DNA of 63,839 nt, counting the filler, from Hyphochytrium catenoides (Eukaryota > Protista > Hyphochytriomycota), in assembly GCA_900088475.1 (NCBI GenBank). It is 5 parts of 5 records of this genome, joined end to end, with 100 filler letters (N's around TTAATTAATTAA, not from the genome) between each part and the next. Parts side by side here need not be neighbours in the genome. Positions count along the whole stretch, not along the records: positions 1 to 27,328 come from FLMG01004473.1; 4 more parts are not named here. The stretch is one strand, 5' to 3'. Of the stretch, positions 1 through 63,839 are shown piece by piece. A program made the position numbers and the translations under genes. The notes under the pieces were generated by a model. It was not told the origin of the DNA, did no database searches, and saw nothing but the letters and a program-made list of their open reading frames with translations. Positions within the stretch are counted from its first letter, which is position 1; each line of letters starts with the position of its first letter.

Positions 1-1023
1 CCGCAAGAAAAGCACATCGTAATGGAACATCAGTTAGACTTACTCGTCCACATGAGACAGGACAAACCCCTTGGTTGTCGTTTTACTGACCCTAACTCTA
101 ACTTTTGAAGGTAATAAGAAGGGCTATCAAACAAGGTTCATTATTATTATTGAAAAAGCTCTACGAGCTGTCGTGCTATTTGTTATTGTAAACACTCGAT
201 GTCAATAAATAGCGAATGGCTTTTTCTCTAACAAAAACTCTATTACTACTACTTGCACTTTTATACTGTCTCTTGGTGGCAACTCTCTCTCCCAGTTCGT
301 CATGCTAGGAAGAAGCGGTAGGCGGCTCAAAAAAAAGCCGACTCTTCCTCTCCTCCTCTCATGATTCATCTTTCTTCTTATTACCCTTCTTATTGTTATT
401 CTTTGCCTCCTCCTTTCTTCCCTCCTTGCACTTAACTTCCGTTGTTGTTGGTCGAACTCTGGCCTTGCTAATTCCTTCCTACCCTCGCTCCTTGCCTGAT
501 GAAGAGTGCTATTATGGTGATGATTGATAAGATAATTGGCATACTAATACTTCGCCTGCTTCTGCTCTCCCTTCTCCTCTTCTTTTCTATTTTTTAAAAT
601 TCTCATCTTTATAATACTTATCTCTTTCCCTAATTACTGTTACTCTGCTCCTCGTTGCTTCTTGGATTGATTCTGTAACAACTCGTTTCTCGCCTTTGAT
701 TTGTATTGATAAATGTGCCGGCGCGGAAGTCTTCTTCTGGAACCTTATAACATATAATGATCCAATGACGTTCATTGTTCTTCAGCCAGCTCTCGAGTTC
801 GTTGGAGGTGTACTCGTCTCCATTGTCGGGCCTTAGAGCCTTCTTCAGACCCTTCCTCTGCTCGTTCTCTGTGAGAGTGATGACAAAGTTCTTAATATTG
901 ATATCTATCAATATCAGACTATCGTTGGAATGATTAGAGCTATGCGCAAGACTTCTGATCTTCCCAAGAAGTTCTGGGCGGAGGCTCTAAACTGTGCCAT
1001 CTAAAGATCTGCTGAATCGCCTG
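1..1023. mobile_element. Degenerate, rearranged Ty1/copia retrotransposon relic (integrase fragments, possible RT fragment)
   Basis: Minus strand ~775-900 encodes IKNFVITLTENEQRKGLKKALRPDNGDEYTSNELESWLKNN (copia integrase LRSDNGGEY motif). Plus strand ~912-1023 encodes YQTIVGMIRAMRKTSDLPKKFWAEALNCAI..LLNRL (LPxxFWAEA..A.YLxNR motif, frameshifted). Minus strand ~45-150 has weak RT-like NEPCL / GFVLSHVDE. Confidence 0.75.
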
Positions 1024-1977
1024 AACCAGTTGGACTAGAAGAAGGCATGATGGTTCCCATCATGGAGGCGGCGCGGTCGGGCCACCGTGTCTACTACTTT
1101 CTCTCACTTTTATGGTATGATGGACTCACAACAAGACGCTGCGACGACGAGCACGAGGACCCGTTAATAACGACCTGAGTCACCTGACACAATTATTGGT
1201 TGCCAGTCATCATGACCCGAGCTTCTGGACTGGGAGCGCCTGTCAAGAGCAGGTCAAGGGAACATCCACCCGTCCAACCCTATTATTCCACATTCTTTAT
1301 ACAGTCACTTTGTACGAGTAGGAAGGAGCATTCTTATGAGAAATGTTCATGTACAGCTCACCGAACCACAAACATCAGCCAACGGCGTCGTACACCCTCT
1401 GGCTTTTTCACAGTTGATAGAACCAACTGACTGATGGACGTATTCCGGCTTTTATTCTAAGGGAAGGCTTGAACAGTAGTTCCTAGATCAGGAGAAGGAG
1501 CTGTCACCCATGTACAGTAAGCCGCAACTCTACTAATAATAACAAGGGCTTGGAAGAAGGAATAACAATAGGTCTACTGCCAAAAAGTCTGCATGTAAGT
1601 TGAAGAACGACGGTCTCAACATCACGGCATCTCATACAGAACCCCCGATGGATGACCTAGAGAAGAGGGAAGTTTGATGTCGTGCTGTCGCCTGTCTCGG
1701 CTCTCTTCGCCCATCAGCCAGCGGCGCGCATGATCAGCGAGGAGCTCCTGAGCCCTACTATAGATCTACATGCTTCACAGCGTCCCGAAGTCTATATTCT
1801 ATAGCGTCGCGCAGCCAGTGCCACGACCCACCCTCCGTGTCTTTTCTGGACAGGAGTCGGGCGCCGCAAACCCACCAAGCGCCCCTGGCGACTGTGGCGG
1901 TTGGTGTCCAGGCCCGTTAGCTAGTCCTGTTGTGGCAAGCGCTTGGACTCTTCTCGAGGTCATACGATTTTTTGAAG

Positions 1978-4558
1978 ATGTCGTCAGGACAGAAGGAAAC
2001 GCAGCCAGAAGCGGAAGTCGCCGCCATGATAAACAAGAGTCCAGATACAGGAGCTGGCAGCATTGAGCACCCACCTGCCCTCGAGCTGACAGTAACAGCG
2101 GCAGCGGACGATCAAGTGATCGAAGGAGAGAGTACCCTGGCTGAGACCATCCCCGGGGAACTTGAGACGAGATCTACTGCTGCACAGTCACATCCGCCAC
2201 AGCAGATCAACGAGCTAGAGCCTTCTTCCCGAGCTACCGATGGATTGGAGCCCTCATTAGAAACTATTAAGCTCCGTAGTGGTCCCGACAACGCTGGTGG
2301 GACCACTTACGAAACGCAAGAAGCTCAAGATGGGATTCCAGCTGTTGATGCCACTGCTACTGCTATAGACCGTGGTCAGGTGGAGGGAAGGGAAAAGAAG
2401 ACCAAGGAAGTTGCATCCACTGAGGCTCAGCAAGTGCAAGCCGGGCCAGCAATCGTGGTAAGAGCTTTCATATAATCTCCCCTCCTTAAGCTACCATCCC
2501 CTGACCGTTCCAATCGCTGTCCGTCAATGCGCTCCCGCAGGAACTTGCTTCGCAGAATGATTACCTCATGGCTGGCACGTCTGAGCCTGTCTTACTGAGA
2601 TTTAGCTCAGAAGGGCTGCACTGTCAGCCTGGGAAGAAGAAAAGCATCCAGTACCACATAGAAGGCAAGGCACATATGTATAGTTGCGCTCGCAAGATCT
2701 AACAACCCCCGTTCCTGGGTCTTGAGCACGACTCCTTTCTCCATCTTATGCTAACTTCTCCAACAGATATTGTGGGTGCATCCATCGGAGATGATATGCG
2801 GTCGCTTGTCATCCATTGTTACCCTCGCAAAGGGAAGTCAAGAGTTCCTGTCGATGTTCGGCTAGTTCTGCGCTCGACCTCTAGTCCCGAACTACTCTCT
2901 AAGTGGCAAGCGCGGATCTTGAATACTCTTTATTCTCCGCAGAACATAGAAAGCGCCGACTGTCCAAAGAAATATGTGCGTTATATCAAGCTCTTCTGCA
3001 GCCAATTTTCGTCATCGCTCTCTCTCCCTCTTCCTCTTACAACCATGTAGTATCTAGTAGTCTTGGGTTCTGCCCTCAACAATAGCTGTCCGCTCGGGTC
3101 ACTTCTTATGTATGCTTCCAGAGAAAATTCATCTCTGGTCAAGCGCCTTCTCATCTCTCTCACCACAAATGCCCCTTCCTTATCTACCATATTCACCACC
3201 AGCGCGTCTATGTCGTCGTGAATCCTATCGGCGGCAAAGGTAAGAAATGAATCTTGTTACGGCGGCACTATTGGCAAGCCCAATCACGAATGTTTGTTAT
3301 GCAGGGCAAGGAATAAAGATCTGCAAGCAGATTGTGATACCATTGTTTACAAAGGCGCACATGGACGTCACTGTCGCAGAGACACAGCGCGCAGAGCACG
3401 CGGTAGCCCTCGCTAGAGATCTGGACCTCGCAAAATACGACGCTATTGTGGCGGTGGGAGGAGATGGAGCTCTATGGGAAGGTGATGAATACATTCGGAG
3501 CAAGGTCAGTCGGCAATATTCAACAGACGTCTAATCTGAATATCTATAGTGATTCAAGGGCTCTATGAACGCCCTGATTGGAAGACGGCTCTGCGTATGC
3601 CTGTTGGGGTAAGCTACCATGCAAGGGCAGGTGTTGTCCTCCTGATAAGTTAACAGACCTGTAGGTGGTACCAGCGGGGTCAGGAAATGGCTTGATTGTC
3701 TCCCTGATGCATGCCCTAAACGAACCGAGCTTGAAGGATGCCACACTTGCAGCGCATATGCTCTCCAAGAGAGAGACTCACCCTATGGACCTCATGGTGG
3801 CAGGTAGGCAGCCTTTATATTCGCGATGGGTCTTCGCTGCGTCTAACATGCCACCTTCGGACCTTTAGAGACGATGGACAAGCTTTACTGCGGGTTTCTT
3901 GGCTTTGAGTGGGCCTTTATTGCAGACGTAGACATTGGCTCCGAGAAGTATCGGTACCTCGGAGGAGCAAGGTTTAGCGCGGCAGCTGTCATGAAGCTGA
4001 TGGGACTGAAGAAGTACCGAGGAAAGCTATCCTATCAGGAGTTGGACAACAGTGAGGCCAAGCCTTACTGGGAGACGGCCTCTGAACAGGACAATCTCAA
4101 GTGCTCTCCACTCCCTCCGCTTACCGCGCCCGTCCCGGAGTCATGGAAGACCCTTGAAGGTTTACATTCTTATTTATTATCGTGGTTCAGAACCATTGTC
4201 GTGCTTGCTAACCTCATATTTAGGGGACTTCATCAATTTTTGGGCTGTCAGCCCCAGTCATTGTGCATCGGATGCATTCACAAACCCTGGTGGGAAGCTT
4301 CACGATGGAAATCTCACCCTTCTGATACAGCAGACTGGAGGTAGGGCCGCTCTGAGCTCAATGTTTATGGGGCTAGAGAAGGGCGAGCATTTGAAGCAGA
4401 AACATCTTAATGTTGTTAAGACAAGGGCGTTCAGACTAGAGCCAGAGAGTGGTCTTGTCTGCATTGATGGAGAGCTCCTTCCCACTGCACCCGTCCAAGT
4501 TCGAGTCTACAGTCAGGTTATTAACCTCCTTGCACGTAGCCAGCTGTACAAGTCCTAG
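1978..4558 (+). CDS. SPHK: Sphingosine kinase (DAGK-catalytic family), multi-exon, with low-complexity N-terminal extension
   Basis: Spliced exons give RVYVVVNPIGGKG, YDAIVAVGGDGALWE, VPAGSGNGL, FLGFEWAFIADVDIGSEKYRYLGGARF and CIDGE, the conserved sphingosine kinase blocks. Stop TAG at 4556-4558. Confidence 0.92.
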
Positions 4559-4605
4559 TCCATAGTGTTACTAATAATAGAGTTACAAGATCTCAATTGC
4601 TGCCA

Positions 4606-7600
4606 TCAATCAAAATCCTCTTCATAACCAGCCTCACTTATTGCAGCAGGAGAGGCAGGTGTCTGCAGTCCGCCCTGCTTCTGACTGTCGACTATGTTCT
4701 CTACTATTATGCCCTGCTCCTCTGTAGGGCCCACAGTGCTAGCCTCCACCAATTGGTCTAGAACAATTTTGGTTTTTGGGTTGGTAGGCACCAACGTTTC
4801 CTGGATAGGCGCTGCTGAAGGTGGCTTGAGACCAGTCTCCTCTGTCATGAAATCTTCGCCATAAATATCCGCCTCCTCCCCCCGATCTTGTGACCTTAAC
4901 TGATGATCTTCTCTTCCTTTCTCGTTCGCCCGAGCATTCCCTTCCTCCACCTCTAGAGTTTCCTCATTACCTATCTCGTGATTGACTGTACTACCTGCCA
5001 AAGATGCCTGACCAGGATTCAGGATTGAAGACACTTGGGAGGGTCCTTGCGGAGAGCACTCTGAAGGTCTTTCTGAGTGTGATGATGACGAAGATATAAC
5101 TTGGTCTGTCGGGGCGATGAAGTCGTCTTCATAGGAGCTGCTTGCTTCCAAGTTCTCTGGTTCTGGACCCTCATGACTAGATTGCCCCCTTTTTGGGGGT
5201 TCATAGCTTGGCTCTATTGAGTCACTTACTGGCTTATGATTGAGGCCTTCAGGACGGTCATCCATGCTATCCATACTTGGCGCTTGCGGGTGTGTAGCAG
5301 TGCTGTTTGCAGAAGCTTCATGACCAATAAGGTGCGCTGGATCCTGTGTTGAATCTGTCCCATTGGACAACCCAGAGGAGTGGAGGAGGTGATCCTGAGG
5401 ATCATCATATTGACCCTCAGCGATAGAGTTTTCCTTGAAGTGGCCACCTCTAGATTCGAGAGGGTCACCCTGTTCCGTTCTTCTCCATTTTGGTAACTCG
5501 CTCGCGGCATCACTTGAAGCGACTGCCTGTTGGAGATCTGGTGCTTCTGTTACATCTGCGATGGTTCCTAGTGGCTCACTTTCTCTTCGTGGTGGTGCAG
5601 GCGGTGTGCTATTGTCAGCCTTTACTGAAGGCTCAGCCGTCACTTCCTCTTCCACTTTTTCTTCTTCTACTCTTGGCTTCACTTCCTTCACCACATGTTG
5701 CAGCCATAAGCGAAGTGCACGAGTGGCGACTGGCACATCGTCCATTGTTTCAAGCTGAAAGTGTTCTGACTGCATAAAGCGAATGACTGCGTCCCACTTG
5801 GTAGAAGATGTGCCCTCTTGCTTACTTTGCAATGTTTTTGCCTGCTGTGCCAGTCGCAGGAGGATATTCTCATCTTGCAACACAGTTTTAGCAGTCGACC
5901 AGATAAGGGGGAACTCTCCTAGTGCAGCGCAAACCGCTCCAAGCACCGCTGTCGTAGATTTTGAGGGTGTTCCAAGGTGTAGGAGAGGAATGACCTCTCT
6001 CCTAGACAAGAAGATCGAGGTGTGAATCTCTATTTCTGTATCCAAGTCCTTCTCGCTGCCGGCATTCTTGACTATAGTAGCCTTCGAGGGGTTAGGATCT
6101 TGCGATGTGCTCAAAGAGGTGTGTTGACTTAGACTCTTTGGTCCATCGCTTCCTGTGGAGCTTAGTCTGGCCTTCTGCTTCTCTCTCATAGAAGGGGTTC
6201 CTGGTCCTAGATTCCCAGCAGCATGACTGCCTTCTTTCATTTCGAAGGCACTACATCGTGAGCCTAGAAGCCTGCGGTCCTCCTTTTGTAAGCATGGCAC
6301 AGCACCTGACTCTTTGTGCTTACAGGAAGCGTCGCCCTTGGGCTGATCCTCACAATTCAGCAAAGGTTCTCTATGAGCCTGCGAGGGGCTCGATGCTGGT
6401 CTGTCCTTCATAGTTGGCGACTGATTGGGGAAGCGATGAGGACTCTTCTTGCAAGGACTGCGCGACATCGCGCCGGGGCTCCTTGACTTGGTAAGCTTGA
6501 CTGTGTACGGCGCTGCTATTTCCTGTTCAGAAAGTGAGTCAGAAGGAGGGAGAGAGGAGATGACGAAGTGAAGATAAAGGCAAGTCTGGCAGCTACCCGG
6601 ACAAACTCTTCTATCTCAGCCAGGGGTTTCTTCTTTTTCTTCTTAAGGTTGCTGTCATGCACGACGGGTGCTCGAGCTTGAGCACTCTCTTGGAGCTTTT
6701 TGATCCTTTCTGTGTGTGGGAGAGCAGAATGGTCTGATTTAGGAAGAAAGCACCATAGTACATATATGTTTGAGCGCGAGACCTGCGGTGATGCGGCGAA
6801 GCTCCTCCTGATCTCTTTCCCATTGTTCTAGGAGCTTATTCTGTTCAGCCTTCCTCTGCCTGATTTGCTCATCTTTCTGTCTTTTCCACGCCAGATATGC
6901 CCCAGAGTCTGTTGTAAAGCTGGAGTGTCAGTGCTGGCATGTCGAAAAAGAGGTCATCTCGGGTTCGTTCAATACCTTGATTACTGCTCTTGCCTTTGCT
7001 CTTGGTCTGAGGTTCCTGTTGCTTTTCTACTGATTGTGCTCTCTTTGGAAGATAGTCGAGCGAGAAACGACAGAGACGTGGGAGTTAAGGAGAGATAGAC
7101 TAAGAGCTCTGGATAAGGAAGAGTTCCGTAGGGCGGTACAAGACTAGAAGAAGAATGAGAGACCAAAAAGCACCTGCTCTCTAAGCTGCTGGTCCTTCTG
7201 CATTTTCCATGCTCTCCAAGAGGCTTCGGCTTCCTCCTTTCTCTGCTTGTCCTCCTTTGCTGAGCGACGGTCCGGTGAAGACTCATCAACATTTCCGCTA
7301 TGTAGAGTGGGCAGCCGGCCCGTCCCTACTCGGCTGAACGTAAGTTGAGAAGATTAGTTTGGCATAGGAAGAATTGTACAAGATCCAACTGAGACGCGGA
7401 CCTGAAGGTAGACTTGCCCCTTTGAGGATCCTTGGCCCCGCCAGACGGACTGGCCGGTGAGATGCTTCCCGAAGCCAATAACTTATGACCGACTGCTGCA
7501 GGAGAAAGAGGAGCCTTGGCTAGAAGTTGCGCAGGCTTGTCATTGGTTGCTCGTACAATTGTCCAGCTCTCGGTCACATCCCTTACCTGCCACCGCTCTC

Positions 7601-7701
7601 ATTGCCTCCTGCTCTTTCTTAGGAATCAGCACCAGCTGCTGATAGACCTCCATATGAGACACGCGCTGGCGGGAGCCCGCTGGCTCTGCTGTCGGGATCA
7701 T
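4606..7701 (-). CDS. Uncharacterised multi-exon protein with WKxQKD charged repeats, a dynein-stalk microtubule-binding-domain-like region and acidic YEDDF motifs
   Basis: A 620-codon terminal ORF (4606-6468) plus upstream exons that I could splice in frame with GT-AG introns from ATG 7701 (MIPTAEPAG...) through ~6780; the last joins were not traced. Confidence 0.7.
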
Positions 7702-8119
7702 CTTGAGAATTGAGATTGTTCGTCCTATTGATGAGTGGCGCTGCTGGTGGAATTAGTGGTTCACGTCAAGGATATGCCATCACAGCTGCCGCTGGAGCTT
7801 CCTGCACCAGCTCGAAAAGGAAACAGGCAGAAAGGCCAGCACGGATGGACAGAGGGCGGGGGGCCGATACTGCAGCCCCTGCCTCATTGTACGCACTCCA
7901 GAATCATCCTCCGGCCCGCCAAGCTGCAGCCCCGGATTTAAAGTCTAGAGACAAGAGCCATAGCCAAGATGTCGTCCGGAAGGAGCTGCGGAAGGACAGA
8001 ACAACCGAGTGGCAGCCGAGCAGCACTCACCCGCGGGAGAAAGCAGAAAGATCATGGAAGGTGAACAGAGGTCGAAGACAGAAAGACTTTTAGACGTAGA
8101 CTGGGTGAGATGGACGGAG

Positions 8120-8339
8120 AGGTAGGAGAGAGAGAGAGGCCCCGAAGCGCTTTAAGATGTAGGGAGAGGACATATAGAAGCAACTTGAGACAGAAATGTA
8201 GTCAGAGAAATGAAAGACGAGATAGGAGAAGAGAGAGAGAGGGATGCGGAAGAGAGGGAGAGAGAAAGGTGAGGGAGGAGGAGACAGATAGCGAGGCAAG
8301 AGAGGAGAGAGAGAGAGCAATGCAGAAGAGAGGGGGGAA

Positions 8340-8372
<33 letters not shown>

Positions 8373-8381
8373 GAGAGAGAG
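8120..8381. repeat. Imperfect (GA)n/(CT)n microsatellite in the divergent intergenic region
   Basis: GA dinucleotide runs visible directly, most perfect at 8340-8381. Confidence 0.85.
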
Positions 8382-8753
8382 TAGGATTATTGATTTTCCT
8401 TTGAATGCCAAGAAAAGAAGAACAAGAGTAACGCCTTTTCTAGCCGTTAGCGACCTCTGTCGTTTGGGAAGCAAGGTGAAGGGTGAAAGGACACACTGAT
8501 GCCTCATCGGTCAGGCGGGAGAGTGATGATGCTGCAAGGACATATTGCCAGATGTCCACGGCAAGAGCAGACGAACAAGGTCGTCTCTAGACTCTTTGGC
8601 TATCCTGGATGGCTTTAGGTCCTTATCAAGCATGGGCAAAGCTCTAGTTCGGTGCCTGATAATGGTTACCATTGCTTAATGATGTGACTGAAGCATGCGG
8701 CGAATCAGGAAGCGGTGAGGAGCACAAGGACGCTTCCTTATCTGTCAGAGAAA

Positions 8754-9374
8754 ATGGTGAGAGTCAATGACATTCTCATCCCGGCACGCTTTGCACTTAC
8801 GATGGGGCACTTCTGGATGATGTGCGTCCTCCAATTCACTAAGGTAGATATAATCCTATGTCGGGCAAGTGCGTCCGCGCGCTAAGGTTTGACTTATCAT
8901 AGGAGGACACAGTAGCCGCTAGCCTAGGCCCTGGCTCTAGTGCTGATGATAAGCAGCAAATATTGCACTCGATCCATGGCGCATCTTTTATCTCATTTCT
9001 ATCGTTTGCGCTGGACTTCATGGGCTTGTTCTCTGGCGTCTCTATGTTCTCTAGCAAGGTAAAGTGTGAGGCTTTCGGGGCTTCCGACATACCGTGTCCG
9101 ATAATCTGATAGATCGCAATGCAGATCAATAGCTTTCAGATCCTCTGCCACTTTCTTGGTGGAATCTTTACATCCTGGTTGATAATCTACGAATGGAATT
9201 TCCTTTGCCTATGGTAAGTCATCAGTCTGAGCTAACAAGAGCGCTCCAAGTCCACGATCGCTAATCATTTAATATGAGGACAGGCTGATCTGCCTCGGGT
9301 GCAATCTGCCAACAGCTTTCGTCGAAGTGTGGAACCTCTTCTATATCTTCGTCCTCAAGCTCAAAAAGTACTAA
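8754..9374 (+). CDS. TMEM107: Transmembrane protein 107, ciliary transition-zone (MKS module) protein; 4 exons
   Basis: Spliced product MVRVNDILIPARFALTMGHFWMMCVLQFTK/EDTVAASL...FALDFMGLFSGVSMFSSK/...QILCHFLGGIFTSWLIIYEWNFLCLW/LICLGCNLPTAFVEVWNLFYIFVLKLKKY* parallels TMEM107 (LVPSRFLTL.AH, GFLSGVSMF, WE, LP..E, LKKKPF). Missed by the ORF track because the exons are short. Confidence 0.9.
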
Positions 9375-10966
9375 AACCCTCAGGAGAAGGCGAGGCCATA
9401 CCAGGAAGCAGAGAGAAGATGTCTTATTGTTAAGGTTGCTCCAGCCACGTCCAGCAGCTGCTGAAGGGCTACCAAGGCACTTCTAGAACCTTCTCACTTC
9501 CTTCAGAGGTTATCTGGGAACTCTACCACGGAATATTTATGTGGTCGGCTACGAAGGGCTACGATCTGAGCGATGAACGCGCAATAAGACCTCCAGACTT
9601 GCCCTCATTAGCTGAGCTTGCACTATCAATGCTTCACTACAGGCAAGACAAACTCTAGCTTGACGATGGCTCGCCGGCAACGAGCTCTTGTGCGGCGGAA
9701 GTTAATCGATGCCATAGGACGTATCCAGTTCCCGGTCTCAGCACTGATCTCTCTCTCTCCATAATATCGTCATCAAGGAACTTATAAAGATTTTCACCTC
9801 CCGTTTGGCCGGTTTGACAAACAGTCTATAGTTAGTAGGGCTGCATATCTGTCAGACCGCAAAGAGTCATAGTTCCTGGAAGTCTGGCAGACATCATGCA
9901 GCCAGAGCGCGAAAGAATGCCCCTACTAGAGACTAAGACCACCCATTCCCTCATTCATGCGGCTGCAAGTGGGCAGATAGGGTAAACTTCTTGCCGGACA
10001 AGCCTTACAGCGATTAAAGTCCTGCAAACAGCTCCTACTACCTGCTCACGCTGCAGAGCGGCTCATCAATACCTTCCGCTTCCATCTCCACCTCGCCATT
10101 CGAAGCTCGCCCATTGTGCCATTGCCGGCTGCCTACCATCCGCGGCGCTTTCTGGCGCCCTGGCGCCTTTCCTCTCCGCGCCAGCGCTAATAAGCTAGGC
10201 CTCTCAAGCGAGAAGAAGAGCTTTGCTCTCTATGATTCTGTGCTGTACCTGTACAAAAGACCGATAACAAAATGAACCATACAATCTGAGGATTGTGCGC
10301 ACTTCACTGTCCAAAAGAACCCCAAAAGACAGAGCGGAGTATTTCTAGTACATTTTCTCCTTGTATATCTCATGATCTAGACCTTAGCGGTTTAGGATCA
10401 GGTTCTGTTACCTTCCACTACCGCACGCTGTTCCGTACCTTTAGGAACGTTGTCAGAACATCATTCAAGGCAGAGAGGAGGTAAGCCGTTGCTGCGTGGA
10501 GCGTGGAGTGATGGTTTGGCCCTTGCTGAGAACAATGTCCGTCTCGAGGAAGAGAAGATAGAGCGGAGCATCATCTCATCATTGGCCTGCTGGAAGGATG
10601 GCCACAAAGAAGGACTGTTGATTACATAGAGTCCAAGACTCTGTCCAGCAGATGCTGTACGGCCGTCTGGTTGGCAAGCATGCCAAATGAAGCATCGTGA
10701 GCTCTCAGAAGAGGCGAGAGAAGACGGTGACAGACAGGAAGAAGCAGACAGTGTCGGCATTGATTCCAAAGGGCGCTTCGACATCCGTGCAGTTAAACTA
10801 GGATTAAACCAGATGGCCGGTTAAGCTCGTGCTCACGACCTTGACAGGTCTTAGACGCTGTTGCTGAATTGGACTGCTGGCCTAAACGGCCAGAACCCTG
10901 AATTGAAGCTTGCGTCCTGAGCTGGCGCTTCCTGTGTACTATAAGCGAAGGGCTACAATTAGAAAC

Positions 10967-13520
10967 ATGAAAGGCCGAGAAAAGACCTCATCGTCCCTCA
11001 GGAGGAGCTCTACACCAGGAATCCTCAGCACCATGACCGATATTCTTCGGCGACCAACTCTGTCATCAGCGTCTGGCGGGTTGTCAGTTGGCGCCCAAGC
11101 AATTCCAAATAATCTGGGCGATGACAAGCGTTATGGAAAGAGGCCAGGGGGAGATCTTCGCTCGGTGCTGACATCAGAAAGTGTGGGAGCTCGGAAAGGT
11201 ACTTCTATTTCCCCAATGCCTGAAGAAGATGAGACAGGGAACTGATTCAGAATTGTCGCGCAGGATCCAGCCCACCGCTCCCTGCACCAAGGAGCATACG
11301 TGAGAGAAGAACCAGCCTTCCTATTATCACGGATGAGAGACGAGACCAGCTATTGGAAGCCGCCCGGAGCCAAAGGATAGCTTGGATTGAAGGCACCAAC
11401 GCCTCAGACGACAATTGGGCGATTGGAAAGGGTAGGTTTAGGGCTGCCTATTTGCCACTTAAATCTAGAGTGACTTTGGTTTAATCGCCTTCTGAGTAGA
11501 CGGAATGAGTGGCAAGTTCCCAGGGCTCAAGGACGTGCTAGACTTCCTTCAAAGCTTAACCAATTTTGCTGAAACCAACCAAAATGACGTCCAGCACCGG
11601 AGGAGCAGCGAGCTGCGATCTACCTCCGAAGTTGACAACCAATACCTCGAAGGTAACGTATTTCTCTTCCTTCGTCCGTGCAGCTGAGGCCTAACGTACA
11701 GATGTAGGGCTGGCCGATCTCTCAGTCATTTCATTGGAGCGGCGAATGGAAGAGTTCAATATGCAGTACAAGGAGGTAAGGGATGAGACCAAAATACTTC
11801 GCCCTGTTCTTACAGGTGCCTCTAAATATCCTCTTACCTTGCAGTTCATCAGCTTTCTCAAAGATCCACAGTCATCGAGTATAGTTTATGAACTCCAAAG
11901 GTTTGTCACGGTATGTAGCTGGTCTCCTTACTTTGCCTTTCATCATCTCCTAATATTCTCTCTTCCCAAGTCTTTTGGCGATGTCGATGACGCGGAGACT
12001 GCCGCTGCGAGTTTCACAGAAGGAAGCTTGGGAAGGACAGTGCATAAGTTCATAAAGAAACTCCAGGTCTTGGGAGCGGTGTTTTTACAGCCAGAGAGAG
12101 CTTCTGACGTTCCCTTTATATAACTCACAGAAGGAAATCCAAGAGCGATCACTGGTTGCAGAGGTACCCAATGTCTTGGATGAAGATACGTGCTATGAGG
12201 TAAGCGAAAGTGAGGCCCGACGCCTTTCTCGCTCAACTTTGGTCTCTAACCAGTTAGCTGGGTGTCAGTGTTTGGAACGCTTTGTAATGGAGAAGCTGTA
12301 CGACCAAGTCTTTGCTTCTCGTACTGCAGACAGGTACTCCTAGCTTTTTCGAATATGGCCAACAATAGTTTCTGACGCTTAGCTAACGCATGGTTAGGGA
12401 GAAGGATGAAGTCTTGCATGCCCGTATCGCGTCCTTGGCTTTCATAAAAATGACCCATCTGGACATATCTCTGGAGGATGAGCGCTTCTTTCCGTACTGG
12501 AGTGAGGCACAGACGTCCTTAGGCAAACTTGCCAAATTCAGAGTATGGAATAGCCGTACGGGAAAGAAACGTCTCCGCTCACTCACTCATTCCGTGTTAA
12601 CGCTTGTCGCAGTCGCCAAGACAGAAGCTGGATGTTATTGTGCACGTTTGTCAGGTGCTGAGCGCAATGCTGAAGGCCTCACAGGAGTCCAACAAGCTCC
12701 ATGGAGCAGATGAGTTTCTTCCTGCATTAATTTACACAGTGCTACGGGTAAGTCTTTATAACTCTCGCTTGGGCAACGTCTGGTAGCCCCTTTCATTGCC
12801 CTTCCTCCCTAACACTTGCTATGTCGAGTTAGACGAATCCGCTCAACCTTCACAGCGAGCTAGAGTACATCGCAGAGTTTAGACGGCCTTCAAAGGTATG
12901 TGCAGGAAATGCGACTCCATCGCATGAAAGCGTCTTAATCCCTCTCCTCTTTCATAGATGACAGCTGAGTCAGGCTATTTATTCACCAACCTACAATCCG
13001 CCATATCGTTTCTAGAACATCTGGACAAGTCTTCTCTAAGCATTGAACCAGAGGAGTTTGAGGCTGGAATGCGGGGCAATCCGCCATCAGAATCAGCGGA
13101 GATTAATCCTGCTCCAACAACACCCGTTATGAAGGTAAGTCTTTACAGAGGTCCAAACGCGGTAGTAGGTCGCATCGTTCATCTGAAATTTAATCACTTC
13201 CTTCCCTTGGCAGGTCCGTCACCTGCAAGCCAAGGTCTCCATCCGTACTTTCTACGAGTCACGGCGCATGCGGCTGTACGGTCAAACCCCTTCTGGTTTA
13301 GTCAGAAGCATGCACCACGTAGATCCACTCTATCCATAGCTTCTGCCAAAGAGTGCCTTCTTAGGCCTCATCCATGCTCTCCTCCTACAGTAGCTCCTGT
13401 AGCGTGCGGTCGGTCTTCTTTGTCAAAATAGCTTCATCGCGTCTTGCATGTCTACCTCACGCAAGATGAACCTCCTGTCTCCTGTACACTACTGTCATCT
13501 GGACACCCTCCCCTTCATAA
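10967..13520 (+). CDS. VPS9-domain Rab5 guanine-nucleotide exchange factor (start and last exon approximate)
   Basis: Exons encode EKLYDQVF, KDEVLHARIASLAFI, SPRQKLDVIV, GADEFLPALIYTVLR, NPLNLHSELEYIAEFR and AESGYLFTNLQSAISFL, the canonical VPS9 motifs including catalytic GADE/D. Confidence 0.9.
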
Positions 13521-14256
13521 TTTTAATTAGAGGAACCTCTCTGTTGTTGATCTGCAAGAAGAAATGTAGAGGTTGACAGCAGATTTCCATAATGCAGTTA
13601 TCACCGGTGAGAGAAGGCTAATAATAGTACAGTAACTCGACTGAAAGATTTTGCAGTAGTTTGATGTCCAAAGTGTTCATTATTCAAAATAGAGTAAACT
13701 CTTCCTATGAAGATTCCAGATTATGGCTTGCCCCAGTCAGAATTTGACCGTTAGAGCTTCTCTCATTTCCAAATTTGGTGTTCACTTTCATCTGCAGAAA
13801 GGGAGTGGTCATCTAGTGCTACTCGGGTCACCTTATTCGGGTCGTTGATGTCAACACCTATTTGGGGGCTGTGATTACTGGCTAGCCCACAGCTTTGATT
13901 ACTGAGAAGATGCTGGTAACGGATGGATCTAGAAGATGGTTTCTGTGGGCAAAACCATGATAGGAAGATAAGAAGCAGAAGCAGGGAGCCGTGAAGCTCT
14001 CACGCCGCGCTGATGATGGAGCAGGCGGAGGAGCTACTGCTACCGCTCGCAGGGAACAGACAGGGAGCGGACACTGGTACAGCACAAGTGAACATGTCCT
14101 GAAGAGAACGCGTGATGCAGGCTTCCTGACGGGCCAACGGTCCTCGCACCTTTGAACCGACCCGTGTCCAATGAGAGCTAAAATATTAGGCGCAATACCA
14201 CTACACCTTTACCCCAGCCCACCGGAGGGAGTCAGCCTTGCTTAGAGGCCATCAAG

Positions 14257-16361
14257 ATGGAAGAAGACGAAGATGAAGAAGTTGCTTGTGCTTATAGCAT
14301 CATACTGCCTGAGTTGGCCACAAGTCTTGATCCAAACCATCAGCGGCACCGACCTCGACCCAAACCAATCACCGTGAGCGAAACCATCCCTCTAAAGAGG
14401 ACAGGAGGTCGTCTCGGAGAGAAGCGAATAAATAGCACCGCAAGCTCAGCGCTGTCTAGAGGTGAAGGTGAAGTGTTTCCTCGAACTTTGGGCGCAAGAC
14501 AACAGGCGAAAGACCGGACTTTGGGGTCAAGCGATGCGGCAAGTACCTCGTCCGAACAACAACTCCGAGCAGCCAGGTTGAAACAATATAGAATTAGACA
14601 CCGGGGACTCACAACCGCCCGTCAAGAAGAGAGGCGATTACAAGCGGAGGCGGCATCCTCTAAAGCGGCTCGTGAGCAGGCACTTAGAACGAAAGAGACA
14701 GAAGGTAGGCTCACCTTTAGTCAAACAAGAAGCATCCTATGCTGGTGCTGACACTCCCATAGCCGGATCTCGTATCCTAATTGGCCCTAAAAGCAGTGCT
14801 TTCTCTACAAATAATTAGAAAAATTGCGCACGGATGCCGTGAGAAGAGAGCGAGATGCAGCTGCGACGCGAATCCAGTCCATCGTTCGAGGCAGACTGGC
14901 TAAGCTTCGGACGGAGAACTTGAGATTTGCACGGCAACATTCCAGACGTAAGGAAGCTGCCGTAAAAATACAAGTAAGGTCATACTTCTATTTTCTCGAT
15001 CCCTTTTCATCAGGACGCAAGAAGGATTGATCCTCAGTCAACATCCAGGCTTGGGCTCGTGGCAACCAAAGCAGAGTAATCTACCGCCAATTGAAAGCAG
15101 CGAAGGAAAGTGTACAGCGCAAGTCGAGGCATAATGAAAGTGCTATTAGAATTCAAGCGCTCTACCGAGGCCACACCGTGCGAAGACGGAGGCGGGAGGA
15201 GGTCCGCCAGTACGCACAAAGAAACAGAAGAGATGTGGCCGCAGCAATCATCCAATGTACCTACAGGGAGTACCAGCAGTGGAGAAGGGAGTGCCTCGTC
15301 ATCCTTCACAATTCGTCTTTAGAATCCTCGAGACTGACAGCTAAGCAGAGCGGTCAAACCCCACAGGTACACCCATACACCATCACCTTCTTAGATATCC
15401 GCTACTGACACTGACATCCACACGCAGGTAGCTAAAGAAGATCACATAATGCCGGAGCAGATAAACGCAACAGAACATCCTCTTATGCCCCGTAGTTGTG
15501 AGATGGGGAAGCACGACGAACTTCGCACTACTTCTCCAGCCTGCCCTCCTTTCTTAGGAGATACGGCTAGTGGTGACAGTCATAGGTCCATTCAAGATAA
15601 TACTAAGCCCGTTAGAGACTACTCAGACTCTTTGCCAAGGGCCAAGTGCAGTCTGTGCTCCAATGGCATCCTAGGTTCGGACTATCATCTTCTTCCCCTC
15701 TGTCTCCAGCTTATGAAGGTGAAGTTCTGTATCACGTGTGTGCGGAGAGTTAGCGACTCATCCCGCCGAAGAAAGACCCTCGACATCACGCGCGAGCTCA
15801 AGAACCTCGCTCAGGTGGACGAGGCTCTCGAAGCCGTCACCGAGCAGCTTGAGCTCCTCAGCAGACAGGCAGAGATTATAAAGCTAAGATTGCAAAAGGA
15901 GCGGGAAATAGAGGTAAATAAGACCTGGCCTGACCTTGCATCGTCTTCGACTCCACTGCTCTGTTCAACCCCTCTGTTCCACCTTACAGGAGGCCCAGAA
16001 GCAGCTTCAGTTAGTCTGCGAAAAGAGCCCAGATAAGACCTTGACGGCAGCCGCAGTCAAATTATTGAACGACAGAAGCACTGAAGCTTTATTAGGAGCA
16101 GCCGAGACAGAGTGCTCAAAGCCAGTTCCTCTCGTGCTACCCGAACTACGAGATAGACAAAAGAGACGCAGTAGGAAACAAATCAAAGAAGCTCGGCGAA
16201 GCCCTCCACCACCACATTCGTTCTCTTCTACTTGTAGCCCTCTGAACGGGCCACTGGCCTCACCGCAACGCAGTCCCCTCACCACCAAGGCAGAGATGAA
16301 GAAGAAGAAGAACTCGGTTACGCTGCCAGACATTTTGTTAGGACGGCAAGCGCATCGGTGA
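14257..16361 (+). CDS. Multi-IQ-motif calmodulin-binding protein with coiled-coil C-terminal part
   Basis: IQ motifs AATRIQSIVRGRLAK, AAVKIQ/AWARG (split by an intron), AIRIQALYRGHTVR and AAIIQCTYR; exons joined by short GT-AG introns. Confidence 0.8.
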
Positions 16362-19150
16362 CATTCTTAAGTCCTTTAATGTCAGCTCATTGCTATTGGC
16401 TAGGAATAGCATCTAACCACATAAATTAGATATTATCTAGATATGCCAGGATTTGAGGCCAGGAAGGACCTGACTATCTCTGGCAGTCTGTAACTCTCGA
16501 GTATCTCCCTAGATAGAAGGCAGGAGCATTGGGCCAGGAAGAGAAGGTTTGGCTATTCACAAGTAGATCCCAGCTGTCCAGTCTAGCTCCGTGTCCAAGG
16601 ATGTGTGTCATGGCTATTCAGGACTACAAGAGACCAGGCTCTGCCCAAAAGCACCTGTTCCCTTGCTCCTTCATAATTGGAGGACAACAGTTTTGGGCGA
16701 TCGTCCTCCTTTCCCTCACCAGCTGTTGCCGATCGCATTAGCTTATTGTCCAGCAGCCAGTTCACATCGCCCCGACGCTTTGGCCGAGCCTACAATGCTA
16801 ACGAGTGCGAATGCGCTCTTGTCCTTTCAAGCAGACCTTTTACAGGGCCGCTCGGCCTTGGCGAAACATCTTTACAGCTGTCGTGACGACAAAGATGGGG
16901 GATAAGCTACGGTGTGCACGACTCAAAGCGGTGTTTTGTCTAGGTAGTTCTAGGGCAGTGCCGTATAAAAAGCAACGTGCTGCATAAATAGAACGGACCA
17001 GGTTCAAACAGATCTTCCATGTAGGAACCTGCCTGGCCTGAGACATACTTTTCAGAGCCAGCTGCTGGAACCTCACGCCTCGTCTCTGCTGCCAATCCCC
17101 AAGAGTTGCTTTTTACAGGCAACCGCCATCATCACAGGACTAAATGAGCGTATGAAGCAGAATACCTTCTTAGACGGCTGGAGGTCTGCCCCTACTCGGC
17201 GAGAAAGAAGAGCTGGCTTACTACTTACTACTATGGGCCGCCTCCCGCCTATCCCCCTCCCTTCTGTTAGGGTTTCCCCTATCTGCCGGTCTCTCTAGAA
17301 CTTAGCAAACAGCAGACTTAGTCCGATTGGTGACAACAGAGCATTGTGTTGACCCAAATCTCTTTGAGTCCTCCCCAAGAACTTCTTCCATCAATGATAT
17401 GCAGTCAAGGATGGGATGTCCAATTCTGTCATCAAAAGGAATGATCATCCTTGGTCGTCCTGCTACTTGTACCAACCCAACCGAGCCTACTCCCTTGACC
17501 TGCTAGAACTACCGCCATGGAATGAGTTCTATCTGAAGCTTTTCGAGTGGAGAGTAGCGCCAAGAAGGACGATGGGACATAATAGGGAAGGGTAGGACGG
17601 GACACAGAAGAAGAAAGAGAAGGACTTTGTGCCCTTGACCTGGCACAAGAAACAAATGCTGCCTCTATGAAATGTTATTGCACAAGATCTCTTTAGTAGG
17701 ATCCCTGTTTGTTGTCGCACAACAGAAGAAGAAGAAGGGGGGAAGAGGAGGGCCTTTTGAGCACCGTTGTAGTAGTTTCCTGTACACGGGCGCGTACACA
17801 CGGGACGGACAGCTGCTTGCTGGCTTTCCCACTGAAGCTCTTCTGGGTGGGAGTCAGAGTGACCGTGGGTCCCATAAGGACACGGGGATTTTGCCAATAG
17901 TTTTATTGTACCACGATAGCCCCCATTGGAATAGGTTTCCCTAGGGCAAAAGTGAGGATCGTCACTCTCTTAGACAGGAGTTCTACAGGCAGCTTTGAGG
18001 TAGAATGTCAAATTCTGTCTCTTGCCCCGTCCCTCTCTCATCACACCACTCTCTCCTAGGTCGCTTGCTGCTGTAACCAACTCTCATATCTCCCAGCCCT
18101 CGCTCTCGTTTGACACCCTTCTTAACCCTGTCTTCATCTTGTCTATTTCCGCTCTTTCTCCCCTCTCCTCTCTGCGTTAACTCAGTCAAAGCAGCCGCTG
18201 TCTTTCTTGCCTGTCCAACAGAGCCAGGCTTTGTTCCAAGAACAGCATCCATCTTCCTTTCTTTTGTTGGACCTCCTACCTTTTGAGAGTTCAACAGAGA
18301 AACTTCCAAATGACATTTGCTGTGTCGTAAAGGGACGACACAGCGACAACAGAGAACAAGGAAGGAGGAGGAAAAAGGGTTAGAGTGCTTGCTGGCTGTT
18401 CGCCCTGCTGCCCAGGTCTGGCGCAAGAAAAGAGGAGGACGAACAGAGGTCACCGGGATCCCGTCTTCCTTTTCTAGTAAGTTCCTTCTTTATTAGAGGG
18501 AGAAAGGGATGATGAACCAAATCCTGACCTTACCTTTCTCCTCCTGTTCCCCCTGCCTCTCGCACCCTTCGCTCTCCTTCTTCCCTCCTATGTTCTTTGC
18601 CATGAGCTAATGACCGTTGGACCCCTGATATTCTCGCCCCAGCATGGCTGTGGACGCCTGGGAAAGGAGAATGGATGAGTTCACTCAGAGAACAGCAATT
18701 CACTGTAGAAATCTCTTCTCTCTCTCTCTCTGGCCTTCTTTCCATCAGTCTCAAACGAACAGGATCTTCCTACTTCCTTAACTAAGAGTATATCACACTC
18801 TATCGCTGGTCAATTCGATCGACTGCGCCTGATACTCCCTCGCAGAAGCAAGAGCTGCATTTTGGGAAAGAAGAAGTGTCTAGTTAGCCCTTAATAAGCG
18901 CCAAACGTGCCGCCGCTGCGCGCCTCTCTGGCTTTCCTGCGAAAAGCTCGAATATCCGCCATTGCAGTCACTATAAGGACTTCGTACGATATCGCCCTGC
19001 CAGGGTCATTTTGGCTTCTGTATAGGGACAGTTCCTTAAGGAAGGAATAGAAAAGCAGCCGGCGCCATTAGAAGAACCATCAGATTGGATACTTCTCCCT
19101 GGTCTAAAGGAGCTATTCTCTCTCTTTGGTTCCAAGAGAAGCACTCTCAG

Positions 19151-19555
19151 ATGAACGCAGTCTCTCAGCCATTGCCTAAGGAACTAGCGGACACTCCAAT
19201 GAAGAACGCCGTAGCAGCTCCCTGTGCTTCCCTTTCTCTACTTCACACCGGGGAGAAGTACTGCCCTTGCGCTGACCACACTGCCATGATGGAGCAACAG
19301 AAGCGTCTCAGACGCAGGTTGTCAAGCGCGCCAAGCATCGTCATGACGGAAGAGTTTAATAGGAGCTCACTTCTGGAGACCGATACGGCGCAGTTGTTTC
19401 AGAGACCTATTGCCTGGGACCTGGATCTGCTCTCTACAGAAGTGAAGTTCAGCTTTGAGGATGAAGTCAGTATCGGCAACATCTTGGGCCTCGAGAAGGA
19501 GAAGAGCGCGCTGTATTGGTGGAAAGTCTGTGATGAGCTGGAACTGGAAGCATAG
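19151..19555 (+). CDS. Hypothetical single-exon protein (~134 aa)
   Basis: Open frame with protein-like composition (…RPIAWDLDLLSTEVKFSFEDEVSIGNILGLEKEKSALYWWKVCDELELEA*) in an otherwise gene-poor stretch; no family recognised. Confidence 0.35.
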   Translation: MNAVSQPLPKELADTPMKNAVAAPCASLSLLHTGEKYCPCADHTAMMEQQKRLRRRLSSAPSIVMTEEFNRSSLLETDTAQLFQRPIAWDLDLLSTEVKFSFEDEVSIGNILGLEKEKSALYWWKVCDELELEA

Positions 19556-20814
19556 CAAGCAACATTATGAGCTATTCCTTTGTCTTTTCCTCCTCCTGAG
19601 AGGCTTTTATATCTCCGAGTATTTATGGCAAGGAAGCTCTCATCATCCTCAATGTCTGGTGCCTGAGGTTGTCTATGATTCGAGGTGCTTTCAACGTCCA
19701 CTGTGTACAAGTGTAGCATAAACTCTGTAATATAATTAGTCATCATAAAGGCTATTCCTCGTCTTCTTGCTGACCAGTGACCACAAGTCATAAGGTTGAT
19801 GATAAGTGTACTGGATGAGCAGCTTTGAGGATAATCGGATAATGACTAGAGAGGTCATCACTGACTATACGTTGATGCTTGGCCTGTCTGTCATGGGCCA
19901 CGAACAAGTAGAGGTTGAACTAAACTGCCCATTTTTCGGAAACATCCTCCCCTTCCTGATGCTACTACAGGCGAGCTTCTCACCTCCGGGCACTCGCTTT
20001 TGCCTGGTCTCAATCTTCACATGGTCGGAAGCTGTGCCAAGAACCTGCTGGCGCGCTCGTTAGCTGAGCTTTTGTCTTGGATCTTCGTATCCAGCTGCAT
20101 GCTATTCCCAGAACTCCTATAAGTCTCAGTGGGAGGAGGAGGCCTTCAGTTCAGACGATGATCTCTTTGGAAGATTGATCATCAGCGCTCAGAGCTCCTG
20201 TGCTCTGTCTGAAGAAAGGGGATAGAGTGTCTCTATGCATGAGTGATTGGTACATCTTATACGGAATGTCAAGGGTGTAGACGTCTACTATCAGGGATAG
20301 TAATCTATGTTATCCCTAATGTACGTGACCACAGGGTGGGTGGGATATTTGAAGATAATAGCTTATGACGGGCATTGGAGAGGCTGGGCGGGCCAAAATG
20401 TCGTTGGGGGTTACAAATGATTCTGTCTCTTTTGCATGTGCTCAGCCCAGTCCTCAGTGCCACTACCTCCCATCTCGCTCTGTCTCGAACTTAACAAGCT
20501 ACTAGTCTATCATCATTGTCTCTCTGTTGCCCAATCGGTGGCTCTTCAGGCGCTGCGCTGTCGGCGTCGCGCTGGCACATCTTATCAAATCACTCCTCCT
20601 GCCGCCCTTCTTGCCCGATAAATATAGAAGCAAGGTGCTCTCTTGAAGCCCCAAGGCCGCCACAGACTTACCGCTGTCTCCAGGGATAACTATTGGCATC
20701 GCTGCCTAGCTGTCATTACTCGAACTGCCATCGAAGAGTTGCGCGACACTCCCCGTTCTGCATCAGCTTCGCTACCTTTAACTGCCTATCGCCAGCACCA
20801 AGACTATCTTAAGA

Positions 20815-22985
20815 ATGAACGATCCGTTCGCAGACCTTCTCTCTCCTCCTCAGCCTGCTCAGCAGAATATGCCTCCAAACCCGAACAATGGGTTCCGGAC
20901 GAATGGTCAACAACCAAGTATTGCTCCCTCTATGGGCGCAATGGGAAAACCTAATCCATTTAACACTACCACCATGGCCAACGCCCTCCCTCAGCGCCCG
21001 AATCCAACCGTCCAGGTGAACAACAGCGCCTTTGACCCACTAGCCGGCTTTGGCGCGTCCAACATGCAGAGAGGTCCCATCTCCCCTGGAATGTTGACGG
21101 GCCCAATCTCACCCCCGGCCAGTGGGTTTCCTATGTCACCAGTAGTATCTGTAGGGTCCCCGATGATGCAGCCGAGCCCGGTAATGATGAGTCCCACCCA
21201 GACCGCAAGCCATTCTCAACTACTGCCACCTTCGGCACCCGTTAATGACATGGAATCGATCTTTGGCATCTCCAGCCCCAGGCCGGGTGCTCAGGCACCA
21301 GCGCCTGGTGGATTGCCACTCTCGCCAACAGCCGGAGCCGGGAAATCTGAAGCTCTTCAGAAAAGGATGGCTTCAACCACCAAGACCCAAGTAGGTCTAT
21401 TTGACTTTTCGACCGTGAAAGAGATTACACTGACATTGACATTGTGTTGCAGGAATCCGCAAGACTCGGGGTAAACTTCGCAGCGTTTGCGGCTTCCCCA
21501 GCTGCTCCCGGCTCTTCTATCAAGCCAGCAGCACCTACAATCTCACAACCACAATCTCCAGCTACTAACAGCCGTATGTTGCATTTTCTGGCCTGTGTGA
21601 TTGAATGAGGCTCACCATCCGTTGCCTGTCTACAACAGAGAACATCTTTGGCTCAACAACGAGCTCTGGCAGTAGCGGTAGCCAGAATGCCCCTCAACAG
21701 ACTGTGCAGACATCTTCGGCCGCAGACTTCTTCCAGAAGGCTGGGTCTCGCGACTCTGGGGCAGAGTCAGATGGTAAGCATTCTGCCCTGACAAATCAAT
21801 GGGAATTCTAACCTGATTGCTACCAGATTCTGATGACGAGGAGCATGAATCCAACCACGGAGGTAGTTCAAGTGATTTTCATGGAGCCATCGAGAGCTCC
21901 GTTAATAGCGATCGGTTTGCTAACCCAGATGAGGGAGAAGACACCGAGTTCAGGTTCTCTGTTGGGGAGAACGCTGTTAAGTCTATTCAGGAAAACGAGT
22001 ACAATGCAGTCTTTGAGGAAGGTGTGTTACGAATGTCAACACGCTAAAGTGGACAACACTAACTGGAACTTGAATAGGAGTTAAGCTTGGTGTTCTAATG
22101 GAGAAGGTTGACCAGTGGGATGAGAAGAAGAAGGGTCGGTCAGAGCAAGCAGTCGTCAAGCTCGTAGTGGAAGGCGGTGCGGCAGACAATGCTGGCGTAC
22201 TCGTTGGGAGCATTGTGATCGCCGTTAACGAGCGCGACGTTTCCAAAGACAGCTACAACGACATTTTGGACATGCTTCGGACTGCTCCACGTCCTCTTAC
22301 GGTGCGGTTCGCCAAGCAGAAGGTGAACGAGGACCCATCAGTTCAGGGAGAGATCCTTTCTCGCGTATCCAGTAAGTGCACGAACATCAGGAACAACCAG
22401 GGGATGTTGGCTTACATAGGCTCTCTTGTCTAACTTCTGCTGCTTGCAGACGGAACCTTCAGTGTCGGTAACTTTAAGTCTGGCAGAGCGCAGTGGGTCA
22501 GCAAATACTATGCTTTTGGTGGGGCGGAGGCCGATATTCTGCAGCTCTTTGTCTCTAGACAGAAATATCATGAGGTAAAGAGACATTGCGTTTAGAATGC
22601 CGCTGTTCTCTTATGGACTGACTCGATTTATCCAGTGCGTCATTGCATTGTATGAAAACCGCCAAGTCACTACGCAAATTCATACCTTCCGGCTGAGTCG
22701 TGACCATCAATGTGGCCGCATCAAGAACAAGATGTATAAGAACTTTGGTATGTCGTCAGTAATAAGCGCCGGCACTACGATGGCAACGGAACCTCACAAT
22801 CACCCTTATCTCTAGGCCATCTTTACTATTTCTCCCTGAAGGTTCCATCCCTACGGTTCATCCCCGCCAAGTTCGCTTCCCGAGATCCCAACCAACTACG
22901 AGCCCTTCACACTCGAATCGTCAAGATTATCGACCAGAAGCGCAGGGAGTGTGCGCAGGCGATTGCCACCGGTGGCGTATACTAA
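20815..22985 (+). CDS. Pro/Ser-rich protein with a PDZ domain and a C-terminal PH-like region
   Basis: FEEG/KLGVLME...VVKLVVEGGAADNAGVLVGSIVIAVNERDVSKDSYNDILDMLRTAPRPLTVRF is a typical PDZ. C-terminal exons (WVSKYYAF...YYFSLKV...KFAS...LRALHTRI) have a PH-like pattern. Stop TAA at 22983-22985. Confidence 0.82.
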
Positions 22986-23131
22986 GCAAAGCAAAGAGAA
23001 TGTCGTTTTAAGAATTGCTATGTAGCTTCAGGTTAATGTAAATAACGACAAGAGGTCGGCCATGATATTGGATCTCAACCGTGGATTATTGTACAAACAA
23101 AGGTTCTCAAATCTGAGACGAAGGGCAAACG

Positions 23132-24736
23132 CTATGGATTATCCTCTGCGGGATCCGATTGCTCCATATTGCCGCATATCTCCTTCACACACCGCCACTT
23201 TTTCTGCAGAGAAGCGAAGAATTAAATGAACCTTCTCTTAAAAGTACTAAGTCTCTCCGTCGACGTACCTCAAAATCACTCTTCCACAGCCGAACAGTGC
23301 CATCGTCACCTGAGGAAGCAAGAACTGTTCCGGACACATTCCATTCCACTCGCCAAACCTAAGAAGGGAATATAAAGGCCACATTAGAACCCTAACGGCC
23401 GCACACCTGTTCACAGCTCCCTACCTCTGCCTGATGGTGGTCTTTGCATGCTAGCTGTTCTATCGTATAGTCAGCTTGTCCTTCTCGCTTACTTAGTTTC
23501 CATATTCTTATGGTATGGTCCTTGCTTGCCGTTGCCAATAGATGGTAAGATCTATACGAGAGTTATCAGGACACAACTGACAGCTGCTGAGTCCACGAGA
23601 CGGTACCTGCCCATGTTAGGAGCCCACGCAACGTCGTGCACGGAGTCTGTATGACCCACTAAGTCTGCTAAAACTTGCCATCTTCTATAGGAGTCGTTGA
23701 ACCCCCACACCTGCCACGCACCAGAGTCATGAGCTAGCATACTGCATCAAATGTTTGCAGTCAAAATACCTTAGCCGTCTCGCTATTGCTCCCTACCAGG
23801 AGCATCGGAACATCGAAGCGTGACTCATTCCAAGCTAAACAAGTTACACCTTTTTTGTCAGCTTGAAACTCCTCCTGCAAGAAGTCGGAATGTGGGAAAG
23901 AGTCCATAACAGGATCCTACTTCTCTTTGCTTATGAAACAGAGTATACCTGCAGTGGCCAGTGTGATATGTTCATAATGTCGATCGCCTCATATATCCGC
24001 ACGTAGCCGTCTGCGGATGCGGTAGCCTACAAAAGCGTAGAGTCAGGTGCCTTGGTTTACATCTCAAGGACCTAGCTGGGAATATACCAGTCTAAGGCCG
24101 AAGTGCTTTGGGGCGAACTTGACATCGGTTACTGAGTCTCTAGCGTCTACCAGCTGTGCTTGGCTCTTCCATTTCTCACCACCTACATCAAGGAGACCAT
24201 CTAGCATTTCATCTGTTAGTGATCGTAGTCTATAATAAGCAACCTAAGTTACTCTCACCTTGCTCCTCCCATATTGACACAGTTCTGTCGAATGAGCAAG
24301 ATGCGATTATCTTCAAGTAAGAGAAAGTGTGTTTAGAGCTGAAGTATATACTTGCATCGGCTAGTCTTTGGCTCACCTGGCCGAACTCTGGATGAGCCCA
24401 TGCAAGCTTCCAGACAGATCCTTGATGTGCATTCCACTCTGATACTTGTGTCCAACGACCATCGGGCCCACAATCCCAAACCTAGGGGACAGTTAGTATT
24501 GAAAAGCAGCCACCAGCTTGCTGTCATCTTTACCTTAATCTTGCGGTCAGAAGAGCAGCTTGCCAATCTCTTGCCATAGAAGTCATAGGCAACATCGTGG
24601 ATGAAGTCCCCATGATGGGTAGGAAACTGGCGGAAGATCCTCTACAAGAGTGACATCAGTTGAGCCCTTCGTGTAACCTTCACAACTACTGAGCAAGCTT
24701 AGCGACTGATATGCACGGGCCTTAGAAACTCACCAT
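23132..24736 (-). CDS. SEH1: Nucleoporin/GATOR2 WD40 protein Seh1
   Basis: Spliced product includes [81 protein letters not shown] and [26 protein letters not shown]. Confidence 0.95.
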
Positions 24737-27328
24737 TTGACTTCACTTTAGTGTCCCTCGTCACTAAGCGAACTGATGATCTGATGAATGGCACCGAGGC
24801 ACGTGCCGCTGTGGTCCCTCTATTCTTGGTGAGCACCTATCAGATGAGACCTAATCGCGAGCTGCAGATTGTTCGGTACTCAGGCGCTGATGATCTCATC
24901 AGAGACGAACGGTGCCAAGTCATGAGGCGAGTGGAGAGTGGAGTCTATGAGGCTATGCTGCTCGAGAACAAGATCATCGGTCGGATGGAGCTCTTTGTAT
25001 CTGATCTTGAGGTCACGGGAGTGATTATTACGAGTACAGCCTTCTGGGGGAGGTCTGAGACTAAGTAAATGTTGTTGTAAAACGGTACTCCACGGTTGTG
25101 AGCTCTTATAAATATAAGCAGTAGGAAGTAACTAATAGATAAAATATTTCACCTGTTGTCCTCCTGCACGATCGACGACGCCGAAGTTTCTTCCGCTCGG
25201 CAGTGCCAGAAGATGAGTCCAGGCCAGTAGAGTCAAGGGAGGATGCACTGCAGAGAGAAGTAGGGGAGCATGAGAAAAGATACATTGCATCGTCATAGAG
25301 GAGGATTGACGAAATAAGAGACGAAGGAGGGCTACCAGTGGTAGTAGTAAGAAGAAGAGGACGAAAAAACGGAGGAGGAGGAAGAAAGGGATTCTTCTCT
25401 GGTGTCTCATAATGCCTCTTTGAAGAGAAATCTGCTCCTTTATTGGTTGATTTAACACCAGGTACTTTTTGGGCATCACGAGGAGGAGAAGCCTCGATGT
25501 TGTTAACATAGAGAAGTAGGTGGAGTGGGAAAGGAGGATCCCGGAGGATCGAAGCAGCAGCAGTAGCGGAAGAAGAGGGATGGTTACTATCAGCTCTAGA
25601 AAGCAGACGCCAACAATTTCCTACGAAGCAGTGGAACAGAGTACCGATATCCAAGCTAGACAATAAGCACGTATGAGGCCGCTCCATCTGTAATAATAAG
25701 GGTCACCAGTTTGTCTGCCTATACAGAGCCAAGAAGAAGAGTGAATGGGTGAAACCATCACAATGATAATCTACCAGTAAAGAAGGAAAGGAGAGCTTGC
25801 CACTTGTTGGTTTGTACAGCATTTGCTTTAGTCGCTGCTGCCACATCATTATTGTCCCTATTAATAATCCTACTGCACCGACGCGTTTCCCTGGTCGTCG
25901 TCGGACCCCTTTTCCTGATGAGTGAGCTCAGTACTACTTGTGCACCTCCACCATGGCAGTGATTAATAATAGGGTTATGTTAGGGCCGTCTGAACAAAGA
26001 AAAGTAGTTGAGGAGGAAACAGACGAAAAGGAACAACAGTGAGGTCAGTTCATACTACCAATGACCCGACCACCGCGCGGTGGCAATAGTAGTAGTGTCA
26101 ACAAGGGACACATAAACACTCTTTTCTGTAGCGGAAGAGCTATAAAAAGCAGCACGAGTAACCCTAGATAAGAAGTACTTCATTTTGTGTGGTGGTGGTA
26201 GTCCCTGTAAGGCTGCTACGGAAATAGGAGCATCTGAGAAGTCCAAGAATGGCCTGTAAATTATGATTGATGAAGAAGTAATTCCCTCCTCATTTTTCAA
26301 GCTACACTTATTATTAGTTTCCTCCATCCAGCTAATAGCGGCGAATGATAATGCAAGAATGGCTAAGGCTTGGCGAAGTGTACAGGCAAAAATGCGGCTC
26401 CATTTCTCCCATAATCAGGAGACAAGTCCTGCAGCAACAGCTCCTGGAAGCTAGCCCAGAACCGTATGCTCGATGTGCGCACGCTGGGTGGTAAGGGTGG
26501 TAAAACACCACTATCTCAGCATTGAACGTTGCAGGAGGAGGAGGACAGAGACCCGTTGTGTACGTGGTGGCGGCAGAGAGAGAAGAGAGAGGTATTGTGG
26601 GCCTACTCTGCCCACATCTTCTGTCAAAGATAACCCCAAGCCATCTAATCGAAGTGCCGTGAAACCGCCCCACAAATGTGTTACAAGCAAACATAAGGGA
26701 CGGAAACCCTTGAGCTGCGGACTCCTCAGCATAGAGGGCGACTTTCCTCCCATCATGCTTCTGTGACGACGGTCCCTGTCTGAGCCACTGCATGAAGTAG
26801 AAATTTAGGTTGCAGACTCACTATGTTGGACCAACAGATAGAAGAGGAGAGACCATGTTGTGCTGATGATGGTGGTGCAGCAGCGCAGGAGGCTGAAGCA
26901 AAACCAAAAGTATGAAGCGTGCTGCCACTTTCTTTTGCCACTTTGGAACCTTCTTGTGCTCTTGGTCTCTGCTCTGCTCTGCACCACCCTCTATCCTCCC
27001 TTGTGGAACTGGTACGTCCAAGACCAACTCAAACAAAGAAAGGTTCCTCTACAAGATATCCTAGTAAGTGTAGGACAGGTACAAGTAGAAAGGGAGCGAG
27101 ACTGTTCATCTCCAGTCCAGCAGTGAACCTGTGTGATATGTAGAAAGGGGTAAGACAGTTCATTGTGTTTGTTGTATGGCACTTCTAGCTGTTCCTGCAG
27201 CCACATAGAAAGGGAGAAGGAGCGAAGAGAAAGATCCTAAACAGGACGGGGCTTTTATCCTTGAGGATCACCGTCGTACATGTACAGGCTGTTTGTGCCC
27301 ATTTTACGGTGTCCCACCTGGTAGAACT

Positions 27329-27428
27329 NNNNNNNNNNNNNNNNNNNNNNNNNNNNNNNNNNNNNNNNNNNNTTAATTAATTAANNNNNNNNNNNNNNNN
27401 NNNNNNNNNNNNNNNNNNNNNNNNNNNN
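27329..27428. other. Artificial contig-joining linker (44N-TTAATTAATTAA-44N)
   Basis: Exactly 100 bp with a six-frame-stop 12-mer; the same cassette occurs four times in the window. Confidence 0.97.
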
Positions 27429-27859
27429 AGAGAGAGAGAGAGAGACCGGAGAGAGGGACTTTTTGGCAAAGAGGAAGCGGGCGAAAGGAGAGTGTGGGAG
27501 ATAAAGAGAAAGATCTGATTGATCCAGGGAGTCCTGCCTAGGAGAGGAACAAGGAGAGAGCCCGGAACGAGAGAGAGACCTAAGGACTGTAGACTTAGAG
27601 AACCATGGCGAAGAGCCACCGCGGGATCGTTAAGGTCGTGACGGTGCAGGAAGAAAGTGTTAGCGTCAGACGTTTCCGAACCTTCTCTTGCCAGTTGATG
27701 GAGACTCATCCTCGTCCTCGGCTTGCTCTGTCAATCAGGTCCAACCTCTCACCGTATGAGAGAAGAGCGTCGTGATCTCTGTGCTTTCTCTTCTCAATGT
27801 CGGTCGAGATTACACGCCTGCCAGAATAGCCGAGAAGCAACTCGGTCAATTTCTGTCTC

Positions 27860-27918
27860 TCATTCCCTCTCTCTTTCTCTATCCTGTTGCTCTTTCTGCT
27901 CTTGCTCTCTCTCTCTTG

Positions 27919-27953
<35 letters not shown>

Positions 27954-28327
27954 CCTCTCTCTCCTGTTGCTCTTTCTGCTCTTGCTCTTTCTGCTCTTGC
28001 TCTCTCTCCTCTTGCTCTTGCTCTCGCTCTCTCTCCTCTCTCCCTCTCTCTCTCGCGGGCATGTGCGAGCTTCGTTCTTTCAGAAGAGGATTCGCATCCT
28101 TTAAAGCCGGTAACGCTAGGATAACACTGTTACCCATATTTCCGTCCCTTTCAGTTCACTCGCAACCTTCCCTTTTAATCTCATCGAACTTGACATGGAC
28201 TAACCTAGGCGGGTATCATGGTTATCGTAGTGGGGTGATGGGTGATGGGTGATGGGGTGACAGGAAGTGGGGGAAGATGAGATGATGATGGGCCCAAAGG
28301 AGAGAGAGAGACAGAGAGAGACAGAGA

Positions 28328-28385
<58 letters not shown>

Positions 28386-28520
28386 AAGAGAGAGGGAGAC
28401 AAAGAGAGAGGGAGAGAAAGAGTTAGAGACAGAGACAGACGAAGAGAAGCAGAGAGACAGAGAGTGGAGGACTTCCAGAAAGAGAGAGGGAATAGAGAAA
28501 GAAAGGAACAGACAAGCACG
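27860..28520. repeat. (CT)n-rich tract followed by (GA)n-rich tract
   Basis: Pyrimidine dinucleotide runs at ~27860-28055 and purine runs at ~28300-28520. Confidence 0.85.
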
Positions 28521-29457
28521 AGAGACGAGAGTGGAGCTTCCTAGAAACCCCCGCCAGTCCAGCAGCCCAGCATCTCAAGTGTCTCCCTCTTTACTGTCCC
28601 GACAGAGACCCAAGTGCGCCGCGCTAGCACATCGCAATTTCCACTGCGCGCTCTCTCTCCCATCTCCAAGAATACAGCGGAGTGTTGCCCTGTCCAAAGA
28701 CTCAGCTGGAATCAGACTGCCCACTGCCCCAGCTCTTTATAAGGAGAGACAACAGATCTGCCAAGCGCTTCATCCACTTCGTTCCTTTCTTTTGACCGAG
28801 ACATGAGTCTCCGGGCAGCCCAGCCTCCGCCTCAGGCGGACACTTTCTCTACCATCAGCTTGCGAGCGGCGCTAGAGGCACCTTCTCCCTTCCGTGTGGA
28901 GTCATGTGACATTCTCTCTCTCTCTTCAGTGATAGACAGAGCGCTGTCAAGGCCCATACCGTCCCAGACGCAGCCAGAGAGAGGGGCGACCAGCCAATTG
29001 CAACAGCAGTTACCTCTGCATAGATAGGAACTGGCAGGCAGCGCGCTTTGGGGCAAGAGGATCAGACGGAGAGAGACACAGAGAGAGAGACGAGTCCGTC
29101 AATGTCTCGTGTTTGCAACGGAGCTGAATGTCTCAAGTGCCGTTCCTTGTCTGTGCACGAATTAGGAGAGCTCTTCCCTTCTCTCTCTCTCTCCACGCAG
29201 AAGGTGTTCTGATGTATCTTCTATCTTATGACACTATTTTATAAAAAGGTTTCCTCTCTCTTCTCTCTCTCTCTCGTCTCTCTCCTTTGTGTTACTTTTT
29301 CTTTCTCTTAAAGGATTCCCCCGCAGTTACTATTCCCATCTCTATCATCCTTAGGCAGTTGTACATAGCTTACCTGAGTTAACGCATCATTTTATTGAGG
29401 CATTTGATGGACCTCGACTCACAGTCCCTCTCTCTCTCCTCTCTCTCTACCTCTCTT

Positions 29458-29525
<68 letters not shown>

Positions 29526-29726
29526 TCCCTACTTTCAGTGCGTGTCTCTCTCCTGTCTCATTGATACGCCCTTCTGCTCCGCTCCAACAGAAAGACGCGT
29601 GTACTGTCCTTTCTTATCTTTCTCTCCTTTCGTCCCATCAACCCTTTCTTCCCCTGTCTCCTCCTCATTAGTCTCCACGGGCCCTCCTCTTACTCAAAAG
29701 AAGCCTCCGTCTTCTCTGCACAATCT

Positions 29727-30025
29727 TTAGAGCTCCTGTTTCTCTGGGGCAGAGGCTCCTCCCTGTCCTTGAAGCTTGGAGTACCAGGCAAAGTGCTTGT
29801 TCCTCTCTAGGCCGGAGATCCGTCCCATTTCCTCAGGAGAGAGTTCAAAAGCTGTCAGAGCCTGCGACAAAGGAGACGAGAGAAATGCAGATGAAACGGA
29901 GATCGACGGAAAAAGAGAGAGAGAGAAAGAGAGAGAGAGTGGTTAAAGGTTAAGGAACGCCCTACTAGAGGGATGAGTGGTCCTATGCGTTGTTAATTTG
30001 GCCCTCAGAAGCTCTGCCCCTCTTC

Positions 30026-30059
<34 letters not shown>

Positions 30060-31148
30060 ACGCTGGTATTCTCTTAACGCCATCTTTTCACTGTCTGTCC
30101 TCGTGCAGACGCCCTATAGGCTCCCATACCTCTCGATGCTGATCTAGCTTAACAGGCTCAAGCGACCGAGGAAGAGGGACGACGTCCTTTTGAAGAATCC
30201 ATCTCAAGAGGACGACAGAGGAAGAGAGAGACCGGCTTGCGGCAATCTCCTTTATCTTGGGATCGTTCTGCAGCTCGGCGAAAGACAGCGGAGCGACCGT
30301 CTGTATGACGATTCCTCTCTCTTTCATCTGTCTAATCTCCTCTTGCTGCTGCAGATAGGGATGGAACTCCAGTTGATTGATGACTGGGCTCATCTTGGCG
30401 AAAGACGACAGCTCAGATAGGAGGGAGAGAGAGAATCCCGAAACACCTAGCGCTCGGCAACGCCCTGTCCGTAGAGAGAGGAGAGTTCAGACTCTAGCAG
30501 AAGGAGAGGAAAGGAATTGAGACAAAGAATGCACTTTCAAAGAGGACGAAACAGAGAAAAAAAACAAAGAGAGAGAGAGAGAGAGAGGAGTGAGAGGAAA
30601 ATGGACGATCACACACAACCATGATCTGTATATCAAATAGCTAAGAGACAAAGGCCACGCAATGTGGAGCCCGTGTAAAAGTAGATAAAGAGAATGCGAA
30701 TGGAGCCGCCGAACCTTCCCGGACCAGCTCCTCAAGCGCAAGCCAAGCGCTCTTCCGCCTCTGAAAGTGCTCAGCCAATTCTTTCTCTTTCTCGTCTCCC
30801 TGGAGATCATCCTATAGGGTCAAAGACACCTGAGTTCCACATTCACGGCATCGGACTACCCCAGGCCAGACAGCAAAGGAGAAAACGAGAGAAAGCAGAG
30901 AGGTAACGAGAGAAGGACTCAGAGAGAGAACACAGGGGAGAGGAAGAGTGACGGAGAGAGAGAGAGAGAGAGAAAGAGATGTGGGAGAAAGGGAGAGACT
31001 GAGGGAGAGGGAGAGAGAGAGAGAGAGAAGAAGTAGGTAACAGCTTACCACTTTCCTTTCATCTGAAGGGGTGATGGGTCCATTGAGTGCGCAGACATCA
31101 ATGTAGCTCGTCTTCAAGCTGTCCAGCGCCTGAAGAAAGTACNNNNNN

Positions 31149-31194
<46 letters not shown>

Positions 31195-32281
31195 CGTGGA
31201 GAGGGAAAGAGAGAGAGACACACACACACCACAGAGATGGATAGACATACGGATAAGAGAGAGAGAGAGAGAAGAAAGAGAGAAAGAGAAAGAGAGCAAG
31301 GGAGAGAGAGAGCGCGTGAAGGCATGAGAATAGGCAATCGATGGGTATAAAGAAACTTGAAAGACACAGCAAAAAGAGGGAGAACAGAGAATCCTTGAGC
31401 CATATGAATGACCAGAGGAGGAGAGAGACATCCTCTTCCCGCTTCGCTTCAACATATGGTCGAGTTGGCTCGCTTACCTCCTCTCTGGGCGTCTTGGCCT
31501 CTTCAAGAACTTCTCCTAATAGTTTCTCCTGCTCGGAGCTGTCTACAATGTCGATCATCCGATAGTTGGCCTCATCTAATGCGTAGAGCACTTGGCGCTT
31601 GAAGTCTTGCGCCTGGAGAGGGGAGAGAGAGAGGCCCATACGAGGCATTGTNNNNNNNNNNNNNNNNNNNNNNNNNNNNNNNNNNNAGAGAGAGAGAGAG
31701 AGAGGAGAGAGAGACAGAGAGGAAAGAAACCGTGAGAGACAAATTGATCACCGATGGAGGCGCAAAATGAAGCCAAAAGGCAGGGATAGACCGAACCAGG
31801 AAGCACAAAGAAGACGAAGAGGGAATGGAACGCGAGAACACCTGAGGTTGAGGAGGCATTAAGCGCTTCATAGAAGGGGAGACAGGAGAACAGAGAGAAG
31901 AGGAGAGAGAGAGACAGACAGAGAGAGTGGGCTGGGAGAGAGACACCGGGAGAGGTCACATGGAGAAATTAGAGGAACGAGGGAAAGAGAGAGATACGAG
32001 GGAGAGAGAGATACGAGAGAAAGAGGTCACGTAGGCACAGATCACAGAGAGGGAATCTGGCGTGAGAATCAGCTAACAAGGCTCCAAGAATTATCTCTGG
32101 GGCTGGTATAGCGGGGAGAGGGTTAAAGAGAGAGAGAGAGAGAGAGAGAAGACCGAGCAGGGTGAGATGTTATCTTCTCACCATTATGAAGAGGCACTCT
32201 GGGCTTGAGGGCAGGGGAAGCGGCGCCATCCTGCGGCAGTAACATTAGCGCTAACGCTGCCCACGAGAGTAGCGTACGCAT
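29727..32281 (-). CDS. Aldo-keto reductase-fold protein with N-terminal signal peptide and C-terminal KQEL
   Basis: Exons: MRTLLSWAALALMLLPQDGAASPALKPRVPLHN, MPRMGLSL...NYRMIDIV, LDSLKTSYIDVCALNGP, AWLALEELVREG/RCRALGVSGF, PVINQLEFHPYLQQ, VLLRWILQKDVVPLPRS, FELSPEEMGRISGLERN...EKQEL*. At least one exon probably lies in an N gap. Confidence 0.88.
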
Positions 32282-32556
32282 CTTTTCTCCTTTGTCTCTC
32301 TCTGCCACTCCTCTTCTCTCCAAACAAGGCGCTGTCTACTGCTGCTGCTGCTGAGGATGGAGTCGCCAAGGGGCAGACGATACAGTCGCGGAGCTTCCCT
32401 TTCCCAAGAGGATATCCTACAATAAGACTTATTACGCTGGGCTGGCAGCACCTCCAGGCTCAACAGATTCGTGTTCTGCCTCATCAGCCGCCGTGCTGTA
32501 GGTGACGAGGGAGCAACCACCCGGCCTACTCTCTCTTTCTCTCTCTCTTTCTCTTT

Positions 32557-32589
<33 letters not shown>

Positions 32590-33345
32590 TCTCTCTCTTC
32601 ACTCTGTGTGTCTATCAGTATCTCTCTGTCTCTCTCTCCCCGTTGCTTTGCAAAAGATTCAGGAAGAGCACGAAAGGTCATTTAGGATCCAAGGCCGAGG
32701 TATCTCTAATCTGAACGTCTAAATTACCAGATCTGACCTTTTAGACTCTAGAAATTCTGTATCCTCTCTCTGTATCATCCCACCATCGCCCCACTACTTT
32801 GCCCTCTCTTCCCCGTCAAGACGCTATGTCTTCTCTCTTCTCACAGGTCCTCTGACAAGAGCAAGAAGCCAGCGAGGAGCAGCCCCTTGATGGCTGAAGG
32901 CAGGGAGGGATACGCACGGGAAGAGAGCCGATGCAGGAGAGGACGGCCCGAGAGCCGGGTGTGCCTGACACCACCATGGACTCTCTGCCTTTGCGACTTG
33001 GCTTCATCTTGCACTCCCCTGCCAAGTCGCATCTCTTTCATCTTGCTCTTCCCTGCCAGTCCCTGCCACGCCGCATCTCTTTCTAAGCGCTATGGTTCGT
33101 GCGTTCATAAGGATCAGGGAGCGTTAATCTTCCGCCGCCACTGGCACTTCTATAGGACCTTTCTCTTTAATAGATCAGACTGACAATAGACTATCGCCTT
33201 CAGTCTCAACTTTATCTCTTGCCCCAAATGCTGGTAGCTCTTGTTTGCTCATTGACCGTGGAACTTCTGCACTCGTAGTCTGTTCCTTAGCTCTGTTCAG
33301 AGCTCTTAGAAATGTGTGGAGCACCCATCAATGGCGCAAGACGTA

Positions 33346-36300
33346 TCAAGGAGAATGGGGAGAAAGGCGCTTGGCCAAGCGCTCTGCTCTTGCCTCGATA
33401 TGTTTCCGTCTTGACTTCAGCTCGGAGTCCACGACGCTTACCGCCGTCCGTCTAAGGTTATGCTGATAGAGAGAAAGTCTTAGCTTCGATGACTAGATAT
33501 AAAGGTCATTATAGGGAGAACAGCAGTAATGACTGCCACAGACCGAAAGAGAGAGAGGGAGAGAGAGAGACAGGAAAGGGGACTGAGGGGCTGTGGACAG
33601 GCAAAGGAGAATACAGTGTCTCTCATGAGAAGAAAGGGAAAGTAGAAAGGCGTACCTCAATCTTCCTCTCGAGTATCTCGGATCTTGGCAGGCGGCCCTC
33701 CAACAACTGTAGCTCCTCCTCAGTCTCCAGCAGTGAAGACAAGGTCTGCCGCAGCTCTGCCTCCTCCTTCACCAGTTGCATCACTTCCTGAGGAGCCGGT
33801 CAATGTGTTAGACAGCCCCAAGGGCAACCCAAGATGGACATAGTAGGAAGGAAGAGGGCAGGCGCATAGGAACAAGCACACGCGCCAGGGCAAGAAGCAT
33901 GGCGCGAAGATGTCCATAGGAGAGACGGAACTGTCGATCTCACCTGATTATGGAAGTGGAGGTCGCTCACCAGACAGAGTCTCTCTCTAACTCTGTCATT
34001 CTCCTAGACATTCGCAACGCCATCGGCAACCAGAATGAGATTATATAAGCAGTAATCAGAGTTCGAGCTCTACATCTAACAATGAAGGGGCAAGGAGAAG
34101 AGGGAGACGAAGACCCCACATGAAAGAGAATGAAAGAGGAGAAGAGACAGAGCAGGACAGAGAGATGGAAGCTGCTTATGCTGACATTTAGAGTAAGCGA
34201 CAGGCAAGACACTTCCAGGGAGGCAGGTCTTACCCAGAGCAGCTGGAAAGCTTTGACAGTAAGAGGGCGAGCAGTGATCGGGAATGATGAGGAGAGAGTC
34301 TCTCCTACGTCTGCGCTCGTGGCGTCTATTAAGAAGTGATCTGGTCCATTGCTAGCGCGGGCACGAGGAATAGCCTCAAGAAGCCTTTCCCTCAGCATCT
34401 TAGCAATTATCTCTCCTTTTCCTTCGTAGTCATCTGGGGAGAGAAGCTTGCCCCCTCTGAACGTGACCCCTGAGGAAGAATCTGAGAACAGGCCTGACTC
34501 GTTCTTCTTCCGAATTTTCTGCATGATCTCTGACGTTGAAAGCACGCTGATCGTCTCTTCTGCTAGCCCTGAGACAGAAACAAAGAGATCAACTTTCCCT
34601 GCCAAGGCATCCAGGGCCGACATACTGAGCTGCAGGGACCGTAGAGTAGGCGAAGGGGAGCTGAACTCCTCCTGCACATCTAAGGATTGTGCAAGAATTT
34701 TGGCTTCTTCCTGAACCAGGCTCGAGAGAATTGTAGCCAATTTGTCCTTCTCCTGGGCTGCATCACCCACTTCCTCGTGTCCTATGCTGGAGCTAAGAAG
34801 AGCTATTGCTGCTCTTCCCTCAGCGAGCCGGCACCCTGTTGTCTGCATTACCTGCCCGACCGCCTCTGATCTCGGCATCTAAACAACAAAAAGAGACCCA
34901 ATTGCAGCCATAGACCCGTTATCAGGAGAGAGACCAAGAGAGAGGAGAACAATCTTAGTAGCTATCATTGGTGACTCATTCAAAATATCATGCAGATATA
35001 AGGCTAGCCAGGAACAGGTAGATAGATAATCCTGCTTGGCGGAAGAGTGGTGAGCCACGAAAGAGAACGTATAAGAAAAGAGAAGAGAGAGATCATCAGA
35101 GTTTTCTGAGATTGAAGAAGGAAAAAGAGAGCACTGGCTGAGAGGTGGAAAAGACTCTCGCTCTAAACAGAGGAACGCAACAGGACATTCTCTAACCTCT
35201 AACTTCACATGCTTGAGCGCTCGTTCTAGCTGCTGCTGAGTGTAGATGCAAGAGTCCTGAAGCGATAGCATGTGGAATGTAGGACTTGGGAAAAGATCCG
35301 GAGAAGTTGTCGGCAGTTCGTTGTCTCCTTCAAATCTCACTTCCTGGTGAAGTTTGAAGCGTGACGTTTGGCACGAGAGGTGACAAATCAGACCAGATAA
35401 AGTAGAGACTACTCTGAGAGAGGCTGAGGCCGAACATAGACTATCGGAGAATCGATGAGAAGTAATGAATAGTCAACGCGCCATAGATGGTACCGAAAAA
35501 GTACCGGGGAGGGGACGAAAGTGAAGGAGAGATAGAAAACAACCAAAGAAGTCGGCTCAAGACACACCAAAGAGTAATATCTAGACTATGATGAGAACCT
35601 GTCTCCATGGTAGCTGTAGCCTGTGAATATCTTCTGCTAGCAAGTGGTCGTGGCTCTCAAAGATGAGAGAAAGACGATTACTCGATTCTGCGGCCCACTG
35701 AAGCAGAGCACTGGGGCAAAAATCGAACAGACAGTGATGGAGAGCAAAATAGAGAATGAACGAGACGAGATTGCGAGTAGTAAGCAACGGTCGCAGCCTA
35801 ATATTCTCAATCTCAGTTGCCTTCACTCACCGAAGGGCACGTACTTCTTTCTCGCCCTCGTTGGCAGACGCAACTGACAGCGCTCTGTGCAACGAGAAGT
35901 CTTCAAGCCAAAGTACTGGAAGACTAGGTCTTCTACTCGTCTCAACGCCGCCCTCTACTGCACCTCGATCTTCTTCCTCGGTGGCGGAGACCTTAGCAGA
36001 GAATGAAAGAGTCTCAAGGAGCTCCTCCAAGGTATCCAACGCAAGGGAGAGTTCAGCTAAGTCCTCCAACAGCTCCCTGTGGTAACATGTTACACCGCTA
36101 AAGAGAGAGAGTTGCGTATAGAGTCTACATCACAATCGATAGAGATAGGAGAGATATCAGACTGTGCTCCCTGCTTCTATGCTCTCTAAAGGAGTTAGAT
36201 CTAAGAGAGAGGAGGACCAGACATGCCAAAGAGAGGCAAAAGGGCTAGGGCCAAAGAGTTTGACATGTGAAACATTTCCGTACTTACGGTTCCTTGGTGA

Positions 36301-38611
36301 CCCTGAAATGGGTAAACGGGGAAGGAAGATGTGCCAAACGGTAAAGAACTCTTTCTCCTCTGGCGACTGGAGTCCTAAGAGAGTTGATCCACCGGGTTAT
36401 CTCTACACCAGGAAATGGCGAATCCTCTCCAGCACTTATGCTCTGGGGGTTTCCTTTCCCTTTTGGCTCATTCCTATACACATTGTCGCGCCGGGGCCCA
36501 ATAACTGTAGGAGAGAGATTTGAGGGTTGAGAGGAGAGGTTGTATCCACGACGTTCATTCTCGATACTGTTCTCTCGTCTTGTGGCATCACTCTATCTCT
36601 GTGGCTGCGCTCCAAAGTAGCTCTGGGTGGAATCGAAACCCAACAAACTTGCGTTCTGTCTCGTAGTCTCTTTATTTCTCTCTCTCACTTGATCCCTCTT
36701 CTATTCTTTCCCACTCCCCGTCTGCGGACATACCTAGAAATCCTCGCCGAAGAAGCCTTGTATATGGAAAGGTCGTGAACATCCAAGACATAAAGGGAGT
36801 AGAACGATTAGCATTTGGACGTCAAATCCGGTAGGCAACGCGGAAAGTGAACGCGCTGGGAATATTGGAATGACGGGTCGAAAAAAGGGATCTAAGGAAG
36901 CAACTGTCAGAAGAACGCATCAAAGCAACAACGCCTCGAACTCAAAGGGGAAGGCAAGAGAGCAAGAGTAACTTAATCTACGTTATGGAGATTTCTCTTT
37001 TTCTCTTATTACTCACTCGTCTCTCAAAGTCTCTCCCCACTCTGATCCTGCGGGTGAAGTCAACAGAGTCTTTCGACTTGGGCTGTCCACTTCTTCTATT
37101 ATTCCTTGCAATACCATCGCGGTCACCTCGACGTCTTCGGCCGACTGCTCAGCTTCAGCCTTTTTCTCCATCGCTGACATTTAATTAAGCAGGCAAGAAA
37201 CAGAATATTGCGGTCATTAGAAGGCAAGTCAAGGAGACGGTGAGAGAAGTAGAGCGAGAGACAGAAGAGACAGAAACGTCGCACAAGAGGAAAAGAGAGG
37301 AATAAGAACCTGATGGACGAAGCCCCTGGCTCTGCATGGTAAAGACAAAGATGAATGAAAATATAGAGCCAACGGCAACGAGAGTTATCAAGCAAAGAAG
37401 GAGGTAAGAGTAAGTCATATCTTCTATTGGGGAAAGGCGCGACCAGGGAGAGAGGGCACTATGACTCGCCAAGTGCTTTCAAGGCCATAGAGGTCTTCCT
37501 TTCACCTACACATCGGTAAACGGACCTTCAGTCCTCTGCCGCTGGAGCTCCTCAAGCAGGCTCTCGGCGATAATTCTCAATCGATGACGCTGGAGGTAGC
37601 TCTCCGAGAGCGGGGGAGCCTAAAAGTCCAATAAGAGAGTTAGGGCAACGAAAAGCGTGGACAGACTACGAGGGAGAGCCAAGCTGCGCTTCAGAGCAAT
37701 CAACAAGCTAAGTCCTTTCGCGAAATAGTCAAGAAGCAGAAAGATTAGGCTGCACGACAGCCGTGTAAGTTTCTAGGGTCCTTGTTGCCTGCTGCGGGGT
37801 CAGGGAGGGGAGGAAAGAAGAGGCAGAAGAGCCGACATTGGTAGAAGAGCGGACGGAGGAACATCTATAGAGCCACAAGCGAGAGAGACAAAGCGAGAGA
37901 CAGCGAGATGGAGAGAGAGACATATATCAACTAGGCAAAAGGAGGGAAGACGGAGGACGAGAGCGAAAGATCGAGGAGAAAAACACTTACGGCGAGGCTC
38001 GTGGCACCAAGAGCAAATACAAGCCCTCCGAAGAGCTTTGACCTCCATAGCTTTCTCTTCTGAGAATGAGGGACTAGGCACAATAGAGAGAGTGAAGCGA
38101 TACAGGCCATCAGCAGGCAGTGGTGGACGCAGTAGGGATGAGCTCTCAAAGAGCAGCGACTGGGACTCTCCAATATTTATCATTAATACCAAGCAGGAGA
38201 AGGGGAAGCAGGAAGAGAAAGCAAAGTGGAGGAATAAAGGAGGAGACCGAGAGCAACAAAGAGCGAGGGAGCCAAGACCAGAGACCGCATGGGGCCACAA
38301 GGTTACTAGGGTATGAAGAGAGAGCTTCTCGAACATTGTTCGTCCAAAGGAGCCAAGTAAGAGGAGGAACAGCAGGCAGGTGACGGCGGTACATCTAAAA
38401 GCCCTCTTCTACCGGGTGGTCATGCAAGGCGAGGGACAGGAATGCAAGTCCCCGAGATCTTACCGGCAGGCCTGGTCTCGGATGAGCTGAACTGCCTTGC
38501 TCTCTTCTTGCCGCCACCAACGGCCTTGCCAGTCGTCAGCTGTCCTCTCAGGCAGTGAGGAGGTCGATACAGTTTCCTCGCTGCTCTTGCAGCAGCTCCG
38601 GAGGACACCAT
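33346..38611 (-). CDS. Large multi-exon hypothetical protein, possibly mitochondrion-targeted
   Basis: Series of minus-strand exons bounded by GT/AG and CT-rich introns (e.g. 34210-34878, 35830-36080, 36285-36505). The N-terminus MVSSGAAARAARKLYRPPHCLRGQL...RARQFSS is Arg/Ala-rich and acid-free; the last exon ends ...RLSPHSP*. No family recognised. Confidence 0.55.
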
Positions 38612-38819
38612 GCCGCTCTTTGTCCAAGTGAGAAGCCTAGAGCGCAAATGAGTGTACTTGGCTTTGCACGGTGGTGATCAGGTGAATGCTGGAGGTTCGA
38701 GATGACGGGTGAGCACACCCAGACGGGGCATCAGTCATCAGGAGAGAACGCGCGCCCTAAACAAAAAAGCTAGCAAGAGTAAAAGCATTGAGTGCAAGCA
38801 AGATGATCGATGATAACAA

Positions 38820-38899
38820 AAGAGTCAGAGAGAGAGAGAGAGATGAGAGAGATGAGAGAGAGAGAGAGAGAAGAGAAGAGAGAGAAAAAGAGAGAGAGA

Positions 38900-38935
<36 letters not shown>
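38820..38935. repeat. (GA)n microsatellite between divergent genes
   Basis: Direct inspection. Confidence 0.9.
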
Positions 38936-38938
<3 letters not shown>

Positions 38939-39556
38939 ATTGGCGAAAGCTGCTGGAGCTGCCCAAGCATCAGAAGCAATAACTCCAGAGCGGTTAATGA
39001 TCAGGTTTTCTTCAACAATAACGCAATCCGGAAGAGGACTATTATCAGATTGATTAGTAGTCGTTAACGTCAAGGTTCATGGAAAGGAAGAGCTTCGACA
39101 TGGGTAAGGCACCAAGACAGAGAAGGCGGGAGATACAGAAGGAAAGAAAGAGAGCGAGACAGAGCCAGAATCATGTCGAGGAGATGAACGTAAGAGATCT
39201 CGAGAGTAACGAGACAGAGCAACTGTAAGATCCCAGCTAGGGAAGGAGTTGTACAGAGATCATCGAGTTCCTGAAAGGAAAAAGCCGTGACCCTCAGAGA
39301 CGTGCCATGAGCTGCAGATGGATCTTATCCTGGGCAGCACGAGTAGATTAGACAAGAGCGCTGCGGCCCTTGGCGCAAGGAAGAGAGCTGACAGAGATTG
39401 TAGCAGAGAAGTTTCATTGGAGAGGAGGAGAGGGGTATAGGAGGAGACGGGATATGAGACAAGACTGGCGCAAACTGGGCTTCTAGTAGTGGAGGCCTTC
39501 ATAAAGTTGTAGAGAACGGCAGCTCTGAACAGCGAAGACCGGGAGAGAGAAGGGTG

Positions 39557-40581
39557 ATGGATAGTCTACCTCGTAAGCAGACTGCTGTGGGTACAGCTGG
39601 AGACATCGGCGCTTCTTATGCGGTGATAGAGAAGAACTGGCACTGCTCAGAGTGCAAGGCTGAGAACTATCCCAGGCGTATGAGATGCTTCCGGTGCAAG
39701 ACACCTAAACCAGATAATGCGGGAGAGATTATCCTGCCAGAAGGAGCAAGTGCGTTGAACTCTGCTCGTTAGTCTTTCTTTTTCTCTCTGTGTGTCTATC
39801 TCTCTGTCTCCCTCCCACCTGTCCCCTCGTTCTCTCTTTCTTTCTCTTTCTCTCTCTCTCTCTTTCTCTCTCTGTCTCTGCCCTTCCCTCTTACTTCAAA
39901 ATCTTGTTGTCAATTCTCGTTCCCTCTAGCCCAGGTACACCACTCTTGGTGTCTCTCTAGAGTCTCTCGCACGCTTGATGAGCTTCTTTGCTTTCTACGC
40001 TTTACTGCTAAGACTCTTTCCTGCTAATGTTGGCTGTGTATCCTCTCGCTCGCACAATCAGGGGACACACCGTGGCGAGAGGCCATCGACCCAGAGAGCC
40101 AGCATCTCTACTATTATAATACCATTACCATGGAAACTAGCTGGGAAAGACCTGAGGAAATGGGTCCTGCACCGCTGAGTAAGTTCATCGTAACTTCTCG
40201 CTCTTCTCTTGTCCTGGTTGACCAGTGACATCAATACCCGTTTCTATAGAGTTCGTGTTGACAGTATCTTCTTCCATCGTTACTCTCTTCGCTCACCAGC
40301 TTTACTGTCTCTTTCGCGTTGCCCTAGGTACCGGCTGGTTTGGCCGAGGGACGACAAGGGGCAAGACGACCGTACAGCTGGAAGAAGAACGGAAGAAGTA
40401 TCTCAACAGACCGGCAAGGAAGCAGCAAGAGAACTTAGCTATAAAAAACACAGCCTACACAGAGGGAGCGAATGAGTACAATATCTGGTCAGTTTCTGCT
40501 GGACTTCTTCCTGTCTCCCTTCTCTCTCGCTAACCTCTTTCTCTTTCTCTCTTCGCTCTCTTCTTTCCCTCTCTCTCTGTG

Positions 40582-40612
<31 letters not shown>

Positions 40613-42577
40613 GTCTGTCTGTCTGTCTGTCGTCTCTGTTGCGTTTCTCTGTGCCTGCGCTTCATTTGTACTTTCAATTGAACGTAATTCTTACTCCTCC
40701 CAACCTGTATCTGTCTCTTCTCTAACTGTTTGATCCCGTGTAGGTATGGCCGCTATGTAGGCGAACATTGGTCAAACTCCATTGGCAAGGATCCAGCAGA
40801 GACTCGCTGTGATATAGATAGGGACTCAGGCCTCACCAGGGCCGACAAAATGGACAAAAGAGAGAGATACTTCTGCATACATTTTGCCCGAGGATGTTGC
40901 TCCAAGGGCAAGGAGTGCACATATTACCATAGACTGCCACTAAGGTTTGGTCTCCTTCTCTTCCCTACGATTTGATGAGTTAGGCCATCTAAGATGGGCT
41001 GGTGGCGCCAGTTCCTTTGCTCTTAGGCCTGGCCAGAGCGCTAAATTCTCCTCTCTACTTTGTCTTCTTTTTGCTCTCTTGTTGCCAGCTTCTTGCTACG
41101 TTTCGTCACCTTCTCGACATCGAACTGCCTTATACTTTCACTCTTTCTTCTTCGAGAAAGAGTTCGAGCAAAGACAACATTACCTAGCCATCTGCGCTGC
41201 TGCTGCGGCTCTGTACCCGTAATGCTCTAGGATCCATTCTGGGTTCTGCATATATTCTTGCTGCATCTCAACCTTCCTCTGCAGTCTCGATGCCTTCCTG
41301 GAGGGCTCTCACCTTTCATACTTGATCTATACTTGACCTTTGGTGCCTTTCCAGGGATGACGATGCCAATTTGGACTCCCTTCACGATGTGTTTGGCAGA
41401 GCTCGACATCGAGACCACAGAGATGATATGGGCGGAGTAGGCAGCTTCATTTCTGATGCGCGGACGCTTTATATCGGGGGACTGAAGGTGAGAGACAGAA
41501 ACAGTGAATCAAACAGTCTTTCTGATGAGAGAAGGGTCCTTCCGAGCTCCTCTCTTACAACCTCTTTTTTCCTTAATGGTTCTTCTCTCACTGCCAGACT
41601 CTTGGCCGACTCTTTCTCTCCGTGGACAGCGGATTCTTAAGTGCTCCTTTTAGCCTTTACTCCCTCCCTAGATCTTTCACTCTCTCTTGCAAAAGTCTAC
41701 TTCTCACTCCTCGGTTCGATCTTTGAAACGCTTCTATCTGTCTTCCCTTTGCTCCAGAATGTCCAAAAAGATCCAGCAGGACTTGAGGATAAGCTCTGGG
41801 AGCAGTTTGGCGAATGGGGCGAGGTGGAGAACATCAACGTGATACACAGGCTTTCAATATGTTTCGTGCGCTATCGCTTCAGAGTTAATGCAGAGTTTGC
41901 AAGAGAGGCAATGGCCAACCAAAGTTTGGGAGACGGTGAGATTTTGAACGTGCGCTGGGCTTATGACGATCCAAATCCCGTGGCCAAGGAGGCCAAGGAG
42001 AGAGCTAACTATGATGCAGTTATTTCTATGCTGGAGGTGAGTAAGGGGAAGAAGGTTAAGAGAGAAAGGCAGGATAGGGGAGCTTCACTATGCTTCTTAG
42101 GTCATTCTGCCTCGTTGCCTCTATCTTTGCCACTCTCTGAATTTAAACCTGCTTGGTCTCTGCCATCTAGCCGTCCATCTCTCGCCAACCATGGACTGTG
42201 CTTCACGTCGCCCTTTGCTACATCTCTATTAAAACCCGACTGCCAACTCTCGCATCTACGATTGGCAACCCTTGCGTTGGCAAGATTCTTGCTCTCCCTG
42301 TACTCGCATCTCTGCACTTACTTCACGCTCTGAAAGCTTCGACGTCCCTTTTCCTCGACAGGCGAAAGGAGTGTCTACCAATGAACAAGACTACGATCTC
42401 CTGGCCCCCTTAACCAAAAAACAGCGTTTGCTAGAGGGCTTCGCAGCCACTGTACCTGAGGAGGGGGAAGAGGGTGTGCCTGCGGGGAGAGATGACACTG
42501 CACCTCCGGGCGTAGATGTAGTGGGGAGTTCAGCCCAGTCAGAGGGAACGGCAGAGACTACAATCAGCTCTAAGTAA
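39557..42577 (+). CDS. CWC2: Pre-mRNA splicing factor Cwc2 with N-terminal RanBP2-type zinc finger and WW domain
   Basis: WHCSECKAENYPRRMRCFRC (RanBP2 ZnF); PWREAIDPESQHLYYYNTITMETSWERP (WW); Cwc2 motifs RPARKQ, EYNIW/YGRY, TRCDIDRDSGLTRAD, FCIHFARGCCSKGKECTYYHRLP, DVFGRARHRDHRDDMGGVGSF; RRM ending NVRWAYDDPNP. A possible extra 5' exon starts at 39079. Confidence 0.93.
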
Positions 42578-43084
42578 AAAGCTCTCTGTCCTCCGTGGGG
42601 TCTTCTCTTGGTATTGAGCACGTGGAGCTTTCCTCCTTCGTGTCTTCTGGGCTCTCATCGTCCGTTAGCATGCCTTGGGCACCATCTCTTAGTTGCCCCT
42701 CTACCTGCCTAGTCTTCCGTTCCTCGTAGACCAGCTCGCAAGCTCTCCTGGGTCGCTAGGCCTCTCTCCTGCTGGTCAAACGCCCTAGAGCTGGCTCCAC
42801 AGCGCTGGAGAGGCTGAGCTGAGATTGTAGTGTTTGGCACTGTTCTTTCTATGGAAAAAGCGACATTTCTAGGGTTTGAGGTTGTTAGCTGTTTTCAACG
42901 ATGCTATGTATGTGTTTATGACAATAGAAATAGAGAGAATGTCCTATTAACATTGTATGAGGCGAGAAGAAATGCGATGATAGTCGGAAGTCACCCGTTT
43001 TGCTAGCCGTTAATCGCTCTTTTGGGCTGTTCTGATGTGCGATCACAGGCACTCAATGCGTTTCCTGAGCAATCAATGTGGTTC

Positions 43085-43260
43085 TTCTCTCTCTCTCTCT
43101 CTCTCTCTCTCCCTCTCTCTCTCTCTCTCGCTGTCTCTCTCTCTCTCCTCTCTCTCTCGCTGTCTCTCTCTCTCTCGCTGTCTCTCTCTCTCACTGTCTC
43201 TCTCTCCTCTCTCTCTCTCTCTTGCTTCTCTGTCTCTCTCTGTCTCTCTCCTTCCCTCTG
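43085..43260. repeat. (CT)n microsatellite upstream of the 43578 gene
   Basis: Direct inspection. Confidence 0.9.
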
Positions 43261-43577
43261 TGTTCTGGCTTGATGTCTCTTTCATCTTTCTCTCCTCCTA
43301 TTGGTGTCACTTTGTCTTACTCCTCCTTCACCTCGTCGCACTTTTGCCTCTATCGCGGACTAGTTCTTCGCTGGGTCCTCTTCTCTCTTCTCCCGCCACC
43401 TTCCATTGGTAGAGTGCCAGTGTAACGAGTAGCAGGAACATCAGCGTTCGTTCAAGGTCAGCAGCCTCCCGTAGGGCTTGTCCGAGAAGGCTAAGAGAGC
43501 TTCCCTAACAGCGGCGACGAGCCAGAGTCATCAAGGGTCAACAGTAAGAGGTGGAAAGGTGAAGGCTTCTGAGAACC

Positions 43578-45681
43578 ATGGCGAACAACAACTCTATGAG
43601 TGAGGATGAGTTCTTGGAGCAAGACAGAGCGCAGAACCCAGGTGTGCCACCTCCACCTCTCAAGCTTCGTGCATGCTCTTGGTCTTATCATGTTAAACCT
43701 ATCACTCTCTCCGTCTCTCTCTTCTCATGTTACCGGCTGCCTGCGCACACCTGTTCACTTCTCTCTGACCATGTCTTTGGACGTTAGGATGCTTCTATTC
43801 CAAGGCTTTATCCACCTCGTTCAGGTCTATCAACGGAGAGACAAAGAGTGAGGTCATAAAGAGGATTATCAGAAGCTGTCCTGGCAGAGACCCTGTAGGT
43901 CTTGCATGTCCCTGGACGGCTTTCCTTAGATCTTGATCTTCATGGCTCTATACTGTGCCATACCTGGTCTGTCCCTTGTGTCGTCCTTAAAGCTTTTCTG
44001 CTACGCCTGGTCCCTAGGCTATGTCTATCGCTTTCCTCTTCTGTTAGTCCATCTAAAAGCTTCAAGGTGATCTGACGGTTGTGAACTTCCCGCTATCCTG
44101 CAGGAGGAAATATACTCGACGAAAGAAGAGTTACAGGGTCATGAAGCCCAGAAGATAGTGCCAGAACCTTTCATGGGGTACGTTCCTGCACTCTCAACTC
44201 ACTCTCTCAACTACTGCATACCTTTTCTTGGGTTGGCCGCAGTGTTCACTGATGGCCTATGTGTTCCCTGTCTCTCTCTGTCTCCAACCTGTCCTCGCAT
44301 CTTATCGAACTGCTTTTAATATAAACTGGATTGGCAATAGGTCTTTTAGGGGATCTTGTTCATTCTGGCTTTCTCTGTCGTTCTTTGCTCTCGGGCATTG
44401 CTTGCTCGCTGTTGTCCTTTGCTTTCTTCATGAGAGTTCTTATCACTTGCCATCCCAGTCCTATCCTCTGCCAACATCTAGGGCTAACGCTTCTCATCAC
44501 TGAATTGTCTGCCCCTATACTTATACTGCCCTGCCTTTCCTCTTTTCTCGTCATGGGATACGCCTAGCGTGCTAAACGTCCCTACAATTTTGGATGAAGT
44601 TATTCCTGGCCTGCAGGATGGGCTTCGGGGCCTGTTCGATGTAAGGGCATTAGTGCAACCACATTTGCGGAGTTCTCTTCCGCTTCCTCTTTTTCTCTCT
44701 TTGCTCTCTGGCCAGCCGATGCCATAACTTTTGGGGTCTCACCCGCAATCAAATCCAGTCGGACATTGCTGTTGCTTAGGTGTGTTCTGATTTGCTTTAT
44801 ACACTCTAAGTATTACTGCTGCAGGGCCTTCCCGGTGCTTTTGGCGGAGGGGAGGACGACCCATCTTTTGTCTTCAGAGGGTTTGGAGACGGATTTAAAG
44901 GCTTTGCAGACTTCTTCAGTGGTACGATTCTTTTGTTAACCCCCTTTCTCCTTGGTTTGTGCTGTTCTCTCTTCATCCTTTTGGCGCTTATGCAGTAGGA
45001 AATCGAGCTATAGCTTGTCTGTATAGCTCCTGGTTTGCCACGTTAGTTCACACTCTATGACTTCTCATGATCTGTTATTTTAATGCCGCAACACTCTTGG
45101 ACTGCCTCCAGGTCCTCCTCCAGAGACCAAACAGCCTGGACCTGGAGAGAGCTATCCCGCTCCTCACAGGGTTGACAGAGAGACTAGACAGGGACAACCC
45201 AATGAGGGGCACACAGAAGGTGACGTCAAGCCCCTCGATGATCCTTTCTTGTCTTCAACCCAAGTTCTATCATCTGTACTCTACTTCGCTTAACTCTAAC
45301 CATTCCAGCCATGTCCACTATTACGTTCTGCTTCTTACATCCAGCGTTTTCAATGGATTAAGGGGTAGCTATGGCTCAAAGCATTACTTCCTTTTTTTCC
45401 TAGTATATTGCTAACAAAGTCCGATGTCATTTTAGCGCCGAGAGGATGGAAAGTGCCCTTCTTTGCGAGGTCGAGGAGGCATGAGGAGTCTCCTTCAGAG
45501 TTCGAAGATCTCGACAGATATCGAGTAAGACTGTGTAACCTTATATACACTGCTGATTGGTCTCCCTGACTGTCTCCATCCTTTTGACCTAGAAACTCCA
45601 GACATAATCTTGACTAAGAACGCTTTTTGTCTCTCTTTTGATATTGATCTCCCTCTTCAGGGCCCAGTGGACAAGATCTAG
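43578..45681 (+). CDS. Small multi-exon protein, weakly resembling plant Fra a 1/Mal d 1-associated proteins
   Basis: In-frame splicing gives MANNNSMSEDEFLEQDRAQNP/GCFYSKALSTSFRSINGETKSEVIKRIIRSCPGRDP/EEIYSTKEE.../GLPGAFGGGEDDPSFVFRGFGDGFKGFADFFS/.../GPVDKI*. The gene is well supported; the family assignment is tentative. Confidence 0.65.
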
Positions 45682-45981
45682 CTCCATTGAGGCGGATCAG
45701 CTCCCAAGAGAGGGCCTATGGGACCTCTCTCTCTTGGCACCTCTAGCCATCATCCTTCACTAAGTAGAATATGACCTTGTCTCAGCCACTTTCTTTCCTT
45801 TATTTCATGGCGTACTCATATGTTTATTGTTAGCACAACCTATTGGGCTGGAAGTCGTCTACCTGACGACTTTCCATGATCGTCCAATCTTGCTCTCTCT
45901 TATCTCGTCCCCTCCACCCCTCTTAACCATCATCTACAAGCAATAAACGCTCCAGCTATTTCAGCTTTATCTCTTCTTCCT

Positions 45982-48900
45982 CTAGTTTTGCTGCAAGATG
46001 CATCTGAAGCGCTTAACAATCTTGCACTGTACCTGCGCGTCAAAGACGGCGTCGGTGCTTAAAGTGGGAGCGATGTAAATGTCAGAAAGGGTGCTGCCTA
46101 GGCAAGAGAAGTGCGCTTTAACCGGCAGGTTAGAGGAGGAAGAGGAAGACGACGATACAGAGAGCGAGGACGAGGACGGCTCTTCCCTATCCGGCTGTTG
46201 CCCTCCTTCTGAAGATGGAAGAAGAGAGAGAGAGCTTGACAGAGTGGTTCTGGATCCTGGTGACAGCTTGTCCAGCTTCCATGTCAGCTGCCGCGTTACC
46301 TTGTCGAAGGTTGGGCGAGAGGAAGCAGCAGGAGTGAGAGTAGCTTCTCCCTCCTCCTTCTCATTGACAAAAGGGGAAGCTTCATTCACTTGCCGAGAAC
46401 CTAACGGCAGCTTCGCCTGATGTCCAAGATAATATGAGCGAGGTTGAACTATTAACAAGAACGGAGACTCCCAGGCACAATGAACAGAGCTAATGTGGCA
46501 GTCAAAATAACTGGAAGTTAGGGATGTGAAAAGTAGATAAGCAAATGGTAAAATGAGACTATGTGGACAGCCAGAATGTAAATGGAAGGACAACGCAGAG
46601 GAAGTCTTCGGTCAGTTAGGTAGCGCTGACTGACCGCAAGTGAGATAGACGTGAGATTTTCCTCGCAGTTGGGGTTGACATGCACCTGATTTAAAAGAAG
46701 GGTCAAAACAGCTGCAAATGCATAGGAGAGCAATTTCCTAAGATGGAAGTGATTCTAGCTGTGAGAAGTATGGAAAGATCGAGCCAGACCATGGAAGGGA
46801 CGATTGTAGAGGTCATAAGATTTGTTAGCTGATGGAAGATCTCGCGATTCAAAGCTTGGATATGGGAAATAAGCCAAGCAGCACCTCAAGAACAAGCCAA
46901 AAGGAACAACCATAACAGGGACATCGTGTCCTTAGACGGTGTAGCCTGGTCTGTCCCAAGGCAACGAGGGCTTAAAGGATAGATGGGAGAGAAAAGGAGA
47001 ATGCAGAAGATGAGTTGTCCGTCCCCGTGGAGGGGACAGAGAAGCGGAGAGGTTGGACGCCCTATCTTATACCTGCAAGGTGACTTTGAGCACATCGTTA
47101 TGCAGAATGCTCTTGCTTCTGATATTCATAGGAAGCATAGGTTTGTAGTCCTCATACAGGTGATAACGGAGTAGAGGAGATGCCGGAGAGTCCATGGGAA
47201 GGGACGCTAGAAAGCGATGATCCTTTTGAAAAGACGACAGGATAGACAAGGCCGCTACTCTCCCTTCTAGTGACTCCTCTGCTTGTTCTGGAGATGACGT
47301 AGATGACAAGAACCTTTTTACCGACTTTTTGTTCTCCTGTAGGTCACTGACGGCACCCGACCCGCTGCCGACGGTGAACTCTATTGGAACCTCTCTAGGG
47401 GCAGCTTAGCCAGTAAGAGGTACAAGCAAGAGTGTGACCAAATAGCAGGGGAGTTAGTCCTAGGACAAAGAAGGACGGATATTCTCCTCTGCCTCGGACT
47501 ACCGGTTGGTCTCAATGACCTAGGGGCGCTCTCTTTCTGCTTCTTACTGCTGACCGCTTGCTCAAGCCTTTCTTTCTTGTTATTAACCTTCTTGTCCTCC
47601 CCTCGGTTCCGTCTGTCCTTACCCCATTTCTTCTCTACTGTCTGACAATGGCCCCTGGTATTTTACATACCTGGATCTAGTTTTCCGCGGAAGTGTACCG
47701 AAGAGGAGATGACGCCCGTCACACTCAGCACTTGGGGTGAAGCAGATGTCTTAGAGAAGAGACAGTGCAAATCTTCTCCCACGAAAAAGGTGACGTAGAG
47801 CTTGTTCGACCGACTTAGCGGAGGAACAAGAGAGAGAGATGTCATGCTCTCGTCCTAGTGAGAGCAAACTTAATAGAGGGCTAGAGTAGGAATGGAGTCG
47901 AAGAGATCATGCAGTAAGAGGTGATCTTAGAATTGTTAACACTCCACAAGCGATTCCCACTAAAGAGAGAGTCGCTACGACGAACCCATGAAGAGCAGAG
48001 ATACTTGCATCTGCGCGTGGNNNNNNNNNNNNNNNNNNNNNNNNNNNNNNNNNNNNNNNNNNNNNNNNNNNNNNNNNNNNGAGACTCAATTGTTGTCTCC
48101 AATGCTTCCTGTCTTTCGCTGACCTTCAACGCGGGTTCATTTGGTACTGAATATGAGCAGTGACCAAGCAAGATAGTTTAGGAGACGTGGTTCGTACGCA
48201 ACGGAAAGACCCAAGGAATTGCTTCCCAAGAATAACAAGACGGAGAAGCTTGGTGGATTCTAAAGCTGACAAGCAGGACATAACGTTGAGAAGCATAGGG
48301 TGAGAGCTGATACGAGGGACGTAGGGCAAGCAGCTGAGAGGAGAGGATGCATGACGACACTGCCAATAAAAACATTGTGTGAAAGGGGAAATGAATCAAC
48401 TCTAATCGTTTTGGGGCCTTGTTAGACGCTGTAGCGCTGCAGAATGCGCTTTCGGCGTCAGTCGTTACGGATTGTACCTGCTGATTCGGAGGAATTACGG
48501 GGTGAGAGCGCACTTTCCAGATTGAAGACTTTGCTGTCCAAGAGCGCGTTCTTCCCTCTCGGGCTCAGCAGCTCAAAGGTCGGCCATGTTACGTCAAACG
48601 CCTGGTTGCCTTGCGCTTTCGCCTTCTTCTCGTCTGTCCCATATGCTCCTTCTGTGGTTTCCACTTTAGAATTTGCAAAGGGCGTGTCGGCACGTGTGAC
48701 TGAGTCATCCGGCCGTTCCACAGCTTTCTCATCCTCTTTGTTTAGGGAGCTCGAGGAACAAGCAGCGAGAGATAAGCTGGCAACCATTGCTTGCTGTCTG
48801 GTATACGGGCTACAAAACTGGGTATCAGAGAGCAAAGAATGACATACAGCATCGGAGTGCTAGACTTACCTTCCCAAATCTGATGCGTCTCCAAAGGCAG

Positions 48901-51153
48901 ACTTCATAGGCGGACTCAAATAGCTGTCTGATGCATCTGGGAGTGAGAGCGAAAAGTTCCTGAAATAGACAAAGGTCCGTCACTGGCTGACTTAGAGGAC
49001 AATGAGGGCAAAAGAGGAAGTGAGAAAAGAACTCCCGAGAAAAGCGTCAAAATAAGAGGCAGGAAGGGTCATGAATGCCGCCAGCAAGAGTAACAGAGCA
49101 CAATAGAGAACATAGAAGAATGATGACCTAAGAAGAAAACATGCTTCCATGGTGAGAAAAGAGAAAGAAGGAACCCACCTAAACAGCTCCACGAGGTGGG
49201 CAGACTCTTTTTCTGCCTGAGGAAAACAGAGGAGAGGATTCGAAATCGGCCTTCTTCTTTAAGTCCTGCCCCTTTCGTCTATATTTGTCCCCTTCGGCCC
49301 CTTGTCAAACGTGGCCCCATCTTTCCTTCTCAGTGTTCTCCCTCTTTCCTTCTCTGTTCTCAACAGCTGTTGTTCGATCAGCCGTGTCGCATCTTCTTGC
49401 CGTATGCTTGGTACTATTTGCCTACGACGTGTCTCCGCATTTAGAGTTCATACCCTTCGAAGTTCTTCTGCCCTGGTCTTGGCATCAATGTTAGCAGTTT
49501 CAGAGTCATCGCTTCTGTGTCTCGCAGTGCCTCTATCCTCTCCAAGGCTTGTCTTATTTCAACGTGAGAGCAGCCATGAAGGTTAGGAATCAGGGCGAGC
49601 GGAAGGGAGCATAGGCATAAAGTGCACCAAAGCTTGGCAATAATGGCGAAGAGGCAGTGCGGAAGTAGTGCGAAGGGAATGGGTTAACAGTTTTAAAGCA
49701 ATCAAGAAGCGGAGAGGGGATCAAAGCTTCTGCCACAAGCACAAATGGGTCAACAAAAGGGCGTGGTGTACGTAGACGAGAAGGAGTGAGAGAAGGAAAG
49801 AGAGCAAGAGAAACATTCTTGAGGCCTAGCAAAAGGAGCACATACCAGTATTTCTGTGTACTTGGTCGGGACAGGGTCGCTATCTGTGAAAGACGAGAGT
49901 CAGCTATATGAAGAAATATAAGAGAACGCCTAATGAGGAGCCCGCGAAGAAACCTTCAGCGTACTAAGGAGTTCAGAGGGGCAAAAGACCGGAGAGTTGA
50001 CGCAAGTGCTATCCTACCTGTAAGGTCTGGATCCTCTAGAACTCTCAGGAGTCCTCCATAGACCTCGCCATACTTCTGTTGCCGAGATAGAAAGTGGCAA
50101 AAGAAAGAGAGCGGTAAACAGGAAGTAACAACAGCAATGCAGAGAACGACACACAGCCAAGCGACCTGCAGGGAGAGAGGATGCTAGGAACCATGGCCTG
50201 GGATGAGACTGCTTCCCACTCGGCGTGGAAGGGAGAATCAAAAGTGAATAAAGGTGCTATTATCCGCTCTCACCTTTTCTAGCGCTGAAGGGCCAATCTC
50301 CGACCCTTTGCAAGCAGCGAGGAGTACTGCTTGAGCGGCTTGAAGGGTTTGGAGGACCAAGGAGGGAGAGTCAAAGCAAGACGAAGTGACCACCAGGAAG
50401 AGACTCTGCAAGCGAGTGTACTGGGCCCGAATGTTGCTGCAGGGAAATGGAACTTAGCTAGAGCAAAGTGTGTCTTTTCTTAGGCAGATGGTGCGCCAAA
50501 GAGGAGCAGACAGGAATAACTCCAAATGCGATGATAGGAAAGAGAGGGAAGAGAAGAAAGAAATTACTACGTACACGGCAGTAGTTATACGCATTTTGAG
50601 GGCAATGAAGAGAGAAAACGCAGTGAGGCTGGAGCTTGGGGACGAGATGAGAAAGAAAGAGAGGAACTTCGAGCTTGCGATGGCCTCAGCTAGAAACAGT
50701 ACTCCTTACCTTCCCAGCTGCAGCGATTGGTACACTCTTAGAGTTCCATATCGAGGGTCACTTCAGTAACAGTGAGAGTAATAGTACATGGGGACGCTCA
50801 TTAGGCTGACAGGACTAGTAACAAGCGCAGTGAAGCAGGAGAGAAGAATGGAGAAAGAGAAAGAGAGGGTAAAGAGGCAAAGTAGAGAGAGAGAGAGAGG
50901 GAGATGCAGCATCTCCACATCTAAAGGGCCGAGAAACTGCATCAAGATGAGGAGAGATGCTAGAGTATGGGCCGGTCGCCGCTAACCTCTCGACGTATGC
51001 TTCTGCCGCTGGCGAGATGTTTGGGTCCAGGAAGGTGGCAGAAAACTCCTCTAACAGCTCTAACGCATCTGCCGCTCTGCAGTGCAGAGTGGGAGAGTGG
51101 TGAGTAGAGTATAGGCAGAGAACTGAACTTTTGAAGAGGAGACTGAGCGCCAT
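45982..51153 (-). CDS. TML/TCUP-like medium subunit of the TSET/TPLATE complex (N-terminal longin-like domain, C-terminal mu-homology domain)
   Basis: Spliced N-terminal part NIRAQYTRLQSLFLVVTS...LQAAQAVLLAACKGSEIGPSALEK/KYGEVY parallels plant TML as I recall it (YRVVYRLVNSIYVL...VIVTACRGVDVTPEKL..KYAEIY). C-terminal exons (FFVGEDLHC...LSVTG; LLRY...PMNIRSK...KVTLQV/VHVNPN...LTSISLAV; PTFDKVTRQLTWKL; PVKAHFSC.GSTLSDI) fit a muniscin-type MHD. Confidence 0.78.
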
Positions 51154-51499
51154 TGCCCGAGGAATGGAATGGCTGGCTTTAGAGAAACATAATATAGGAG
51201 AGAGTGCGTTTACCTAAGAAGCGTATGAGGGATCAGCAACAGGCTCTCTCCATAAAGATCATGGATGGAGAGTGTCAGCAGGCCCATCCTTCCTCCTTAT
51301 TCTATAATCTCTCTGGGCTTGTCACGCCACGGCGCTCCTTACTATCACATGGACCAGCCTATTCTCTCCCACCTTCCTTTCCTTTCCCCTCCTTCCTCTC
51401 CGGAGGCCCGCTCACTCACAAGTGGAGCCCAAGCGAAGAGATGTGGAAACGGCACTGCGAGCTAGTCGCGACCGGGGTGTAATAAGAAGACAATCAACG

Positions 51500-51666
51500 C
51501 GATAAAGAGAGAGAGTGAGAGAGAGAGAAAGAGAAAGAGAGGAGATCGCGAGAAAGAACAAAATGAAGGAAGAGAGGCTATTAACAACCAACAGGGAGAG
51601 TAATCTGGAATGGGAGCGCGAGAACAGGAAGAGAGAGAAGAGAGGAAAGAGACAGAGAGAGAGAAC

Positions 51667-51726
<60 letters not shown>

Positions 51727-52252
51727 CGCATCTCAAGCGACGCACAGGTTCTACGGACGAAAGGAAACTTTTACTCCAAGCGACAAGAGATTCCCCAGCT
51801 GTAGACCTGGGTCTCAGTTGTCATTTATATATAGCTAGACCCAGAACCGCCCATTGGCATATCGGTCGCCAATTGAAGCTGGCATTCCCCAACCTAAGTA
51901 CCTTAAAATATATCCGGGTTACCCCTTATGTGACCCATAAAGGTCATCTCTAGTAACTGCAAACCTCTTCTCTCTCTCTCTCTTTTTGTCCCTCTCTGCC
52001 CCTCCCTCTATCTCTCTCTGTCTCTCTTCCGCTCTTTGTCTCTCACTCTCTTGCTCGCACTCTCTCTCGCACTCTCTCTCTCTCTCTGCAGTCTTTTGTC
52101 TCCTCCGGTTGCTCGCTCTCTTTCTCTCTCTCTCATTGCGCTCGCCCACCTCTGTCTCGTCTCTGCCCTTGCCCTTCCCTCTCCCCTCTGCCTCTCCTCC
52201 CCCTCCCTACTTCCCTCTCTACCTATCTTCCCCTCATCCTCCCCCCCTCATC
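51500..52252. repeat. (GA)n tract (51500-51725) and (CT)n tract (51965-52250) upstream of the TML-like gene
   Basis: Direct inspection. Confidence 0.85.
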
Positions 52253-52352
52253 NNNNNNNNNNNNNNNNNNNNNNNNNNNNNNNNNNNNNNNNNNNNTTAA
52301 TTAATTAANNNNNNNNNNNNNNNNNNNNNNNNNNNNNNNNNNNNNNNNNNNN
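52253..52352. other. Artificial contig-joining linker
   Basis: 44N-TTAATTAATTAA-44N. Confidence 0.97.
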
Positions 52353-52737
52353 AGAGAGAGAGAGAGAGAGAGTCTATGGGTCGGAGATAAACAGCAAGGG
52401 GAAGAGAAATAGAGGACGAGCCAGAGAGAGAGAGAGCTCTCGAGAGAAAACGCTTCGTGTGGAGAGAGAGACAAAAATGCATTCGAGCTGGGAAAGATAT
52501 AGACGTAGGAGAGACGATCTTACTTTTGCTGTTTCTGCCTGTGTGTTTCTCTCTCTCTCTGTTTAACCCTTGGCTCTCACTCTTTCGGTTCCCTATCTAT
52601 GCCTGCCCTCAATCTCTCCCTGTCAATTCACACACTCTCTCTCTCGCTCATGGTTTCTCTGTGGACTCTGTCTCTTCATCTTCTCTCTCTCTCTCTTTTC
52701 TCTCTCTCTTTGTCTCTCTTTCTGCGTTCCTCTCCCT

Positions 52738-52774
<37 letters not shown>

Positions 52775-53424
52775 CGTTCTTTGTCTCGCGTTCTCCATTC
52801 TTTCTCTGTCTCTCTCTGGCTCGTGTCTCTCTCTGTTTTCGCTCTCTGTCTGTCTCTCTCTCTCTCTCTCTCTCCGCCCGCCCCTCTCCCTCTCTCTCCC
52901 TAGGGGGATCCTGAGATTGACACGANNNNNNNNNNNNNNNNNNNNNNNNNNNNNNNNNNNNNNNNNNNNNNNNNNNNNNNNNNNNNNNAGAAAGAAAGAG
53001 AGAGGGAGAGAAAGAGAGAGAGAAAGAAAGAGAGAGGGAGAGAGAAAAAGGAGAGTATCGCAGAAAGAGAAAGAGAGAGAGAGAGAGACAGAGAAAGAGA
53101 AAGAAGAAAGAGAGAGACCCAGACATGAGGAAGAGTTTGAAGTAAAGAGCAGAGAGAAAGACGAGATAAAAGAGAGAGGAGAGAGACATGAGAGAGAGAA
53201 TGCTGCAGAGCTGGAGGCAAGGGAGAGAGAAAGAAAGAAAGGGATGAGAAAGAGAATACGAGAGAGAGAGACAGAGGAGAAAGAGGGAAAGAGAGGGAGA
53301 GAGGGAACATGAAGGGTATCAGGAAGAAAACATAACGGGCGGAGGCAATCAGGAGAAGTCACCTTAATCTCTTTTCCCGTGTGCCTCTCTTTCTCGGCAT
53401 GCCCATCTCTTTTTTACCTGGTCC

Positions 53425-53455
<31 letters not shown>

Positions 53456-53752
53456 CCTCTTCCATATATTCGCCTCCCCCTTCGTCACACTATTTCTCTC
53501 TCTCTCTTTCTCTGTGTCTCCAGCACGAAATGAACACAAATCCACAGCCTCAAGCGGAAGACCCTCATCTCTTGAGATGAGAGAGAGAGAAGAAAGAGAC
53601 ACGCGAGAGGACCAGATAGAGCACACTAAGGAAAAGAAACAGAGAGAGAGAGAAACGAGAAAGAGAAATAGAGAGAAAGAGAAAGACGAGGCAGGAATAA
53701 CAAGCGCCGCGAAGGGAAAGAGAGTGTGTGGTCCGTGTCTTCTCAAACTATC

Positions 53753-53806
<54 letters not shown>

Positions 53807-54009
53807 GAGCCGGTTAACGATAATATATTAGGCATCCCAAGAGAGAGAGAGAGGCAGTATCCACGATGAGAGAGAGAGAGAAGGAGAAAGAGAAAAGTAG
53901 GGAAAGAAGGGCCGGATAAGGAGTGGAATGACAGGAGGCAGGCTAACAGGGAGAGAAAGGAGAAGCAAGCATTTACTTGTTCACTATCGCAACGCCTAGC
54001 AAAAGGTAG

Positions 54010-54049
<40 letters not shown>

Positions 54050-54258
54050 TCGGTTTGCCCCTCTCTCTCCTTTCTCTCCTCTTTTCTCTCCAGCAATGCT
54101 TATTGATCTCCCTTTATAAGAAGCTGCGTGAGAGGAAGAAAGAGAGAGAGAAAGAGACGCTAGAAAGGGAGAGTGCCTAGTGATTCCAAGTAAATCCTCT
54201 TCTTGTTGCTAATATTTGCCGTCAATCGTCTCTGTCTTCCTTCGGTGTGTGTTCTTCT

Positions 54259-54290
<32 letters not shown>

Positions 54291-54565
54291 TTCTTTCTCT
54301 CTCGCCTCTCCATCTTTCTCTTCTAGCTGTGTTCCTTTCGTCTTTTGTCTTCTTTCTCTTTCCTCTCTGTTTTTCTCTCTCTCCGTGGCGGTCTGCTCTC
54401 TCTCTCTCTCTCTTTTTTTCTCTGTCGCTTCCCTATCTCAGTATACAAACTCCCCTTGTAGGAGAAAGAACTATTCCATTGATCTAAGTTAAAGTACTAG
54501 CCTTCGAGGAACAGGGTCTTCGCTCTTTTCTCTTTCTCTTTCTCTCTCTCTCTCTCTCTCTCATT
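52353..54565. repeat. Dense alternating (CT)n/(GA)n low-complexity region
   Basis: Most of the interval is dinucleotide runs; ORFs here translate as SL/ER runs. Confidence 0.85.
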
Positions 54566-54567
54566 GC

Positions 54568-55926
54568 CTAGAACATATTTTCAAAAGGATTGTTGGCAAC
54601 GGAAGAAGAAGAAGGAGGAAGAGACTGCACCTGTGGCTGCTTCACAGGAGAAGACTCAAAAGGGTTAAAGGGAGAGAGAGATGGTGGCTGCTGCACCAGC
54701 GAGCCAGAGCGATTCGAGATAGAGGAGCCGGTAGATTTAAACGGCTGAGAGGAAGACAGAGATGTAGGAGAGAGAGAGAGAGAAGAAGAGAGATTATGGA
54801 CTTGCGCGTTTCCCTGCGGACTTCCTATCCCGCCAAAAGGATCATCGCTGACGCTGACACTGAACCGTTTCTCTCTCTCTCTCTCTCCCCCTTGACTTCC
54901 TAGTACATTCTGCACAGTGGTGGTAGGGAGAACAGGAGTTGAAGAGAAAGAAGGAGAGAAAGTGGCTCCTTCTCTCTCTCCTCCTGCAAATACATCCCAC
55001 CCCATGCCGCCTCCTCCTCCTCCTGCGGAAGGAGAAGAGAGAGACCCAGAAACTGTCTCTTCTTGGAAAGCGTCCCACTGACTGAAAGAAGAGGTATTCG
55101 CAGAAGAGGGAGAGAGAGGAGAAGAGACAACTCTCTCTCTCTCTCTCTCTTTCNNNNNNNNNNNNNNNNNNNNNNNNNNNNNNNNNNNNNNNNNNNNNNN
55201 NNNNNNNNNCATCTCTGGCTCGTCTTTCACTGTCTCCGAGAGAGAGACATCGGGCTTGGAAGGAGGAGGTGGGCCTCTCTCTTTCTTCTTTCCCCAGCTC
55301 CATTTCTTAGACTTCTGCTTGACATAAACGTAGAGAGAGAAAGAGGGAGACGGGAGAATGGAAGAGAGAGAGAGAGAGAGAAAAGGGCAACGCGAGAAGG
55401 GAAGCGAGGGGAGAGAGAGGGAGAGAGAAAGAGAGAAAAAAGAGAGAGTGAGAGGGAGATAAAGAGAGAGAGAGAGAGATAAAGAGAGAGAAAGAGAGAG
55501 ATGCGACGCGAGAAGGGGAGGAGAGAGAGAGAGAGAGAGAAAAATTAGCGGGAGATAAACGGAGGAAATGACAGAAATAATGCAGAACGTTACGAGAGAG
55601 CAGGAGAAGGTAGGGGAGACGACGAACGAGAGAGAGAAAGAAGGACACTAAAGGACAAAGGAAGAGGGAACCTTCACCGGTTCCAACATCTCTTTCTCTC
55701 TCTCTCACTGTCTTTCTCTCTCTCTCCGTCTTTCTCCCGCCCCCTCTCTCTCTCTCTCTCTCCCTCTCTCTCTTTTTTTTCTCTCTCTCTCCTCTCACTC
55801 ACCTCTGTCTTGATCCCTCCCTCTCCCTCTCCTCCCTCGGAAGGGAGAGAGACATCGTCCAGAAGCTTGTCAAACGCTTTATCTTTCGCAATCTCTCCTC
55901 CTCCCAGCGCCTGGAGCTTCTGGTCC
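54568..55926 (-). CDS. 3' fragment of an endocytic accessory-type protein (NPF/DPF/WxxF motifs)
   Basis: Terminal exon encodes SQWDAF, GWDVF, SDDPFGG, FNPFESS and ANNPFENMF*. Probable upstream charged exons run to the contig end; the 5' part is missing. Confidence 0.6.
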
Positions 55927-56026
55927 NNNNNNNNNNNNNNNNNNNNNNNNNNNNNNNNNNNNNNNNNNNNTTAATTAATTAANNNNNNNNNNNNNNNNNN
56001 NNNNNNNNNNNNNNNNNNNNNNNNNN
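55927..56026. other. Artificial contig-joining linker
   Basis: 44N-TTAATTAATTAA-44N. Confidence 0.97.
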
Positions 56027-57710
56027 CGCGTTTAGAGAGGCGTTGAGCTCGTCACGTGCTGCCAAAGAACGAACGTCAGATAATGAGCGAAGAATATCTG
56101 CCTTACTCTGTCTCTGTAGTCCCTAACCACTACTTGTTCTCTCGTGGCTCTGTCTTTTACTTGCGCTATTCGGGTCAGCTTCACGTGCTTACCCTTGAGG
56201 AGCTTGTCAACCGTGACCTCAACTGTCAGGTAGTAGTGAGGCACCTCTTGCTTCTGCTTGGTGAGCTTGTCAGCCAGAGCTCTAACTCTCTCAGATAGGC
56301 TAAGGTCTTCAAATCTCTCTCCTGAGGGTCCAGAGACGCCCGCAGTCTTTGCAGCTTCCTCTGCAGCCTCTGGAACTGCTGCTATGCCTCTGGCAATCGC
56401 GTCAGAGACATCTGAAGCCAGAACTCGGCCATTTGGTCCGGTGCCTGCAACAGTGGCAACATCTACCCCTGCCTCGCGGGCAATTTTCCTAGCTAGCGGG
56501 CTAGCAAAAGTACGACCTCCGGATGGAGAAGCAGCAGAGGTAGATGCAGCAGGAGGAGAAGGAGGAGCGGGCTTTGTCTCTGGCGCCTTTGCCGGAGCTT
56601 CGGCCTTGGGTTCTGGTTTGGAAGCTGGCGGAGAAGGAGCGCCCTCGCCTTCAGCCTTGAAGTCCTTAAAAGCTGAGAGGTCACCTTCCTCCTCTACGCT
56701 GACAAAGATGGGCTTGCCAACCTGAACAAGGCAATAGTCTTTATAAGTGTATGACACAGGGAGAACCCTTTCAACTCTCGTCTTGCTAATATTTGGAGTG
56801 CCACAATGTGTCGTTCTCCCCCTCCAATCGTGCACTTGGACTGTCCGCACGGCATTTCTATCAGACTTCTTGCCTCATCACTGGGCAAAGTCCTTTCTGT
56901 TCTTGCTCAAGACATGCTAGCAAGTCTCTTCTCATCTATCCATCCACACGCCAATCACTTCTCCTGGCTCTCTATCTCTCTCCTCCGTCTGCCTGTCCCT
57001 GACTTTGACTATTCTTCACGGTAAAAGGCTCGAGGCCGGTTCCCTCCTGCTACCTACCGGAACATCATTGGTTCCCTCTGGCACGAGAATCTTAGCGATA
57101 ATGCCATCCTCCTGTGCCTCAAAGTCCACCGTGGCTTTGTCGGTCTCTACGCGGCAGATAACATCTCCGGCACCAAAGGCTTCTCCTTCCTTCTTCACCC
57201 ACTCGACCAAGTTACCTTGCGTCATCGTCTAGCGATGTCGAAAAGAAAAAAGAGGGAGAGACAGGAGGGAGAGAGTGAGAGAGAAGAAAAGGAGAAAGAA
57301 GGTAAAGAGAGTAGGCTCATTCAGGGAAGAGTGCTTTTATGGCACGCAAAGCGACTTACTGGAGACAGGGCGGGCAGGCCATGGACGGTGTGCTCAGGCA
57401 GGCTGCTCATGAAGCGAAAGCCTATCTTCTGAGTCGGCAAGGCTGGCAATGAACCTTTCCTGCCCCAGTTGACCACTGGCAAAGGAGCCTTGGAACTTTG
57501 AGACACGGTACGAACCTGCCGCCTGCAGTGTGAGCAGCATGAGACGACGATGGACAAGCAGCGCCGGCGCGCGCGAGAGAGATGAGTGTCAGCAATAGCG
57601 AAAAGACATCGCCGGAGCCTGAGAAGCTCCTGCCAGGGATGATGTACGGACCTGGCAGCCATAAGGGCAAGCCTGCCCGTGCGGACTGAGGTCCTTACTA
57701 TTCTGTGCAT
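56027..57710 (-). CDS. DLAT: Mitochondrial pyruvate dehydrogenase E2-family protein (dihydrolipoamide acetyltransferase), 3'-truncated by the contig end
   Basis: Presequence [19 protein letters not shown]; lipoyl domain [21 protein letters not shown]...[16 protein letters not shown]; E3-binding domain [26 protein letters not shown]; start of catalytic domain [10 protein letters not shown]. Confidence 0.88.
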
Positions 57711-57810
57711 AGTTCTTGGCGATCTGTTTCCTACAGATGGAGGTTCAGGAAGGGGCCATGAAAGAAAGAGATAAGCTTGGACCTGTCACCCTGAAGAGCT
57801 CCACAAAGCT

Positions 57811-57870
<60 letters not shown>

Positions 57871-58273
57871 GATACGAGAGAGAGACAGAGGGAGATTAGA
57901 GCTTCTTACCTTCCCCTGACAATCGAGGAATCAAGATATCAATGATCGCGCTTTGAGAGGCGTCTTCGAACGGCGATAACTCTGGATGGACAGAGAGATG
58001 ACACGGACCCACGGACCGGATGAGCTCCACCGGAGAGAGAGAGAGAGGCAACAATCAGGACTGATGATGTCTGGAGAGGTTGCGACGGAACAGCCCAGAA
58101 CGCAAGGGAAGAGAGGGAGAACGCGATACGGCGTATGACGACAGGCAGAGAGAGGAGTGCGAATCTCAAGACAGAGGTGAGGGAGAGAAAAGGACGGAGC
58201 GGGAGAGGAGAGTGAGTAAGTGAGAGTGACAGAGTGAGAACGAGCGAGCGAGAGCGCGGGAGAGCGAGACGAG

Positions 58274-58325
<52 letters not shown>

Positions 58326-58364
58326 NNAGAGAGAAAGAAAAGAGAGAGAGAGAGAGAGAGAAAG

Positions 58365-58408
<44 letters not shown>

Positions 58409-59199
58409 GAAAGGAGCGCCAAAGATCCGCAGCTTCCTGTCGCAACAAGCCAAACTGCTTACTGGGGTCAGTAGCGATCGTTATTTCCGTAGGAATTCAC
58501 TAATCTCTCTCTAATCGGGACGTATTTCTCACCAAGCATTAGACATGGTGGTAACAGCTACGCTGGGATGTGGAATAAATTTGGTTTGATTACGGTATTT
58601 TACCTTGATAATCGCGAATAAAAAACTAAAATTGTAAACTTGAAGTCGGTTATCACCTTTTCTAAAATAGATTATCATTATGTTAAGCCTGAGCACACAT
58701 CTGGATATCTGGATGAAGCTTCAGATTTCTCATCAGAAAGAAGACTCAAGAAGTTTCTGAAGCTCTGATGGCGGATGTGATGCGATAGACAGCTTGACCG
58801 TGCTGATGGTCTCGTGCATGAAAGCAATGGCAGCATCGTGCTTAATATAGGTGATCTATCCGGAGTTGATTTAGTTGGAAGATGAGAGTGAGCGCTGGCG
58901 CGGTCATGTCATTGAAGACTTAGGGAGCCTTTCGCAACGCGATACACGCTCATACACACTGGTGGAGCTTCCCTCAGAAGGAAGTATTTGACTGGAGTGT
59001 CTTGTGGGTTGATGGGAATAGAAGTAAACGCTATAAACGTTGTGGAGGTGTGCCGCAGGTTTAGGTCACTTCACCTAGAGTGTGCTATCTGGCTCATGCT
59101 TTAATGTGCTTTGTTCGACAGTACGCGGTGACCCGTCTCGAGAGGTCTGGTGGTAAGCCCGCTAGGTCTTTGGCGAATCGAAGGCCAACCAGAAGCCCA

Positions 59200-59890
59200 T
59201 GATTGGCCACGACGACCTCGCTGTGATTGTGGCGATGGGCTGTCATTGTGCTCACACACACAGCGGCCAACATGGAGCGAGGGATATCAACTCCATTCTT
59301 GATCGTTGTGTTAGGCGGACTGATTTCTGAGGTATGTTACAAGGATGGTGATTCTAAACGAACCAGGCTGAAGCCGTTCGGGCACACTAATTCTAGTTTG
59401 GCGACGGTCTTTGGTAACGCAGGGTTGTTGGAGAGAACGCATTGCCAGATAGCCATGCATTGAGAGCGATCATAAACGACAAGCAGGAGAAAAAATAATG
59501 ATTCCTAGGGAGGTAATAACATACACTACTGCACCATCGTCCTCTGCAATAAATAAAGGATAGCTAGTGTTGCCCCGCTCAGAGCTTTGAAAAAGGTTTT
59601 CTCTGTTGCTGACGGTATGTTTCTATAACTTTGTCCATCAAGAGCTTCAATAAAAGAAGCTGCACCGCGCGCTTGATGATCGCATAGAGTGCTCTCCGGC
59701 CGCGGAGCACCAAGAGTAGGGAGAGAACAAAAGCTAAAAGTTGGAGCTTCTTCTCTAGGGAAAGCGACAAGGGCGCTTTCATTGAATGACGCTGTGGAAC
59801 GGCAAAGTCGTAAGCCAGGAAGGTGGACATAAGGTCAAACTGGAAGTGACGGAAAAAAAGAGACCGAGGGAGAGAGGTCTGGTTGACCAA
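59200..59890 (-). mobile_element. Possible highly decayed PIF/Harbinger-type transposase relic
   Basis: Ordered, frameshifted fragments FFRHFQFDLMSTFL, LSLEKKLQLLAFVL, YPLFIAEDDGAVVYV, RQTRISVPER...FRI and MLAAVC..HN echo the Harbinger motifs FRMS..TF, LS.EEKL, GAIDGTHI, R..VER.FG...RFRIL and AC..LHN. Confidence 0.4.
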
Positions 59891-60157
59891 CGAATTAGCA
59901 GGTGTCTCAATGTGCAGATGTCAGGTGCCTTACCAGAGCTACAGGCGCCATCATGTTACGAAAATTCCCAGGCCTAAGCAACCACAGGAGCTTCAAGCCC
60001 TAGATAGAGCGCAACATAGGAAGAGTGAAAAGAACTTAGGTCATCACAGATATGATGAAGTAGGCAAAGGAGTAGGCCACAGAGACCTACGTAATCAATG
60101 AACGTTGGACTCAGCTGGCTCAAGAATGGCAATAAGGAGCAGCTCACGCCAAGGATG

Positions 60158-60257
60158 NNNNNNNNNNNNNNNNNNNNNNNNNNNNNNNNNNNNNNNNNNN
60201 NTTAATTAATTAANNNNNNNNNNNNNNNNNNNNNNNNNNNNNNNNNNNNNNNNNNNN
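60158..60257. other. Artificial contig-joining linker
   Basis: 44N-TTAATTAATTAA-44N. Confidence 0.97.
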
Positions 60258-61633
60258 AATAGTTGGCATAGTCAGAATAGCTCTAGATTATGGGACCCCC
60301 GTTGGGCTTGTAGGTAGAGCACTCTCAGGTAATGACATTGTCCAATCATCCCATATAATCCAACTACTCTGAGTTGAAGGCGCACAAGCATCTAACCTTT
60401 GGTGCAGCATGACTGAGCCAGGGCGACGAATCAGAGTCAGGGCATAGGGGTTTTCGCCCAGGAAAGTGGGGCTATCGCTGCCAAAACCAAGCTCGGGCCA
60501 TGGCCCCTGCTCACATAGCTTATTTCGAGGGTATAGGGGCCGTTTCCACTCTGAGTCAAAAGCGCCAAAATCTAACTATTAATGCAGCGTGAGTGAGCCC
60601 GGGCGACAGAGTGCACTTGATGTAGTGCTTCTGATGCAGAAAAGCGAGACTCTATTTGTAAGGACAAGCCTCCTCCTTAGGCAGACAAGTAATATACTAG
60701 ACTCTCCTCCTAATGATACTAATGCTCATTCATAGTTTTCCTAGCCCGTCACTCTCGTTATCCTTACAATATTTCGTTGGCTAACAAGCTGGGCTAGGGT
60801 CCATTGTTAACATAATAGTTTATTTATCTGCTGATACGGTGATGATGGAAGAGCGAGAGAGTTCAAGTAGCAGCACGGAAAAACAAAGATCAGGCCCCTT
60901 ACGACCTACGATAAGGCATGCAAGGCTCCTTGATGGCAGTGTCCATGTATGTACGGAGTCCTTCACAAAGTAAGATGATAAGAAGGGTAAACTGATTGAG
61001 CAATGTAAAGATCGGGTTCCATGGAGGTTGAGAACAACAAGATGAGTTACTAAGGCACACTACTTGGACGAGAGAGACGTCTCTCGACAATTCGTAGACT
61101 CTGCGCCCCGTTTCGAAAGTGCAGGGATGACCAGCAAGTCAATGAAAGCAGGAAGTAGTAGGGCTAGTAGGAAGAGCTGCAAGATACAAAAGCATCTCTA
61201 AGGTAGCGAAGGAACAGCAGATGGCAAGGCAGAAATCCCCGCTGCCTGAGAGGACGATCGGAGTTATAGAGAGCAGTTCCATGCGGCTCGGCAGCAGGGC
61301 GCCCCTTACAACTGGAGGAGGTTTGACACCGCGCTCTCACTTCGCTGCTTTGGGAAATGCAGTGGCATCAACACCGCCCCAGCATAGTTGTGACCTAGGC
61401 CATCCAGTACAGCTTCCAGGAGAGCAGCTAAAAAGCATAACCAAAGTGAGCTTTATGCAAGTGCTATCAGCGGTGGTACAGCCTCCTCCTTTGAATTTCA
61501 GATAGAGGCAGGGGTAAGCCTTACCACAATTCTTCGCCAAGGTGTCGAAGATCANNNNNNNNNNNNNNNNNNNNNNNNNNNNNNNNCCCAGAAGTAGCTA
61601 ATACTGTAGGCATGAGCATGACAGAGAAGATGA

Positions 61634-62305
61634 GCTTCGCAATCAAGCAAGCAGCAAGCAAGAGTGAGCTGAACAATCCATCAGTCAGTAGCTAAGCAAG
61701 CAAGCAAGCAAGAGTGACCTGAACAATCCATCAGTCAGTAGCTAAGCAAGCAAGCAAGGAAGAGTGACCTGAACAATCCATCAGTCAGTAGCTAAGCAAG
61801 CAAGCAAGAGTGAGCTGAACACTTCCATCAGTCAGTAGCTTCGCAAGTAAGCAAGCAAGCAAGCAAGCAAGAGTGAGCTGAACAATCCATCAGTCAGTAG
61901 CTAAGCAAGCAAGCAAGCGAGCAAGCAAGAGTGAGCTGAACAGTCCATCAGTCAGTAGCTTCGCAAGCAAGCAAGCAAGCAAGAGTGAGCTGAACAATTC
62001 CATCAGTCAGTGGCTTCGCAAGCAAGGAAGAAAGCAAGCAAGCAAACAAGAGTGAGCTGAACACTCCATAAGTCAGTAGCTTCGCAATCAAGCAAGCAAG
62101 CAAGCAAGAGTGAGCTGAGCACTCCATCAGTCAGTAGCTTCGCAAGCAAGCAAGCAAGCAAGAGTGAGCTGAACCATTCCATCAGTCAGTGCTTCGCAAG
62201 CAAGTGTGCTCAACAGTCCATCAACAGCTCCATCAACAGCTTGTAGTCAGTGCTTCGCAAGCAAGTGTGCTCAACAGTCCATCAACAGCTCCATCAACAG
62301 CTTGT
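61634..62305. repeat. Compound tandem repeat: ~10 units of AGAGTGAGCTGAACAATCCATCAGTCAGTAGCT plus variable (GCAA)n, then two 60-bp derived units
   Basis: Unit starts near 61661, 61711, 61761, 61807, 61870, 61928, 61982, 62048, 62107 and 62161; 60-bp duplication at ~62186-62305. Confidence 0.93.
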
Positions 62306-62628
62306 CGAAATCAGAATCAGAAAAGGCCGCTGTGGTCAGTCCTGGGGGTTATTGTAACGAGAGAGCGCTAACGCCTACACCTACCCTTACAGGTCACTAA
62401 CATGCTAGAACAACTAACACCGAACGACAGCATCCATGGGCTACGACGAACTATCCGTGCGCACGTTGACATTACACCTACTACATTTCGTGCAACTGCT
62501 CAAATAACGAGAACAAAGGAAAACATACGAAGTCAATTAGAGTTGTATTCGGGCACATGAAGGAACAGCAAGGAACAGCTACAGCTTTTTGGAGGGTTTG
62601 GGGCCTTGTCAGATAAAACACGGGTGTT

Positions 62629-63560
62629 CTAAGACATTTTACGGTGGTTTTCAGACAAATCAAGACAAAAACGATCCCACAGTGTACACAAGGAGTAATC
62701 TTGGGTGGCCTTCAGGTAGGTGAAGATACGTTTGACAGCTTCCGAGTGAACGTGGCGGAAGGTAGTGACGTGTTGGCTCACAGCTTGTACCGCATAAGTG
62801 ATATCAGGCCGCGTGCACACCATGACGTACATTAAGGAACCCACTGCTTGACGGTAAGGGGTGCGAGCCAACCCGTCAGCGCCATCATCAGAAAGAGGAA
62901 TGGTGGAAGGTTTGGGCAAGTACGTCTTAGGCACCGCTGGGATAGGAGTGGGGTAGGCATCAAGCAGTTTGAAGCGCTCCAAGATCTCGGTAATATACTT
63001 CGACTGTCGAAGGTATATCTTCCTAGCAGCTCGATCCCGCTTTACTTGGATGCCCAAGTATTATTCTAACTCCCCCAGATCGGTGATGGAGAAACGAGCA
63101 GACAGCATAGTCTTGAGACCTGCAATTTGCTCGGTGGTGGGCCCCAAAGTCACAAACGCTGCGCTGGAACCCTTGCTCAATCAAATAATGGTGCAGCGTG
63201 TCATTCCACATCTGGGGCTCTGGCGGAGACCATATATCGACTTCTTCAACCTCCAGACGTGATCTTCTTGTCCAAGGGTTGCAAATCCCGGTGGTTGACG
63301 CATGTACACCTGCTCGTCGAGATTACCGTTCAGGAAGGCGGTCTTGATATCGACGTGGTGCACTTCTAGGTCCAGCGTTGCGGCGAGCGAGAGAAGGGAG
63401 CGGACAGTGTCATGCCCTATCACTGGAGGAAAGACCTCGCTAAAGTCAATACCTTGCTTCTGTCGATTGCCAAGAGCGACTAGACGGGCCCTGTACTTGT
63501 CCACTGAGCCATCGCTATGCAACTTGACCCTAAAGATCCATTGAGAGCCGATAAGATGAG
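62629..63560 (-). mobile_element. Defective Ty1/copia reverse transcriptase
   Basis: WIFRVKLHSDGSVDKYRARLVALG.RQKQGIDF.EVF.PV, HHVDIKTAFLNGNLDEQVYMRQPPGF, LKKSIYGLRQSPR, YLGIQV.RD, YRQAVGSLMYVMVCTRPDITYAV; contains frameshifts and an in-frame stop. Confidence 0.95.
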
Positions 63561-63839
63561 CGCCGGGAGCCTCGCGGACTGTTTTCGGTTCAGAGACATG
63601 CAGAAGATTAGCCTGGCCTACTGGAAAAGAGAGAGAGTCTTCTTGTAGCAGTCTATCACGACCACGAGTGACAGGACCGAGTGGAGAAGTGATTGTGGTC
63701 GGAGATGAGGGAGAAGAAGCTGCGGGATCTTCGTTTTCGTCAAGCTCCCTCGTCTCCGTCCCATCAGCAACGTTGCTCTCTGGCTCCGGTCCCAGACAGT
63801 CATTGGTGGGTTCCTCTGGACTTGCTTCGTCAGCAGAAG

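What the first reader, a model, noticed from the sequence alone, without database searches (positions are those of the whole stretch)
5683..6015. Stand-alone dynein microtubule-binding-domain-like module in a motor-less protein
Seen: an island of ~110 ordered residues in a disordered protein: FLSRREVIPLLHLGTPSKSTTAVLGAVCAALGEFPLIWSTAKTVLQDENILLRL...IRFMQSEHFQLETMDDVPVATRALRLWLQHVV. From memory this follows the dynein heavy-chain stalk MTBD pattern (L.K.DI.E.KS...PP..V..V.EAVC.LLG....W..AK..L.D..FL..L...Y...P.F.PE.V...S.A...LC.WV.A; Pfam MT, PF12777). No AAA ring or long stalk coiled coil flanks it. Inference: a dynein foot co-opted as a passive microtubule tether or competitor, a candidate undescribed ciliary or cytoskeletal system.
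Basis: partly seen in the sequence, partly recalled or inferred. Interest (0 to 1): 0.8.

Follow-up and report, generated by a model that had tools for sequence, protein, structure and literature searches.

The report
Motor-less protein with dynein-foot-like domain
The last exon of a roughly 850-residue, mostly disordered protein of an unidentified eukaryote carries a ~110-residue helical domain that looks like a diverged copy of the microtubule-binding "foot" of the dynein motor, with no motor attached; that arrangement has not been described as far as I could find, but it rests on one genome and no expression data.

Summary
ORF 4606-6468 (-) and both quoted peptides are there, and residues ~150-265 form a helical island between disorder-type flanks.

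The dynein MTBD reading is supported by several weak-to-moderate lines, not by a standard profile hit.
- For: BLASTP against two cytoplasmic dynein-1 MTBD fragments gives E 3e-8 and 3e-5 (single comparisons), colinear over H1-H6 and the CC2 proline.
- For: Smith-Waterman scores 85 against about 29-35 for shuffles, including conservative ones (P 1e-5 to 1e-7).
- For: the only PDB phmmer hit is a dynein MTBD (E 1.4).
- For: language-model neighbours of the whole domain, and of its second half alone, are PF12777 clusters.
- For: a model folded without any dynein sequence still draws dynein MTBDs as top Foldseek rows.
- Against: no Pfam PF12777 hit at E<=10, no phmmer hit in 1.84 billion proteins, hhalign probability 25%.

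The ORF is not a whole gene. It is the last exon of a multi-exon gene (about 845-863 aa). The N-terminal half is basic with a short coiled coil; the tail is very acidic with three Y-x-[DE]-D-F motifs. No AAA ring or long stalk exists, and there is no room for one.

Microtubule binding is inferred, not shown. A ciliary role is untested. No relatives or RNA data were found.

The parts
4606..6522 (-). Terminal exon (exon 6) of the gene, 638 codons plus stop.
   Evidence: The frame stays open 18 codons upstream of the ATG, back to an AG acceptor preceded by a pyrimidine tract. The only exonic indel between haplotypes is in-frame, 3 nt at 5042.
5644..6051 (-). Dynein-MTBD-like domain with short helical stubs on each side (ORF residues 140-275).
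   Evidence: BLASTP and MAFFT alignments to cytoplasmic dynein-1 MTBD fragments are colinear. Shuffle tests. PF12777 neighbours in the atlas. PDB hit 3j1t. Fold searches.
5980..6006 (-). H1-equivalent helix (SRREVIPLL); the RR pair aligns near the KK pair of dynein H1.
   Evidence: Alignments; coordinates.
5914..5955 (-). H2-equivalent helix (TTAVLGAVCAALGE), carrying the C..LGE motif that is invariant in the dynein rows.
5875..5904 (-). H3-equivalent helix (IWSTAKTVLQ), with W and a basic residue aligned to dynein. There is no flap insertion between H2 and H3.
   Evidence: The flap is defined in PMC6629372.
5770..5871 (-). H4, a loop 4 residues longer than in dynein, and H5. The only haplotype variants inside the domain (K211K, T212I, S221P) fall in this loop.
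5668..5730 (-). H6-equivalent helix (VATRALRLWLQHVV, W aligned) followed by KEVKPRV, whose proline aligns with the conserved CC2 proline. This stretch is 6 residues shorter than in dynein.
   Evidence: The conserved prolines are cited in PMC6629372.
4609..5643 (-). Acidic disordered C-terminal tail (about 350 aa, net charge -47) with three Y-x-[DE]-D-F motifs at 5119-5133, 4849-4863 and 4612-4626.
   Evidence: Haplotype differences here are mostly non-synonymous.
6597..6709 (-). Predicted exon 5 (RIKKLQESAQ...KKKKKKPLAEIEEFVR).
   Evidence: GT/AG borders and a consistent frame. The 1-nt indels between haplotypes lie in the flanking predicted introns, at 6548 and 6746.
6783..6908 (-). Predicted exon 4, a charged helical or coiled-coil segment with the AYLAWKRQKDEQ motif.
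6976..7042 (-). Optional 67-nt mini-exon (model A). Model B instead extends exon 3 to 7164.
   Evidence: Both models keep the frame open. They cannot be told apart without RNA.
7174..7333 (-). Predicted exon 3, with the SWRAWKMQKDQQ motif, a near repeat of the exon 4 motif.
7402..7495 (-). Predicted exon 2.
7587..7701 (-). Predicted exon 1 with a candidate start ATG at 7701 and a strong GTAAGG donor.
   Evidence: No coding-like ORF or Pfam domain lies further upstream on this strand.

Best explanation
Window 4606-7701 (-) is a six- or seven-exon gene for a lineage-restricted protein of about 845-863 aa. Its terminal exon encodes a strongly diverged homologue of the dynein heavy-chain microtubule-binding domain. 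The domain has six short helices H1-H6, is of the flap-less type, and keeps only stubs of about 15-20 residues of the stalk helices, including the CC2 proline. There is no AAA+ ring, linker or long coiled-coil stalk. The module most likely arose when the stalk-tip exon(s) of a dynein heavy-chain gene were copied or captured into another gene and then diverged to about 17-20% identity. Shown here: the gene structure (by sequence logic and haplotype indels), the colinear similarity, and the absence of motor domains. Inferred: the domain still folds as an MTBD and contacts the tubulin intradimer groove as a passive, nucleotide-independent microtubule-binding module. On that reading the basic N-terminal half (net +25, with a short coiled coil that could dimerise) helps binding, and the very acidic tail (net -47) opposes or regulates it. 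The tail's Y-x-[DE]-D-F motifs recall beta-tubulin C-terminal tails (my recollection) and could act as an internal decoy.
For: Targeted similarity: BLASTP E 3e-8 and 3e-5. SW 85 vs about 29-35 for all nulls, P 1e-5 to 1e-7. MAFFT places all six helices, both tryptophans, the C..LGE motif and the CC2 proline in register, with one 4-residue insertion and one 6-residue deletion. Unbiased searches agree. The sole PDB phmmer hit among 177,635 sequences is the dynein MTBD chimera 3j1t, in register. 33 of 40 atlas neighbours of the domain are PF12777 clusters at 0.94-0.95 with 177-182 shared features. The second half alone again gives PF12777 clusters, at 0.89. Foldseek with the dynein-free single-sequence model ranks dynein MTBDs 1, 2, 4 and 5 of 350,542 chains. 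In a six-frame scan of the window with a dynein-only HMM, this ORF is the top hit. Motor-less: no Pfam domain in any exon or in upstream ORFs, and only about 3 kb separates exon 1 from the divergent VPS9 gene. Real gene: a 638-codon open exon, frames consistent over five or six GT-AG junctions, and 1-nt and 4-nt indels between haplotypes confined to predicted introns while the one exonic indel is 3 nt.
Against: Pfam PF12777 gives no hit at E<=10. phmmer against 1.84 billion representatives gives nothing at E<=0.001. hhalign against a shallow dynein-1 profile gives only 25% probability, E 8e-4. HMMER scores are only 8-13 bits. The only usable 3D model (pLDDT 63, pTM 0.50) was built with dynein rows in the alignment, so its dynein matches are circular. 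The CC1 proline is not at the expected place, and the residue aligned to the H6 arginine of the dynein rows is aspartate. The domain is slightly acidic overall. Haplotype differences across the ORF are mostly non-synonymous (19 of 23), so constraint is unproven. No orthologue, transcript or organism name was obtained.
Confidence: 0.7

Rival explanations
1. Decaying relic. A fragment of a dynein heavy-chain gene was captured into a fast-evolving, largely disordered orphan gene. It keeps recognisable sequence but has no microtubule-binding or other selected function.
For: Non-synonymous changes dominate between haplotypes (19 of 23 listed). There are no detectable orthologues. One putative microtubule-contact position in H6 is acidic and the CC1 proline is missing. 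There is no expression evidence.
Against: Fold-determining positions (C..LGE, both W, hydrophobic pattern, CC2 Pro) survive at about 17-20% identity, which implies long retention. The three variants inside the domain all fall in the H4-H5 loop and none in the helices, though the numbers are small. The 638-codon frame is intact in both haplotypes, with an in-frame indel only.
Confidence: 0.17
2. Unrelated small helical domain whose similarity to the MTBD is coincidental or convergent; its real function lies elsewhere.
For: There is no Pfam or large-database hit. hhalign gives 25%. HMMER E-values are around 1, the same level as obviously random hits such as FGF23 and CRABP2. The VIA note warns that helical bundles reach Z 8-13 by common arrangement. 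Non-dynein chains also match the guided model at Z 7-8 and TM 0.71.
Against: The end-to-end colinear alignment has P 1e-5 to 1e-7 under conservative nulls. Four different unbiased searches each rank dynein MTBDs first, which would be an unlikely coincidence.
Confidence: 0.1
3. The exon belongs to a genuine dynein heavy chain whose other exons lie outside the ORF.
For: None beyond the domain itself.
Against: The upstream exons encode short charged and disordered segments with no AAA or dynein domain. The gene ends at a stop 47 nt from the convergent kinase gene's stop. Only about 3 kb of non-coding-looking DNA lies between exon 1 and the next gene. No dynein domain occurs anywhere in the 27 kb. 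The flanks of the domain are disordered, not coiled coil.
Confidence: 0.02

Closest known systems
Dynein heavy-chain microtubule-binding domain (Pfam MT, PF12777; structures 3ERR, 3J1T, 6RZB, 6KJN)
   Same: It has six helices in the same order and a flap-less H2-H3 junction. The C..LGE motif in H2, W in H3 and H6, the E-N at the start of H4 and the proline after H6 are aligned. Dynein MTBDs are the best structural matches.
   Different: Identity is only about 17-20% and falls below Pfam detection. There is no long CC1/CC2 stalk and no AAA+ ring, so nucleotide-driven registry control of affinity is not possible. The CC1 proline is absent, the post-H6 segment is 6 residues shorter and the H4-H5 loop 4 residues longer.
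DNAHX / DNHD1-type non-motile dynein heavy chains (PMC11785096)
   Same: Both are dynein derivatives that have given up motility.
   Different: DNAHX keeps the whole heavy chain and ring but has a disrupted stalk-MTBD. Here the situation is reversed: only the MTBD survives, in an unrelated disordered protein.
Non-dynein chains that match the guided model: 9ya2_L on Toxoplasma intraconoidal microtubules, 9fqr_Xl in the bovine sperm 96-nm repeat, and a 577-aa Chlorophyta Dpy-30 protein cluster in the ESM Atlas
   Same: They have compact helical domains of about 115-120 residues that superpose on the model at Z 7.3-8.2 or TM 0.71. 9ya2_L is part of a microtubule-bound structure, and its size and numbering fit the globular domain of ICMAP2 described in PMC12819142.
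   Different: The matches were made with a dynein-guided, medium-confidence model, and at Z values that helical bundles reach by chance. No sequence similarity was tested. The chain identities are my inference. The papers I read do not call these domains dynein-like.

Membership tests
Dynein heavy chain stalk/MTBD (Pfam MT, PF12777) | Match to the Pfam profile at or above its gathering score | tested here: not met
   No PF12777 hit at E<=10 for the 620-aa ORF, the 638-aa exon, or the 160-aa and 121-aa pieces. HMMER filters may hide hits with E above about 0.1.
Dynein heavy chain stalk/MTBD (Pfam MT, PF12777) | Six short helices H1-H6, colinear with dynein MTBDs | tested here: met
   BLASTP and MAFFT alignments run from H1 to H6 with one 4-residue insertion. 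The helix pattern in both AF2 runs matches. Significance by shuffling is P 1e-5 to 1e-7.
Dynein heavy chain stalk/MTBD (Pfam MT, PF12777) | Universally conserved prolines at the CC1/MTBD and MTBD/CC2 borders (PMC6629372, citing Imai 2015) | tested here: inconclusive
   The CC2 proline aligns (KEVKPRV vs KRVEPLR). No proline lies at the CC1 position; the nearest is about 27 residues upstream of H1 (sequence).
Dynein heavy chain stalk/MTBD (Pfam MT, PF12777) | MTBD three-dimensional fold | tested here: inconclusive
   The guided model has pLDDT 63. It matches dynein MTBDs at TM 0.55-0.71 and Z 7-12.3, but it was built with dynein rows. The unguided model (pLDDT 41) still ranks dynein MTBDs first, at E 0.5-0.9 and TM about 0.3.
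Dynein heavy chain stalk/MTBD (Pfam MT, PF12777) | Basic microtubule-contact residues in H1, H3 and H6 | tested here: inconclusive
   The RR in H1 and K in H3 align with dynein K/R. The residue aligned to the arginine before H6 in the dynein rows is D. Which residues make contact is taken from my knowledge of Redwine 2012 and from the K3299 mention in PMC6629372.
Dynein heavy chain (motor) | Long antiparallel coiled-coil stalk (about 100 residues each for CC1 and CC2) | tested here: not met
   Only about 15-20 helical residues lie on each side, followed by proline- and serine-rich disorder.
Dynein heavy chain (motor) | Ring of six AAA+ modules, with linker and tail | tested here: not met
   No AAA or dynein Pfam domain occurs in any exon, in upstream ORFs or elsewhere in the window. 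The predicted protein is about 850 aa.
Microtubule-associated protein (functional class) | Binds microtubules | not testable with these tools
   Needs co-sedimentation or localisation experiments.

The most novel reading that the evidence does not exclude
This protein represents an unrecognised class of non-motor microtubule-associated proteins that use the dynein foot as their microtubule-binding module. It would occupy the same tubulin intradimer site as dynein, and so could act as a roadblock or competitor. It would be held in check by an acidic tail that mimics tubulin tails. Similar modules may already sit unnoticed in microtubule-bound proteins such as the Toxoplasma intraconoidal MAP chain 9ya2_L.
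Probability: 0.2. Interest if true: 0.8.

Novelty: new variant of a known kind. Interest (0 to 1): 0.55.

Why it matters
In everything I could find, the dynein MTBD occurs only at the tip of a heavy-chain stalk, where its affinity is set by the ATPase ring. A free-standing copy would show that the foot can be reused as an ordinary microtubule-binding domain. It would also provide a natural minimal MTBD for biophysics, and it would suggest a way for cells to block or compete with dynein at its own binding site. It also shows that language-model and pairwise evidence can recover a domain that Pfam and billion-sequence phmmer searches miss.

Tried and rejected
- Pfam on the ORF, the domain and every predicted exon gave nothing relevant.
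- The word-index search with the 620-aa and 160-aa queries gave nothing.
- The full phmmer search of 1.84 billion representatives gave nothing.
- The metagenome locus search gave nothing.
- The exact-product look-up found nothing on record.
- The sequencing-run search found DNA runs only, with a coded organism and no RNA, so the transcript test could not be done.
- Single-sequence AF2 was unusable as a model (pLDDT 41).
- The second half of the domain against PDB gave only a random CRABP2 hit.
- MAFFT with many first-half-only dynein rows misaligned the second half, so I used a smaller set.
- hhalign and HMMs built from the available dynein rows are weak, because those rows are all near-identical cytoplasmic dynein-1 sequences.
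- I tried to place the organism with an atlas search on the WD40 exon; it returned generic WD40 clusters only.
- I considered Sfi1-type repeats for the W-x-x-W-K motifs and Dpy-30 for VIPLLHLG. Both were rejected: the wider consensus is absent and Pfam gives no hit.

Full report
**What is there.** The window piece is eukaryotic DNA of about 50% GC with short introns. It has no Rfam match at gathering score.

ORF 4606-6468 on the minus strand (620 aa) exists as described. The flanks are 60-75% disorder-promoting residues, and the island is more hydrophobic. Both AF2 runs predict six helices in it.

**Gene model.** The ORF is not a whole gene.
- The frame stays open 18 codons upstream of the ATG, back to an AG acceptor with a pyrimidine tract at 6523/6522.
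- Further upstream on the same strand, five or six short exons join with GT-AG borders and consistent phases: 7701-7587, 7495-7402, 7333-7174 (or to 7164), optionally 7042-6976, then 6908-6783, 6709-6597 and 6522-4606.
- Both variants translate without an internal stop, to 863 or 844 aa.

Contigs of three DNA runs of the same coded organism show a second haplotype at about half depth. Its 1-nt and 4-nt indels fall at 6548, 6746 and 6968, all in predicted introns, and a 3-nt indel lies in an intron at 7146. The one indel inside the exon (5042) is 3 nt. That supports both the intron calls and a maintained reading frame.

No RNA run holds the sequence, so the model remains an inference.

The protein has three parts:
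- a basic N-terminal 384 residues (net +25), with two similar W-x-A-W-K-x-Q-K-D-x-Q motifs in charged helical exons and a K6 run;
- the roughly neutral domain;
- a 351-residue tail of net charge -47, carrying YEDDF, YGEDF and a C-terminal YEEDF.

**Is it motor-less?** Yes.
- None of the exons, nor any upstream ORF on that strand, has a Pfam domain.
- The gene's stop lies 47 nt from the stop of a convergent DAGK_cat/YegS_C kinase gene.
- A VPS9-like gene on the other strand (recognised by eye, not run through Pfam) starts about 3 kb beyond exon 1.
- The rest of the window holds an IQ-repeat gene, a PDZ gene, a SEH1-like WD40 gene and an integrase relic.
- Nothing dynein-like occurs elsewhere in a six-frame scan.

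**Is the island a dynein MTBD? Standard profile tests say no.**
- Pfam shows no PF12777 hit at E<=10.
- phmmer against 1.84 billion representatives finds nothing at E<=0.001.
- Two word-index searches, a metagenome scan and an exact-product look-up are blank.

**Other lines converge on the dynein MTBD.**
1. ESM-atlas feature search of residues 145-275: 33 of 40 neighbours are PF12777 clusters, at scores 0.94-0.95 with 177-182 shared features. Residues 203-278 alone again give PF12777 clusters, at a weaker 0.89.
2. phmmer of the core against all PDB sequences returns one hit, the dynein MTBD-SRS chimera 3j1t, in register over H1-H4. Its E-value is 1.4 (0.77 for the first half alone). That is not significant by itself, and it sits among random hits of similar E.
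3. I seeded a word search with that printed fragment and obtained cytoplasmic dynein-1 MTBD fragments. BLASTP of the 160-aa piece gives 35.8 bits, E 3e-8 against P0046 and 28.1 bits, E 3e-5 against P0087, each for one comparison. The alignments run from H1 through H6, and in P0087 on to the CC2 proline.
4. Smith-Waterman scores are 85 and 78, against 29-31 +/- 5 for full shuffles (P 1e-7 to 4e-6). Against local shuffles and block permutations the means are 30-35 (P 1e-6 to 4e-5), and reversed sequences score 25-28.
5. MAFFT on full-length MTBD rows reproduces the same colinear alignment. The C..LGE motif, both tryptophans, the E-N of H4 and the CC2 proline are in register, with a 4-residue insertion between H4 and H5 and a 6-residue deletion after H6.
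6. Foldseek with the dynein-free, low-confidence model still ranks dynein MTBDs 1, 2, 4 and 5 of 350,542 chains, though at E 0.5-0.9 and TM about 0.3.

**Weaker or circular evidence.**
- hhalign against the shallow dynein-1 profile gives 25% probability, E 8e-4.
- A dynein-only HMM picks this ORF as the best of 609 six-frame segments, but at only 8 bits.
- AF2 with five dynein rows in the alignment gives pLDDT 63 and pTM 0.50. Its matches to dynein MTBDs are TM 0.55-0.71 and VIA Z up to 12.3. These are expected from how the model was built, so I do not count them as independent evidence.

**Differences from a working dynein foot.**
- There is no long stalk and no ring, so the registry-shift control of H1 described for dynein (PMC6629372) cannot operate.
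- The CC1 proline is missing.
- The H1 basic pair and the H3 basic residue are kept, but the position aligned to the arginine ahead of H6 is aspartate.
- The domain is slightly acidic overall.

Microtubule binding is therefore a reasonable inference, not a result.

**Constraint.** Between haplotypes, 19 of 23 listed coding differences are non-synonymous, so the disordered parts look close to neutral. The three differences inside the domain (one of them synonymous) all fall in the H4-H5 loop and none in the helices. The numbers are too small to prove constraint.

**Mechanism proposed.** The stalk-tip part of a dynein heavy-chain gene was captured into another gene and retained as a passive microtubule-binding module. 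The basic N-terminal half, and possible dimerisation through its short coiled coil, would help binding. The acidic tail would oppose or regulate it. The tail's Y-x-[DE]-D-F motifs resemble the acidic, aromatic end of beta-tubulin; that resemblance is from memory and was not tested. I put homology to the MTBD at about 0.7-0.8 and retained microtubule binding at about 0.4.

**Comparison with what is known.**
- Text searches found no description of a stand-alone dynein MTBD in a non-dynein protein.
- DNAHX is a non-motile heavy chain that keeps the ring.
- VIA and the atlas fold search raised three non-dynein leads:
  - Chain L of 9ya2 on Toxoplasma intraconoidal microtubules. Its numbering fits the globular domain of ICMAP2 described in PMC12819142.
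  - Chain Xl of 9fqr.
  - A Chlorophyta Dpy-30 protein cluster.
- These leads score Z 7.3-8.2 or TM 0.71. They are not tested, and such scores are within what helical bundles reach by chance.

**Limits.**
- The organism is unidentified. It is a heterozygous diploid or dikaryon, and near-identical 151-nt contigs occur in a rhizosphere metagenome.

Noticed in passing
window 4500-8000: DNA runs of the same coded organism carry a second haplotype at about half depth, with roughly 1-2% differences and small indels. The organism is therefore a heterozygous diploid or dikaryon, which may explain the fragmented assembly. Two 151-nt contigs from a rhizosphere metagenome match at 7132-7448 with one difference each.
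   Followed up: partly
window 4558-4606: The stop codons of the convergent kinase gene (+, 4558) and the target gene (-, 4606) are only 47 nt apart, so their 3' UTRs must overlap or be very short.
   Followed up: no
window 7174-7333 and 6783-6908 (-): Two consecutive exons carry a near-repeated motif (SWRAWKMQKDQQLR and AYLAWKRQKDEQIR) inside charged helical sequence. There is no Pfam match, and it is not a canonical Sfi1 repeat.
   Followed up: partly
window 5119-5133, 4849-4863, 4612-4626 (-): There are three acidic-aromatic motifs (YEDDF, YGEDF, YEEDF) in the acidic tail, the last at the C-terminus. They are reminiscent of beta-tubulin C-terminal tails (from memory). The binding partner is unknown.
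   Followed up: no
window 8000-8500: A purine/pyrimidine-skewed low-complexity stretch (GC skew +0.29, AT skew +0.23; RERE/SLSL-type translations) lies upstream of the predicted first exon. It may be a promoter or UTR region.
   Followed up: no
window 14182-16361 (+): A gene with several IQ calmodulin-binding motifs (Pfam IQ, E 6e-9) and long charged or disordered segments.
   Followed up: partly
window 24233-24641 (-): WD40 exons that, from memory, resemble the nucleoporin SEH1 more than SEC13. Pfam reports WD40 only.
   Followed up: partly
window 22074-22430 (+): A PDZ domain exon (PDZ_6, E 5e-9).
   Followed up: no
window 633-986 (-): A weak integrase-core (rve) relic, suggesting a decayed retroelement at the start of the piece.
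   Followed up: no
PDB 9ya2 chain L, PDB 9fqr chain Xl, ESM-atlas Dpy-30 cluster (not in the window): Non-dynein chains and clusters superpose on the MTBD-like model about as well as some real dynein MTBDs (Z 7.3-8.2, TM 0.71). One of them sits on Toxoplasma intraconoidal microtubules. It may be worth checking whether these are unrecognised MTBD-like folds.
   Followed up: partly
P0001 (Logan contig product): A 176-aa product contains two tandem copies of the cytoplasmic dynein-1 H1-H4 exon, about 80% identical to each other. It may reflect alternative or duplicated exons in some animal dynein gene.
   Followed up: no
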